Below, piece by piece: positions 1 through 64,000 of a stretch of DNA of 64,000 bases (position 1 is its first letter; every line of letters begins with the position of its first letter). Source of the stretch: a virus (lineage: Duplodnaviria; Heunggongvirae; Uroviricota; Caudoviricetes); the IMG/VR virus record IMGVR_UViG_3300029505_000002. One strand, 5' to 3'. Below the pieces are notes generated by a model, which was not told the origin of the DNA, made no database searches, and was given only the letters and a program-made list of their open reading frames with translations. Made by a program: the position numbers and the translations under genes.

Positions 1-15
1 TCTTCACTTTCATTT

Positions 16-255
16 CTATACCTCTCTAAAATTAACACTTTTTAATTTTTCATTATGTGCTAATTTTTTAAAATATTCATCATTAGGAGAATAGTGATCA
101 CAAATTTTATTTTCTATATCTTTTAATTCCATATCTAATATATTACATTTAGGATATTTCTCTTCAAATGCTTTATATCTATATCCAAAAGCCAGTCTTT
201 TTCCGAATCCTTTATTAGCACAATATTCACAACATTTCTTAATTTCTTTTTCCAT
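16..255 (-). CDS. hypothetical small Cys-rich protein
   Basis: 79-aa ORF co-oriented and contiguous with neighbours; CCxxC and other Cys pairs suggest Zn binding. Confidence 0.4.
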   Translation of the reverse strand: MEKEIKKCCEYCANKGFGKRLAFGYRYKAFEEKYPKCNILDMELKDIENKICDHYSPNDEYFKKLAHNEKLKSVNFREV

Positions 256-726
256 TTATTTCCCTCCAAATACTCTCCTATAAGCTTCAAAAAATTCTTC
301 TTTTGTTATTTTTCTATCTTTTATATTATTCATAAAATTATCAATACTTTCTTTATTAAAATATTTCATTAAAGGAAATTCTTGTTGATAAAAAAAATCA
401 TATTCTATATTTCCATATTCATTTTCCCATAACAAAAAATAATTTTTTTCATCTTTTTTAAATTCAACAACTTCTAACTTTCTCAATTCACTTTCTAAAT
501 CCAAAGGTTTTTCAGGAATTTCAAATTTAATTTCATCCCAGAATAATCTTGGATAAATTTCTGTGTCATTATATTTTCCATCTAATGTATAAAAAATTAT
601 TTTACCATTATCGAATTTTACTTCTATTGGATATATGAATTTCGTTATATCATAGACTTCTACTATTGTTCCCCAACCATAAATAAAATCCCAAACATTT
701 TCTCCTACCTTTGCATTCCTAAACAT
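256..726 (-). CDS. hypothetical protein (paralog of ORF 22487..22981)
   Basis: 156-aa ORF; shares LFW(D/E)..FEIP.KP...NYFL.W.NE....KITKE.F pattern with the 164-aa ORF at 22487..22981. Confidence 0.5.
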   Translation of the reverse strand: MFRNAKVGENVWDFIYGWGTIVEVYDITKFIYPIEVKFDNGKIIFYTLDGKYNDTEIYPRLFWDEIKFEIPEKPLDLESELRKLEVVEFKKDEKNYFLLWENEYGNIEYDFFYQQEFPLMKYFNKESIDNFMNNIKDRKITKEEFFEAYRRVFGGK

Positions 727-746
727 TTTTCATTCCTCCTATTATA

Positions 747-1145
747 TTAATCATTATCCCAATAATTAGGTTTTTCTACTTCTTTAATTTCAAATATCAT
801 ATATTTATCAACATGACATTCTAATATTTTATAAATATCATGTCCTCCAACTATTCCTTTTTCATAACTACATCTTGTAATTTCAGAAATGTTAAAATCT
901 CCCCAGTCTTCTGAATATTCTCCGTACAATTGTGTAATTAATTCTTCATCTATACTTTCGAATTCTTTATCCTTAAATGCAAATCTTACAGCAACAAATT
1001 TATTTTCAAATTTTGAAAGCTTATTAAATATTCTATCTTCCCATTTTTGAATCTTTTTTTCGTTTGTATCACTTAAATATAGATTTCTATCTATCCGACC
1101 ATCTCCGTCGATTTTAACCCAACCTTTTAATGTCATTTTTTCCAT
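747..1145 (-). CDS. hypothetical protein
   Basis: 132-aa ORF, co-oriented, tight spacing. Confidence 0.45.
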   Translation of the reverse strand: MEKMTLKGWVKIDGDGRIDRNLYLSDTNEKKIQKWEDRIFNKLSKFENKFVAVRFAFKDKEFESIDEELITQLYGEYSEDWGDFNISEITRCSYEKGIVGGHDIYKILECHVDKYMIFEIKEVEKPNYWDND

Positions 1146-1212
1146 TTTTATTCCTCCTTATTCATAATTTTAATTAAAAAAAGAGAACGAATCAAATCGC
1201 CCTCTTTAAACT

Positions 1213-1836
1213 TTAATATTCAATTCCTTCATCTCTTATTTCTGTATTAATTTCTTGTCCATGTAGTGCTTTTAAAAGATCTTCTATTATATGTTTTTTT
1301 ACATTTCTATTATTTACTGTTTGTAAAAACCACTTTAGATCTTTATTTTCATATCCATCTAATATATGAGGAAGTATTTCTGTTGCTATTTCTTTTTCTG
1401 TTAAATGCTTATAATCAGAACGTTTTCTAATTACTATTTCTTTTATTGTATTTACAAGAGCATGAATTTTAAAATCCATTCTTTTTCTTAAATCTTCTAT
1501 ATCTTTGGCACAGAAAAAAACATTTTGCTTTAAGCTGGCTAATACCGTGTTATCTTCTTTTAAATAAATGTTAGATATTTTTTCTGTAGAAAATATAGGA
1601 ATATTATTCTCCATATAGAATTTCTGTTTTGTTTCAATGATAAAAGGTATATCTAAATCTTCAAATTTTATTTCATACTCTCTATACATAAATTCATCTT
1701 TTGTAACTGTATTTTTAAAATGATCTTTTACAGTAAAGCTTTTCTTTAAAGTTAATAAACCTGCTCTTACAAATAATCCATCTATATTTTTTCCAATTAA
1801 TTTTCTTAAATCTTCTAATCTTTTTTTATAAATCAT
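1213..1836 (-). CDS. hypothetical protein
   Basis: 207-aa ORF, co-oriented; divergent from recombinase gene. Confidence 0.45.
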   Translation of the reverse strand: MIYKKRLEDLRKLIGKNIDGLFVRAGLLTLKKSFTVKDHFKNTVTKDEFMYREYEIKFEDLDIPFIIETKQKFYMENNIPIFSTEKISNIYLKEDNTVLASLKQNVFFCAKDIEDLRKRMDFKIHALVNTIKEIVIRKRSDYKHLTEKEIATEILPHILDGYENKDLKWFLQTVNNRNVKKHIIEDLLKALHGQEINTEIRDEGIEY

Positions 1837-2020
1837 TTTTTTACCTCAATTTTTAAAATTATTGACAATTATACTAAAAAAATAACTTTTTGTCATTTCT
1901 ATTATTTGAAAATAGATTAACAATTTATAACCTTATTTTTTATAATTGTTTTTAAATATGAATTATTAATCTTTATTTTAATAATTATTTTCAATAATTT
2001 TATCAATATAAACTGATATA

Positions 2021-2136
2021 AAAGGTCGATAAATACATAAATATCGACTTTTATTTTATTGATATTATTAGATTTTTAAATTATCATTAAAATTCATCAA
2101 TATTTATCGACTTTTTTCTTTTAGTTTATCGACCAA
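2021..2136. repeat. four copies of TATCGAC (one inverted, three direct) in the divergent intergenic region upstream of the tyrosine recombinase; candidate recombinase-binding or regulatory repeats
   Basis: ggTCGATAaa ~2023, aTATCGACtt ~2042, tTATCGACtt ~2105, tTATCGACca ~2128, all read directly from the sequence. Confidence 0.45.
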
Positions 2137-2163
2137 TATGTTATAATAAATTGAGGTGATTAT

Positions 2164-2706
2164 ATGGCTCATAAAGTAACTAAACCATTAACTGAATATG
2201 AAATTACAAAAATTTTAAATAATGTTACTCAAGATGTAAAAAACGCTTTGCTTATCCAACTTAATACTGGACTAAGAATATCAGATATAGTAAGACTGAA
2301 ATATTCAGATATTCAGTTTGGAAAATTAGAAGTTATAGAAAAAAAGACTGGGAAACCCCAGATCACAAAAATCAATATGGATTTAGTTCAATATATTTTT
2401 GAGCATAGAACCATAATTGGCTCTGACTATATTTTTTGGAATGGTAAAACTAAAATAGATTCCATCATTCGTAAAATTGAAAAGCAAATCATTAAAGCTT
2501 GTGATTACGAGAATATACATTCTGAATTTATTTCTACACATAGTTTTAGAAAAACATTCGCTACCAATGCTTATAAAGAAACTAATGATATTCTAGTAGT
2601 ACAATATCTTCTTAACCATAGTAGTGTATCTGTTACTCAAAGATATATACAAATTAATAAAGATAAAGCAGATAGTTTTAGAAGTAAAAGTAGAATAGGG
2701 TTTTAA
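2164..2706 (+). CDS. small tyrosine site-specific recombinase (phage integrase/Xer family catalytic domain)
   Basis: C-terminal catalytic signature GLRISD (Arg), HSFRKTFAT (His-x-x-Arg), LNHSS (His), TQRY (Tyr nucleophile); only 180 aa, so the N-terminal DNA-binding domain is minimal. Confidence 0.75.
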   Translation: MAHKVTKPLTEYEITKILNNVTQDVKNALLIQLNTGLRISDIVRLKYSDIQFGKLEVIEKKTGKPQITKINMDLVQYIFEHRTIIGSDYIFWNGKTKIDSIIRKIEKQIIKACDYENIHSEFISTHSFRKTFATNAYKETNDILVVQYLLNHSSVSVTQRYIQINKDKADSFRSKSRIGF

Positions 2707-2734
2707 AAAGAGGAGAAATATTTCTCCTCTTTTG

Positions 2735-2917
2735 TTATACTATTTCTTCTGCTTTTTCATGATGCTCACAGGAATGTTGATAAGTTTGAGCATCTACTTT
2801 TGTCCAACAACTATGTCTATGTTTACAATTTCCACAGTTTTTAATTGTTGTTATTTCATAAGCAATTACCATTATTGCTATTACAAAAGCTATTAATAAT
2901 ATACCTAATACTACCAT
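2735..2917 (-). CDS. small membrane protein with Cys/His-rich tail
   Basis: 60-aa ORF with a hydrophobic N-terminal helix followed by C..C..H.H.C...H..C.HH. Confidence 0.3.
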   Translation of the reverse strand: MVVLGILLIAFVIAIMVIAYEITTIKNCGNCKHRHSCWTKVDAQTYQHSCEHHEKAEEIV

Positions 2918-2919
2918 TA

Positions 2920-3324
2920 TTATATTTCACATCCTGTCTTTATTTGGATATGTGCCGCATCAAAGAATTTCCAATCATATCCAAATTCTATTTGGTCTGG
3001 ATAAAGACTATTAGCTACAGCTTTAAATATAGGTATAATTGCATCATAGTATTTTTTGTCCCATGTATTTTTTCCATTAACATAAGGAACAACATCAAAA
3101 GCTCTTACTATACCATTTGCATCTGGAATATGTTTAGAATTCATAGTTTTACTTTTTCCTGTTGCAACATATTCTTTTTGCTTAGAAATACTTCTTGTAG
3201 TTTCAAAAATAGTTATATCATACGGAAGATCTAGTCTTGCAACTTCACATATAACATGAACAAGTCTATAATCTAATCCAGCACATAAATTCAATTTACT
3301 TTTTTTTCCAAATTTAATTTGCAT
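2920..3324 (-). CDS. peptidase M15 family (L-Ala-D-Glu / DD-peptidase, endolysin-like)
   Basis: SKHIPDANGIVRAFD matches the S-x-H-x-x-G-x-A-x-D zinc-ligand motif of M15 peptidases; a C-terminal His (DAAHIQI) is also present. Confidence 0.6.
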   Translation of the reverse strand: MQIKFGKKSKLNLCAGLDYRLVHVICEVARLDLPYDITIFETTRSISKQKEYVATGKSKTMNSKHIPDANGIVRAFDVVPYVNGKNTWDKKYYDAIIPIFKAVANSLYPDQIEFGYDWKFFDAAHIQIKTGCEI

Positions 3325-3872
3325 CTAAACTCCCTTTCGATTATATCTAGAACTTCAGAAAAAGTTTCTTCTCTTGATAAATTAGTAACATCTAAAATTT
3401 TAACATTTGATAATCCTTTCAAATGCTTTTTATCAAGATGCTCTTCGATATCAAAATCCTTTTCTCCTCTAGATAAAAATCTTTTTTCTCTTTCATTTTC
3501 ATCTATATATAAGAAGATACCATGTAATTCTGATATTAAACATTTTTCTGTTAAATTCTTAAATTCCTTAGAGTCTATTGCATATATATTGATTTTATCT
3601 TCCATAAAACTACTTTCATCAGTCCAAGAATAATATCCTTTAGGGCTATGATAAACTGCAAAAGCATAATCTTTTTTTCTTTCATAGAAAGCTTCTGAAA
3701 CAAATATATGACTTTCTTTGTCCTTTGTATCATTTTGTCTTACTGGTCTAGTAGTAAAAGATTTTACATAGTGAAAGATGTCAGGTCTCTCACTACATAA
3801 TTTATCTATTACAGTTGTTTTCCCTGTTCCACTTTTTGCCATTATTGCTATTACCTTCATATTATACCTCAT
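3291..3872 (-). CDS. P-loop nucleoside monophosphate kinase (guanylate kinase-like)
   Basis: Walker A AKSGTGKTT; SFTTRPVR resembles the guanylate kinase TTRxxR motif. Confidence 0.6.
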   Translation of the reverse strand: MRYNMKVIAIMAKSGTGKTTVIDKLCSERPDIFHYVKSFTTRPVRQNDTKDKESHIFVSEAFYERKKDYAFAVYHSPKGYYSWTDESSFMEDKINIYAIDSKEFKNLTEKCLISELHGIFLYIDENEREKRFLSRGEKDFDIEEHLDKKHLKGLSNVKILDVTNLSREETFSEVLDIIEREFRCKLNLEKKVN

Positions 3873-4512
3873 ATTGTTTTTTTATTTCTGCAATATTATT
3901 TTCTATATCATTTATACTTACTTGACCAATTCCTTTTAAATTTCTTATAAAATCGTTATCTAATTGTAATAAATCATATACATTAGTAATACCTTTTATT
4001 TTTAAAGCATTATAAGATCTTACTTTTAAATTTAAGTTTTCAATAGGCATTTTCTTTAATCTTTCAGAATCATCAACTACCATTATTCCTTGTAATAAAT
4101 CTTTTACAGGTTGTTCATTATTAGTTTCTGGAACATTTTGAAATCCTGTACATAAAGCTTTTAATTCATTATTAAAGAAAATATTAATTCCGTCTTTATC
4201 TTTAGTATAGTTGAAATTAGCAAAAACAGATAGAAAATCAAACTCTTGTTTATTTAATCTTATATACTCTTTATATTCTAAATCAAAGTTAAATCTTTTA
4301 ATTCTATCTATGCATACTTTTAAACTATTTTTAGTTCTTGCATTAGTGTTGTAATAAAAACAAATATTATCTTTAGGGTTGTTAAAAAAGTTTACTCTTA
4401 CTACATCAAAATTTCCATAAGTTTTAGTTTCTAATGAATAATCAATAATTGCTGTTCCTTCTTTGTTTTCTAGTCCGCTTAATTGGTCAAAATTAAATAT
4501 TTTAGTCATCAA
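3862..4512 (-). CDS. hypothetical protein with RNA polymerase alpha-CTD-like helix-hairpin-helix at the C-terminus
   Basis: C-terminal LKVRSYNALKIKGITNVYDLL...LKGIGQVSINDI resembles the alpha-CTD HhH (RSYNCLKR...G). Confidence 0.4.
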   Translation of the reverse strand: MMTKIFNFDQLSGLENKEGTAIIDYSLETKTYGNFDVVRVNFFNNPKDNICFYYNTNARTKNSLKVCIDRIKRFNFDLEYKEYIRLNKQEFDFLSVFANFNYTKDKDGINIFFNNELKALCTGFQNVPETNNEQPVKDLLQGIMVVDDSERLKKMPIENLNLKVRSYNALKIKGITNVYDLLQLDNDFIRNLKGIGQVSINDIENNIAEIKKQYEV

Positions 4513-4659
4513 AATTCATCTCCTTATAATCATATGTTATTATATTCTTTGGGTAGCCGAAGATTATGCAGCTATTAAGTATAGTGTTGGTAATCTTCAA
4601 ATCTGACAGTCGTACTACGTTTATATAACGCTTGACGGCTGTTTTTTTATACATTAAAT

Positions 4660-4673
4660 TTCCGCATGCGGAA
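4660..4673. repeat. copy 1 of conserved palindrome TTCCGCATGCGGAA (plus orientation of the extended motif)
   Basis: perfect 14-bp GC-rich palindrome in an AT-rich intergenic region, flanked by A/T runs. Confidence 0.7.
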
Positions 4674-4679
4674 AAATAA

Positions 4680-4713
4680 AAAGAGTAGAGTGTTTAAAAA
4701 CCCTACTCTTTTC
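4680..4713 (-). terminator. rho-independent terminator downstream of the RNR gene
   Basis: hairpin aaaagagtagagtg...ccctactctttt with a T-run on the minus strand just past the RNR stop. Confidence 0.5.
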
Positions 4714-4778
4714 TTTTATTGGTAATTATTTTTTACCTTTTTTCTTTTTTGTTGATTTGCAAGCCATTGCAAGTCCTC

Positions 4779-6986
4779 CTAGTCACATTTACTATATCCA
4801 CAACTATGACATGTATAACATCCGCCTTCTGGAGATAATTCCATACCACATATTGGACATTCTAATTTGTTATTTGGTTTTGTTTGTATTTTTATTTTAT
4901 TCTCTTTTGATTTTTTTTCAATTCTAGGTATAGATATTGTATCTTTTTGCATTTCTTGTTGAAGGTCTAAAACCATCTTTAATAAAATATTAGGACAATT
5001 TTTACCAGTAATTTCTACTCCTCTAGTTCTAGCTAATGTACAAGATGAACAAGCGTCTATTCCTAAAAATGATTTCTGAATATCTGCAAGATTTCCTCCA
5101 AGTCTTAAAACTTGAGAAATAAGAATTGCTTCACCTTGGATATTTTTTGAACATCCGCCTTGCCCTTTCGCTATGTAATATATATCAGTTACTCTATTTT
5201 CCGAAGGGCTAAATCCTATCATAACCTTTGCTCTTCCACAACCATTAATCATATCTCTTGGTATATAAATTGTATCAGCAGGAACTTTATCCATTATTCC
5301 TCTAGGGATTTCAATTTCTTCTTTCTTTTTATTAGGATTAACTTCGTTAAGCACTCCTTCTATTGAACCATCAACATATACGGTTAATCCTTTTACACCT
5401 TGTTGCCACCCATAAATATATAGTTTTTTAATATCTTCAACTGTAGCCTCTTCTTTGAAGTTAGTAGTATTAGATATTGATAGGTCTACATATTTTTGCC
5501 AAGCAGAAATTACATCAACTTTTTCTTCGACAGATACATCTCTAGTATCTATGCAATAATCAGGTTTATATCCAAATTTGTCTATAATATCTTGTATTGG
5601 CTTATGAAATACTTCATAATAAGTATTTGTATTGTTTAAACTTTCTGTCTTTCTTGTATAAGACATTCTGAAAATAGGCTCTATTCCAGTAGATATATTT
5701 AGGAGTAGACTTATACTACCTGCTGGAGCAATACTTAATAAAGAATTGTTTCTTAATCCTTTTATATAAGGAACACCTAATTCTTCCATTCTTTTTTCAT
5801 CTTCAAGTATTCCTTCTGGTTGTCCATATAATTGACCTAAATATTGAGATTCTTTTATTGCTTTATCTCTCATAAGTTTAGCTATTTCTTCAGATAATTC
5901 TACAGATTCTTCACTTCCATATCTAATTCCAAGTTTCATAAACATGTCTGCTAGCCCCATTATCCCTAAACCTATTCCTCTATATTTTTCAGCTCTATCA
6001 TTTTGAATTTGTAAACCATTTTTTCCTATTCCATAATCATGAGCTTTATCTAGTGCAAATATTGCTGTTTTTACATCTTCTCCAAATGTTTCGAAATCAA
6101 AGAAAGAGTGACCAAATTCTTCTTTTACATAAGCTGACAAATTCATAGATCCTAATAAACATACAGTGCCTTTAACTCCTATAAATTCACTACAAGCATT
6201 ATTAAATAATTCTTTATCATTGTATATACTGCCAAAAAGATGATTTTCTCTATATCTATCTACAAATAATATACCTGGCTCAAAAGCTGTTTTAGGAGTA
6301 TCAACAATTGCATTCATTATTGCAACTGTATCAACAGTATGAGGAATAACTTCTCCAGTAGCTTCTACTATAAAATCTTTTTGATAAGATTCTCCTTTCA
6401 TATAATGTTCCATAAATTCATCTGTTATTAAAACTGAAAGGTTTGCTGATGTTATTTCTCCTCCATCACCCTTGTTCCCTTTTTTGATTTTGATAAAGTC
6501 CATAATATCAGGATGATCACAATGTAATCCAGCAAGCATTGCTCCTCTTCTTGCCCCACCTCTTTTTACATTTTCTGTTACAGAGTTAAATATTTTTAAA
6601 AAACCTATAACTCCATCAGATTTATGGTGTCCACCTATACTAGCTCCTTTAGGTCTTATTTTAGATAAAGCAACTCCAACACCAGCTTCTTTTTTATAAG
6701 AAATAGCTAGATTTTTAGCAGTATCCATTATATCATCTAAAGAATCTTCTACATAAGAAAATGTTGTACAATTTGAAAGTCCTTGTCCATTATCTGTGTT
6801 TAGATTAGCAAGTATTCTCCCACCATATAAGAACTTTTTATCTAATATTAATTGCTTTACTTTTTCTTCTCCGTTACTGATTCTTTCTATCCATTCATCA
6901 AAACTTTCATTATTAAATCTATATTTTTTATTCCATACATCTATAGATAGTTTATTATCTTCTCCAAGCCATTCTTGTACTGTCAT
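4779..6986 (-). CDS. ribonucleotide reductase catalytic subunit (class II NrdJ-like, C-terminal Zn ribbon)
   Basis: 735 aa with an RNR barrel region and active-site-like N-x-C-x-E (NACSEF); C-terminal CPICG...CYTCHSCG zinc ribbon; no small subunit (NrdB) gene in the window. Confidence 0.7.
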   Translation of the reverse strand: MTVQEWLGEDNKLSIDVWNKKYRFNNESFDEWIERISNGEEKVKQLILDKKFLYGGRILANLNTDNGQGLSNCTTFSYVEDSLDDIMDTAKNLAISYKKEAGVGVALSKIRPKGASIGGHHKSDGVIGFLKIFNSVTENVKRGGARRGAMLAGLHCDHPDIMDFIKIKKGNKGDGGEITSANLSVLITDEFMEHYMKGESYQKDFIVEATGEVIPHTVDTVAIMNAIVDTPKTAFEPGILFVDRYRENHLFGSIYNDKELFNNACSEFIGVKGTVCLLGSMNLSAYVKEEFGHSFFDFETFGEDVKTAIFALDKAHDYGIGKNGLQIQNDRAEKYRGIGLGIMGLADMFMKLGIRYGSEESVELSEEIAKLMRDKAIKESQYLGQLYGQPEGILEDEKRMEELGVPYIKGLRNNSLLSIAPAGSISLLLNISTGIEPIFRMSYTRKTESLNNTNTYYEVFHKPIQDIIDKFGYKPDYCIDTRDVSVEEKVDVISAWQKYVDLSISNTTNFKEEATVEDIKKLYIYGWQQGVKGLTVYVDGSIEGVLNEVNPNKKKEEIEIPRGIMDKVPADTIYIPRDMINGCGRAKVMIGFSPSENRVTDIYYIAKGQGGCSKNIQGEAILISQVLRLGGNLADIQKSFLGIDACSSCTLARTRGVEITGKNCPNILLKMVLDLQQEMQKDTISIPRIEKKSKENKIKIQTKPNNKLECPICGMELSPEGGCYTCHSCGYSKCD

Positions 6987-7162
6987 ATTAATTCACGCTT
7001 CCTTCCTCTGCTTTTTCTTTTGCTGCTTTAATTATAAAATCTTCATTTATATATTTTAACTTGTCATTACAAGGTTTACATTTCCAATTTCCTGTTGCTA
7101 TATCAATAACACTTTCTAAAGGTTTTCTAAGTATTTCTTCTACTAACTCCCAATTTTTCATA

Positions 7163-7642
7163 TTATACCTCCATAGAATTAAATTCTCTCTCTATACAAT
7201 ACATAGAATAAGTACTTAATTGATTAGTTTTATACAAATCTAAAGCTTGTTCATAAGTAATATATTGCTTTTCATTATATATAATAGAATCCATTATATT
7301 AGAATCTATTGTATTTAAAGCTCTACTATAATCTTTATATTTAATACATATAATATTACCCAAGGATAATATTCCGTCTTTTAAGTATACTCCTCTTGTT
7401 GTTTCTATGTAGTCTGTAATCATAGGAACAATATTAAATTCTTGTTCAAGAATTGGATTTAAAAAATAAGTAACACTTTGTGATTCATCTATTGGTGTGC
7501 ATGGTAAAGTATATTGGTTAAAATAAGGTGTTTTACAAATTAAAAATTTACCTTCTGAATTTCTATATAATGCCATTGCTATTGAATCTTTTTGAAGTTT
7601 TTGAGCAACTTCATAAATATCACCTACTGCCATTCTTTTCAC
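7163..7642 (-). CDS. hypothetical protein
   Basis: 159-aa ORF with a TATAAT-like -10 upstream. Confidence 0.45.
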   Translation of the reverse strand: MKRMAVGDIYEVAQKLQKDSIAMALYRNSEGKFLICKTPYFNQYTLPCTPIDESQSVTYFLNPILEQEFNIVPMITDYIETTRGVYLKDGILSLGNIICIKYKDYSRALNTIDSNIMDSIIYNEKQYITYEQALDLYKTNQLSTYSMYCIEREFNSMEV

Positions 7643-7667
7643 CTCATTTCTTTTTTTTATAGTATAA

Positions 7668-7690
7668 TTATATTAGCATTAAAAAAGGTT
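7668..7690 (-). terminator. rho-independent terminator
   Basis: ggttgagttcgattactcaacc stem-loop preceded by an A-run (T-run on the minus strand) after the stop of 7699..8217. Confidence 0.5.
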
Positions 7691-7698
7691 GAGTTCGA

Positions 7699-8217
7699 TT
7701 ACTCAACCAATTTCTTCACACTTTGATAATAAGCATATACTCTTTCTCTAGTTCTTTCTGCATCTTTAATAAAGGTATCTACAAAATCAAAATCTGTTTT
7801 AATATCATTTTTTTCAAGTTCTAAATTTATTAGTTGTTCTTTAACAGCTTTCTTTTTTGCTTCTTCTTTTTCTCCTTTTGTTTTAGATTCTATTACTGCT
7901 TCAAGAAATTCTACACTTTTTTCAACTTTTATTTTTTCAAGATCATATTTTTTATTAATTGTATCACTTTTAATTTTTACATATAATCTTAATTGTTCAA
8001 GCCAACCTAACATTTTATCAGCTTTTTCTATAAAATCTATACAATCATCTAATGCTTTTGGATTTACACCTTGTAGTGTAGATATATCTTGAAGTCTAGT
8101 TCTATTTTCTATTTGAGTTTCGTATAAGTCTATGTTATGTTTTATTCCATCTCTTTTTTTCTCATCAGAAATGTATTTTTCTAATATAATTTTAAGAACT
8201 GAACTTCCTTTTAACAT
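7699..8217 (-). CDS. hypothetical coiled-coil protein
   Basis: 172-aa ORF, K/E-rich heptad-like sequence. Confidence 0.45.
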   Translation of the reverse strand: MLKGSSVLKIILEKYISDEKKRDGIKHNIDLYETQIENRTRLQDISTLQGVNPKALDDCIDFIEKADKMLGWLEQLRLYVKIKSDTINKKYDLEKIKVEKSVEFLEAVIESKTKGEKEEAKKKAVKEQLINLELEKNDIKTDFDFVDTFIKDAERTRERVYAYYQSVKKLVE

Positions 8218-9611
8218 TTAAACACTTCCTTTAAATCATAATTTAGTTTTAATTTTCCACTACATCTAGTAATAGCAACATATAAAATATATATTTCATC
8301 TATATATTCTTGTTTTCCTTTTTGCTTCATTTCATTTATTTTATCTAAAGTAGGAAAATCATCTGCTATTTCAACATTTTCTATCTGCATCCCTTTACAT
8401 TTGTGAGCAGTTACTAATTCTATATTTGATATTGATTTATCAAATGTTATTTTTTCTATAACTTCTTCAAGTATTTTAGTTAATTCTTTTCCATAAGAAT
8501 TTTTCAATTTTAGATATATGCCTAATACAGTATCTTTAGACTTCTTATAATAGATAGATATTAACTCTTCATTTCTAAATAAAACTCCTCTATAATTATA
8601 TGATTGACCCAATTCTATCAATGATAAATTATAAATGTGCTTTATATTTTCATAAGTACTTTCTGGAATAAAGCATACTTTGTTATTATAAATAGTTTCT
8701 GTTATTAGTCTTTCTATTAATGAAGCATTGGTCCTAAATATAATAGTTTTATTTTCGTCATTATCAAAATCATCTACTACTATTTGATTTTGATTTATCC
8801 CTATTATTTCATATGTACTATCTTTAATAAAGTTCTTAATAAAGAAGTTACACATATTAGCTATAGAAGGTCCAAATCTAAAGCTTTGAGTAAGGGAATA
8901 ATCATAATGATCAATTCCTAATGCTCCATTATAACCATAGATTTTTTGGAATTGGTCACCTACTTGAACTGTTTTAGAGTTCTTTCCTATACTATTACAT
9001 ATATCTAAATAACAAGCAGATACATCTTGAAATTCATCTATAAGTATCTTATTCATATAAGAAGATGGTTTTATAAGTTGAAAACATTTTATATAAAACT
9101 CATGAAACATAGGAGCAGAGGAATCTTTTAATAGATAATTCCATATTTTAATAAACTCTGATTGTCTTAATTTATTTTCTTTACAAAATTCTATTAATGT
9201 TTTGTCAGATTTAAAAAACGTGGTGAGATATTCTAAAAAGTAATTAACTTCATTTGCCTCATGTTTCATTCCTACATTTATCAATATTCTTTCCATGCTA
9301 AAGTAATCAAAAGATTCAAGATTTTTCTTCCTATAATAAAAGTTATTTATTACATTAGAAGAATTAAAATAAGCAAAAGCCAAACTATGAAAAGTATCTA
9401 TTTTTACATTTCCTATATGTTTATTTTTTGCTTTTTCTATTAATTCTCTTCTAATCATAGAGTTAAAACAAAGTATTTGATTGGTTTCTTTTTTATTATG
9501 TTCAGCTATAGATAAAAGTAAATGTGATTTTCCCATCCCTGGTCCTGCATTAACTGTAATTTTATTTAATGTAGAATTAATGATTTCTAATTGTTCGTTA
9601 GTATGGTTCAT
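8211..9611 (-). CDS. compact SF1 DNA helicase (UvrD/PcrA-like)
   Basis: Walker A GPGMGKSH; motif II ILIDEFQDVS; motif VI-like YVAITRC. Confidence 0.7.
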   Translation of the reverse strand: MNHTNEQLEIINSTLNKITVNAGPGMGKSHLLLSIAEHNKKETNQILCFNSMIRRELIEKAKNKHIGNVKIDTFHSLAFAYFNSSNVINNFYYRKKNLESFDYFSMERILINVGMKHEANEVNYFLEYLTTFFKSDKTLIEFCKENKLRQSEFIKIWNYLLKDSSAPMFHEFYIKCFQLIKPSSYMNKILIDEFQDVSACYLDICNSIGKNSKTVQVGDQFQKIYGYNGALGIDHYDYSLTQSFRFGPSIANMCNFFIKNFIKDSTYEIIGINQNQIVVDDFDNDENKTIIFRTNASLIERLITETIYNNKVCFIPESTYENIKHIYNLSLIELGQSYNYRGVLFRNEELISIYYKKSKDTVLGIYLKLKNSYGKELTKILEEVIEKITFDKSISNIELVTAHKCKGMQIENVEIADDFPTLDKINEMKQKGKQEYIDEIYILYVAITRCSGKLKLNYDLKEVFKC

Positions 9612-10575
9612 TTAAATTTATCCATCCTGTACTTAACGTATTACATAATTGGTTATATCTACAGCTTTTACATCTAAAGTTTTCATAAGTTTCACCATTT
9701 AAATATCTATTGCTTTCCATATTATTAATTAAATCATTATCATATAATAAATCTACTTCTTTTCTTGTAAGCTCAGTTTTAATGAAATTTCTTGGAGGAA
9801 TTAAAGACTTTTCTATTGCATGATCAATATTTTTCATATCTTCTACAACATCATATATGCTTATTTTCTTTTCATACTCTTCTTTATTTATAGTTAAAAT
9901 GTTTTTGTTAACGCCAAAGTTAAATTCTTTAATCATTTCAGAATTATTTTTTCCTACATATAAAACTTTAATAGGCATTTTTAAAATAAACATATCTAAA
10001 CATATTTCAGGAATATGAATATCCATTGGTTGTGGTTTCCAGTTACTCCATATTTTATTTCTAACTGTTGTTGCTGTATCATTTACAGGTTTTATTAATA
10101 AACCATATTCTCTATCCTCAATAGGATCATAAATAATTAAATCTTCAGTACTTTCAAAGTTTACTGTTGCATAATGTAATATTCTATGTTTTTCTTTTCT
10201 AGCTAATCCTGTATATAGAATTTTGTCTATCCATTGTTGTTTTACTAATTCATTTCTTTCTATACTTTCTATTTCTGATAACTGTCTATCTTCTGCTATA
10301 GCTCCAGTTATTTTAAAATATAATTCCCTTAAACAACTACCAAATCTTAATAAAGGTTCTTTATTTAAGTTTAATCCTATTTCATTAGCTTTAATAATTT
10401 TAGTTTCTTCAATAGTTCTTGGGTCTTCATTATTAAGATACTGTTTATCCATTTCATTATTAAGAGCATTAAATCTTATTTTATTAACATCTTGAATATA
10501 GTCAAATATACCCTTTACTGGATTTTCATTTGCTTTATCATATTCAATCATTTGTTTAATAATATTATTTTCCAT
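9598..10575 (-). CDS. putative Cas4/RecB-like PD-(D/E)xK nuclease with Fe-S cluster cysteines
   Basis: N-terminal Cys (FGSCLREL) plus C-terminal C-x2-C-x5-C (CKSCRYNQLC), typical of Cas4/AddB-type nucleases; gene follows the helicase with a 14-nt overlap. Confidence 0.4.
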   Translation of the reverse strand: MENNIIKQMIEYDKANENPVKGIFDYIQDVNKIRFNALNNEMDKQYLNNEDPRTIEETKIIKANEIGLNLNKEPLLRFGSCLRELYFKITGAIAEDRQLSEIESIERNELVKQQWIDKILYTGLARKEKHRILHYATVNFESTEDLIIYDPIEDREYGLLIKPVNDTATTVRNKIWSNWKPQPMDIHIPEICLDMFILKMPIKVLYVGKNNSEMIKEFNFGVNKNILTINKEEYEKKISIYDVVEDMKNIDHAIEKSLIPPRNFIKTELTRKEVDLLYDNDLINNMESNRYLNGETYENFRCKSCRYNQLCNTLSTGWINLNEPY

Positions 10576-10712
10576 TAAAAAATCATCTCCTTTTTGATTA
10601 AATTAATTAGTTGTGTTATAGTAATTTCTAGGTACTTCCTTTCATATAGTCATGACTTAACTTTCTTTCCTTTTAAAGTACCTTAATAATAACCTCCTTA
10701 TAATTATTAATG

Positions 10713-10742
10713 AAAAAGAGCCATTGAATGTGGCTCTTTTTT
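10713..10742 (-). terminator. rho-independent terminator after the RuvC-like gene
   Basis: agagccattgaatgtggctct hairpin flanked by A-run and T-run. Confidence 0.5.
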
Positions 10743-11328
10743 AGTATTCTTTTAATTTTTCTTTATTAAATATGCTTAATGCTAATATAATTGCATCAGA
10801 TTTATCATTATCTTTTGTAAAAGTTGTTAAATCTGCTTCAGGAAAGTTTTTCTTTACCCATTCAAAAGCAGTTTTTTTATCATTAGGTTTTATTTTCAAA
10901 AATGCTCTGCTAGAACTAGGAGTAACAAGTTTTAATGTTAACCCTTTTCCATATAGAATGTGTCCTATATATCCATGTAACCTTAGTAGGGTAACATTTG
11001 ACTTAGCACCAAACTTGCTCATAAAAGCGCTTTCTAATATTACTGTTTTTGGTCTATAGATATTTATAATCTTTTCTAACCATGTACTAATCTCTAAATT
11101 TCTTCCATAAAAACTTAAACTTCCAGAAGCTTTAAAACTATCTACATATAATAGTTTCTTAGTTTCTGTTGATATAATAGCAACGCCAGGACATGATTTA
11201 CTTAAGTCTAGTCCTAACACTATTTTATCGTTTAAGCTTTTTTCTAAATTCTTTATTCTGTTCTCTTCTTCTTCTATTTTGTTCCTCAGCGTATTTAATT
11301 CGTTGATAGTTGGCATTGTCTTCGTCAT
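10741..11328 (-). CDS. RuvC-like Holliday junction resolvase
   Basis: IVLGLDLSKSCPGVAII matches the RuvC N-terminal ILGIDPG..G.GVI catalytic Asp region; the start is uncertain because the N-terminal ~35 aa overlap the upstream ORF. Confidence 0.65.
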   Translation of the reverse strand: MTKTMPTINELNTLRNKIEEEENRIKNLEKSLNDKIVLGLDLSKSCPGVAIISTETKKLLYVDSFKASGSLSFYGRNLEISTWLEKIINIYRPKTVILESAFMSKFGAKSNVTLLRLHGYIGHILYGKGLTLKLVTPSSSRAFLKIKPNDKKTAFEWVKKNFPEADLTTFTKDNDKSDAIILALSIFNKEKLKEY

Positions 11329-11698
11329 TTCCTTTTTCTAATATTTCTAATATTCCAGCTTGTTCAAAGATGTCTAAAAGTTCTGATAAGCTTGGAAAAT
11401 CTTGATCACTAAATCTTATAAGTTTAATTTTTCCTAAGGTGTTGAATAGTTCTCTTTCAACATCATTTTTTTTATATTTTAAAAGTTGTTCAGTAGTTTT
11501 GAAAAAGAAGCCATCAGCTTTATCTATAGCGTGTTGGCTTCCATCACATTCAATTACAACTGGAGGAAAAGAGGTAAAATAAAAATCATACCTCTTATTT
11601 CCTTCTACCAATTCTTCTATAAGTTCAACATTATAAGATTTAGATATTTTCTTCAAAAGTTTATTCATATGTATTTGAGCTTTAGATAGCATTTTCAT
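11225..11698 (-). CDS. hypothetical protein with basic C-terminus
   Basis: 157-aa ORF; 104-nt overlap with the RuvC-like ORF suggests one of the two starts is mis-set. Confidence 0.4.
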   Translation of the reverse strand: MKMLSKAQIHMNKLLKKISKSYNVELIEELVEGNKRYDFYFTSFPPVVIECDGSQHAIDKADGFFFKTTEQLLKYKKNDVERELFNTLGKIKLIRFSDQDFPSLSELLDIFEQAGILEILEKGNDEDNANYQRIKYAEEQNRRRREQNKEFRKKLKR

Positions 11699-12839
11699 AT
11701 CCTTCTAATGTAGTTGGATCTATTTCTTCTAAAATACCACTCAACGAATCTATTAATACACTTATAGATTTAAAATCATCATAAGTCCATTTATAGCTTT
11801 TATTATTCTTTAACATAGATAAAGACATAATTACTGTACTTGCTTTTTCTATATAAGGAGTAACAGATTTTTCTGTTTTTACAGATTCTTTTATTTCTTC
11901 ATTTATTTTATCTTGTTCAGCTAAATCTTCTATTATATCATTAGCTTCACTTTGAATTTCAGGATATTCTCTATTACTATAATCAGCAATACCATTTCTA
12001 TCTATAACATCTTCTGAGTCTATTTTTTCAAATTGGTCAAAATATTCTTTTTTATCTTTAGCTTCAAGTGAATCCATATAAGTTTCATCAGCCTCTTGTT
12101 GTCTTTTTCTTTCTACTAAAACTTCATCAAAATCTTTTCCCTCTTTGAAATATTTAATAGCTTCTCTTAAATCATTTCTAGATAGTGAAGCGTATTTGTT
12201 ATAGAACTGTTTTAAAATAATTTTAGATTCTTCTGTTACACTTCCTGGGATTTCTTGTAAATGAATTACTAAAGAATAAAGCTCATCTATAGTACCAGTT
12301 TGTTTAATTGTTACTTCATCGTCTTCTAATATTTCTTTATGGAACAATACCCAGTTGAATAAACTTCTAGCTCTTCTAGGATCTATTTTACATTTCTTTA
12401 TAAAAGATACAAGACTTGTTGTGGGAGCTAATTTAATTGCTTTTACATACATATTATAAATCCAGTTAGCAATATCATATTCACTTAATCTTTCTCCATG
12501 ATTTACATTTTCATTAAAAGCATCTGTTTCCAAAGCTTCCATAGAATTATATTCTGTAATGTAAGCTTTAATGCTTTCTAATTCTAATGCTCTTGCCGCA
12601 GCAAATCTATGATATCCATCTACTATAATAATTTTTCCATCAAATAACCCTAAATGAATTTCTGGAAACATTCCTTCTGAAGCTACTAATTTATCAACAT
12701 TGTCCATATTTAATCCTCTTCTTGGATTAATATTAATTTCGTCACTAATAGCATCTAATTTTACATCACATATTTTCTTATCATTAATTGTTGAAATTTC
12801 CATTTCATTTACTTCCATTCCTTTTTCAATTGTTATCAT
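11682..12839 (-). CDS. ParB-like nuclease domain protein
   Basis: IIIVDGYHRFAAARAL resembles the ParB/Srx fold signature DG.HR..A. Confidence 0.55.
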   Translation of the reverse strand: MITIEKGMEVNEMEISTINDKKICDVKLDAISDEININPRRGLNMDNVDKLVASEGMFPEIHLGLFDGKIIIVDGYHRFAAARALELESIKAYITEYNSMEALETDAFNENVNHGERLSEYDIANWIYNMYVKAIKLAPTTSLVSFIKKCKIDPRRARSLFNWVLFHKEILEDDEVTIKQTGTIDELYSLVIHLQEIPGSVTEESKIILKQFYNKYASLSRNDLREAIKYFKEGKDFDEVLVERKRQQEADETYMDSLEAKDKKEYFDQFEKIDSEDVIDRNGIADYSNREYPEIQSEANDIIEDLAEQDKINEEIKESVKTEKSVTPYIEKASTVIMSLSMLKNNKSYKWTYDDFKSISVLIDSLSGILEEIDPTTLEGYENAI

Positions 12840-12862
12840 TTATATCCTCTCCTTATATATTA

Positions 12863-13207
12863 TTAATCGTTTAATTGATTCCATTTTCCATGTACTATTT
12901 GAAAGTTATCTTCTAAAATAGTCTTGCAAGCATTTAATAGTCCATCAATAGTATTTTCAAAATTTAATGTTATTGCATTTTCAAATTTACTATTGCTCCC
13001 TATACTATATATAGAAAATATTTCTTTTTTATTTTTAGACAATAGTTCTTCTATTTCTTCTTCTGTTGCTATAGCTATTTTGTTCATACTTCTAGTTAAA
13101 GTCTGATTTTTATATATATCTAACATATCCATTAAATTAGAATTTATAAATTCATCATATATTTTTTCTATAAAATCCATATTTTTACCAGTTAACAATA
13201 CTATCAT
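12863..13207 (-). CDS. hypothetical protein
   Basis: 114-aa co-oriented ORF. Confidence 0.4.
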   Translation of the reverse strand: MIVLLTGKNMDFIEKIYDEFINSNLMDMLDIYKNQTLTRSMNKIAIATEEEIEELLSKNKKEIFSIYSIGSNSKFENAITLNFENTIDGLLNACKTILEDNFQIVHGKWNQLND

Positions 13208-13643
13208 CTATTTTTTCCTCCGTATAATATTTAAATATCATTTTAGTAATAAAATCAGCATTAAATTTATAAGACTTCTCTATATAGTAATTACCAAAAA
13301 TAGGTTCTATATATTCTAATAAAATAGATTCTTCTCTTATATAATCTACAATTTCTTCTATTTCATTAAGAATAGTTTTACTAAAATTATTGTTGCTAAA
13401 AAACTTATTAAAATTTCTTTGAGCAAGTCTTTTGTCTTTATCTGTATATTCCTCACATTCTTCATGAAGGTTATAATACATAACTGGATCAGTTTTTAAT
13501 ACTCTAAAATAAATATAATCTATACATCCATCATAAGCATCATTATTGCTTTTGATAAGAGTAAATAGATTATCTAACTGTTCATTATTCTTATTTCCTA
13601 CACTATTAATAGAACTTTTTTTTCTTATTCTCTTTCTAGCCAT
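13185..13643 (-). CDS. hypothetical protein
   Basis: 152-aa co-oriented ORF. Confidence 0.4.
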   Translation of the reverse strand: MARKRIRKKSSINSVGNKNNEQLDNLFTLIKSNNDAYDGCIDYIYFRVLKTDPVMYYNLHEECEEYTDKDKRLAQRNFNKFFSNNNFSKTILNEIEEIVDYIREESILLEYIEPIFGNYYIEKSYKFNADFITKMIFKYYTEEKIDDSIVNW

Positions 13644-13650
13644 TACTCCC

Positions 13651-14259
13651 CTACCTTATAGTATCTATTATTTTTTTTAACTCATTCAATATAAAAATAT
13701 TGTCAAAGGTAATATATTCAACTCCTTGCTCTTTATTTTCAGGAATTTCTTTTACCAATTTATATGTTATTCCAATTCTATTATTTTGTACGACTTCATT
13801 CAAATTTATTCCTATGTTTTGTGTAATAGCTTTATTAAAATTTGATTTACTTCTTAACTCTGGAATCTTATATATTAAAAATTTAATTAAAGATTTATAT
13901 TCTTCCATATCCTTCTTATATTTTTCTAACACAGATTGATTATTAGAATATAAAGTAGCACTTAATTGAGTAATAGTAGGTCCACATACTACAAATCTAT
14001 TAGTGGAAGTTTTTATATATTCAATATTATTTTCTGTATATTTAACTCCCTTTTTAGAAGCTATTTGATGATTAAATATAATTTTTTTAAAAGTACAATC
14101 TATTATTCCTATATAATCAGTCATTTTTATTTTAGAAGCATATATATCTTCAAGTGTAGTTATATTACAATATTTAAACTTTAATCCCATAGCATCATTT
14201 ATAGTTTCTTTATCAACAGCCTTATTCGTTTCAAATATTATTAATATTTTTTCTTCCAT
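13651..14259 (-). CDS. hypothetical protein
   Basis: 202-aa co-oriented ORF. Confidence 0.45.
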   Translation of the reverse strand: MEEKILIIFETNKAVDKETINDAMGLKFKYCNITTLEDIYASKIKMTDYIGIIDCTFKKIIFNHQIASKKGVKYTENNIEYIKTSTNRFVVCGPTITQLSATLYSNNQSVLEKYKKDMEEYKSLIKFLIYKIPELRSKSNFNKAITQNIGINLNEVVQNNRIGITYKLVKEIPENKEQGVEYITFDNIFILNELKKIIDTIR

Positions 14260-14312
14260 GCAATTCCTCCATTGTAAAAAAATAGGGAGTGAATTAACAC
14301 TCCCTAAAAATA

Positions 14313-14918
14313 TTATAAAGATAAATCTGGAAATTCCTCATTGTTTGCTGTTTCCATATCTTCTGGAGAAGCATTTTTATTATATTCATTTATTTGTCCT
14401 TGTGAAGTTTCATTATTTTGAGTATATCCATTGTTATATCCAGAATTATTATTTCCTACATATCCATTATCTGCTGGTTTTGAATATCCATTATTATATC
14501 CACCATTGTTATTACCATAACTATTATTATTTTTATAACCATTATTAGAAGATTTATTATATCCACTATTGTTGTTGTATCCATTGTTAGTTCCAGTATT
14601 ATTGTTATTTTCACTCATAATGCAAACGTTATAATCTGGTTGAGTAGGATTTTGTTTGAAATCATTATGATAAATCAAGTAGTTTTTTCCATCTAAATTC
14701 ATTGATAATACTTCTCTACCATTTTTCATTTTTCTCCAAATAGCTCCAACTTTAGTTAATCTTCCATTATTATTCCCATTATTATTGCTGTTGTTATATC
14801 CATTGTTGTTGTTTTCATAGTTAGATTTTCTATAATTATTGTTTCCACCTCCATTTCTTCCGTTGTTGTTATAGTTATTTCCCCCATTATTTCCGTTATT
14901 ATAGTTGTTATATGACAT
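14313..14918 (-). CDS. Asn/Gly/Tyr-rich low-complexity protein with DUF736-like core
   Basis: N- and C-terminal N/G/Y repeats (prion-like composition) flank a ~50-aa core (GAIWRK..G.EVLSMNLDG...HNDFKQNPTQPDY) that recalls DUF736 by memory only; acidic C-terminal tip EEFPDLSL. Confidence 0.45.
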   Translation of the reverse strand: MSYNNYNNGNNGGNNYNNNGRNGGGNNNYRKSNYENNNNGYNNSNNNGNNNGRLTKVGAIWRKMKNGREVLSMNLDGKNYLIYHNDFKQNPTQPDYNVCIMSENNNNTGTNNGYNNNSGYNKSSNNGYKNNNSYGNNNGGYNNGYSKPADNGYVGNNNSGYNNGYTQNNETSQGQINEYNKNASPEDMETANNEEFPDLSL

Positions 14919-14939
14919 ATTATTTTCCTCCTTTAATTA

Positions 14940-16322
14940 TTAAGCTATTTCTTCTATTCCTTCATTTTGAGCTTCTATTATTGCTTTTTTCATTTTTGTT
15001 TCTACTTCTTTTTCTTTTTCTTCTAGTATTTTTTGTTGTTCTTCATAAGACATTAGATTAAATTTACCTAAATCATAATCTTCTTGTGATAAGAAATCTT
15101 CAGGTCCTTTTTCGATTATTTCAAATTCAATTTTATCTTTTTCATCTATAAGTTCAGGTTTATTTATAACTATTAACTTTTCCATTTTTCTTTTCTTCAT
15201 AGATTGATTTTCTTTTTTTATCAAATCTACTATTGAATCATATTTAGCTATAAATAGTTCTGGTGGTAATCCTTTTGCATATATTTGAAGTTTTAGATAA
15301 GAGTATAAATCTAGATCTTTAGTAAGTTCAACTACTACGTTTTTCTCGCCTTGCACTTTTTTTATTTCTCCATTCCCATTTACAAACTCAAACCAAGCTC
15401 CACCTTTTTTGATAAGTTTATAAGCTATTGCATAACCTATACACTCTTTAATCTTTTCAACTCCTTGTTTTTTAGCTCTATCAGAGTTAATATATGTAAA
15501 TGTTTCTCTATAAGGTTCAGACATTTTGCTTTTATCATTTTTAATCTTACAGTATTGAGTTGTGATTTTATCATTTTCAAACTCATCTTTCTCTTTATCA
15601 TTATTAGCTGATACTTTAGATAATTGAACTACTGAAGAAGGGTAATATCTCATTGCTTTTCCACCACTTCTTCCTTTTGGTTTAGCAATCATTCCCATAA
15701 ATTCTGTTCTCTCTTGTTGAATAAAAATTGCTGACATTTGAAATTCTGCAAGAAAAGAAGTTAGTTTAGGCAATGCTCTTGAAAGTATTCTTGCTTTTTC
15801 CATCATTACTGCTTCATCTAATCCTTTTTCAGATTCTTTTTCTGAAATCATAGAATCAACAGAATCTATAATAAGATAATCAAATAATCCTTCACTTATA
15901 TATTCAAAAGCTTTATCTAATGCTTTTTCCATAATTCCTTCTTTGATAAAAAGAATATTTTTAGGATTAATATTAGGAATTCTGTTCAAGAAATTCTTAT
16001 CTACAGTTTGTTCAGCATCTATATAAAGAATCATTGCATCTGGTTCTTGCATTTGAATCCCAGCTATAGATTCAAGAGTAATAGTAGATTTTCCACTTCC
16101 TTCTGAACCATAAATAACTGATATAGTACCCTTTTTAATACCATTAGTATTTAAATCAATTCCTAGAACTCCTGTTAACATAAAGTTATCTAAACCAGTT
16201 ATCTTAAAATCTTCCAATGATCCTATATGAAGTTCTTCGTCTAGTTTTGCTGCTAATTTCTTTTCTCCTTCGATCATTTTTTGCAGCTTTTCCATTCTTT
16301 CTGCTCTGCTTAATTTAGCCAT
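14940..16322 (-). CDS. RecA-family recombinase (RecA/UvsX-like, extended C-terminus)
   Basis: GLDNFMLTGVLGIDL..GTISVIYGSEGSGKSTITL aligns with the RecA LSTGS.ALD..LG.GG.P.GRIVEIYGPESSGKTT signature; DAE(Q/H) follows. Confidence 0.75.
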   Translation of the reverse strand: MAKLSRAERMEKLQKMIEGEKKLAAKLDEELHIGSLEDFKITGLDNFMLTGVLGIDLNTNGIKKGTISVIYGSEGSGKSTITLESIAGIQMQEPDAMILYIDAEQTVDKNFLNRIPNINPKNILFIKEGIMEKALDKAFEYISEGLFDYLIIDSVDSMISEKESEKGLDEAVMMEKARILSRALPKLTSFLAEFQMSAIFIQQERTEFMGMIAKPKGRSGGKAMRYYPSSVVQLSKVSANNDKEKDEFENDKITTQYCKIKNDKSKMSEPYRETFTYINSDRAKKQGVEKIKECIGYAIAYKLIKKGGAWFEFVNGNGEIKKVQGEKNVVVELTKDLDLYSYLKLQIYAKGLPPELFIAKYDSIVDLIKKENQSMKKRKMEKLIVINKPELIDEKDKIEFEIIEKGPEDFLSQEDYDLGKFNLMSYEEQQKILEEKEKEVETKMKKAIIEAQNEGIEEIA

Positions 16323-16335
16323 TTCTAATCACTCC

Positions 16336-16560
16336 TTAAAATGTATATACCCATTTATCAATATCTTGTATATATTTCCAAGTATCGTAATCTGATTTAA
16401 CTTTTTCTTCTAAAATATCAAGAACATCTTCTACATTTAAATCTTGTAAATACCATACTTTCATATCTCTTTCATTATCTTCAAAATGAAAACAGCCACT
16501 ATTCTTTGCTTCTTCCAAAGAACTAAAACCATTTTCTTCTAAAAAATCTTTTAATAACAT
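16336..16560 (-). CDS. hypothetical protein
   Basis: 74-aa ORF. Confidence 0.35.
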   Translation of the reverse strand: MLLKDFLEENGFSSLEEAKNSGCFHFEDNERDMKVWYLQDLNVEDVLDILEEKVKSDYDTWKYIQDIDKWVYTF

Positions 16561-16625
16561 TTTTTCATCTCCTTCTTATAGTCTATATATTTTAAGTTGT
16601 TTAAACTTAGTAGCCAATTTTGCTA

Positions 16626-17267
16626 TTACTTTCTAAGAAGTTCGTTTATATACTTTGTTCCACGTCTTGTATAACATTTTTTACAAGTAATACAACTTAG
16701 ACCTGCACAGTTTATTTTTCCGCATGCGGAATTTTGATCTGAATAAACTGTAAATACTTTGTCAAAGTAATCTAACACTTCTTGGTTTTGTATCTTAACA
16801 TTAATTATCGGACTTGAAGCTATATAAATAATATTCTTTAATTTTGAATATTTCATTATCAAGTCATAACGTTTAGTCATTAAACAAAAAGTTGTTTGTG
16901 GATTATGTTTTGCTATATTTAAAAAATTTTGTACATGAATATCGTTTACAAATTCTCCAAAGCTATGAAATCTAACATAAGAGTTATTAAGAAAAGGTAT
17001 TTCTTCTTCTGTTAAGAGTTTTTTAGTTAATATATCTGTATTGTTTTTTAAACAACCTTCTAATTGCTTTCTTAATTTTTCATTCTTTTCTGCATAGCAA
17101 AGTTCACAAACACTTTTTTTTTCTCTGTCTCTTCTTGCTAAATTTCTTTTTCCCATTTCATTACAAAATTCATTACATAGTGTAGAAGTGTTAATACTTA
17201 CAATATGTTTTAATTTTCCGTCTGTATGAGTAGTAATATGTAATTGTCCTTTAATCAATCTAATCAA
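16626..17267 (-). CDS. hypothetical Cys-rich protein
   Basis: 213 aa with many Cys (CNEFCNEM, CELCY, CAGLSCITCKKC); contains palindrome copy 2 in its 3' end. Confidence 0.45.
   Translation of the reverse strand: MIRLIKGQLHITTHTDGKLKHIVSINTSTLCNEFCNEMGKRNLARRDREKKSVCELCYAEKNEKLRKQLEGCLKNNTDILTKKLLTEEEIPFLNNSYVRFHSFGEFVNDIHVQNFLNIAKHNPQTTFCLMTKRYDLIMKYSKLKNIIYIASSPIINVKIQNQEVLDYFDKVFTVYSDQNSACGKINCAGLSCITCKKCYTRRGTKYINELLRK
16718..16731. repeat. copy 2 of palindrome TTCCGCATGCGGAA (minus orientation of the extended motif), inside a CDS
   Basis: identical 14-mer; encodes N-S-A-C-G in the host ORF. Confidence 0.7.
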
Positions 17268-17284
17268 CTCCTTTTTTAATATAA

Positions 17285-17313
17285 AAAAAGACGTAGAAAT
17301 TAATCTACGCCTT
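17285..17313 (-). terminator. rho-independent terminator after the primase-helicase gene (hairpin family with AATTAA loop)
   Basis: aaaaaaagacgtagaaattaatctacgcct; T-run on the minus strand. Confidence 0.55.
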
Positions 17314-17320
17314 ATAATTG

Positions 17321-19804
17321 TTATTTACTATAGTTTGATGTATATAAGTTGTTCCATTCATCTCGCCATATTTTTAAATAATTTTGATATTCTTCAGTTG
17401 CTAATTCTACAGGTGTAATCTTACTTGTAAATTCATTTAATTTATAAAAATATGGTTTAGCGTTCATAGAGTTATTACCAGCTTTTGATTTACTTTGAAT
17501 TGTTACTAAAACTGGTTGAGGAATACTATTAAAATCATTTATAGGTAATTGCCATTTCATTTTAGTTTCAAATTCAGTTCCTTCAAACTCTTGTAAATTT
17601 CTTGTTGGATTATATACAAATCCTAATACATTACAGTCATAAAACATTCTTTTAGAACCACTTAAGGCAAATTGAGAAAGTCTAGAATTATCTTTCATTT
17701 TGTTTAATTCGAAATTTAGAAAACCTAATATTCTATGTCTTTCGTTTAATTTTTTAATTTCAGCAGATAAGAATCCAGCAGTTTGATTTTCATCTTTAAT
17801 TCCATCTACACTTATTTTATTAACAGAATCTACAACCATTACTTTATATTTATTTTCCAAGTCTTTATCTGCAACTATTTTACCAATTGCTTTTTTGAAT
17901 CCGTTCCAGTTATCTATTTTTTGTTTTACATCAAGAATTATAAGTTTCTTATTTAAAATAAGTCTTTCAATAAATTCTCTTGTTTTACAATACTTTTCAA
18001 AATATTGTTGTGCTTCTGGAAGTTGTGATGAGTTTAACCCAAATTGTGAATCAAAATATGGATTTCCACAATATTCTCTTGTTAATCCACTTATTTGGGC
18101 AGTTAAGTTATCATATATCATTTCTTCACTATCATCTGTTGCTATATATATAACAACACCATTTTGAGTATTCATCGCTATATTATTCATTAAACATTGA
18201 AATACAGATGATTTACCACAATTTGGAAGTCCAGCTACTACTACAGAATTCCCTGGTTTTAAATTTAAATCATCAAACCACGGAATTCCAAATTTAATTT
18301 GATATAAGTCAGAATTCATTTTATATTTTTCAGATTCTTTAAATCTACTAACAGATGATTCAAACACTCCTTGTTGAGTTCTATCATATTTTGATTGAAC
18401 ATTTTCTATATCATCTTTTAATCCATCAACTATTTCTAAAGCATATTCTGGATTATTAGTTGCTTCTTTATATGCTTTGTCTAATACAGATGTAATATCT
18501 TTTTTGTAATTAATTTTTTCTTCTGATAAAATCATTTCTATTTCAGCAAGTATAGTTTTATAAGAATATGAAGGAAGATATTTAGCAAGTGATTTAGCTT
18601 GTTCCTCTCTTTCTTTAGGTCTAGAAGTTTTACTAATGATTCCTATAAAGTGATCAAACATAGAAGATTCATCAATATTATCTCCATAATTTTCCTTTAA
18701 GCACCTAATTTCATAGTCAAACATACTTACAAGTTCAAAGATATTTGTAAGAGAAACTTTTTTATCAAACTTTTTAAGTATCTCATCTAAATCCTTACCT
18801 TGCTCTTTATATATAGCAAATTGATATTCATTAGTAGTCTTTTGATTTTTCAATCTTTCTACTATAGAGAACATTCTCTTTCTTCCAGTTTCATCATTAT
18901 CTAAAGCAAATGCTACATTTTTAATTCTATTTTCTTTTTCTAGTAAGTTTATATGTTCATCAGTAAAAGAAGCAGAACCTAAAGCTACAACATTTCTATA
19001 TCCCTTTTGATATGCTGAAACTGCATCTATATAACCTTCAACAACTAATAATTTTTCTAAAGTATTATATTGTTTTTTAATATCAGACCAACAATATAAC
19101 ATTCTAGATTTATTAAATATGATAGTTTCATTTCCATTAGTATATTTTGGAAATTTAGATTCTCCTTTTACAAAGTGCATATGTCTTGATACAAAGCTCA
19201 TAGGTCTACCATATTCATCTTTTATAATCATTATTAATTGATTTTCATTTACCCTATTAGCTATTATACCTATATTATTTAATATTTCTCTTTGACATCC
19301 TGCATTAACTAAATTGTTTATACAGTTTTGATAATTGTCTACAGAACCTATAGAAAGAGTTTTAGCAGTTTTTTCTTCTATTCCTCTATTAGCTAAATAT
19401 TCTTTATTAGCATGAGAAACTACATAATCGCTAAATAGCTTCATAGTTCTAAAATACATTTGTCTTTCTATTTCTTCTGGTGTTAATGTTTTTCTTAAAT
19501 GAAGATATGGTTGTCCAAATTTTTCTGCTAAATAAAATACATTATCTTCTAAGAAGTCTGGCCCTGCTAAAGGTTTCCCTTCAAATATATTTGCTAATGT
19601 GAAGATATCACAGACTCTGTTACATGAAAAGCACCAGAATATATTGTTTTCTTCCCACCAATGCATACTTGGATCGTGGTCATCATGATCTGGAAATAAG
19701 CATTGAACAAATCCTCTTGAATCAGGAACAACTCCATGTTCTGCTGCATATTGTAAAGTATATTGTTTTAAGTTTTCTATTAAAACTCTTATTTCTTCAT
19801 TCAT
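17321..19804 (-). CDS. bifunctional DNA primase-helicase (DnaG-type Zn finger + TOPRIM + DnaB-like SF4 helicase; T7 gp4-like)
   Basis: CHC2-type zinc finger CLFPDHDDHDPSM...CFSC; TOPRIM VVEGYIDAVSA...LDNDETGRK; Walker A GLPNCGKSS and Walker B-like VVDSV in the C-terminal half. Confidence 0.8.
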   Translation of the reverse strand: MNEEIRVLIENLKQYTLQYAAEHGVVPDSRGFVQCLFPDHDDHDPSMHWWEENNIFWCFSCNRVCDIFTLANIFEGKPLAGPDFLEDNVFYLAEKFGQPYLHLRKTLTPEEIERQMYFRTMKLFSDYVVSHANKEYLANRGIEEKTAKTLSIGSVDNYQNCINNLVNAGCQREILNNIGIIANRVNENQLIMIIKDEYGRPMSFVSRHMHFVKGESKFPKYTNGNETIIFNKSRMLYCWSDIKKQYNTLEKLLVVEGYIDAVSAYQKGYRNVVALGSASFTDEHINLLEKENRIKNVAFALDNDETGRKRMFSIVERLKNQKTTNEYQFAIYKEQGKDLDEILKKFDKKVSLTNIFELVSMFDYEIRCLKENYGDNIDESSMFDHFIGIISKTSRPKEREEQAKSLAKYLPSYSYKTILAEIEMILSEEKINYKKDITSVLDKAYKEATNNPEYALEIVDGLKDDIENVQSKYDRTQQGVFESSVSRFKESEKYKMNSDLYQIKFGIPWFDDLNLKPGNSVVVAGLPNCGKSSVFQCLMNNIAMNTQNGVVIYIATDDSEEMIYDNLTAQISGLTREYCGNPYFDSQFGLNSSQLPEAQQYFEKYCKTREFIERLILNKKLIILDVKQKIDNWNGFKKAIGKIVADKDLENKYKVMVVDSVNKISVDGIKDENQTAGFLSAEIKKLNERHRILGFLNFELNKMKDNSRLSQFALSGSKRMFYDCNVLGFVYNPTRNLQEFEGTEFETKMKWQLPINDFNSIPQPVLVTIQSKSKAGNNSMNAKPYFYKLNEFTSKITPVELATEEYQNYLKIWRDEWNNLYTSNYSK

Positions 19805-19861
19805 CTATTCCCTCCTTGTAAACAAAAAAGACTGCTAATATAACAGTCTTTTCTCTTATTA

Positions 19862-20146
19862 TTATTTTACAGCATTTAATCTTTTTTTGAATTTATCTGC
19901 ATTTTTAAATTGTGCTACTACCTTTTCTGTAGTTTGCATTTCTTGTCTAGTAATTGGATGAACTATTGGTTTAGATTTAATTGTTTTTAGTTTAAATCTT
20001 CCATGTCCACTAAAAGTAACACTATCCTCTATTCTTAAAGCATCGTTTAAAGCGTCAAAGAAGTGATCTACTATTTTACTAGCTTTTTCTATTGAAGAAA
20101 TACCAGCCTTTTCTTTAAAAATTCTTGCAAATTGTGATTGATTCAT
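19862..20146 (-). CDS. HU/IHF family DNA-binding protein
   Basis: 94 aa; GHGRFKLKTIKSKPIVHPITRQEMQTTEKVVAQFK matches the HU beta-arm region. Confidence 0.75.
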   Translation of the reverse strand: MNQSQFARIFKEKAGISSIEKASKIVDHFFDALNDALRIEDSVTFSGHGRFKLKTIKSKPIVHPITRQEMQTTEKVVAQFKNADKFKKRLNAVK

Positions 20147-20202
20147 GTTGTTTAATTCCTCCGTATTTTGTTATTTTTAAGGATATTAAAGCATAAATAT
20201 CA

Positions 20203-20796
20203 TTATTTGCAATTTTCATTGATTATTTCAAACTTTCTTCTTTTAAAGTTAGTTATTTTATATATCAACGAATCATCTATTGCATTAACTGGTACAAATT
20301 TGTTTCTTCCAATATATTTCAAAGTATCTTTTTTTACTCCACTCATGAATTCTACAGGAATATCAAATTTAATAATATCTCCTATTTTAACTTTAGTTTC
20401 TATCTTTTTACTTATGCCTTTTAATTCCTCTATTTGTTCTCTTATTAATTTATTTCTAACTTTTATTAGGTTTAAAAATCTAGTGTTGACATTATTCTTA
20501 TTTGTAAATAAAAGTAATTCTTTTAAATTAAATAATCTATTCCCCAATGATTCTTCTTCACATATTTTTATATGTAATATGTATTTAAACATATTAGTTA
20601 TATAAATTAATACTTTTAAACCATATACATTTTCATTTTTATCTTTAACAACAACATAGACTACTTTTCCTCGTTTAGACATTTTAATTAATTCAAGATT
20701 ATTGTTTTCTAAATATTTATTCACCTCTTTTTTTACATATTCATATTCTTCTTTAGGATCCATTTTTTTATCTAAATATATATCAATTTTTTCCAT
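20203..20796 (-). CDS. hypothetical protein
   Basis: 197-aa ORF. Confidence 0.45.
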   Translation of the reverse strand: MEKIDIYLDKKMDPKEEYEYVKKEVNKYLENNNLELIKMSKRGKVVYVVVKDKNENVYGLKVLIYITNMFKYILHIKICEEESLGNRLFNLKELLLFTNKNNVNTRFLNLIKVRNKLIREQIEELKGISKKIETKVKIGDIIKFDIPVEFMSGVKKDTLKYIGRNKFVPVNAIDDSLIYKITNFKRRKFEIINENCK

Positions 20797-21313
20797 ATTT
20801 TTCTAACCACCTTTCTATTTTATTATTAATATGCCCTTCATATATTCCAATTGTTTCATTTAGGTTTAATTCTTTAAGTTTATTATAATAATACAAAATA
20901 TATTGATGGCTTAGCAATTCATCATAGAAGTTTTTTAAAGAGTTTATTTTGTCTTTTTCTTTTTTAAATTTATTTACATATTCACATCTATCTAAATCTA
21001 CTAGCTCTCCATTCTTATAAGTTGCATGCCAAACGTCTTCATGTTCTTCACCAGTTCCATATAAATCAAATAATATATTAGGAAATTTACAAGATAGATA
21101 ACACATATCTACATCATAATCATACCATTTTGCATTTAACTCATAGCCATCAATCATTTCTCTTAGTTCCCAATATTTTTCTTCATCTAAATTTTTAATA
21201 AATAATTCTATTTCATCTAATGTTTTATCTTCATTTTCTTTATCATCTACTGTTATTTCTAATCTATAATCTGTATAGTATCCCATTTTTCCTCCTAACA
21301 AAAAAAGATGCAA
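20783..21313 (-). CDS. hypothetical protein
   Basis: 176-aa ORF. Confidence 0.45.
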   Translation of the reverse strand: MHLFLLGGKMGYYTDYRLEITVDDKENEDKTLDEIELFIKNLDEEKYWELREMIDGYELNAKWYDYDVDMCYLSCKFPNILFDLYGTGEEHEDVWHATYKNGELVDLDRCEYVNKFKKEKDKINSLKNFYDELLSHQYILYYYNKLKELNLNETIGIYEGHINNKIERWLEKYGKN

Positions 21314-21326
21314 TTAAGCATCTCTT

Positions 21327-21530
21327 TTAATCTATATTTCTAAAATTTAATTTTTTTCTTAATTCACCCATTTTCTTTTCTTCTTTGTAACAATCATGGA
21401 TTTCATATTTATCACAAATTGTATGCAACGGACTTTTTAATTCGCAACCTATGACTGAACATTTCTTATATATTTCTTGATTATAGCCAAATGTTTCTGC
21501 ATATTTACAATAATAACAGCTATCCTTCAT
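21327..21530 (-). CDS. hypothetical small Cys-rich protein
   Basis: 67 aa with CYYC...C..C pairs. Confidence 0.35.
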   Translation of the reverse strand: MKDSCYYCKYAETFGYNQEIYKKCSVIGCELKSPLHTICDKYEIHDCYKEEKKMGELRKKLNFRNID

Positions 21531-21691
21531 TTTTACTCCTTTTTAATCTAAATAATCATAAAATCTAACTTTTATATAAAAATCTTTAAAAAATTCTTTA
21601 CTTAAATTATTTAATTTCCTTCTAACTTTTCTTTTTCCAAACTCTTTCCAGTATTTTCTATGAAGAATTATTCTATGTTTTAGTTTTTCTT

Positions 21692-21928
21692 TCATTCTTT
21701 TATACCTAATGTTTCTAATATCTTTTTAAACCAAAATTCTGTTGTTTCTGGTCCTTCATAAGATTCTATTCTTTCGTCACCATTTGAAAGATAAAATACA
21801 ATGCTAGAATGCTCTTTGCTAACATATATAATATTATAAAGATCCATGTATGAATTATAGTTTATTTTTGTAAATTCTTTTTTTATTTCTATCGGTTCAC
21901 CTATTATCGTTTTTGAACTTTCAAACAT
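21692..21928 (-). CDS. hypothetical protein
   Basis: 78-aa ORF. Confidence 0.35.
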   Translation of the reverse strand: MFESSKTIIGEPIEIKKEFTKINYNSYMDLYNIIYVSKEHSSIVFYLSNGDERIESYEGPETTEFWFKKILETLGIKE

Positions 21929-21932
21929 TTTT

Positions 21933-22487
21933 TTATTTCTCCTTATTTCTAAATTTAATATCTAATTCTGCTAAAATGATTTCATAATCAAATTCTGTCA
22001 TTCCAAAATTTTCATCCAATCTCCAAAATAATTGATTGTCATATTTTATACTAACCCATTCATCATCTAATATTAATATTTTGTCATTTACAATATTATT
22101 TTGATGTAAGTAACCCATTATTTCTAATTCTCTTGAATTATATCCATCTTCTCTATCATGTAACCAATCTGGAGTTTTATCGACAAACTTATCTATTAGT
22201 TTTCCTACTAATACTCTAATGTTATTTCTATCTATCAAAGCTTTCTTCTGTTTAAGTTTTTTGATGAATCCATCAAATGTTTTATTTAATTTCCAAGAAG
22301 AAGAAATAATTACTTTTACATCATACATTTCTTCTAATTTGTTAATTAATTTATAAATGTTAAGTGTATTATAGTTATCCCAACCAACTTCATTATTATC
22401 TTTTAAGTAAGTTCTTCCAAAATCTGTTTCAGCATTGTTCAGAACTCCATCAAAATCCAAAAATATATATAATTTTTCTTTAGTCAT
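21933..22487 (-). CDS. HAD-superfamily phosphatase (polynucleotide 3'-phosphatase / nucleotidase-like)
   Basis: HAD motif I FLDFDGVL (DxDG[TV]), motif II ISSSW, motif IV LILDDE. Confidence 0.6.
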   Translation of the reverse strand: MTKEKLYIFLDFDGVLNNAETDFGRTYLKDNNEVGWDNYNTLNIYKLINKLEEMYDVKVIISSSWKLNKTFDGFIKKLKQKKALIDRNNIRVLVGKLIDKFVDKTPDWLHDREDGYNSRELEIMGYLHQNNIVNDKILILDDEWVSIKYDNQLFWRLDENFGMTEFDYEIILAELDIKFRNKEK

Positions 22488-22981
22488 TATTTAACCATCT
22501 CCAAATACATTTCTTTCATTACTTTTAAGAATTTTTCTTTTGTTATTTCTTTATTTTCTATTTCATTTAAAAGGTTAACGATAGATGTATATGTAAAATA
22601 AATAGTATTTGGCACTTCATTTTCTTTTGTTGACCCCATTACTATTTTATTTTTTTCATTGCTCCACATTAAAAAATAATTTTCGTCATACATACCTTCA
22701 AGTTTCGCTATTTTTCTTATTGCTCTTTTTAAATTAAAAGGTTTATTCGGAATTTCAAAATTTGGTTTTTCCCAAAATATTGATTGTTCTACATCCCAAT
22801 GAAATTTACCGCTTTCTCTACCATCGAATGTATACCAAATCTCTTCTTCTGTTTTTATAGATTTAACTAAAAAAATATTTTGATTTAAATCTATTTTTAT
22901 AACTTTACAATCACCTAATTGAAAAGACCACAATTCATCTCCGTATTCTATTTCATCAATATTATTACCAAGCATTAACAT
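22487..22981 (-). CDS. hypothetical protein (paralog of ORF 256..726)
   Basis: shared FW(E/D)KPNFEIPNKP...NYFLMWSNE...KEITKEKF pattern. Confidence 0.5.
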   Translation of the reverse strand: MLMLGNNIDEIEYGDELWSFQLGDCKVIKIDLNQNIFLVKSIKTEEEIWYTFDGRESGKFHWDVEQSIFWEKPNFEIPNKPFNLKRAIRKIAKLEGMYDENYFLMWSNEKNKIVMGSTKENEVPNTIYFTYTSIVNLLNEIENKEITKEKFLKVMKEMYLEMVK

Positions 22982-23089
22982 CTTCCTCCCTTTCTAATTT
23001 TCTTGAATCTTTATTAGAAACAATAGCACATGTTATCACTAATCCCATTGCTAATCCAACTATTATTCCTGCTACAAACCAAATCAAAT

Positions 23090-23347
23090 TCATTTTTCCT
23101 CCCATTTATCTCTATGTTTAGCATATATACTAAAACATTTAACTGATGGAACATATATAAAAATCATAAATATAAAGCCTAATATAATGTAATATCCACC
23201 AAGTGCAAGGAAAAATGTAAAGAATATAACAGGGATTAAAAACATAAATATAATTATTGAAATAGTTTTTAAATAATCTTTTATTTCCTCTTTACATTCT
23301 TTTACATATAAATTAAATTTATATTTATTCATATTATTATTTTTCAC
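23090..23347 (-). CDS. small membrane protein
   Basis: 85 aa with two hydrophobic helices. Confidence 0.4.
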   Translation of the reverse strand: MKNNNMNKYKFNLYVKECKEEIKDYLKTISIIIFMFLIPVIFFTFFLALGGYYIILGFIFMIFIYVPSVKCFSIYAKHRDKWEEK

Positions 23348-23567
23348 CTTGTATTTTTTTTGTAATTATACTAAACCATTGATCCATACTTGCTCTAGAA
23401 GGATACATATGAACATATACTCTTTTTCCATCAAAACAATGACTATCTTTAAAAATAAATTTAATTGAATCCATAGAAAAAGGATTTTTTTCCTCTTTAT
23501 AAATTTTTTCTATTCCCATTAAATCTGTTAAGTCTAATAAAGTACCTTTTTTATCAATTTTTGTCAT
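23337..23567 (-). CDS. hypothetical protein
   Basis: 76-aa ORF. Confidence 0.35.
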   Translation of the reverse strand: MTKIDKKGTLLDLTDLMGIEKIYKEEKNPFSMDSIKFIFKDSHCFDGKRVYVHMYPSRASMDQWFSIITKKIQGEK

Positions 23568-24356
23568 CTAAATCACTTCTCCTAATTCTTTTTCTATCAT
23601 AGGTAAAACACCTTTTTCTTTTAAAAAATTATATAAAAACACTCTTCCTTTTTGAGTCCAATAAGTCCCTATATTACTTCCTTGTTCTCCTGATTCATGT
23701 GTAAATGTATGTGTTTTAGTAGCGGTATATCCATTACCATTATATTTGCTATATAAAACCCAAGTTCCATTGCATTTAAATTGAATGTTATTTTCTTTCA
23801 ACAATTTATTAAAAGCTTGAGCTGTCATTCCATAATCCTTAGCAATCACTGTAACTGCTACTACATCTTTAGATTGAAGAATCAAATCATAATAGCTAGC
23901 CTTTGGAGACATTTCTATTATTTTGGTTTCTTTTTCTTTATTATCTATTTCTAATTGTTCTATTTTTAATTGTTGTTCATATGCAAGTTTTAAAGCCTGA
24001 GCAAATGTATTAGGTACACCTATTCCTTGTAATTGTTTTTCCATTTCTTCAAATCTATTTATATAAGCAACATTTAAACTAAAAGCTTTTTCTACTGCTG
24101 ATGAATATCCACCCACTAATTGAGCTATACCTTTTTTAGTAATAAGGAAATTTTTATTTGTTTTTCCGCTTTTATCCTTGTAATTACTAGTGATATAGAA
24201 CTGAGCCGAAAGTTCGGCTGAGCTAAATTTATTTACATAACCATTAATTTTGTCCAATAAATGTGTATGTCTTACTCCTAATTCATTAGCAACTCTATTG
24301 CTTGTTGTTACTAAAACTCCATTTACATTTTCTACTGTTACATTGAATTCTAACAT
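23568..24356 (-). CDS. phage antirepressor-like protein (Rha-type N-terminal domain + KilA-C/ANT C-terminal domain)
   Basis: N-terminal VTTSNRVANELGVRHTHLLDKI (Rha-like); C-terminal DYGMTAQAFNKLLKENNIQFK (KilAC-like). Confidence 0.55.
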   Translation of the reverse strand: MLEFNVTVENVNGVLVTTSNRVANELGVRHTHLLDKINGYVNKFSSAELSAQFYITSNYKDKSGKTNKNFLITKKGIAQLVGGYSSAVEKAFSLNVAYINRFEEMEKQLQGIGVPNTFAQALKLAYEQQLKIEQLEIDNKEKETKIIEMSPKASYYDLILQSKDVVAVTVIAKDYGMTAQAFNKLLKENNIQFKCNGTWVLYSKYNGNGYTATKTHTFTHESGEQGSNIGTYWTQKGRVFLYNFLKEKGVLPMIEKELGEVI

Positions 24357-24414
24357 TTTAATCCCTCCTAGTTTTTCTCAAATTGTAACGGTATTTTATA
24401 CTTCTATCAAATTA

Positions 24415-24987
24415 CTACATATTTTCTAAAATTTCTTTATTGCATTCATAAGCTTTAAATTTATCTAATGCAGAATCTAAATGTTTTTTAATTTGTCTTA
24501 TATTTTCATCTATAAGTTTTTTGCTTATCATTTTATCACCTTTAGGCATATCTATTGAAACTGAACCCATATATTCTTTTTCTTTTATTGTAAAATTTAA
24601 AACATAATTATATTGAGGTTTAGTTATATCATCATCTATATAAGAGGTAAAAGCTATCTGTCTATAATATTGAGAAATTTGTTCACATTTACATTTAATA
24701 GGCATTTGTATTCCTTTATATTCACAAATAAAATAAACATCTAAGTGCTCTATACGATTTATAATGTACTCTTTAAATGTTTTTGCACTCATTGAATTTT
24801 TTTTCTCTTCATATTCTTCATCTATACATATTTCTTTTACATCAAATATATTTTGCAATAATTTTATTTGAAATATTTTTACAACCCAATGAGTATAAGT
24901 AGCAAATTTGCTTAGTTTATCTTTAATTGAATTTTCAAGTAACATAAATCTATCTATACTGCTTAATAAATCATATCTAATTTCCAT
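24415..24987 (-). CDS. hypothetical protein
   Basis: 190-aa ORF. Confidence 0.45.
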   Translation of the reverse strand: MEIRYDLLSSIDRFMLLENSIKDKLSKFATYTHWVVKIFQIKLLQNIFDVKEICIDEEYEEKKNSMSAKTFKEYIINRIEHLDVYFICEYKGIQMPIKCKCEQISQYYRQIAFTSYIDDDITKPQYNYVLNFTIKEKEYMGSVSIDMPKGDKMISKKLIDENIRQIKKHLDSALDKFKAYECNKEILENM

Positions 24988-25336
24988 TTGTATCCTCCAT
25001 TATTATTCCATATTGTTCCCTAGTGCAATTTATGATTTCTTCATATTCTTTTTCTTTATCATATAATTTTGCCCTTTCTAATATTTCTTCACTTTTCTCA
25101 AATACTTTTTTAATATATTTATTTATATCTTCATCAAACAAAACATCTTTGTCTTCTATTAATATATAACTTTCAAAAACATCATCTGTATGAGAAAACA
25201 AATATGATTTATAACCTTTGTATAATTTTGATAAATTTATACAATACATTTCATACTTAGGTGTTCTAGCTACTAAAAAGTAGTCATCACTATTAATATA
25301 CATTTCTTGAACAACAAAAACTTCTATATCTTTCAT
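24977..25336 (-). CDS. hypothetical protein (start reset to the internal Met)
   Basis: the track ORF runs to 25396; the ATG at 25336 overlaps the stop of the upstream gene (ATGA-type coupling), so the shorter ORF is more likely. Confidence 0.4.
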   Translation of the reverse strand: MKDIEVFVVQEMYINSDDYFLVARTPKYEMYCINLSKLYKGYKSYLFSHTDDVFESYILIEDKDVLFDEDINKYIKKVFEKSEEILERAKLYDKEKEYEEIINCTREQYGIIMEDTNGN

Positions 25337-25638
25337 CAAACCACTTCTCCTCTTTCTATTAATCTTTCTATTTCTGCTATAGCACAATTTATGCAATCTT
25401 CTATATCATCAAAAATATTTTCAGCCGTTGAGTCTCTTAAAAGATCACAATTTGTTATCATGTCATAAAGTTTATTTTTATCTTTTATTAAAGGAACTAT
25501 ATGTTTTTGTTCATAATCATATATGCTATCTCCTAAATTAAAAGATACTAAAGACATATAATCTGTATATTTTTCTTTATTAAATTCGCCTTCTCTTAAA
25601 ATTTCTTCTATTTGATATTCTGTTAAATTGTAAGTCAT
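25336..25638 (-). CDS. hypothetical protein
   Basis: 100-aa ORF. Confidence 0.4.
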   Translation of the reverse strand: MTYNLTEYQIEEILREGEFNKEKYTDYMSLVSFNLGDSIYDYEQKHIVPLIKDKNKLYDMITNCDLLRDSTAENIFDDIEDCINCAIAEIERLIERGEVV

Positions 25639-25675
25639 ATATAATCACTTCCTTATATTTTTATATTTTTAAAAT

Positions 25676-25708
25676 GAAAAAGACGTAGAATAATATCTAC
25701 GCCTTTTT
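25676..25708. terminator. bidirectional rho-independent terminator (same hairpin family as 17285)
   Basis: aaaaagacgtagaataatatctacgccttttt flanked by A-run and T-run. Confidence 0.5.
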
Positions 25709-25818
25709 CGTTGAAAGGAGATGTGCCCATAAAATAATTTTTCTTTCAAGTATCTACCACATACTTATTTATAGACTATCGCCAATTAGTCTTTTATATA
25801 TTAAACTGTCACAAGCAG

Positions 25819-25965
25819 TTTAATCCTTTTTCTTTTTAGATTTAAGTTCTCTTTCTGGAACTAATCTAGTTATTGCATCATCTAGGAAATGTAGTTTTCC
25901 TATTTTAGTTGCTGCTTTTTGAAGTCTTTTTCTATATTCTTCTTGTGTTAAAAATTTCTTTTCCA
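25819..25965 (-). CDS. unlisted small ORF (48 aa) with strong RBS
   Basis: GGAGGTTGTTATGG start context; MEKKFLTQEEYRKRLQKAATKIGKLHFLDDAITRLVPERELKSKKKKD; below the ORF-track size cutoff. Confidence 0.35.
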
Positions 25966-26043
25966 TAACAACCTCCAAATATCTATATTATTTTGTTTTA
26001 TTTTATACAAAAAGATATTTGTTAGCAATTTTATAGATTATTT

Positions 26044-26607
26044 TTATTCTTCATCATCTTCATATTCATCATCTTCATCATCGTATTCAATGAAAACAAT
26101 TTTTACTGCTATGATTTTATTTTCTTTATTTCTTTTGATAAAACATTCATAACAACCATCACCATAACCACTAGAAGTAACGAATGCTTCGTTTTCTTGT
26201 GTTATACCACCAGAAAAATATTTATCTTTTATTTCTTCAAAATATGAATAAGTTAAATCACAAATTTTATCATAATATTCTTTATTATATTTATCTTTAT
26301 CAATTTCTTCTAATTTTGAATTTTTTTCAAAATAATCATATTCAAAATATCCAGCTTGACCAGAGTCTACTCCTATCTCATATTTTAATTCTTCTATTTT
26401 ATCTTTTGAAATACAATAATTTTCATGTATAATCCAAGATTCAAATATTCTATAACCTTCTGCTCTTTCAAAGAAGCATTTATAGTCCCCTTCTAACATA
26501 TCATTTAATATGAATGTCCAATCATCTAAACTATAACAAGGATCAGATACTACTAATTTATCTTTTATTTTAATTCTTCCTACTTCATGTATTCCTTTTT
26601 CTAACAT
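26044..26607 (-). CDS. hypothetical protein with poly-acidic C-terminus
   Basis: 187 aa ending in an EYDDEDDEYEDDEE-type tail. Confidence 0.45.
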   Translation of the reverse strand: MLEKGIHEVGRIKIKDKLVVSDPCYSLDDWTFILNDMLEGDYKCFFERAEGYRIFESWIIHENYCISKDKIEELKYEIGVDSGQAGYFEYDYFEKNSKLEEIDKDKYNKEYYDKICDLTYSYFEEIKDKYFSGGITQENEAFVTSSGYGDGCYECFIKRNKENKIIAVKIVFIEYDDEDDEYEDDEE

Positions 26608-26625
26608 TTTTTCCTCCTATACAAT

Positions 26626-27594
26626 TTACATATTGCTTCTTACTATTTTAGAAGCAATATCAGAAACTTTTAATATATTTCTTTTTTCTCTATCAGTTAA
26701 AGGATCAAATTGTTCTTTGTATTCTTTCATAAAATCCTGTCTTGCATCTTCTGTTAAAAGACTTATGTATTTTCCTATTTCTTTAACACTTTCTATTTGA
26801 CCATATTTAGAGAATACACTATATAATCTATTCTCTGTAATATAAGTTTGAAATATATCTCTTAATTCATTAGCAGTATCACACATAGTATAGTCTTTTT
26901 GATTAGGTCTTTTTAGTTTATGTTTTTCCCAATATTTTTCATTTTTATTTTTAATGTAGAAAAAACCTCCATCTTTATTGGTAAAAACTTTATTATAAGT
27001 TTTGATAACAACCCCTTCACATATGTTATCTAATCCTTCAAATTCTTTATCTGATAATAAAGTATTAAATTCTGGAACAAATTCTAATGCTTCATCTAAA
27101 GAATTTACTATTGCTATTTTAGGAACTAATAAATCTTCAGATTCCATTTCTTTAAAGAATTCTTCTGTTTCTTTAAAAGGTAAATAAACATCATCTATTC
27201 TCATATCAAAGAATTTAATATATTTTTGATCAGAATAGAAAACACCTTTTTGAATTCTTCCTCCATACAACTCTCCAAAAATAACAAGTTCTTTAATATT
27301 ATCTTTTTTAATTTTATTTACTATGTTATTAATTAATTTTTCCACTTTTTCATTTTGTAATGCTAATTGATAATCAAAAAATCTATCATCTTCATTTAAA
27401 AAAGCAGTTCTGTTAGCATATTTTATATTAACTTCTTCGTTATCATTTTCAAACCAAATAGAAAAGTTAGATCCATTTAATTTTTCTTGAATTATATATT
27501 GTTCATTGTATAATTCAGGATACATTTTCAGCCATTTTGCTAAACTACTTTTTTCGAAATGATTAGTAATACTATTATATTTTCTAAATTCCAT
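26626..27594 (-). CDS. ATP-dependent RNA ligase (Rnl2-like nucleotidyltransferase)
   Basis: motif I KLNGSN (KxNG lysine adenylylation site); motif IV-like CEGVVIK; motif V-like FYIKNKNEKYWEK; size (322 aa) matches Rnl2. Confidence 0.65.
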   Translation of the reverse strand: MEFRKYNSITNHFEKSSLAKWLKMYPELYNEQYIIQEKLNGSNFSIWFENDNEEVNIKYANRTAFLNEDDRFFDYQLALQNEKVEKLINNIVNKIKKDNIKELVIFGELYGGRIQKGVFYSDQKYIKFFDMRIDDVYLPFKETEEFFKEMESEDLLVPKIAIVNSLDEALEFVPEFNTLLSDKEFEGLDNICEGVVIKTYNKVFTNKDGGFFYIKNKNEKYWEKHKLKRPNQKDYTMCDTANELRDIFQTYITENRLYSVFSKYGQIESVKEIGKYISLLTEDARQDFMKEYKEQFDPLTDREKRNILKVSDIASKIVRSNM

Positions 27595-27605
27595 TTTACC
27601 TCCAA

Positions 27606-36646: not shown

Positions 36647-37450
36647 TTAGTCAAAAATTATTTCATCATTATTTTCACGATCGCTAACATAACAATTTGT
36701 TGTTACTAAATGTTTCAAATTGTTTTCTATAATATCATGAGTATTATTTGCTCTTGATATATGTAAAGTAATTATATTTTTAACATCTACACCTTTTTCT
36801 TTCATATAATTAAAAAATTTAATAGCTTCCGAATTTGATAAATGACCAAATTTACTTAAAGTTCTTAATTTGTTAGAACAATGTCTATCACTATTCATTA
36901 ACATTTCTTCATCATGATTTAGTTCTATAATAAAATTATTGCATTTCATTGCTTCTTTTTTAATAGCATTTGAAATGAATCCACAATCAGTAAGATAAAG
37001 AGTGTTTCCATTTATTCTAAAACCTAATGTCTTATGAGCATCATGGTAAGATGTAAATGGATAAAAAGTTAAATCTTTAATAGTAAATTCTTCATTTTCT
37101 TTTATTAAAACAAATTCAGCTTTATATTCTTCAGATTTTCTTCTATCTATATAAGAAAGTCTTTTTTCTTTTCTTTCCTCTTCTCCTATTAAATGTTTTT
37201 CATGTAAATAAATAGGAATATTTTTTTCCATAGCTAATCTGCCAGTCCATTTATTAAAATGATCTGTATGTTCATGAGTTATAACTATACCATCAAAAGT
37301 AACTTCTTGCATAATTTCCTCTAAACATTCTTGCATTTTAGTTTTACTTTTAAATCCTGCATCTATTAACACATTAGTATCTTTATGGTTAATCCATACA
37401 CAGTTCCCATCACTACCTGTTTGGATTACTTTAATCTTCACTTTTATCAC
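36647..37450 (-). CDS. metallo-beta-lactamase-fold hydrolase
   Basis: VLIDAGF... then ITHEHTDH (HxHxDH zinc motif). Confidence 0.6.
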   Translation of the reverse strand: MIKVKIKVIQTGSDGNCVWINHKDTNVLIDAGFKSKTKMQECLEEIMQEVTFDGIVITHEHTDHFNKWTGRLAMEKNIPIYLHEKHLIGEEERKEKRLSYIDRRKSEEYKAEFVLIKENEEFTIKDLTFYPFTSYHDAHKTLGFRINGNTLYLTDCGFISNAIKKEAMKCNNFIIELNHDEEMLMNSDRHCSNKLRTLSKFGHLSNSEAIKFFNYMKEKGVDVKNIITLHISRANNTHDIIENNLKHLVTTNCYVSDRENNDEIIFD

Positions 37451-37697
37451 TCCCTTTTAAAATTAATTCTTCTATTTCTGATAATCTTTTATATATAACT
37501 TCTTTACCATCGTATCTAGCAAAACTTGAACAATTAGATTTGATATTTTTGTCTTTAAAACATAAACGATCTGTTAATTTAACAAATGGATAATTTTCAA
37601 TGTTAAAAAAACATTTTCTACAATCTCCACATTCCTAAACTCTTAAATAGCAATCTTTATATTTAAAAATTTCTCCAACTTTATATTCTTTTTCCAT
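37434..37697 (-). pseudogene. interrupted copy of the small Cys-rich paralog family (in-frame TAG at codon 21)
   Basis: translation MEKEYKVGEIFKYKDCYLRV*ECGDCRKCFFNIENYPF...LSEIEELILKGSDKSED parallels the 41362..41610 protein (MEYKVGEVFKYKESYVLVEEGNSCENCFFNFEDYPY...ITEIEFLILKGEKE); not reported by the ORF track because of the stop. Confidence 0.55.
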
Positions 37698-37698
37698 A

Positions 37699-38010
37699 TC
37701 ATTCGCCTTTTAAAAAGCTTTTAAATTTCTTTATAGCTTCTTCTTCATTAATAGTGTAAAACAAAACTTCTATCTTATTTTTTTCTTTATCAAATCTTTT
37801 AATATAGTATTCTCTATTGGCTATATGCTCTTCGCTTTCAAACCTAATGTTATCTAAAAATAATATGCAGTAATCATTTTCGTAAGCTTGTATTCTACTA
37901 ATATCAGAATTAAAAAAATCTATATTTTCTTTACAAAAATAATTTGCTATTTTATCATATTTAGATTTTTGTAATTCTATTACATTTAATTTTCTCATAT
38001 TTCCCTCCAA
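37699..38010 (-). CDS. hypothetical protein
   Basis: 103-aa ORF. Confidence 0.4.
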   Translation of the reverse strand: MEGNMRKLNVIELQKSKYDKIANYFCKENIDFFNSDISRIQAYENDYCILFLDNIRFESEEHIANREYYIKRFDKEKNKIEVLFYTINEEEAIKKFKSFLKGE

Positions 38011-38049
38011 AATAAAAAATGAGATATAAAAATATACCTCATTTCTTTT

Positions 38050-38277
38050 TTAATTAAATTTATTACATCCGTGATTATCTTTATTTCTTTTTTTATTAGA
38101 AATACAACATAATCCTACACCGTTATAATACTCTAAAAAATCCATACATTCACCACAATCACCAATATACTTTAGTTTATTATTGCAATCTGGACATGTA
38201 GAATTCTTTTTATTTTTTCCGTGTAATTGGTAAAAGCTATATTCTTTTCCACATTTAACACATTTTAATATACTCAC
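38050..38277 (-). CDS. hypothetical zinc-ribbon protein
   Basis: 75 aa with CVKCG...CPDCN...CGEC. Confidence 0.4.
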   Translation of the reverse strand: MSILKCVKCGKEYSFYQLHGKNKKNSTCPDCNNKLKYIGDCGECMDFLEYYNGVGLCCISNKKRNKDNHGCNKFN

Positions 38278-38329
38278 TTATATAATACCTCTTAGTTAAT
38301 TTTTATTAATTAACTAAATAACATATATA

Positions 38330-39184
38330 TTAATCTTCGTCAAAATACTCTACTTCAATTATATCAATTATACATTGTAATGCTTTTTCTATTCTAGTAA
38401 GAGTTCCTTTTACAACACTTAAATCTTTTTTTATTTCTTTTTCTTCTAATCCTTCTAATATAGTAAATTGATTAGGATTTAAATGTTGTCTTATGTAAGT
38501 TATTCTTCTCATAATATTATCTATCATTTTCTTTTCATCAGGTGGATTTTTAACAGTTATTTTAGATTCATATTTAACATTATTCATAGCTTCTTCTATT
38601 TGTTTTTTACATATATCAGCATTATATACTGATTGTATATAAGGAAGTAATTTAAATAAAGAATTAGAAATCCAATAAATAGAATCTTGAAATTTCTTTT
38701 CTATTTCTGGAGAAAAAGCACCTTCATAATCCATGAATTTTTTTCTACTTTCCCAAAAGTTATCAAAGAATGAATTATACATAGCCAATTCTCCTCTACT
38801 CATACAAACTCTTAAGAATTCATTTCTTATAGATAAATAATCACAAAGATATCCATTTATAACAAACAAATTAATAAAATCCATTAAAGGTACATCTGCT
38901 TTTATTGTATTATATACTTTTTCTAAAAAAGTTTTTAAAGCTTCTTTTAATCTTGCATCATAAATATGATAATCTTTTTGATTACTTTGTTTGTATTTTA
39001 ATACTAAAAAACACATATCTATTAATCTAGTATGTTCCTTTACATACTGATTATTTGCATATCCTAAATGTACAAATATTTTATAATCTTGTTCTGTTAA
39101 AGCTTTTTTAAAATAATCATTTATAGCCTTCGTTCTTCCATCAAGAGTATTCAAATCTATTTTTTTCTTTTTTAATTTTCTCAT
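38330..39184 (-). CDS. hypothetical protein
   Basis: 284-aa ORF. Confidence 0.45.
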   Translation of the reverse strand: MRKLKKKKIDLNTLDGRTKAINDYFKKALTEQDYKIFVHLGYANNQYVKEHTRLIDMCFLVLKYKQSNQKDYHIYDARLKEALKTFLEKVYNTIKADVPLMDFINLFVINGYLCDYLSIRNEFLRVCMSRGELAMYNSFFDNFWESRKKFMDYEGAFSPEIEKKFQDSIYWISNSLFKLLPYIQSVYNADICKKQIEEAMNNVKYESKITVKNPPDEKKMIDNIMRRITYIRQHLNPNQFTILEGLEEKEIKKDLSVVKGTLTRIEKALQCIIDIIEVEYFDED

Positions 39185-39196
39185 CTATTCACTCCC

Positions 39197-39700
39197 TTAT
39201 ATCATTCTATTATATCTTTTTAACCCACTATAGCTTAATCCAAATATTCTGAAAGAATCATGGTATTTAATTGCATATAGATTTTTTAAAGAAATGCCAA
39301 ACATAAAAGATATTGTTTTTAAATAATTACCTCTAGTTGGCATTTTCATTTCTTGTAAAGTTTCCAAATCTTTCCAATTAAATTTTGTTTTAGATTTTTC
39401 TTTTTCATATATTTCTTTTTCTTCTTTTGTTAATAAAAGAAAATTTCCAGGATGATAATTAAATATATTACCATCTTTAGGTATCCATGTTGTGCCTATT
39501 ACATCTAGTCCTATATATGCTCCTATTACCATTGGTAACCACCATATTTGTTTATTTATAACAACATAGTCTTTATTATTATATCTTATAGGTTTTAATA
39601 TTTTACCACTTTTTTTATAATATAGTTGGAAATTTTTTAAATTTACTGTTAATCCTTTTTGAAAACATCTTCTTAAAATTTCAAATCTTTCTGCTGTCAT
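39197..39700 (-). CDS. hypothetical protein
   Basis: 167-aa ORF. Confidence 0.45.
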   Translation of the reverse strand: MTAERFEILRRCFQKGLTVNLKNFQLYYKKSGKILKPIRYNNKDYVVINKQIWWLPMVIGAYIGLDVIGTTWIPKDGNIFNYHPGNFLLLTKEEKEIYEKEKSKTKFNWKDLETLQEMKMPTRGNYLKTISFMFGISLKNLYAIKYHDSFRIFGLSYSGLKRYNRMI

Positions 39701-40110
39701 TTTTCAATGATATCTCCTGAAACAGTATTAACGTTTCCTTCTATTTTATCAGCTTGAACATCACCAGATACAGTGTTTACATTTCCATTAATATTACCTT
39801 CTACAACAGTTATATCACCACTTGTAGTTTTTGCATTTATTATATCACCATGAATTTCAATATTTCCTGAAATAGTAGTAGCATTTTCAACCTTAGAACC
39901 TTCTTTTAAATATATTTCTATATTTACTACTGTATTATTTTCAGTATTTCCAACTTCTTTTCCATCTATAATTATTTTATTATTGCTTATGTTTATGCTT
40001 TTACCTTTATACATTTTATCATTAATAACTATATCCGAATCTCCAATTATTTTTGCACTATTAAAATTATTACTATTAACGCTATTAATCTTTTTAGTCC
40101 ATCTAAACAT
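39697..40110 (-). CDS. bactofilin-like beta-helical repeat protein
   Basis: repetitive SGNIEIHGDIINAKTTSGDITVVEGNINGNVNTVSGDVQADKIEGNVNTVSGDI pattern typical of bactofilin/polymer-forming beta-helix proteins. Confidence 0.4.
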   Translation of the reverse strand: MFRWTKKINSVNSNNFNSAKIIGDSDIVINDKMYKGKSINISNNKIIIDGKEVGNTENNTVVNIEIYLKEGSKVENATTISGNIEIHGDIINAKTTSGDITVVEGNINGNVNTVSGDVQADKIEGNVNTVSGDIIEK

Positions 40111-40124
40111 ATTTAATCGCCTAC

Positions 40125-40637
40125 CTATACTATATTATTAATTCTATCTTCCCAGTTAGTTTTATATTTCTTATAATGTTTTAAACTTCTTACATATTTT
40201 AATCTTGTTATTTTTAATTCTTTTACAAGATCACCTTTATATGAGTTTATAGCTTTTATTGTTTGTGTTCCTATAACCCCATCAGCTTCTATACCTAAAG
40301 TTCTTTGTATATTCTTAATAGCTTTAGTTGGAGATGAATGATATAACCAATCAAACACAAATGTTTTTACATCTTTATCTTTAATCTCATTTATTCTATG
40401 AGTTTTATAAATTTTGTTATAAGCAATGCTATAAGCTTTACCTTTAGTTAATCCTTTTACATCTTTAGAATAATAGTTTGTAATGCCATATTTACTTTCT
40501 TCTATTTTGTTTTTTATATATTTTGTTCCTTCATACTTTAGAGTATTTCTGTAGATTTCATTAAAATCTTCTTTACAGTATGTTGTAAGTGATGATAATA
40601 ATAAAATTATTGTTACTAAATGTTTCAAGTTAATCAC
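40125..40637 (-). CDS. secreted protein with peptidoglycan-binding-like domain
   Basis: signal peptide MINLKHLVTIILLLSSLTTYC; LGIEADGVIGTQTIKAIN resembles the PG_binding_1 motif (LG...DG..G..T..A). Confidence 0.45.
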   Translation of the reverse strand: MINLKHLVTIILLLSSLTTYCKEDFNEIYRNTLKYEGTKYIKNKIEESKYGITNYYSKDVKGLTKGKAYSIAYNKIYKTHRINEIKDKDVKTFVFDWLYHSSPTKAIKNIQRTLGIEADGVIGTQTIKAINSYKGDLVKELKITRLKYVRSLKHYKKYKTNWEDRINNIV

Positions 40638-40863
40638 TCCCTTTTAAAATCAAAACTTCTATTTCAGAAAGTTTTTCAAAATTAATATAAGGATCTCTAC
40701 AATTAATAAATTGACATACTTCATTTTCCTTATCTGCAAAGCAACACTCTTCGCAATTTGAGCTGTACCATTCATGTACTTTGCATATAGTTCCACAAAC
40801 ATCAACTATGTCTCCTTCGCTATAAAATTTATCAGAATCATATTTTTTAATCATTTTTATCAC
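40630..40863 (-). CDS. small Cys-rich protein, tandem paralog 1 of 7
   Basis: 77 aa; shared C-terminal signature LSEIEVLILKGSD and Cys pairs. Confidence 0.5.
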   Translation of the reverse strand: MIKMIKKYDSDKFYSEGDIVDVCGTICKVHEWYSSNCEECCFADKENEVCQFINCRDPYINFEKLSEIEVLILKGSD

Positions 40864-41101
40864 TCCCTTTCAAAAACAAATATTCTATCCCTGTTATTTC
40901 TTTATAATATACATCTGTTTTATCAAGTCTAGATCTACTGCTACAAGTTAAGTTTTTTCTATAACACATTTTATTTTTCTTTTCTTCTGCAATATAAGGA
41001 TAATTCACATAATCAAAAAAACATTTTAAACATTCTCTTCCTTCTGTTACTAATATATAACTGTTTTTATATTTAAACACTTGCCCTGCTTTATATTTCA
41101 T
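40847..41101 (-). CDS. small Cys-rich protein, tandem paralog 2 of 7
   Basis: 84 aa; CLKCFF...C..C...ITGIEYLFLKGSD. Confidence 0.5.
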   Translation of the reverse strand: MKYKAGQVFKYKNSYILVTEGRECLKCFFDYVNYPYIAEEKKNKMCYRKNLTCSSRSRLDKTDVYYKEITGIEYLFLKGSDKND

Positions 41102-41113
41102 TTAATCATCTTC

Positions 41114-41365
41114 TTATATTTTTATCTCTTTAATTTTGTTAAAATTCTTTTTTAATATAAGCAATTCTATTTCGCTTATTTTTTCTATAATTATATCTTT
41201 AGCATCTATTCTATACTTCCCATCACAATTAAAATAAATTGGAGGATTGCATATTCCTTCACTATAAAAAAAACAATTGTTGCAATCATAACTTTCTCTT
41301 ACTATTAGGTAATTTTCTTTAAATTTAATTATTTCACCAATTTTAAGTTCTAATCTTTTTGTCAT
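41114..41365 (-). CDS. small Cys-rich protein, tandem paralog 3 of 7
   Basis: 83 aa; CNNCFF...C..C...ISEIELLILKK. Confidence 0.5.
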   Translation of the reverse strand: MTKRLELKIGEIIKFKENYLIVRESYDCNNCFFYSEGICNPPIYFNCDGKYRIDAKDIIIEKISEIELLILKKNFNKIKEIKI

Positions 41366-41610
41366 TCTTTTTCACCCTTTAAAATTAGAAATTCTATTTC
41401 AGTTATTTCTCTATAACATACATTTGTTTTATCTGATCTAACTTCATATTCACAAAATAAATTTTTTCTATAACATACCTTATCTTTTTTTATCAAATCT
41501 GCATAAGGATAATCTTCAAAATTAAAGAAACAGTTTTCACAACTATTCCCTTCTTCTACCAATACATAACTTTCTTTGTATTTAAAAACTTCTCCAACTT
41601 TATACTCCAT
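41362..41610 (-). CDS. small Cys-rich protein, tandem paralog 4 of 7
   Basis: 82 aa; CENCFF...C..C...ITEIEFLILKGE. Confidence 0.5.
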   Translation of the reverse strand: MEYKVGEVFKYKESYVLVEEGNSCENCFFNFEDYPYADLIKKDKVCYRKNLFCEYEVRSDKTNVCYREITEIEFLILKGEKE

Positions 41611-41875
41611 TATCTCCTCCTAATAATATTAGTCTTTCTATATCAGATAACTCTTTATATATATAAGGTCGTTTATTTAAGTTGCATGGTATACCGCTAC
41701 AAGAGATTTGGTGAATATTAAAGTAACAATTTTCACACAAACTCTTATCTTTATCAATTACTTGCTTTTCAATTTTTAAAATTACATCTTCAAATTTAAA
41801 AAATTTATTTGTTTTTAACATTTTTCTTTGTTTGTCTAAATATACAATGTGATTATAAAGTGTTTCAATTTTCAT
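41600..41875 (-). CDS. small Cys-rich protein, tandem paralog 5 of 7
   Basis: 91 aa; CENCYF...C..C...LSDIERLILLGGD. Confidence 0.5.
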   Translation of the reverse strand: MKIETLYNHIVYLDKQRKMLKTNKFFKFEDVILKIEKQVIDKDKSLCENCYFNIHQISCSGIPCNLNKRPYIYKELSDIERLILLGGDNGV

Positions 41876-42095
41876 CTTTTTCCTCCATTAATACCATTGC
41901 TTCTATAGGAGACATTTCTTCAAAAATAATAGGTATTTTTCCACCTCCATAATAAAAGCATTCTTTTCCATTTGGCAAATCACAACTGAACCCATTTATA
42001 AAAAAACAATTATCACACGAATCTTGAATTTTAACTTTTAAATAAACATTTTTATATTTAATAATATTTCCTGGTTTAAAATCTTCATCATTCAT
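41865..42095 (-). CDS. small Cys-rich protein, tandem paralog 6 of 7
   Basis: 76 aa; CDNCFF...C..C...MSPIEAMVLME. Confidence 0.5.
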   Translation of the reverse strand: MNDEDFKPGNIIKYKNVYLKVKIQDSCDNCFFINGFSCDLPNGKECFYYGGGKIPIIFEEMSPIEAMVLMEEKDEN

Positions 42096-42303
42096 TTTTC
42101 GCTCCTTTCTTTTTTAACATGAGATATTCTATCTCTGATATTTCTTCAAAATGATCTTGTACATCTTTCGTTAAATCTAAACAATGAGACCTTAGTTTAT
42201 ATGGAGCTTCACAATATTTTTTATATATTTTTTCAAAATAACATCCTTTACATATTCCTTTAACAAGTTTTAAACGAACATCATTATAATTAAATATTCT
42301 CAT
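42088..42303 (-). CDS. small Cys-rich protein, tandem paralog 7 of 7
   Basis: 71 aa; CKGCYF...C...C...ISEIEYLMLKK. Confidence 0.5.
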   Translation of the reverse strand: MRIFNYNDVRLKLVKGICKGCYFEKIYKKYCEAPYKLRSHCLDLTKDVQDHFEEISEIEYLMLKKKGAKNE

Positions 42304-42336
42304 ATTATCCTCCTAATAGAAAAATGCCTAGTTGGA

Positions 42337-44181
42337 CTAGGCATTTATATCTATTATATATTTATTTTTTACTTCTTCCAATTTTGCTTCATCATCAAAT
42401 GGTTCATCTTTAAATCTATTCATAAGGAATTGTTTAAAATACTCTATACTAGGATGAATTTTAGTAAATCCTTGATGAGCAGATAGTCTACAATCACCTT
42501 TTCTATTATAGAATTGAAAACAACTCATATAATGATCATATATAATATCGTATACTATTGATAAAGGTTTATTAGTAAACGCTCTCCCAATTCTTCCTAC
42601 ACGTTGGACCGTAGAATTTCTTTCTCTTGTAGAAAACAAAAGGTATTCTATATTTAAACGATCTATAGAAAGTCCTTTATCAAAAACATTTGTCGTAATT
42701 AAAATTTTAACTTCATTATTATTTGCATCATCTATTAATTGATTTCTTTTAACAGAAGATAATTCACCAGTTATAATTCTAACTACTTGTAAATCTTCTT
42801 GTCCTTCTATATAGTCTGACTCAAACCATTCTTTGTTTTGAAGTTTTTCTATTTTATTAATAACTTTAGTTATTTCTTTTTCTTTATATTCTTGTAATTT
42901 ATCAGAATAGTGTTTTTGTATAGTGGATAGTCTAGTGTGTCCCTTCTCATAACTATTTTTTTCTTTTCTTGGTACAACTTTAAATATATCAGTATTATTA
43001 ATTTCTTCTATTTGTTTATGATATTCTTTTATAATCTTTTGATTATATTTTTCAACATCTTTAACAATAGAAGGTCTTAGTTTTAATAATAAAGTTTTAT
43101 AATATTCGTTTACCATTGTTTTTTCTTTACAAATAGCTAATTGACTATCATTATTATTTAAATGATACAACATTATATTTGTAATTTTATCTATTACCTT
43201 AGGATTATTATAATATTCATCTACTACAGTCCTAAAATCTACATCATTATTCAGATTATACTTTTCGAATAATTCATCATCTTTGATAAAAATAGGTCTT
43301 AGAATAGGAGTAACCATACTTCCAGCATCTACTAAATCTTTTCTATTAGCTTTATGTATAATAGGTCCAACTGATTCAGTTATTAGGAAATCCATTCCAT
43401 CATCTCTATATGGTGTTCCTGAAAGTCCTAATTGATATTTTGGAACAAGTTCTTTAACTATCTTTTGAATCATATCACAAGAAGCTATTTGTACTTCATC
43501 TATTATTAAAAAAGAAATAAACTTAGAAAGTTTTTTTAATAGTTCTATATCTTTAGAAAGGGTTTGTGCTGTTGCAATAATGATATCTTTATTTTCTATA
43601 TCTCTATTTTTGCCTTGAATAATTCCTATTCTACTATCATGAACTTTGGTAAATTTATGTATAGTTTCTAAGAATTGTTCTGCTAACAAATACATATCTA
43701 CAACTATTAAAGTTTTTACTTTAAAATGACAAGCAATATTTATTGCCATATAGCTTTTACCTGCAGCAGGTGGAGCAGACAAAATACTATAGTTCCATTC
43801 ATTGTTTATTACGTCTTTAATAGCTTGTTCTTGTATTTTATCTCTTGGTTTAGCATGACAAGCCATTCTTGCTGGAACACATATTCTTTCGTCAACTATT
43901 TCATCAACTTTTAACCCTAAGTTATTAACAACATCGACAAATACTGTTCTATTAGCTTTTAATACTTTAAAAACAGTTATCCCATTTTTTAATTTTTCTA
44001 CTTTATATGTTTTTACATATTGTGTTTCTGTTATATAACCTGTTATTTTTTTTCTTTTTACTGCTTTATCATATTTAGGATTTGGATAAACACATTGCTT
44101 ATCCAAATACCTTTGCACAGTAATTCTTTCAAAGTCACCATAACAATGAATTTCAAGATATTTACTTCTTACTATCTTCAA
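42337..44181 (-). CDS. SF2 helicase (DEAD/DEAH-like; UvsW/XPB-type)
   Basis: Walker A APPAAGKSY; motif II LIIDEVQ; motif III LGLSGTP; motif VI VQRVGRIGR. Confidence 0.7.
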   Translation of the reverse strand: MKIVRSKYLEIHCYGDFERITVQRYLDKQCVYPNPKYDKAVKRKKITGYITETQYVKTYKVEKLKNGITVFKVLKANRTVFVDVVNNLGLKVDEIVDERICVPARMACHAKPRDKIQEQAIKDVINNEWNYSILSAPPAAGKSYMAINIACHFKVKTLIVVDMYLLAEQFLETIHKFTKVHDSRIGIIQGKNRDIENKDIIIATAQTLSKDIELLKKLSKFISFLIIDEVQIASCDMIQKIVKELVPKYQLGLSGTPYRDDGMDFLITESVGPIIHKANRKDLVDAGSMVTPILRPIFIKDDELFEKYNLNNDVDFRTVVDEYYNNPKVIDKITNIMLYHLNNNDSQLAICKEKTMVNEYYKTLLLKLRPSIVKDVEKYNQKIIKEYHKQIEEINNTDIFKVVPRKEKNSYEKGHTRLSTIQKHYSDKLQEYKEKEITKVINKIEKLQNKEWFESDYIEGQEDLQVVRIITGELSSVKRNQLIDDANNNEVKILITTNVFDKGLSIDRLNIEYLLFSTRERNSTVQRVGRIGRAFTNKPLSIVYDIIYDHYMSCFQFYNRKGDCRLSAHQGFTKIHPSIEYFKQFLMNRFKDEPFDDEAKLEEVKNKYIIDINA

Positions 44182-44797
44182 CTTTTTCTTCTTCCTTTAA
44201 TATTTTAGGAATAATTCTATTAGCTTCCATATCAGTAAGAATAAAAAGTGTTTCTTTTATCATTGTTTCTGGTGTAACTTCTTTTTCTTCATCTATTTGA
44301 ACTTGAATATATTCATATACATTTTCAGTTAAAAGTTTTAATAAATTAATAATATCTTTTTCTGCCAATGTATTGATATTTTCTTCTTTTTTTAAAAGAT
44401 CTATAAAGTTATTAATATTATGTTCTAATTTATAAGAATAATAATCTTTTTTATTATCTTTTCTTAACCAATTAACATAAAAAAACATTAATTTATCATC
44501 TTTTATTTTTGTTTCTATTTTATAATTGTATAAAGGTTCTCCTGTTAACATATTAACTGCTTTTAAAAAACCAGTGATTACTCCGACAGGATTTTTTGTT
44601 ATTTCTGCTACTTTGTTTTCATATACTTGAATATAGTCATATAGAGTTTTAGTTCCTACAACTTCTATTACATCATCAATTATTATACTTTTGTAAAAAT
44701 CATTAAAGTTACTATAATTAGCAAATTCAGTATCTATATAATCAAAAATTTCTTTTTTAATTGTTTCTTTATTAACTACAAATATTTGTTTTTTCAT
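44162..44797 (-). CDS. hypothetical protein
   Basis: 211-aa ORF. Confidence 0.45.
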   Translation of the reverse strand: MKKQIFVVNKETIKKEIFDYIDTEFANYSNFNDFYKSIIIDDVIEVVGTKTLYDYIQVYENKVAEITKNPVGVITGFLKAVNMLTGEPLYNYKIETKIKDDKLMFFYVNWLRKDNKKDYYSYKLEHNINNFIDLLKKEENINTLAEKDIINLLKLLTENVYEYIQVQIDEEKEVTPETMIKETLFILTDMEANRIIPKILKEEEKVEDSKK

Positions 44798-44799
44798 TT

Positions 44800-45312
44800 T
44801 TATCTCCCTTGTGTCATAAATGATTTGAATTCTACATCATCATTTGCTTCTGCAATTAATCTTTTATTATATAAGCTTATTTGTTCTTTTAAATTATGCA
44901 TTATCAAATACATTTCAGCTTCGTTTAAATAAATTGAATACATTCCCTTTCCTGTTGTTGATATTAGAGAAAATTTACATTGAGCATTACCATTATAATC
45001 GCTAAATTCTAATTGAATGTTTTTTGGATCATTAGAAGTTAAATGTGGCATTTTTATATTTGTATAAATTCCATGTAATGCCTTTTCAATTCCTAATATT
45101 ACTTGTGCTGCTTCTGTATCAGAAAAGTAAGTAATCATTTTATTATCATAATCAAATTTAGCTTTTCTATCTGGAGTTACTCCTATTTGTTTTGCCATTG
45201 TAAATAGTAATACACATTTTTTAGTTAAAGTTGCTTGTAATACTGTTCCATTGTTTCCTGGTTTACAGATTTGAATTTGTGGAAATCTTAAATTTGTGTT
45301 ATCATTTGCCAT
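44800..45312 (-). CDS. hypothetical protein
   Basis: 170-aa ORF. Confidence 0.45.
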   Translation of the reverse strand: MANDNTNLRFPQIQICKPGNNGTVLQATLTKKCVLLFTMAKQIGVTPDRKAKFDYDNKMITYFSDTEAAQVILGIEKALHGIYTNIKMPHLTSNDPKNIQLEFSDYNGNAQCKFSLISTTGKGMYSIYLNEAEMYLIMHNLKEQISLYNKRLIAEANDDVEFKSFMTQGR

Positions 45313-45396
45313 GATTTAATCACCTCGATTGAATTTTTATTTAACTTTTTTATTATAACTTTTATAGTAAAAAAATACCAATTTGTTGGAGGGAAA

Positions 45397-46500
45397 ATGA
45401 AGAAAGTAGATTTAATTTATGACCCTAATTTTCCACCTAATACCACTCTTGTAAAAGACTTTCCAGGTGTGGTTAGGAAAAAAGGAGAACAATTAAAAAC
45501 TTTAATTGATGAAATAGAATTGAATAGAACTTCTTCCTCTATAGCTAATGCAAAAAAGACATTCGATTATAATATGGTATTTATAACTGAAAATTCAGAA
45601 ATACCTAATGGAATGTATTTAAATGATAAAACTAATAATTATTGGGTAGGTTGTAGTGATTTTTCTACTTTACCTTCTAATACAGATACATTAGATATAG
45701 GAACAAGAATTACTATTTATAATAAAACTTATGAACTTAGAGAAGTTGATGGAATTAAAATATGGTGTCAAACATTTGGTTTAAAACCAAAATTATTCTT
45801 TGACTTTTTTGAATTTGTTAAAGAAGATACTGTGTTAACTAATAAAGGATTTGGCAATTCAGATATTACTTTAACAATTAACAATGCTGAAAGAAAAGAA
45901 CCTTTGTTACCTTATATAACTACTAAGCAACAAAATAAAATAATTACTAATATGTCTTATATCAACGACAAAACATTTACATTAACTGCAACTTTTAAAA
46001 ATATTAAAAGAAGTTTTGAAGATAATACTGTTATAGATATAAATCACAAATCAGTAATATATCATATCAAAGATGAATTTGCTAATATACATACTGGTAT
46101 TTGTTATGATAAAAGTAATAATTTATTTTATTTTGTAGGAGAAGAGGTATTTCCTATAGGTATATTCTTATCTGAAAATAAGATATATCAAATAACACTT
46201 CAATATATTAATAAGAAGCTAAATTTAATTATTGATAACGAACTTATCAAAACATTTGAATTAGATCTTGATGGATTGAAGTTATTATTTGCAGTAGGAA
46301 ATGATAATATGTTTGGTAGATATGCTACAGGTTCTTTTGAAGTAGCAGATTTAACTTTATTTAAAGAAGTGTTAACAAAAGAAGAAATTATGTGGTTATA
46401 TGTAAATCCTAGAAACTGGACTTTTTATACACATAATTCTTATCTTGATTTATCATTAGAAGAAAAAATTAAGTTAAAAAAACTATTAAAAGAAGATTAA
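45397..46500 (+). CDS. hypothetical protein with C-terminal LamG/concanavalin-like jelly-roll
   Basis: only sizeable plus-strand gene in the central region; GGAGGG RBS; C-terminal LKLLFAVGNDNMFGRYATGSFEVADLTLFKEVLTKEEIMWLY is typical of LamG-like lectin folds. Confidence 0.45.
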   Translation: MKKVDLIYDPNFPPNTTLVKDFPGVVRKKGEQLKTLIDEIELNRTSSSIANAKKTFDYNMVFITENSEIPNGMYLNDKTNNYWVGCSDFSTLPSNTDTLDIGTRITIYNKTYELREVDGIKIWCQTFGLKPKLFFDFFEFVKEDTVLTNKGFGNSDITLTINNAERKEPLLPYITTKQQNKIITNMSYINDKTFTLTATFKNIKRSFEDNTVIDINHKSVIYHIKDEFANIHTGICYDKSNNLFYFVGEEVFPIGIFLSENKIYQITLQYINKKLNLIIDNELIKTFELDLDGLKLLFAVGNDNMFGRYATGSFEVADLTLFKEVLTKEEIMWLYVNPRNWTFYTHNSYLDLSLEEKIKLKKLLKED

Positions 46501-46502
46501 AA

Positions 46503-46516
46503 TTCCGCATGCGGAA
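46503..46516. repeat. copy 4 of palindrome TTCCGCATGCGGAA (plus orientation), immediately after the stop of the plus-strand gene
   Basis: identical 14-mer at 46503..46516. Confidence 0.7.
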
Positions 46517-46526
46517 AAATGAATTA

Positions 46527-46550
46527 GGCAGGTATTAACCTGCCTTTTTA
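46527..46550. terminator. bidirectional terminator between convergent genes
   Basis: aggcaggtattaacctgccttttt hairpin followed by a T-run. Confidence 0.55.
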
Positions 46551-47959
46551 ATTGTATGTGCTTTAACTCTTTTATCGCTATAACCTTCAATAATACCTTC
46601 TTCCATATTTCTTTCAGTAAGTACAAAATCATATTGAACTATATTATTAGGTATATCTCTTTCGTAACTAAAATATCCATCTGTGATGTTTATAACTCCT
46701 ATATATTGATTTTTATAAAAATCTTTTATCCATTCATGAAGATAGGAAACATCAGTTCCTCCAGATGAATGAACTTTGAATTTTAACAAATCTTTTATAT
46801 CTTTAATATTCTGATGATAATGTTTTTCTTCAACTTTACAAGATGACCAATATACAACATCTAATACAGTTGTATTTTTGTTTTTAGATAAAAAACCATT
46901 TAGCATTTCGTAACATTTCTTAAGTTCTTCATCACCTATCGAACCTGATACATCTACTGCAACAAGAATCTTTTTACCAAATTCTTTAGTTTTTCCTTTA
47001 AACACAACTTTATTAGATTGACGTGTTCTACTTGCTCTCTTATAAGATTTAACATAAGTTTGAGCTATTTCTTTGCTTATTATTCTTTTTAAATCTAACA
47101 AATTTAAAAAATCATCTTTTTTAGTAATTCTTTCTTTATGTCTAATAATATTACCTTCTGAACTTGAATAATTTACACTAGATGATATTTCTCTTTCGAT
47201 ATTATTTATTTTAGAACTCATAATAGAATCTAAATCATCTTTTGAAAGTTTAGCAGATTTTCCATTTGAATCTTGTTCATTCTTTTTGTTAAAATCAGAA
47301 ACTGATTGATTAGACATTTCTTCAGATGCATTATGATCATCTATACAGTTACCCAAACTATAATTATTAACTTCTTGTAATTTATCACAATTGTCTAAAA
47401 ACCATTTAAATAATTTAGGTTCTGGTGGAGCATCATTCAGATCAGAAAAGGGTAATTGTTTGCCTGCTATTTTAGTTAAATTATCATAATTAATTAAATC
47501 TATTTTATACTTAGAAAAGTTATTTGAATTAATGTTTAACATTTCAAATAACATAGAGTTACAATAATAATCTTCAACTATATTAGCTAATTGAGGACTT
47601 ATCTTAGTTTCTTGTTTCATTCTTTCAAAATGATAAAAATAGTTATGTAATAATTCATGGAATATGACAAATAATAATTCTTTATCATCAAAACCATATT
47701 CTGCTACTTTGTTAAAATTGATAACTATTTTAATTCTTTCATTTACATAATCAGGATAAGTATATGCTAAAGCTTCTTTGTGTTTTTCATCTACATTTTC
47801 TATATCACATATTGTTAACAACATATTAATAAAAAAAGGATATGTTTTAGAATTAAATAATATTAATTTATTCAACAAATCATTTACTTCAAGATGATTG
47901 TTTGGATTAGCTTCATATACTTTTCCTCCCATTTTTAAAGAAATTTTCATTTCATTCAC
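46535..47959 (-). CDS. vWA-domain protein with N-terminal HExxH metallopeptidase-like domain
   Basis: FHELLHNYF (HExxH) in the N-terminal half; LVAVDVSGSIGDEE is a MIDAS DxSxS motif of von Willebrand A domains. Confidence 0.6.
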   Translation of the reverse strand: MNEMKISLKMGGKVYEANPNNHLEVNDLLNKLILFNSKTYPFFINMLLTICDIENVDEKHKEALAYTYPDYVNERIKIVINFNKVAEYGFDDKELLFVIFHELLHNYFYHFERMKQETKISPQLANIVEDYYCNSMLFEMLNINSNNFSKYKIDLINYDNLTKIAGKQLPFSDLNDAPPEPKLFKWFLDNCDKLQEVNNYSLGNCIDDHNASEEMSNQSVSDFNKKNEQDSNGKSAKLSKDDLDSIMSSKINNIEREISSSVNYSSSEGNIIRHKERITKKDDFLNLLDLKRIISKEIAQTYVKSYKRASRTRQSNKVVFKGKTKEFGKKILVAVDVSGSIGDEELKKCYEMLNGFLSKNKNTTVLDVVYWSSCKVEEKHYHQNIKDIKDLLKFKVHSSGGTDVSYLHEWIKDFYKNQYIGVINITDGYFSYERDIPNNIVQYDFVLTERNMEEGIIEGYSDKRVKAHTIKKAG

Positions 47960-48182
47960 TCCCTATATTTTTTAAATATTCATAATCAGCATTTAATTGT
48001 TTTTTATATTTTTCTTTATAAGTAAAATCAGCCACCTGCATATATTTGTATATACAGGTAGCTACTTTTTTACTTAGTTCTTTATCAAATAGATATTCAT
48101 GATCTTGATAAAGATTTAACATATTAGAATTTTTCTTTTCTATAACAAAATGATTATTCTTAAATCCATATTGATAATACAT
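47952..48182 (-). CDS. hypothetical small protein between the vWA and AAA genes
   Basis: 76-aa ORF with overlapping stop/start to neighbours. Confidence 0.4.
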   Translation of the reverse strand: MYYQYGFKNNHFVIEKKNSNMLNLYQDHEYLFDKELSKKVATCIYKYMQVADFTYKEKYKKQLNADYEYLKNIGSE

Positions 48183-48184
48183 GA

Positions 48185-49495
48185 TTATCTACCGCTGTTT
48201 GCTAATCTAATTCCTTCTGCAAAGTTATCAAAAACTTTCTTTAGTTTTTTATCAGTTTTGCTTCCTTTAACACCAGCTTTGTAAATATAGTTCGCAAAAT
48301 TAGTTTTCTTTTCTCTAGCAACAGATTCAGAAAATTGTTCCTCAAAAGCTTTATTCATTTCATTAAAGAAAGCAGCAAGCATAGCTTCATTGTTAACAAA
48401 TAGTTTAAATATTTTATCAGCATATTTTTCTGCATATTTAAAATCTTTAAGAATATTGTCTTTTACTAAATATTTAGTTCTAATTAATATTTCTCTTTCT
48501 TTTCCTTTAATATCAAATGGATGTCCTTGTCTATCTTTAACTACATAATCTGGTGTTGTTAGTCCTTCGTTATCAACAATTTCTTTTTGTAAATCTAATG
48601 TATTAACTTGTTCTAATAAAGTAAGTTTATCAGTAATAGCTTTTAAAGTTCTATCAGTAAAGAAATAAGAACCAAATAATACAGCATCAGTTTTACAGTT
48701 ATTATATGTCATAGGTATTTTTTCAATTAATTCCATATCTTTCCATCTATTGTTAAGAAGATTCCAAGAACCAAGTTGAGAATCTTGTTCTAATTCCTTA
48801 ACAGCTTCGTGATCAATTATTTTATTCATATCAAGTAAATCAACTAAATCTCTAATTACTGGATGATAATTCTTTTCTTCCATGAATTTTTGAATATCTT
48901 CTTTGTTTGGAACCCATTCAATAAATATTTGTCTTCTTCTAAGAGCTGAGTCAGAGAAATCTATATTACTTATGTAAGAATCGCCATAGTTAATAGCCGT
49001 CATAATGTATAAATTCTTAGCAATTACACCATCTAATCTCTTTTCAAGAAGTCCAAATAATAAAGGTGCAATATCTGCAGAACTTCTCGCATATTCATCG
49101 CAGAAAAGAAGATATTTTTTATCTGGATTTTCTAAAATTTCTTTAAAAATTCCAATGTTGGCAAACTCTACAGATTTATTTATCTTCTTGTATCCAGTTT
49201 CTAAGTTTAACAAAGTTTCTTCTGATTTCTTTCTTCCTGTTTTTACGTCTGTTTCATCAACTATAATAGGTAATCTAAAATCTTCAGCTGCCATTCCTTG
49301 CATTCTAAGAGTTACAAACTTGTCGATTCCTAATCTTGAGTCTTTTGCTATTTCTTCTACTAGAGTTGTTTTTCCTGATCCTGAAGGCCCTAATAAAGTA
49401 ATTGTAGTATAAGGTAACATTCTAACTATCTCTCTAACTAATACATCTTTTCCATCATTAATAATAATTTGTCCATATTGTCCTTTCATTGCCAT
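48185..49495 (-). CDS. MoxR-like AAA+ ATPase (AAA_5 / CbbQ / CobS-like)
   Basis: Walker A LLGPSGSGKTTL; Walker B LLFCDEYARS; sensor-1-like MTAINYG; immediately upstream of the vWA partner. Confidence 0.65.
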   Translation of the reverse strand: MAMKGQYGQIIINDGKDVLVREIVRMLPYTTITLLGPSGSGKTTLVEEIAKDSRLGIDKFVTLRMQGMAAEDFRLPIIVDETDVKTGRKKSEETLLNLETGYKKINKSVEFANIGIFKEILENPDKKYLLFCDEYARSSADIAPLLFGLLEKRLDGVIAKNLYIMTAINYGDSYISNIDFSDSALRRRQIFIEWVPNKEDIQKFMEEKNYHPVIRDLVDLLDMNKIIDHEAVKELEQDSQLGSWNLLNNRWKDMELIEKIPMTYNNCKTDAVLFGSYFFTDRTLKAITDKLTLLEQVNTLDLQKEIVDNEGLTTPDYVVKDRQGHPFDIKGKEREILIRTKYLVKDNILKDFKYAEKYADKIFKLFVNNEAMLAAFFNEMNKAFEEQFSESVAREKKTNFANYIYKAGVKGSKTDKKLKKVFDNFAEGIRLANSGR

Positions 49496-49579
49496 AACAT
49501 ATCACTCCTTTTAATTTAATTTATTTTTATTATATTTTGTTTAAGGCATTTCAAAAAATTAGTAATAAAAAAAGACAGT

Positions 49580-49939
49580 TTATTTTGCACTGTCTTTGCT
49601 TATTGTTAAAAATTCAGCTTTAAATTTTCTAAGTATATCCTCAAATGTTCTTTCAAATTCATATATTACAAACAAAGTTGCTGTTTTAGTATGATATCCT
49701 TGATATTGTTGATTATTTACAAGATTTCTCATACTTCTATGTATACACCAGATTATATTTGTTGACTTATGATTATCAAACATATATTCATGAGGTCCTA
49801 CTTCTGTAGCAGATTTATCTAAATCCAAATATTCATTCATAGCAAATTTTCCTTTATAGAATTTAATTCCTGCTTTTTTCTTTCCTTCTATAACGCTTGG
49901 TACTAGCCAATATGTGTTGCCTTTTCTATAAATTTTCAT
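49580..49939 (-). CDS. hypothetical protein
   Basis: 119-aa ORF. Confidence 0.4.
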   Translation of the reverse strand: MKIYRKGNTYWLVPSVIEGKKKAGIKFYKGKFAMNEYLDLDKSATEVGPHEYMFDNHKSTNIIWCIHRSMRNLVNNQQYQGYHTKTATLFVIYEFERTFEDILRKFKAEFLTISKDSAK

Positions 49940-50658
49940 TTTTGCCCTCCTATGTTAAAAAAAATATTATCATTTGACTCTACTATTAAATCTTTAAAAG
50001 TTTCAAATAATTTTGTATGTTTTAATAATTTAGCACTTAAAGAAAAAGTTTGTCTCAATTGATTTCCGTTACAATATTTTATTACTTTGTTTCTTAATTC
50101 TTTTAAAAATTCTTCATCATTTAAAAATTTAAATGGTACTTCTTCTATCCCTACTAATCCTCTTCCAGAAACAATATCTACATAATCTGATAAAATTTTT
50201 TTATCACATTTCATTTCTTCAGAAATAGATTGATATGCCAAATGAATATTTTCTAATACCCATTTTTTATCATTTAATGGCAATCTAATTTTCTTTTTTT
50301 CTTCATTAGGCAGTTCTCCAAATAAATATTTTAATTGATTTAAAACTTTAAAAGTGTAATCGAAATCTTCTTTATATATATAAACATAAGCAAAACATAT
50401 TAAACTATGCAAATTATTTTTTATACTATATTCTATTCTTTCTATTGATTCTTGAATTTTATATTTCATATCCTCCATGAATAAAAGTTCGTGTAGTTCA
50501 ATAATATTAGTTAAATGATAAGCTGGAGTATCTTTAACTTTTACTATTGAACAACTAATTGGATTAGTATTATGAATAATTATTCCTATTTTTGCAGTTT
50601 CTATATACAAATGATTATTATCATCTATTCTAAAAGTTATTTTGATTTTTGCCATCAA
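49936..50658 (-). CDS. hypothetical protein
   Basis: 240-aa ORF. Confidence 0.45.
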   Translation of the reverse strand: MMAKIKITFRIDDNNHLYIETAKIGIIIHNTNPISCSIVKVKDTPAYHLTNIIELHELLFMEDMKYKIQESIERIEYSIKNNLHSLICFAYVYIYKEDFDYTFKVLNQLKYLFGELPNEEKKKIRLPLNDKKWVLENIHLAYQSISEEMKCDKKILSDYVDIVSGRGLVGIEEVPFKFLNDEEFLKELRNKVIKYCNGNQLRQTFSLSAKLLKHTKLFETFKDLIVESNDNIFFNIGGQK

Positions 50659-51065
50659 TCATCAATCCTTTCATATACTACTTTCTTTTCTTTAAATAGT
50701 TTTACTAATTCTTCATCAACAAATTCATGATTTATTCTTAATCTACCTTTTAAATTGCTATTTAAGAATTGTATTATTCTTTCTTTGCTAGTTTCAAACA
50801 TTTCTGTATTTTCAATATAATAACTTTGTTCTAAAACAGTTTCTATAATTTCTTCTTTTTGAAATTGTTCAGGTGCTTCTTCATATAATAAATCAAAATC
50901 AAAATTTAATAGATATTTTATAAGTTCTTTGTCATTTAAATCATATTTAAATAATTCTTCATCATCTACATTATATTTGTTTAAAATATGATCTACGATT
51001 GCTTCTATTCTTATTGAATATACTAAAAAATATATATCATTTTCTAATATATTAAATATCATCAT
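50655..51065 (-). CDS. hypothetical protein (start reset to the internal Met)
   Basis: the track ORF begins at 51125 inside the GC-rich structured TnpB 3' region; the internal ATG at 51065 has a GGGAG RBS 8 nt upstream. Confidence 0.4.
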   Translation of the reverse strand: MMIFNILENDIYFLVYSIRIEAIVDHILNKYNVDDEELFKYDLNDKELIKYLLNFDFDLLYEEAPEQFQKEEIIETVLEQSYYIENTEMFETSKERIIQFLNSNLKGRLRINHEFVDEELVKLFKEKKVVYERIDD

Positions 51066-51165
51066 TTGATACTCCCAACGAATGAATTCGTGGGATTCTC
51101 GGGTAGTAGAACCTTTTGTTAGCATTCTAAATTTACCGAGCTCAGAAGGGCTATCCTACCCTCTA
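51040..51165 (-). ncRNA. candidate TnpB omega-RNA / IS right-end structured region
   Basis: GC-richer segment overlapping and following the TnpB 3' end: cccaacgaatgaattcgtggg inverted repeat, gggtagtagaacc, ccgagctcagaagggctatcctaccc; IS605-family omega-RNAs derive from the tnpB 3' end plus the right end. Confidence 0.4.
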
Positions 51166-52323
51166 GTGTATTTTTCTTCCTTCTACTAAAATGTTAATAG
51201 AAGCATTTAAATCTCTATCATGTTCTTCTCCACATTGTGGACATACCCATTTTCTTATACTTGTATCTTTTACAAGTGCATTTTGATAACCACACGCAGA
51301 ACATATTTGACTACTAGCATAATATTGATTTATCTGTACAACATTTCTACCATACATTTTACCTTTATTATTTAGCATTATTACAAATGTTCCAAATGCT
51401 GAATCCATTATCGCTTTAGAAATACGTTTATCTTTAGACATTTCTTTTACATCTAAACTTTCTAAACAAATTAATTGGTTTTCTTGAATTAGTTTAGTTG
51501 ATAGTTTATGTAAAAAGTCTTTTCTTATATTAGCTATTCTTTCATGTAATAAAGCTATTTGTAGTTTTAGTTTTTTATATCTATTACTTTTTCTATCTTT
51601 CTTTTTAGATAGTTTTCTTTGTAATTTTTTCAATCTAGCTATATTTTTCCACATTGGTTTCGGAGCTTTAAATTCTTGTCCATCAGAACAAACAGCAAAT
51701 GTTTTTAATCCTAAGTCAATACCTATTTCTTTTGTAACTGGTTGTAATTTACTAGTGGTTTCATCAACACAAAAAGAAATAAAGTATTTTTCAGTAGGAG
51801 TTTTAGATATAGTAGCAGAAAGAATTTTTCCATTAAACTTTCTAGACCAAATTATATCTACTAATCCTACTTTTGGAATCAAAACTTGATTACCTTTAAT
51901 TTTACAAGTAGTTGTTTTGTAACTAGCTTTAGGATTATTTTTACTTTTAAACTTAGGATGAGCTTCGCTGTCTATAATTGTTGGTTTTTTATTTTTTCTT
52001 TTTAAACGTTCTACAACTTTAGAAGAATATCTAACTCCATTTTCCTTTACAAATTCAAACCAATTCTTATAAGTACTTTCTAATTGTTTCAAAGTTTGTT
52101 GCAACGCAGTAGAATCAACTTCGTTTAAGAAGGTATCTGATTTTTTAATTTGAGTTAATAAAGCTGACATTTTGTTATAATTTAACTTTTCTCCAAATTC
52201 TTTAAAACGAAATTCTTTTAAAGCTAAAAAGCCATTCCAAACATATCTACAGCAATTGAATGTTTTATCGATAATTTCTTGTTGTTCTTTTGTTGGGTAG
52301 ATTCTATATTTATATCCTTTCAA
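51163..52323 (-). CDS. tnpB: TnpB (IS200/IS605-family OrfB; RuvC-like RNA-guided nuclease)
   Basis: N-terminal MKGYKYRIYPTKEQ is a hallmark of OrfB/TnpB; C-terminal Zn finger CSACG...CPQCG; RuvC-III-like DRDLNASINIL. Confidence 0.8.
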   Translation of the reverse strand: MKGYKYRIYPTKEQQEIIDKTFNCCRYVWNGFLALKEFRFKEFGEKLNYNKMSALLTQIKKSDTFLNEVDSTALQQTLKQLESTYKNWFEFVKENGVRYSSKVVERLKRKNKKPTIIDSEAHPKFKSKNNPKASYKTTTCKIKGNQVLIPKVGLVDIIWSRKFNGKILSATISKTPTEKYFISFCVDETTSKLQPVTKEIGIDLGLKTFAVCSDGQEFKAPKPMWKNIARLKKLQRKLSKKKDRKSNRYKKLKLQIALLHERIANIRKDFLHKLSTKLIQENQLICLESLDVKEMSKDKRISKAIMDSAFGTFVIMLNNKGKMYGRNVVQINQYYASSQICSACGYQNALVKDTSIRKWVCPQCGEEHDRDLNASINILVEGRKIH

Positions 52324-52462
52324 TTTTTACACCTCCTTTTTGTCGATTATATTTTTTTACATTATAATAATGTATATACATATTATACATAGATTATACT
52401 TTTAAACAAATTTACATATGTTTTTATGTGTATATACATATTAATAATCGGAGGTAACAAAT

Positions 52463-52603
52463 ATGAAAAAAAGAATACAATTAGTGATGAATGAAAAAGT
52501 TTACAAGGAACTTCAAAAAAGAGCAATAGATGAAGATACAACTGTATCTGCTATATTAGAAAAACTTGCTGCAGATTATTTAGCCTTATATCCCCATGAC
52601 TAA
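52463..52603 (+). CDS. ribbon-helix-helix (CopG/Arc-like) DNA-binding protein, unlisted small ORF
   Basis: TCGGAGGTAACAAAT-ATG; MKKRIQLVMNEKVYKELQKRAIDEDTTVSAILEKLAADYLALYPHD has the beta-strand + two-helix RHH pattern; followed by a ccccatgac..gtcagggg tttt hairpin. Confidence 0.5.
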   Translation: MKKRIQLVMNEKVYKELQKRAIDEDTTVSAILEKLAADYLALYPHD

Positions 52604-52667
52604 AGTCAGGGGTTTTACGGCTATTCCCCATAAAATCACCTTCCTTTTTTTATTTAAAATAACATAA

Positions 52668-52700
52668 TAAAAAAAGCAGAAGTAATTAAACCTCTGCTTC
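52668..52700 (-). terminator. rho-independent terminator after the ParB-like gene
   Basis: aaaaaagcagaagtaattaaacctctgcttc. Confidence 0.45.
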
Positions 52701-52723
52701 TTATATAGCGTTATTTTATTCTC

Positions 52724-52743
52724 AGTTTCTCACGTGAGAAACT
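52724..52743. repeat. 20-bp perfect palindrome AGTTTCTCACGTGAGAAACT; parS-like candidate centromere
   Basis: CACGTG centre flanked by GTTTC/GAAAC, as in the TGTTNCACGTGAAACA parS consensus; lies ~20 bp downstream of the ParB-like gene. Confidence 0.45.
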
Positions 52744-52759
52744 CATTATTTATATTGAA

Positions 52760-53500
52760 TTAAACATCGTTTTCTAATTCAGCTTTCATTGATTTTTCTA
52801 ATTCTTTAATAATTGCTATTTTTTCTTTTTGTAATTTTATTTCTTCCTTAAGTATTTCAAGTTCTTCTCTTTTCTCTTTCAACAAAAGTTCAAGATTTTT
52901 TCTATCTTTAGTCGTTTGTTTTAATTTTTCTTTTTTATCATCTAAAGATAATTCTTTAAAATAATCTATATCTACTTCCTCTGGTTCTTCAGGTCCTTTT
53001 ATTTTATATTCTATAGCTTTTGCTATATTATCAGAGCTTATAATATCTATTACCTCTGCTTCCTCTATTTCTTTATTATTAAGAGCTTTAGTGATCATAG
53101 TTGTTTCTCTAGCTGTTAAATCCATAACAGTTTCCATATTAGAAATCAAATAAAGTTTATATTTATCTAAACATCTATATACAAAAGGTCTTGATAAGCC
53201 TAATTGTTCGATCCATTTAATAAAAGTTCCATCACCAACTTTTTCTCTTGATAATATTTTTTGAGCATCATATAAAGCCATAGATATATCCATTAAAGAA
53301 CTAGAAATTATTTCTTGTTTCTTTACTACTATCTGTTCTAATTCTATTAGTTTTATCTTTTCAGTCTCGCCTACTTGCAACATTTGGTAATCAACTTTTG
53401 ACGTATAGGTGTTAGTGTTTATTATTTGAGTAAGATTGTTTTGTATTTGATTTCTATTTAGGTTTTCTCTGTTTCCAAGCATAAATGTTTTTTTAGCCAA
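52760..53500 (-). CDS. putative partition protein (ParB-like / centromere-binding), third gene of the rep-parA operon
   Basis: position immediately downstream of parA; HTH-like FIKWIEQLGLSRPFVYRCLDKY; C-terminal coiled coil. Confidence 0.45.
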   Translation of the reverse strand: MAKKTFMLGNRENLNRNQIQNNLTQIINTNTYTSKVDYQMLQVGETEKIKLIELEQIVVKKQEIISSSLMDISMALYDAQKILSREKVGDGTFIKWIEQLGLSRPFVYRCLDKYKLYLISNMETVMDLTARETTMITKALNNKEIEEAEVIDIISSDNIAKAIEYKIKGPEEPEEVDIDYFKELSLDDKKEKLKQTTKDRKNLELLLKEKREELEILKEEIKLQKEKIAIIKELEKSMKAELENDV

Positions 53501-53502
53501 CT

Positions 53503-54321
53503 TTATTCACTCCCTCTTTTTTTTCTTTGTTTAGTTATTCCTATTCTTTTCATTACTTCTTTACAAAAAGATTCATAATCTCTTCCAACATTAGATTTAG
53601 GTTTATATTCAAATATTGATTGATTACACGCTATTGCTTCAATCATAGTAACACTTTGTCTAATTGTAGAAGCCATCAAAACATCTCCAAATATATTTTT
53701 TAATTCGTTAGATATCTCTTTGCTTATTACACTTCTTTCATCATAAAGTGTTAAGAATACTCCACCCATTTGTAAATTTTCATTAAATGTTAATTTTATT
53801 GTTTCTATACTTTCTGCTAATACTGTAGAACCACTTAATTCAAATATACCAGCTTTAACTGGAATAAATACATAATTAGAAGCAACAAGAGCATTTATCG
53901 TAAGTGTTCCTAGGTTAGGAGAACAGTCAATTACACAAACATCATAAAATTTACCAGCATCTAAAAGTACTTTCTTTAATAAGTTTTCTTTTCCTAGCTC
54001 AGAAGAAAAATTGATATTTGCTCTTTCCAAAGTAAGGTTAGAAGGTAACAAATCTATGTTTTCTTTTATATTTATAAGATATTTAGTTAACTGTTTATCA
54101 GAGTTTTTATTATTCATTAAAGTATATTCAGACATAATATCATATGCTGTACCTTTCAAAACATTTGGATTAGTTCCGAAAGCAGTAGATAAATTTCCTT
54201 GTGGATCCAAATCTATTCCTAATACTCTTAATCCATTATCACTTAAATAATGAATTAAATTAAACGCTGATGTTGTTTTAGCAACTCCTCCTTTGTTATT
54301 ACACAAACTAATGGTAATCAT
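53503..54321 (-). CDS. parA: ParA/Soj-family partition ATPase
   Basis: deviant Walker A NNKGGVAKTT; DLDPQGN. Confidence 0.8.
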   Translation of the reverse strand: MITISLCNNKGGVAKTTSAFNLIHYLSDNGLRVLGIDLDPQGNLSTAFGTNPNVLKGTAYDIMSEYTLMNNKNSDKQLTKYLINIKENIDLLPSNLTLERANINFSSELGKENLLKKVLLDAGKFYDVCVIDCSPNLGTLTINALVASNYVFIPVKAGIFELSGSTVLAESIETIKLTFNENLQMGGVFLTLYDERSVISKEISNELKNIFGDVLMASTIRQSVTMIEAIACNQSIFEYKPKSNVGRDYESFCKEVMKRIGITKQRKKRGSE

Positions 54322-54323
54322 TT

Positions 54324-55997
54324 TTATTCCTCCTCTTTTATAATAAACATTTTATTTAAAATCATATCTGCCATTTTTTCTGTATTACCTATCTCGATAT
54401 ATCTTTCTAATTCTTTTTTATATTCTTCCATACTAACAATATATTTATCTTGAGATTGTAATCTATTCTCTTCTTTACAAATGTCATATAAAGTTTTATT
54501 TTCACTTGAAACATTTGGTAATTCAGTTTTTACCATATCTGATACTTTTTTAATAGTTTTGTTTTTTAACTCTTTTTCAGTTCTTTTAATTTTGGTTTCC
54601 ATTTTAATACTTGCTTCTTCTTTTTTATTTTTAATAATTCCATTTATATATTGTACAAGAGTTTTTTCTATCTCTTGTTTTAAATTGCTATATAAATCAT
54701 TTAATATTTCACAAGTAAATGCAGAACCAAAATCTTTTAAGAGTTTTAAAATTTTATTATCAACATTTTTATTCCAAGCTTTACTAACATATATGTTTCT
54801 TTTAGCTTTTGTAATAGCTTTGGATAATTGTTCATCTATTTCTACATCTGATAGAGCATCTACCGTTATAGGTTCATTTTCATTATTTGTTTTTATTATT
54901 TGTTGCCTCATAGTAAATTTAATTTCTTTAAAATTATAATTTGGAATTAATTCATACTCTATGCACATTCCTGTTTTTACTTTTATATCTGCAATAGTAG
55001 GAATTAGAAATCTATTTACTAAGTGTTGCTTGTTCTTTAAATAACTTTCAGGCAATTGAAAAAAACCTTTGCATTGTTCTTTAGTTATAGTTACATATCC
55101 AAATTTAATATGATCTTTTAAAAAGGAATATAGTCTTATCGAATATTTTCCAGTAAGTTTATGTGTATTTTTTTCTTGTAGATGTACATATACTTCTGGC
55201 ATTAATAAATATTTTAATATTTCATCTGGTATCTGATAGCTCATCCAAGTCATTCTTTTCTTTTGAATAAAAGCAATACTAGCAATCATATTAGATACAG
55301 ATTCTATTTTAAGATTTTTTTTATCAATATAATTAAATGATAATTGTATTTTAGAAGCTTTTATAAGATTATCTTTTAATCTCTTAGAATTCATACCTAA
55401 TCTATTAGAAAAGGAAGTGAAATCTATAATTTTAGTTCTTCCATATCTGTTTAAAGTTTCATATACACATATATCCTTAATAGATTCTATTAGTTCTATT
55501 AATTCGTTATCTGTATATACTAAAAGTTCCATATTTTTCATAGATAGTTTTTTAACATCTATACCCTCTATATCAAGAAGATATTTTTCTTTTTTAGTTT
55601 TATCTATTAAAGAAGAATGTGCAGCTTCTATTTTTTTTCTTAAAATTTCTTCTTTAAGTTTTGGAACTTCTTCTGATTTTATTTTAGAAAAATCAATATT
55701 TATCTTTTTTATACCATCTTTAACATATGCAATCTTTAATAGATTATCTATTGTTTTGCTATCACTAAATAATCTACGTAGATAAGGTTTATATATGTCA
55801 AAGAATAATTTTTGTAATTCCATTTGAGTATCTGCTAATATAGATATAATACTTTTTTCAGTATCTATATTGTAATACTCTTGCTCTGTTGTAAATGTTA
55901 CTAGAGCGCTGTGTTGTTTCAATATTCTATCTGATTCAATAATTTCATTTTTTTTTAATCTCATCAAGAAAACAACTCCTGTAGTTTCATGTTTCAT
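54324..55997 (-). CDS. plasmid replication initiator (Rep_3 / RepB-like)
   Basis: C-terminal KYSIRLYSFLKDHIKFGYVTITKEQCKGFFQLPESYL...RFLIPTIADIKVKTGMCIEYE follows the Rep_3 pattern (Y.IRLYE.L...G...i....l...l.lp..Y......r.vl.pai.ein); iterons lie immediately upstream. Confidence 0.6.
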   Translation of the reverse strand: MKHETTGVVFLMRLKKNEIIESDRILKQHSALVTFTTEQEYYNIDTEKSIISILADTQMELQKLFFDIYKPYLRRLFSDSKTIDNLLKIAYVKDGIKKINIDFSKIKSEEVPKLKEEILRKKIEAAHSSLIDKTKKEKYLLDIEGIDVKKLSMKNMELLVYTDNELIELIESIKDICVYETLNRYGRTKIIDFTSFSNRLGMNSKRLKDNLIKASKIQLSFNYIDKKNLKIESVSNMIASIAFIQKKRMTWMSYQIPDEILKYLLMPEVYVHLQEKNTHKLTGKYSIRLYSFLKDHIKFGYVTITKEQCKGFFQLPESYLKNKQHLVNRFLIPTIADIKVKTGMCIEYELIPNYNFKEIKFTMRQQIIKTNNENEPITVDALSDVEIDEQLSKAITKAKRNIYVSKAWNKNVDNKILKLLKDFGSAFTCEILNDLYSNLKQEIEKTLVQYINGIIKNKKEEASIKMETKIKRTEKELKNKTIKKVSDMVKTELPNVSSENKTLYDICKEENRLQSQDKYIVSMEEYKKELERYIEIGNTEKMADMILNKMFIIKEEE

Positions 55998-56063
55998 GTT
56001 TCAAGAGTTTTGTTGTTTAGTGCTTTGTTACTGCTTGAAAACTAAGGCTTTTGAAGACATACT

Positions 56064-56121
56064 TGTAACAAACTGTAACACAAATATAACACTCTGTAAC
56101 CGAAGTATAACTTCCTGTAAC
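56064..56121. repeat. iterons: six T(G/A)TAAC repeats at alternating 10/11-bp spacing (candidate oriV)
   Basis: TGTAAC at 56064, 56074, 56095 and 56116; TATAAC at 56085 and 56106; nearby direct repeats gtttcat x3 (55985..56005), aact(c)ctaactttttgaaa x2 (56127..56163), acttgaaacat x2. Confidence 0.65.
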
Positions 56122-56278
56122 AAAGAACTAACTTTTTGAAATGAACTCCTAACTTTTTGAAACAAAAAAACTTGAAACATTTAGTAATTATATTTTTTTA
56201 TATTTTTCTTTATTTTAACATTTTTTCTATAATAATTACTAGGATTTTTTTAAACTTGAAACATTCTGTAAAAGAAAA

Positions 56279-56302
56279 AAGGTAGAGAAATTAATCTCTA
56301 CC
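56279..56302 (-). terminator. rho-independent terminator after the SPFH gene
   Basis: aaaaaaggtagagaaattaatctctacc (AATTAA-loop family). Confidence 0.55.
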
Positions 56303-56310
56303 TTCAATTA

Positions 56311-57510
56311 TTATTGATTTATTTTCTTTTGAATTTCAAGAGCTTGATTAATTCCAATCATATCCAAAGGATTAACTTTTCCATTTTCTCCACCAGTAAC
56401 AACTATTTGAGGAACCTTCATTTGTGCTAATTCTCTAGCAACTCCTATAGCAGTTTCTTTTTCAATAGTTGCTCTTTCAAGAGGAGTAAGACCTGCTTGT
56501 ACAAGTTTAGCATTAGCTTTTGCTTCAGCATCTTTAGTAACTAATAACGCTTTAGCATCTTCTTCAGCAGCTTGTCTATTTAATTGAGCAGTTGCAAGTT
56601 GTTGTTCTGCTTGAAGAATAGCAACTTGTTTTTCTTTTTCAGCAGCAGTAACAGCTTTCATCTTTTCAACTTCTTCTCTACCTCTTTGTACTTCAACCAT
56701 TTCTCTAGCTTTAGCTTTTGCAGTTTCTGCAGCTTGCTTAGCTGTTTCCATGTTTTGTTGAGCCACAAGAGCTTCTAAGGCAACTACTTTACGTTTTTCG
56801 ATAAATTCCATAGCTTTTTCATCAAGTCTTATATCTTCAATATTAAGACCTAACAATTGCACTCCAAATTTATCAAATTTGGATTCTTTAGAAATAACTT
56901 CTTTTCCATTCTCATCTTTTTTTGTATAAACAATTACTTCTTGAGTTGGTTTTCCAAGTTCATCTGTTGTTTTTACAGTTTCTTTTACTTGAGTGAAAAG
57001 ACCTTGTTCTAATTGATCTTCAACCATCTTAATAAAATTTGCCTTATCATATGAATAAGCTCCTTCTCCTTTAAAGAATGGCGAAGTTGCTTTTACTACT
57101 TCCGAAGTTGATTTAATAATTAAGTTGTTAATTACTTGTTCATTACTTCTTCCATAGATAGTGTGCAGAGCAATTCTTTGTTCATTACTTGTTGGTAATA
57201 AATATTGAATGTTACCATTTACGTGACCTTTGGTACCATCTCTGAATATTACACCAATAGATTGCCCTCCGTCATCCTCATCATTATCTGAGAATTGATA
57301 GATTCCTGCCATATCATATCTTGTAATGTTTGATACCATACCTGTCCAATGCCATCCTGGTTTATCTAGAACTACAAGGTCACCATTCATCTTTTGAACT
57401 ATTTTATAACATCCAGCATCAACTCTTTCGGTAACAAAAGGTACTGCTATTAAACCAACTATTACTAATCCTAAACCTGCTATTGCTATTCCTATTTTTT
57501 TAAAATTCAT
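56311..57510 (-). CDS. SPFH/band-7 domain membrane protein (flotillin/HflK-like)
   Basis: N-terminal TM helix, SPFH-like region, then an Ala/Glu/Lys/Gln-rich coiled coil (AKQAAETAKAKAREMVEVQRGREEVEKMKAV...) typical of band-7 proteins. Confidence 0.6.
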   Translation of the reverse strand: MNFKKIGIAIAGLGLVIVGLIAVPFVTERVDAGCYKIVQKMNGDLVVLDKPGWHWTGMVSNITRYDMAGIYQFSDNDEDDGGQSIGVIFRDGTKGHVNGNIQYLLPTSNEQRIALHTIYGRSNEQVINNLIIKSTSEVVKATSPFFKGEGAYSYDKANFIKMVEDQLEQGLFTQVKETVKTTDELGKPTQEVIVYTKKDENGKEVISKESKFDKFGVQLLGLNIEDIRLDEKAMEFIEKRKVVALEALVAQQNMETAKQAAETAKAKAREMVEVQRGREEVEKMKAVTAAEKEKQVAILQAEQQLATAQLNRQAAEEDAKALLVTKDAEAKANAKLVQAGLTPLERATIEKETAIGVARELAQMKVPQIVVTGGENGKVNPLDMIGINQALEIQKKINQ

Positions 57511-57788
57511 TTTAACTCTCCTTCACTTCTTCCTATTTTAATTAATTTTAATTTTTGAATATAATCAGAACATGAATTGTAAGGTGCTTGCAAAATTATA
57601 ATATCTTCAGTTTGATTTTTAACTTGAAACTCAGATATTTTAGAGTTGTACTCTAATGAATACAACTCTAATGTTTCTTTATTTAAGTAAAATTCTCTGA
57701 AAAATCTTTGTTTTTCATCATATACTTTGAATAAATATAGCAATCCAACTATACATAATATTACTAATATTAATACAAAAGAATACAT
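57507..57788 (-). CDS. small membrane protein (NfeD-like partner of the SPFH protein)
   Basis: 93 aa with an N-terminal TM helix; translationally coupled upstream of the SPFH gene as in nfeD-band7 operons. Confidence 0.4.
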   Translation of the reverse strand: MYSFVLILVILCIVGLLYLFKVYDEKQRFFREFYLNKETLELYSLEYNSKISEFQVKNQTEDIIILQAPYNSCSDYIQKLKLIKIGRSEGELK

Positions 57789-57796
57789 GCTAACAC

Positions 57797-58237
57797 CTAC
57801 TTACCTGTATGTCCGAATCCACCTTCTCCTCTTTCAGTTTCATCTAAGACATCTACTTCTTGAAATACTGCTTGAACAACTGGTGTTAAGATTAATTGAG
57901 CAATTCTTTCTCCTGGTTGGACTGTATAAGATTCTCTTGATAAGTTAACTAAAATAACACCGATTTCTCCTATATAATCGCTATCCAGAGTCCCCGGCGA
58001 ATTAAGCACTGTTAATCCGTGTTTTTTAGCTAATCCACTTCTTGGTCTAACTTGAACTTCATATCCATCTGGAATACCAAATTTTAATCCTGTTGGAATT
58101 AACACTCTGTCTAATGGTTGTAATTCAATCTCTTTTGAAATATGTGCTCTTACGTCCATTCCTGCTGATCCTGATGTTTCGTATTTAGGTAATACTACTC
58201 CTTCTGCTTTAATTACTTTTACTACTTCTTGTTTCAT
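57797..58237 (-). CDS. dut: dUTP diphosphatase
   Basis: all five dUTPase motifs: GSAGMDV, RPRSGLA, SPGTLDSDYIGE, ERIAQL, RGEGGFGHTG. Confidence 0.9.
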   Translation of the reverse strand: MKQEVVKVIKAEGVVLPKYETSGSAGMDVRAHISKEIELQPLDRVLIPTGLKFGIPDGYEVQVRPRSGLAKKHGLTVLNSPGTLDSDYIGEIGVILVNLSRESYTVQPGERIAQLILTPVVQAVFQEVDVLDETERGEGGFGHTGK

Positions 58238-58260
58238 TTAAAATCCCTCCGTTTATAATT

Positions 58261-58410
58261 TTATTTTAAAAAAGCTATGTAAAAAGCTATAGATAATATT
58301 GGAATTGGAAAAACAAGCCATTTCCAACCTCTTTTATTAGTTTTGTCTATGTATCTCATATAGCCTATAACGATTAAAGACAAAATTATCCCTATAATAT
58401 CATAAGTCAT
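58261..58410 (-). CDS. unlisted small membrane protein (49 aa)
   Basis: AGGTGAGGAATA-ATG; start overlaps the upstream stop (TAATG); MTYDIIGIILSLIVIGYMRYIDKTNKRGWKWLVFPIPILSIAFYIAFLK has two TM segments. Confidence 0.35.
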   Translation of the reverse strand: MTYDIIGIILSLIVIGYMRYIDKTNKRGWKWLVFPIPILSIAFYIAFLK

Positions 58411-58679
58411 TATTCCTCACCTAGATATATAGATCTATTTTCAAATTTTTTATATGCATCAATATAAAGTTCTTTTTTATCACCATTAAATGTACATTCG
58501 TAATACATGCCATCTGGCAATGAAGAACTAAATAGTCCTTTATGATTTTGTAATGATTTACAATACCATACATTGTATACATCGTATTCTACATTTATAT
58601 CAGTTTTGTCTAAGTGTTCATTTATATAATTTCTTATAAATTCTTCACATAGATTTTTAAATTCTTTTGATCCTATCAT
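58410..58679 (-). CDS. hypothetical protein
   Basis: 89-aa ORF. Confidence 0.4.
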   Translation of the reverse strand: MIGSKEFKNLCEEFIRNYINEHLDKTDINVEYDVYNVWYCKSLQNHKGLFSSSLPDGMYYECTFNGDKKELYIDAYKKFENRSIYLGEE

Positions 58680-58695
58680 TTTATATTCCTTCCTT

Positions 58696-59013
58696 TTAAC
58701 AATTATTTAAAAACTCATATAAGCTTTTATCATAAGTAAAATCTTCTGGTAGATCTACTACCATTTTGTCATTAAGCATATTCTTTTTATAATAAATAAT
58801 TTTACTTAATGAATGAACTGCATTTCTGCTTATAGCAAGTCTTGATTCAACATTACCTTTTCTCCTTTTAGTAGTCTTACCTTGCTTTTTATGTTTAGAA
58901 TATTTCAAATGAGAAAAGGTTTTATTATATAATTCATATTTTTTTAATAAATATCCGAGAGAGCATGTGGTGGCAAAATACAAACAAATATCATTATGTT
59001 TGCTTATTGCCAT
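58696..59013 (-). CDS. hypothetical protein
   Basis: 105-aa ORF. Confidence 0.4.
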   Translation of the reverse strand: MAISKHNDICLYFATTCSLGYLLKKYELYNKTFSHLKYSKHKKQGKTTKRRKGNVESRLAISRNAVHSLSKIIYYKKNMLNDKMVVDLPEDFTYDKSLYEFLNNC

Positions 59014-59360
59014 TTATTAAAAGTTTCCATCATATCCTTTAAAAATTCTTCAAATGTAATTTCTTCTTTGTCAGTATTTTCCACTTTTTCTTTTGCTCTT
59101 ATTTCTTCTTCTAACATTCTATAAGTTGATTCAAAATGCTTAAATGCGTTTGACATTGTTTCTATTTCTTGATTTTTTTTATCTTCTAACATACCTAAAT
59201 ATTTTTCACATTGTTCTATTTTGTTTTTTGTTTCTTTTAATGATTTATTAGAATCTTCAACTAATTTAAAAATCTTGTTGAATTTCTCATGTTTTTCATT
59301 TGAAATTAACCCTTCGTTATCCCATTTTTCTAATTGGTTTATTTTTTCTAAAAAATTCAT
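59004..59360 (-). CDS. hypothetical coiled-coil protein
   Basis: 118-aa ORF. Confidence 0.4.
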   Translation of the reverse strand: MNFLEKINQLEKWDNEGLISNEKHEKFNKIFKLVEDSNKSLKETKNKIEQCEKYLGMLEDKKNQEIETMSNAFKHFESTYRMLEEEIRAKEKVENTDKEEITFEEFLKDMMETFNKWQ

Positions 59361-60367
59361 AATATAATCTCCTTTACTCTTTTGATTGAATTAAATATTT
59401 TTCTTCTTCCTTTATAATTTTGACAATTTGTACGATGAAAACAAACTCTTGCCTGTTCGCAAAGTTCACAATCATCGTTATTTGTTGTTTTTACATGTAA
59501 TCCTTCTAACCATATTCTTAATATTTTTATTAGGTCATATTCATTAAAGACACCATTTATATTTTCGAATACAAATTCTTTTCTTTCCTTCATAAGAGGA
59601 AAATATACTATTAATTTATTAATATGTATAAGTTCTTTATTGTTAAAGAATTTTCTTAATTCTTCTTTAGGATAGAAATAAAACATGTATTGAATAATTA
59701 ATGAAAAATAGTAATGCCTATGCACTAATTTTTCATGTATTCTTAATGGTGCTGTTATGACAAGATTTAATCCCTCCCTTGATTTTTGTAAGTTTATAAA
59801 GTCTAATATAAAGATTGGATCTCCTTCTACTTCATCCCAGTCAATTAATGATAATGTTGAAAGATATTTTTTATTTAAAGTTGAAACTCTATAAGTTAAA
59901 TACTTTCTTAAATCAGCTTTTACTGTTACAAAGCTAGAAATAGAATCTTCAATATCATCTTCTAGTAGTAAAGCAAAATGACATTCTAATTCTTTATATA
60001 TCTTTTCTTTAATAGACATTTGATAATCATAATCTTTAAACATTCTTTTTGCATTTTCTAATAACTCTTTTTCTATTATTGTTATTGCCATCTTTTTATA
60101 AGTATCAAAGTCTAATTTTCCATTTGTTTTTATTAATTGAAATGCTTTATAATATATTTTTTTTAAAATACTATATTCAAGCATTTCTCCATATGGAACA
60201 TATTTTCTTGTTTTAATAGAATTAATTTTTTTATTCCTAGAACTATAACTTTTAACAATTATTTCTTTACTGTTTGAGAAAGCTCTATATGGACATTTGT
60301 TATATTCATATACAAAGAATTCATCCATCTTGAAATTTACAAAGTTACATTTGTACTTTTTCTCCAT
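59357..60367 (-). CDS. hypothetical protein with C-terminal C-x2-C-x5-C motif (possible Cas4-like Fe-S nuclease)
   Basis: CELCEQARVC near the C-terminus plus an N-terminal Cys; nuclease core motifs not clearly recognisable. Confidence 0.3.
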   Translation of the reverse strand: MEKKYKCNFVNFKMDEFFVYEYNKCPYRAFSNSKEIIVKSYSSRNKKINSIKTRKYVPYGEMLEYSILKKIYYKAFQLIKTNGKLDFDTYKKMAITIIEKELLENAKRMFKDYDYQMSIKEKIYKELECHFALLLEDDIEDSISSFVTVKADLRKYLTYRVSTLNKKYLSTLSLIDWDEVEGDPIFILDFINLQKSREGLNLVITAPLRIHEKLVHRHYYFSLIIQYMFYFYPKEELRKFFNNKELIHINKLIVYFPLMKERKEFVFENINGVFNEYDLIKILRIWLEGLHVKTTNNDDCELCEQARVCFHRTNCQNYKGRRKIFNSIKRVKEIIL

Positions 60368-60400
60368 ATTTTCACCTCTCAGTAAATTAAAACAGAGAAC

Positions 60401-60730
60401 TTACTCTTCAGCAAATTCTCCGATTCTTTTTGTCTTTTTTAGTTCTTTTAAATAATTAAATAATTCTTCTTTTTCTTCTAAAAATTTATATTGTTGAGAA
60501 CATTCTTTTAAACTAATACACCTATCACAAATACCTTTTATTTCATTTAGTATATTTAATGATTCATCAATATCTTCATCGAATAAAAGTTCATATGTTT
60601 CTAAATATGTATAATCATTTGTATCATGATCAACAGAACAAAAAACATTTCCAGATATAACAAATGTATTTCGATTGGCTTTAAAGAAGAAATAAGATAT
60701 TGTATCTCTTTTAAATTTATATACTTCCAT
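60401..60730 (-). CDS. hypothetical protein
   Basis: 109-aa ORF. Confidence 0.4.
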   Translation of the reverse strand: MEVYKFKRDTISYFFFKANRNTFVISGNVFCSVDHDTNDYTYLETYELLFDEDIDESLNILNEIKGICDRCISLKECSQQYKFLEEKEELFNYLKELKKTKRIGEFAEE

Positions 60731-61094
60731 TTAATTTAGCTCTCAACTCCCTTTTGATAGAACTAATTATCAATGATAAAGTAGATCTATTTGTTATATG
60801 AGTTAACACAAGTCTATTGTTTTCGTCTAACGAATCATTTATTATTTTATTATTTGGAATTCTTAAAAATTTATTAATTGCTCTTCTAATGTCTTTATTA
60901 AATAATATTTCATATTCATCCAATGGAGTTCTCCAATTATATATTGCATCAAAATAATAAGTTATATGAATATTAACTTCTTTATTTGAATTTATAGTAT
61001 AATCAATAACATATTCATTTCCAAAAGTTATATTTAAAGACATATAAGAGTTTTCTCTTTCTATTTTAAAAATCTTGATCATAAATCCTCCCAT
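60717..61094 (-). CDS. hypothetical protein
   Basis: 125-aa ORF. Confidence 0.4.
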   Translation of the reverse strand: MGGFMIKIFKIERENSYMSLNITFGNEYVIDYTINSNKEVNIHITYYFDAIYNWRTPLDEYEILFNKDIRRAINKFLRIPNNKIINDSLDENNRLVLTHITNRSTLSLIISSIKRELRAKLNGSI

Positions 61095-61132
61095 AAAAAA
61101 AGAGTCTTTATGACTCCTTAATAACTATTATT

Positions 61133-61208
61133 TGGTGCTTGCTACAGGAATTGAACCTGCTACCTATTGCTTACCATGCAATTGCTCTACCTATTGAGCT
61201 AAGCAAGC
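61133..61208 (-). tRNA. tRNA-Thr (anticodon GGU)
   Basis: manual fold: acceptor GCTTGCT/AGCAAGC, D-arm GCTC-AATAGGTA-GAGC, anticodon stem ATTGC/GCAAT with loop ATGGTAA, T-arm GCAGG-TTCAATT-CCTGT, discriminator A, CCA encoded; 76 nt. Confidence 0.7.
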
Positions 61209-61219
61209 ACTTTTGGTTA

Positions 61220-61513
61220 TTATACTTCCTTTCTTTTTTCTTGAAAAATATTAAGAAAAATACTTTTGATTTTATTGCATAATTCCTTGTTATTAACATT
61301 ACAATTTAAACAACTTTCAAATACCTTTTCAGGATTATCAAAAACATTATTTACATTTTCATCAAATAAAGTTTCATATTCTTCATATTCTTCTTCAATA
61401 TGTGGGTCAACAATAATAGGACATTTAATCTGTTCTTCTAATATTATACCTATTTCATCGTCAAGTAATACTTTTTGTCCTTTATTGTTTATTATTAACT
61501 TCATTGTAATCAC
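61220..61513 (-). CDS. hypothetical acidic protein
   Basis: 97-aa ORF; palindrome copy 5 lies 15-30 bp upstream of its start. Confidence 0.4.
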   Translation of the reverse strand: MITMKLIINNKGQKVLLDDEIGIILEEQIKCPIIVDPHIEEEYEEYETLFDENVNNVFDNPEKVFESCLNCNVNNKELCNKIKSIFLNIFQEKRKEV

Positions 61514-61529
61514 CTACCTTTTTAAATTT

Positions 61530-61543
61530 TTCCGCATGCGGAA
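61530..61543. repeat. copy 5 of palindrome TTCCGCATGCGGAA (minus orientation)
   Basis: identical 14-mer at 61530..61543. Confidence 0.7.
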
Positions 61544-61545
61544 TT

Positions 61546-61833
61546 TTAAAATTTAAAACCATTCTTACAGTCACATTCATTACTGTTCTTATAAGTAATT
61601 TTAGGTTTAGTAACAAATTTAACTATATTCTTAATGATATAAGAAACAATTATAACTCCAGCAAATTTAATTAATTCAGGAATATATATCATATAAAGGC
61701 TTACAATTCCTATAATAGCTATTTGTAAAACATCATATTTTATTTCTTTATCATCATTACATTCACAAGCATTTTGTATTCGTGTATATATAGCTATACC
61801 TATTAATGCTAAAAATATTAATTTACTAATCAT
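61546..61833 (-). CDS. small membrane protein
   Basis: 95 aa, two hydrophobic helices, CECND/CDCKN pairs. Confidence 0.4.
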   Translation of the reverse strand: MISKLIFLALIGIAIYTRIQNACECNDDKEIKYDVLQIAIIGIVSLYMIYIPELIKFAGVIIVSYIIKNIVKFVTKPKITYKNSNECDCKNGFKF

Positions 61834-61845
61834 CTAAATCACTTC

Positions 61846-62439
61846 CTATACATAATGTTTTCCAATATAATCTTCTAATGTTTTATCAGAATTGTGAATA
61901 TCATCTATTTTTATTCTTTTAATAATTTTACAAGGATAATATCCTCTATAATTTTCACAACCGTATCTGTTAGTTTTTTGTGGTTTCTTTTGAAAACCTT
62001 CAAATACTTCTAGTTCATTTGTATCTAGATTTATAATATATCCATATTCACAAAACAAAGAATCTTTTATAAAGTTATGATTGTCACACATTATATTTAC
62101 TGTATGATATCTATCATATTTTTCTAAATCTCCTTGAAAGTTATGTAATAAAGAATACATATCTTCATCTATTAACTCATTTTTATCATCATAGGAGAAA
62201 AGGATTTCTAATCCATTTTTTTCTTCTTCTGTTAATTCAGATATTTTTTTATTCTCATCTACAAGCATTAACCTATCATACAAATCATTCATTTCTTCAA
62301 TAGAATGTTTTTTGATATAATCAAACATTTGTTCTCCTAAACATGAAGGATAACTATCATAGTGGTTATAACTTGTTTTATCTTTTTTATTTTTTCTGAA
62401 ACCATAAATTCCTCTAGTTCCCATTCTTATCACAAACAA
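61846..62439 (-). CDS. hypothetical protein
   Basis: 197-aa ORF. Confidence 0.45.
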   Translation of the reverse strand: MFVIRMGTRGIYGFRKNKKDKTSYNHYDSYPSCLGEQMFDYIKKHSIEEMNDLYDRLMLVDENKKISELTEEEKNGLEILFSYDDKNELIDEDMYSLLHNFQGDLEKYDRYHTVNIMCDNHNFIKDSLFCEYGYIINLDTNELEVFEGFQKKPQKTNRYGCENYRGYYPCKIIKRIKIDDIHNSDKTLEDYIGKHYV

Positions 62440-62605
62440 TAAGCTAGGAAGCCCACAACTTTAGTCGTTGGGAGGAATAGCTTTTGCTAGCTTCCTTTGC
62501 TTATAAACTCCTTTTTTTTATTTTTTCCTCTTTTTCAATATAAATCGTATTAATTCCTATTTTTATGATATAATATTATTGTATTAAATCAATTTTTAAG
62601 GAGGT
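62440..62605. other. GC-richer structured region; candidate left end of a second IS605-family element
   Basis: taagctaggaagcccacaactttagtcgttgggaggaatagcttttgctagcttcc contains imperfect inverted repeats (ggaagc/gcttcc, cccacaac/gtcgttggg) immediately upstream of the TnpB-like gene. Confidence 0.3.
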
Positions 62606-62615
62606 GAGTAATCCT

Positions 62616-64000
62616 ATGAAATCTAAAACATCTACATATACTATTGAATTTGAACTTATAACAACATTTCAAGATAGATACATTATCAATAAAAAAATGA
62701 AAGTTGCTAAATCTATTTATAACGCTTGTCTTAACGAATGCTTAAAAAGATTAAAAGCTGTAAAAGCAGATAAAGAATATCATACTCTTGTTAAAACGAA
62801 AAGCTCTAAACAAAGAAATAATCGTTTAAAAGAAATAGAACTTTGTTATAGATATTCTGAATATGATTTACATTCTTGGGTTAATCAAGTTAAACATCAT
62901 TTTGAAGGTCATCTTGGTATAAATGAGGTTCAAAAATTAGCTACCAGAGCATTTAAAACAGTTGAAAAATTTCATTACGGTAAAGCTAAAAAAGTATATT
63001 TTAAATCTTTTAAAGATGATATGCCTGTTGAAAATAAAAGTAACAAAACAGGTCTTAGAATTAAAGATTTAAAAATAATATGGGGTAATTTATCAATACC
63101 TTTTAAAGTTAAAAAGAATGATAAATATGCTCAATTAGCTCTACTTGACAAAACTAAATATGTACGTGTTTTAAAACGTGAAATAAGAGGAAAAGAAAGA
63201 TTCTTTGTCCAATTAATTCAAGAAGGTTTACCACCTAAAAAACATCAAATATCTACTGTTGAAAATCGTGTTGGTATTGATATAGGAACATCTACTGTTG
63301 CTGTTGTATCTGATAACGAAGTTTTTATGAATGAATTAGCAACTATCAAAACTCCTTATAAAAAATTAAGAAAGTTAGATAGAGCTATGGATAGATCAAG
63401 ACGTTCTACTAATCCTCAGAATTATAATGATAATGGTACTGTTAAAAAAGGATATAAAAAATGGAACTATTCTAACAGATACTTAAAGTTAAAATATAAA
63501 AGAAAAGAGTTGTTTAGAAAAATTGCTTCTATAAGGAAACAAAATCATGAACAAACTGCAAACTTTATTCTTTCTTTAGGATTAGATGTTCGTGTTGAAA
63601 CTATGAGATTCCAATCTTTACAAAAACGAGCTAAGAAAACAACTCGTAATAAAAAGAATGGAAAAATCAACAAGAAAAAACGTTTTGGTAAATCCATTGC
63701 TAATTATGCTCCAGCTATGTTACTTGAAATAATCAACAGAAAACTAAAGTATCAAAGTCTTGAGTTAAAAAAGATAGATACTTATGCTGTCTGTGCAAGT
63801 CAATTAAATCATACAACTGGAGAATGTACTAAAAAGTTCTTAGCAAACAGATGGAACAACATAGATGATAAACCTATTCAACGTGATTTATATTCAGCAT
63901 TTTTAATACAAAATACTACTAAAACATTAGATGTAGTAGATATTGATTTATGTAATTTAAAATTTGATAATTTTGTAAAACTACATGATATAGAAATACA
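62616..64000 (+). CDS. TnpB-like RuvC-domain protein (IS605 OrfB family), truncated by the window end
   Basis: AAGGAGGTGAGTAATCCT-ATG; RuvC-I-like VGIDIGTSTVAVV; basic Arg/Lys-rich middle; open to the window edge so absent from the ORF track. Confidence 0.55.
   Translation, partial: MKSKTSTYTIEFELITTFQDRYIINKKMKVAKSIYNACLNECLKRLKAVKADKEYHTLVKTKSSKQRNNRLKEIELCYRYSEYDLHSWVNQVKHHFEGHLGINEVQKLATRAFKTVEKFHYGKAKKVYFKSFKDDMPVENKSNKTGLRIKDLKIIWGNLSIPFKVKKNDKYAQLALLDKTKYVRVLKREIRGKERFFVQLIQEGLPPKKHQISTVENRVGIDIGTSTVAVVSDNEVFMNELATIKTPYKKLRKLDRAMDRSRRSTNPQNYNDNGTVKKGYKKWNYSNRYLKLKYKRKELFRKIASIRKQNHEQTANFILSLGLDVRVETMRFQSLQKRAKKTTRNKKNGKINKKKRFGKSIANYAPAMLLEIINRKLKYQSLELKKIDTYAVCASQLNHTTGECTKKFLANRWNNIDDKPIQRDLYSAFLIQNTTKTLDVVDIDLCNLKFDNFVKLHDIEI

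Follow-up and report, generated by a model that had tools for sequence, protein, structure and literature searches.

In phage P1, the iterons of oriR/incC are followed by repA and then by parA-parB-parS. Partition systems of type Ib, such as ParF/ParG of TP228 and delta/omega of pSM19035, pair a small ParA lacking an N-terminal DNA-binding domain with a DNA-binding adaptor outside the ParB family, whose N-terminal tail is flexible. Among jumbo phages, pBtic235 of Bacillus thuringiensis is reported to be a circular prophage-plasmid, with a phage genome of >200 kb kept extrachromosomally (PMC9700832).

The locus analysed here lies in a 64-kb stretch of DNA (hereafter the window). Like P1, it has iterons upstream of rep, followed by a two-gene partition operon with a cis site downstream, all within a phage genome, and its initiator belongs to the same fold class (WH1-WH2, RepE/pi). 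It differs from P1 in that there is no incA-like downstream block of iterons, that ParA is small and without the N-terminal HTH of the type Ia protein, that no ParB N-terminal domain is present in the partner of ParA, and that the genome is about twice as large and encodes its own DnaE-type replisome. The likeness to pBtic235 is one of concept, a large phage genome that here would exist as an extrachromosomal element, in a host of a different phylum. In the best overall explanation, which is considered probable, positions 52671-56305 of the minus strand form a self-contained plasmid maintenance cassette, in which a theta origin of the iteron type and its initiator, of the RepE/pi family, are joined to a partition system made up of two genes and a palindromic site.

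Organization of the cassette

The cassette is bracketed by two terminators (Table 1) and reads, on the minus strand, iterons, rep, parA, gene 3, 20-bp palindrome and terminator. All elements listed in the preliminary description, including the terminator after the palindrome, were recovered in the same order, while its limits and two of its labels were corrected. The interval 52324-56121 given there enclosed a real block but was overlong at its low end, where the segment from 52324 to ~52637 is the terminal part of an IS605-family insertion that carries an RHH gene, and too short at its high end, where it left out the distal origin (to ~56277) and two of the iterons. The upstream edge is set by the terminator at the high end. 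Adjacent genes in the operon are separated by 2 nt each (rep/parA and parA/gene 3). IS elements are inserted beside the cassette.

Table 1. Features of the replication and partition cassette (positions in the window).
Feature	Position	Strand	Remarks
Intrinsic terminator upstream of the cassette	56278..56305	-	Follows upstream Band_7/SPFH gene; 11-bp stem, then T-run
Distal origin region	56163..56277	-	Two AATGTTTCAAGT motifs flank an A+T-rich stretch with promoter-like hexamers
Iteron array	56058..56162	-	Five contiguous 21-bp direct repeats; TRF and sequence reading
Inverted ATGTTTCAAG motif and GTTTCAT x3	55984..56005	+	Shortly before the ribosome-binding site of rep
rep	54324..55964	-	546-aa iteron-type initiator; WH1-WH2 core and conserved C-terminal module
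parA	53503..54321	-	272-aa small ParA/Soj-type ATPase; starts 2 nt past the rep stop
gene 3	52760..53500	-	246-aa candidate centromere-binding adaptor; intact, conserved ORF
Perfect 20-bp palindrome AGTTTCTCACGTGAGAAACT	52724..52743	.	17 nt past the gene 3 stop
Intrinsic terminator of the rep-parA-gene3 operon	52671..52702	-	13 pairs, then T-run

Replication initiator

The rep ORF is real and likely starts at the ATG at 55964, which is preceded by AGGAG. The resulting 546-aa protein matched called genes in gut metagenomes exactly; a 557-aa version had no match in the same look-up, yet 557-aa gene calls occur in the same cluster. The protein comprises a WH1-WH2 core (residues ~150-355) and a conserved C-terminal module (~378-473). 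Its proposed identity as a Rep_3-like initiator was confirmed by the RepE/pi fold with tandem winged helices. By its own sequence, Rep scored 16.5 bits against Rep3_C (PF21205; cut-off 21.1) and did not match Rep3_N (PF01051). Among its relatives, Rep3_C was matched by 17 of 22 and Rep3_N by 3 of 22, and the family profile matched RepE at 7.9e-9. Compared with the Rep_3 proteins RepE of the F plasmid and pi of R6K (Rep3_N plus Rep3_C), Rep is twice as long and carries ~150 aa of additional helical sequence at its N-terminus; its C-terminal module, a further difference, is common to the RPA-type Reps of Fusobacteriaceae. The family is confined to this bacterial family (60/60 genome matches), and members of the Rep cluster derive from a Fusobacterium sp. 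MAG.

Iterons and flanking motifs

The five iteron units (56142-56162, 56121-56141, 56100-56120, 56079-56099 and 56058-56078; TTTCAAAAAGTTAGGAGTTCA, TTTCAAAAAGTTAGTTCTTTG, TTACAGGAAGTTATACTTCGG, TTACAGAGTGTTATATTTGTG and TTACAGTTTGTTACAAGTATG) adjoin rep in tandem, have a length within the ~17-22 bp of Rep_3-type iterons and share the consensus TTwCAnnnnGTTA. TRF detected the 21-bp period at 56066-56122, together with a 10-bp sub-period. The six T(G/A)TAAC repeats previously described at a spacing of 10/11 bp do exist; each of the last three 21-bp units contains two of them as its half-sites. The "further direct repeats" (two copies of TTTCAAAAAGTTAG) likewise correspond to units of this array, namely 1 and 2. 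Scanning the 64 kb with a PWM derived from the five iterons gave one further match. In shuffled sequence the mean was 0.4 matches, never clustered; the test is partly circular because the PWM comes from the array itself. Arrays of 5-6 x 21 bp are likewise placed upstream of rep in the cassettes L075, L076, L001 (pZRK30-3) and L014; they have an AAGTT core in common, differ in their flanks, and change in sequence in step with the divergence of Rep.

The two AATGTTTCAAGT motifs of the distal origin region (56254-56265 and 56170-56181) are kept at their positions in the plasmid cassette L076, and this region may serve as a DNA-unwinding element and/or operator. The inverted motif copy ahead of rep, which is 100% complementary to 56255-56264, is a candidate autoregulatory operator.

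Partition genes and palindromic site

The assignment of parA was borne out by matches to AAA_31 (5.5e-45; 153.9 bits, Pfam cut-off 27) and phrog_164 (ParA-like; 1.4e-58), with a second Pfam match to CbiA (5.7e-20, 72 bits). Residues 9-17 form the deviant Walker A motif NKGGVAKTT (pattern KGGxxK[ST]) in a ParA-type P-loop domain. All NCBIfam scores for named equivalogs (RepA, SopA, PrgP, ParA_partition) were far below their cut-offs (e.g. 111 against 348 for TIGR03453). Judged by these profiles, the protein is a member of the ParA superfamily that belongs to no named subfamily; its small size and the lack of an N-terminal HTH make it type Ib-like.

The product of gene 3 has a disordered basic N-terminus (residues 1-29), a helical HTH-like core (~85-170) with the conserved sequence GDGTFxKWFxQLGLSKxFVYRCLDKY, and a C-terminal coiled coil of 60 residues. 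It had been described as ParB-like. Neither Pfam nor NCBIfam gave a match to it, the alignment lacks the GxxRxxA motif of the ParB N-terminal (CTPase) domain, and the protein was not placed in the ParB/Spo0J/KorB group. We regard it as a probable centromere binder of helical, coiled-coil type. A small ParA together with a non-ParB candidate adaptor whose N-terminal tail is flexible recalls the type Ib systems. Unlike theirs, the adaptor is larger (246 aa), and instead of being a ribbon-helix-helix protein it has a helical, HTH-like core and a long coiled coil; as candidate site, one palindrome beyond the end of the operon takes the place of a repeat array upstream of parA. Elsewhere in the window, a separate gene (11682-12839) shows a weak ParB_N match and the sequence GYHRFAA.

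The 20-bp palindrome is unique within the window even when up to three mismatches are allowed (chance expectation 0 copies). Palindromes occur at the equivalent position in other cassettes: the core TCTCAyGTGAGA is exact in the window and in L076 and has two mismatches in L075, and the outer arms, which are symmetric, differ between cassettes. The palindrome is a candidate centromere or operator. As for its earlier designation as parS-like, it is perfect and unique but is not a canonical parS, whose consensus is the 16-bp palindrome TGTTNCACGTGAAACA. It reads GTTTCtcAC/GTgaGAAAC (the slash marks the centre), similar to parS with two extra bp per arm but a distinct 20-bp palindrome, and the resemblance may be used as a lead only. 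A single palindrome could alternatively be an RNA hairpin; in L075, a T-run follows a palindrome like it.

Plasmid relatives of the cassette

The cassette is 83% identical at the nucleotide level, over 3.57 kb, to that of a 95-kb relaxase-bearing gut contig (ERZ27273361 contig_5541), with amino acid identities of 80% for Rep, 92% for ParA and 85% for gene 3. The homology to the plasmid cassette L076 begins at 56279 and ends at 52710. On the 95-kb contig, the cassette adjoins a MobA/MobL relaxase, a second ParA and a type I R-M system. The order rep-parA-gene3 and the 21-bp iterons also occur on Fusobacteriota plasmids: pZRK30-3 (CP102408.1), a 43-kb contig of Propionigenium maris and the 95-kb contig share the gene order, 5-6 x 21-bp iterons and the AAGTT core. 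Those replicons carry genes for sugar metabolism, R-M and mobilisation, whereas the present genome carries a phage replication module. Rep homologues also stand at the start of the records of Ilyobacter megaplasmids and head a 133-kb "chromosome 2". The RepE/pi fold, the plasmid gene order and the 83%-identical cassette together give strong support to reading the block as plasmid-type.

Phage-type surroundings and related genomes

The surrounding 64 kb carry phage-type replication and nucleotide-metabolism genes. Of those named previously, the split DnaE-like polymerase, RecA, RuvC and RNR were verified, as was a DnaG-type primase, but not the helicase half of the supposed gp4-like protein. 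Further genes encode UvrD, SNF2, Rnl2, dUTPase, Rha/ANT (antirepressor-type), HNH and four tRNAs. Nearly all genes lie on one strand, and their density and single-strand order are typical of large phages. A search for virion and packaging genes returned none, either in the window or in the ~10 kb that flank it on each side (~84 kb of the lineage). For integrases, the search gave only a 180-aa Xer-like catalytic domain and no full-length enzyme, and neither a repressor gene nor conjugation genes were identified. Comparison with the INPHARED phage records detected no sequence similarity.

A related 177-kb IMG/VR contig has 17 proteins in common with the window genome (33-70% aa identity). The replication module is syntenic between the two (38-70% aa; 61% for the polymerase). 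This contig carries a large terminase (PF03237; T4 gp17 4e-6), followed by large ORFs of 835, 1102, 454 and 452 aa, together with a Rep/iteron origin that consists of a more distant Rep (a Rep3_C protein) and at least 11 unrelated iterons of its own of ~20 bp; no ParA or gene 3 was found within the ~100 kb examined. No link was found between terminase-bearing relatives and the window's own lineage. A 199-kb sister contig has a cassette at the same locus (Band_7, then rep-parA-gene3, then AAA/VWA/SNF2), with a Rep that is only 60% identical; the window cassette is closer to that of the plasmid than to that of this sister phage. Contigs of the lineage repeatedly reach 194-207 kb and bin to Fusobacterium.

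Discussion

The complete copy-and-segregate module, 83% identical in DNA to that of a real plasmid, suggests that the genome probably persists as a low-copy plasmid. The favoured reading, held with reasonable but not high confidence from sequence comparison, is that the cassette lets a ~200-kb phage-like genome of human-gut Fusobacterium persist as an extrachromosomal prophage, i.e. a phage-plasmid. Indirect support for an extrachromosomal state comes from the lack of chromosomal flanks in any contig and of a full integrase, and from the recurrence of contigs of 194-207 kb. The preliminary description had proposed a phage-plasmid, and plasmid replication and partition genes do stand beside phage-type genes, while none of the virion genes expected with them turned up in the window or in the ~10-kb flanks. 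With a terminase seen only in the related 177-kb genome, the conclusion rests on homology and synteny, and the replicon itself would presumably encode virion genes.

An obligately lytic or pseudolysogenic jumbo phage, for which Rep and the iterons are its own origin and initiator, as lambda O and its iterons are for lambda, and in which ParA and gene 3 position replicating genomes or aid a transient carrier state, is rather unlikely. Because the 177-kb relative has a Rep3_C protein and many iterons but no adjacent ParA, Rep and iterons may be merely the replication origin of the clade, which does not prove lysogeny; the complete replisome encoded by the genome and the missing repressor and full integrase point the same way. 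Against this stand the 83% identity between the cassette of a relaxase-bearing plasmid and the present one over its full extent, with ParA and gene 3, its construction like other Fusobacteriota plasmid cassettes, the presence of the Rha/ANT antirepressor-type gene, and the fact that partition systems benefit only replicons that are kept at low copy number from one cell division to the next. Persistent "virulent" jumbo phages have nevertheless been reported (bioRxiv 10.1101/2024.12.31.630880) and favour the lytic explanation.

A megaplasmid that is no virus but gained genes of phage-like type for replication and nucleotide metabolism, and whose ordinary replicon is the cassette, is improbable. 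It would fit the ~84 kb without a virion gene and the Rep homologues that head Ilyobacter megaplasmids and the 133-kb "chromosome 2", but the synteny with a terminase-bearing genome, the related contigs in IMG/VR, the tRNAs, Rnl2, HNH and Rha/ANT, the gene density and strand order of large phages, and the lack of visible conjugation genes all speak against it. Marginally less probable still is an unused passenger, in which case the phage would have picked up a small plasmid, or its maintenance module, only recently: although the block is discrete, lies between two terminators, resembles a plasmid cassette (83% nt identity) more closely than that of the sister phage and has IS elements inserted beside it, the same locus is occupied in the sister lineage by a cassette whose 60%-identical Rep implies long retention. 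In addition, dozens of variants from metagenomes (36 Rep-cluster and 15 gene 3-cluster sequences) retain all three ORFs undisrupted, and iterons vary between cassettes in parallel with Rep. That the block is an integrated remnant in a Fusobacterium chromosome is very improbable, given that the cassette is complete, that no chromosomal housekeeping context was seen in the window, the flanks or any long contig sampled, and that contigs break at TnpB copies and not at chromosomal DNA, even though some distant matches to the Rep C-terminus are chromosomal (L029, L040, L044, L057, L073).

For the phage-plasmid, the following course is proposed. Rep monomers would bind the five iterons, which, with a period of two helical turns, all lie on the same face of the DNA; binding would open the adjacent A+T-rich DNA and recruit a helicase of the host or the phage. 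The genes rep, parA and gene 3 would be co-transcribed, and the operon may be repressed by Rep dimers and/or gene 3 via the inverted copy of ATGTTTCAAG at the start of rep. A gene 3 dimer, joined by its C-terminal coiled coil, would bind the palindrome via its helical core and stimulate the ParA ATPase with its basic N-terminal tail, upon which nucleoid-bound ParA-ATP could separate sister copies.

The phage-plasmid lifestyle is known from other phages and has not yet been described for Fusobacterium. More tentatively, there may be a clade of ~180-210-kb Fusobacteriaceae phages that use Rep_3 initiators and iterons as resident origin and swap whole rep-par cassettes with co-resident plasmids, a possibility that is plausible but falls short of being probable. 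If so, an exchangeable plasmid module would set the incompatibility group, copy control and perhaps the host range of a jumbo phage, and the ParA partner would represent a previously undescribed family of centromere-binding proteins.

Cassette organization

Followed along the minus strand between 56305 and 52671, the block contained an origin, rep, parA, gene 3, a palindrome and a terminator, the order given in the preliminary description (Table). The window has a G+C content of 25%, and its minus strand holds almost all ORFs; those of rep, parA and gene 3 follow each other at a spacing of 2 nt. Taken together, the block is very likely a bona fide plasmid maintenance cassette, made up of an iteron origin, a RepE/pi-type initiator, a small ParA, an adaptor and a cis-acting site. 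The interval originally assigned to it (52324-56121) captured the core, with both ends slightly misplaced. At its low end, 52324 to ~52637 is part of an inserted IS605-family element (RHH gene and TnpB); at its high end, two iterons and the distal part of the origin were left out.

Features of the cassette and other genes and motifs of the window
Feature	Position	Strand	Remarks
Upstream terminator	56305-56278	minus	of SPFH/Band_7 gene
Non-coding stretch			~310 nt, between upstream terminator and rep
AATGTTTCAAGT, origin	56254-56265, 56170-56181
Five contiguous 21-bp direct repeats	56162-56058		in non-coding region before rep
AATGTTTCAAGT, inverted	55996-56005		at rep start, just before ribosome-binding site
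rep ORF	54324-55964	minus	546 aa
AATGTTTCAAGT	54504-54515		inside rep
parA ORF	53503-54321	minus	272 aa
gene 3 ORF	52760-53500	minus	246 aa
AATGTTTCAAGT, 1 mismatch	53373-53384		inside gene 3
Perfect 20-bp palindrome	52724-52743		17 nt past gene 3 stop codon
Strong downstream terminator	52702-52671	minus
DnaE-type polymerase halves	27975-29225, 29149-31785	minus	overlap 77 nt
TTCCGCATGCGGAA	4660-4673, 16718-16731, 32140-32153, 46503-46516, 61530-61543
DnaG-type primase			in 827-aa protein
RecA, RuvC, class II-type RNR
UvrD-like and SNF2 helicases
T4 Rnl2-type ligase, dUTPase, FolD, HU
Rha/ANT antirepressor-type protein
HNH/VWA and AAA proteins, four tRNAs

The IS605-family element (~51070-52637) has hairpin-rich ends and comprises TnpB (51163-52323, minus), with OrfB_IS605 and Cas12f1-like TNB domains, and a CopG-like RHH gene (52463-52603, plus). 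Its insertion point coincides with the start codon of the next gene after the cassette. Neither the RHH gene nor TnpB was accepted as part of the partition block, both being absent from a natural variant of the locus (L005), in which the downstream gene abuts the terminator. When TnpB was looked up for other insertion sites or a host, only the same context was returned. A second, different TnpB-like gene (62617-64000, plus) runs off the window end. Short-read contigs from several samples all stop inside it, so that it is probably multi-copy and a point at which assemblies break.

Iterons and origin motifs

The iteron units read, in order, TTTCAAAAAGTTAGGAGTTCA, TTTCAAAAAGTTAGTTCTTTG, TTACAGGAAGTTATACTTCGG, TTACAGAGTGTTATATTTGTG and TTACAGTTTGTTACAAGTATG. 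The six T(G/A)TAAC hexamers described previously at 10/11-bp spacing are present, as two half-sites in each of the last three 21-bp units, and the further direct repeats reported nearby are the first two units of the same five-unit array. A position weight matrix built from the five units gave only one further match in the 64 kb (shuffled sequence: 0.4 matches, no cluster); because this matrix was derived from the array itself, the exact 21-bp phasing is the stronger argument. In each related cassette compared, five or six iterons of 21 bp that share an AAGTT core stand before rep; the positions outside this core vary between Rep variants. The exact iteron string had no match in IMG/VR. Upstream of the array, two AATGTTTCAAGT motifs enclose an A+T-rich stretch. 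This motif occurs seven times in the window (1.35 expected), with its positions kept in the cassette of a related 95-kb plasmid contig (L076) but not in that of a 199-kb sister contig (L075).

Initiator protein

The 546-aa Rep (start 55964) corresponds exactly to a called gene in human-gut metagenomes. A 557-aa start was discarded, since it had no record in the look-up, though 557-aa calls occur among cluster members. Searched alone against Pfam, Rep gave a sub-threshold match to Rep3_C (E 0.01). Rep3_C was matched by 17 of its 22 relatives, the more distant ones matching Rep3_N as well, and the family profile matched the WH2 domain of F-plasmid RepE (7.9e-9). Rep is therefore a genuine WH1-WH2 iteron initiator, in agreement with its earlier designation as Rep_3-like. 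Its N-terminus is extended by a helical region, and its C-terminus by a conserved module (KAKRNIYVSKAWNK...LVQYINGIIKN). No part of the protein is more conserved than this helical module (residues ~378-473; ~54546-54833), which is also found, at 40-60% identity, in Rep_3-type, RPA-type (PF10134) and 'DnaA'-annotated proteins throughout the Fusobacteriaceae, some of them encoded on chromosomes. The module probably serves to recruit a host factor and passes from one initiator family to another. Rep gave no match by tblastn against INPHARED phages or as a single-sequence query against IMG/VR.

ParA, gene 3 and candidate partition sites

The assignment of ParA was borne out by its matches to AAA_31 (5.5e-45) and phrog_164 (1.4e-58); it has a deviant Walker A motif (NKGGVAKTT) and, lacking an N-terminal DNA-binding extension, resembles type Ib ParA. 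The product of gene 3 had been termed ParB-like. It does not belong to the ParB family: the 246-aa protein had no match in Pfam or NCBIfam, and its sole match was a PHROG of unknown function. Its family is narrow (31 proteins). The structural model (pLDDT 80) comprises a disordered basic N-terminus, a helical core centred on the invariant residues G91/W96/R109 and a 60-residue C-terminal coiled coil, and a Foldseek search with it returned nothing significant. Based on its position beside ParA, its synteny in plasmids and a weak resemblance, gene 3 is a candidate for a centromere-binding adaptor, and it may define a new family of such proteins.

A palindrome lies just past gene 3 in the window, the 95-kb plasmid and the sister contig. 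Its core, TCTCAyGTGAGA, is exact in the first two and imperfect in the third, and the outer arms are symmetric and differ between replicons. The palindrome previously called parS-like is present in the window, as a single 20-bp element; it resembles canonical parS with 2 extra bp per arm and falls outside the definition of that site. In the sister contig, a second perfect palindrome with the same core (ATGTCTCACGTGAGACAT, L075 1216-1233) is located ~8.8 kb upstream of rep. It is followed by a T-run, so that this type of palindrome may also act as a terminator hairpin.

A 385-aa protein encoded 40 kb from ParA (11682-12839, minus) showed a weak ParB_N match (phrog_1033, 8e-7; TIGR00180, 1.3e-3) and a GYHRFAA (GxxRxxA-type) motif, and is 38% identical to a protein of a related 177-kb phage. 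It may have no connection with the cassette and represent a CTPase or nuclease of the ParB/Srx type.

Relatives of the cassette

The Fusobacteriota plasmid pZRK30-3 encodes a Rep homologue (39% identical), followed by ParA and a 232-aa protein, in the order seen in the cassette. In Ilyobacter megaplasmids, homologues of the Rep C-terminal region are located at the record start. A scan of 185,579 species genomes yielded 60 loci, all in Fusobacteriaceae. A close counterpart was found on the 95-kb contig, a long-read gut assembly, whose Rep, ParA and gene 3 products are 80%, 92% and 85% identical to those of the window. At the DNA level, 3,573 bp align with 83% identity to 52710-56279, exactly the part between the two terminators. 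The surrounding genes code for a MobA/MobL relaxase, a second ParA and a type I restriction-modification system, which identifies the 95-kb replicon as a plasmid. A cassette of such identity in a phage-type genome and in a relaxase-bearing plasmid shows clearly that phages and plasmids exchange modules. In the sister contig, ENA ERZ27282696 k141_62270 of 198,969 nt, the cassette (Rep 60%, ParA 82%, gene 3 56% identical) occupies the same locus, between the Band_7/dUTPase and AAA/VWA/SNF2 genes. Neither the block nor 18 kb of the window had a blastn or megablast match among INPHARED phages.

Gene content of the replicon

Searches of Pfam, PHROG and PDB confirmed the polymerase, RecA, RuvC and RNR named in the preliminary description and recovered the further genes listed in the Table; of the 'gp4-like primase-helicase', only the primase half was recovered. 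Two overlapping ORFs encode the DnaE-type polymerase, which is fused in the related phage (single 1261-aa ORF; L008 9947-13732); the division may reflect a frameshift, a programmed event or a real split. Polymerase and primase had only distant matches (~25-30% identity) in phage and plasmid databases, and no close relative of the window was found in INPHARED or PLSDB. Virion and terminase genes, which the preliminary description had proposed to look for, were not found: no virion or packaging family was detected in the window or ~10 kb past either end.

Upstream of a 180-aa tyrosine recombinase consisting of the catalytic domain only (1840-2706, plus; XerA-like, 3.7e-25) lies an A+T-rich region of 330 bp, which contains an inverted repeat (TCGATAAATACATAAATATCGA) and two additional copies of TTTATCGAC. 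Together they are a candidate system for multimer resolution, a function that would be in keeping with plasmid carriage. The G+C-rich 14-bp palindrome TTCCGCATGCGGAA occurs in five copies (one with 1 mismatch) spaced ~12-15 kb apart, mostly intergenic with A/T runs alongside; none is expected in a 25% G+C genome. The flanks of the lineage (L007, L009) contain it too, and the sister contig has it in the form TCGCATGCGA; it is absent from the 177-kb phage and the plasmid cassette. It could be a binding site for a regulator or ParB-type protein, or a restriction-related motif.

Genome size, host and terminase-bearing relatives

Contigs with members of the Rep/gene 3 clusters measured 194,150, 196,174, 198,969, 199,923, 200,428, 204,889, 206,474 and 207,444 nt, and one member came from a MAG named Fusobacterium sp., indicating that the genome measures ~200 kb, comes from the human gut and has a Fusobacterium host. 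The related 177-kb IMG/VR contig shares a polymerase (61% identical) and matches 17 window proteins at 33-70%. It has a Rep3_C protein of its own (613 aa), encoded on the opposite strand with no ParA beside it; at least 11 copies of an unrelated iteron of ~20 bp (ATCATTAGAAATATGTGCAA) stand before this Rep. The 40 kb upstream of this Rep contained small or unknown ORFs and genes for a transposase and NUDIX, DprA-like and anti-restriction proteins, and no virion genes. A walk of ~50 kb along this genome led to an opposite-strand module, which includes a 1389-aa ORF without match in Pfam, PHROG or phage databases. Via orthologues of this ORF, a 545-aa Terminase_6N protein (T4 gp17 match, 4e-6) was located in the module, followed by ORFs of 835, 1102, 454 and 452 aa. 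The 177-kb relative thus represents a tailed phage carrying a plasmid-type initiator and iterons. PDB sequence searches with the portal and capsid candidates returned nothing. No tie between the terminase-bearing contigs and the lineage of the window emerged: the contigs had no sequence overlap with it and lacked its marker TTCCGCATGCGGAA. In the related phages, a conserved ~1370-aa protein is encoded ~4 kb upstream of the terminase (L089 3298-7467; L090 10001-14110); it had no match in Pfam, PHROG, PDB or phage databases and only six homologues among 5.8 billion proteins.

Nature of the replicon

Gene content, synteny with the terminase-bearing relative and the relatives in IMG/VR make it likely that the cassette sits in a large phage genome; a megaplasmid is less likely. 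As to its role, the best reading, moderately favoured, is that it maintains the phage as a low-copy plasmid prophage: only a low-copy replicon that persists gains from a partition system, diverged lineages keep the cassette at one locus, and no full integrase was found. The main rival reading takes Rep and the iterons as the replication origin of the clade and gives ParA and gene 3 a part in a carrier state, as opposed to true lysogeny. That the cassette is passive cargo, or the remnant of an integration, is less likely.

The plasmid-prophage reading has a textbook parallel in phage-plasmids with the layout of P1, in which oriR-repA is followed by parA-parB-parS, as iterons and rep are here by parA, gene 3 and the palindrome. 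The window differs from P1 in its type Ib-like ParA, an adaptor that is not a ParB, a candidate site consisting of one 20-bp palindrome and a carrier phage of ~200 kb with its own replisome. Current understanding is not overturned by these findings. Jumbo phage-plasmids are known, one reported example being pBtic235 (PMC9700832). In the literature, no described Fusobacterium phage-plasmid or jumbo phage of such kind was found.

Fusobacterium is of medical importance, notably in colorectal cancer and oral disease, and has few genetic tools and few characterized phages. For this genus, a ~200-kb phage living as a plasmid would, if true, represent a mobile element of a new type. The gene 3 family is possibly new among adaptor proteins, and the 3.6-kb cassette, with origin, Rep, ParA, adaptor and site, is a candidate for a stable low-copy Fusobacterium vector.
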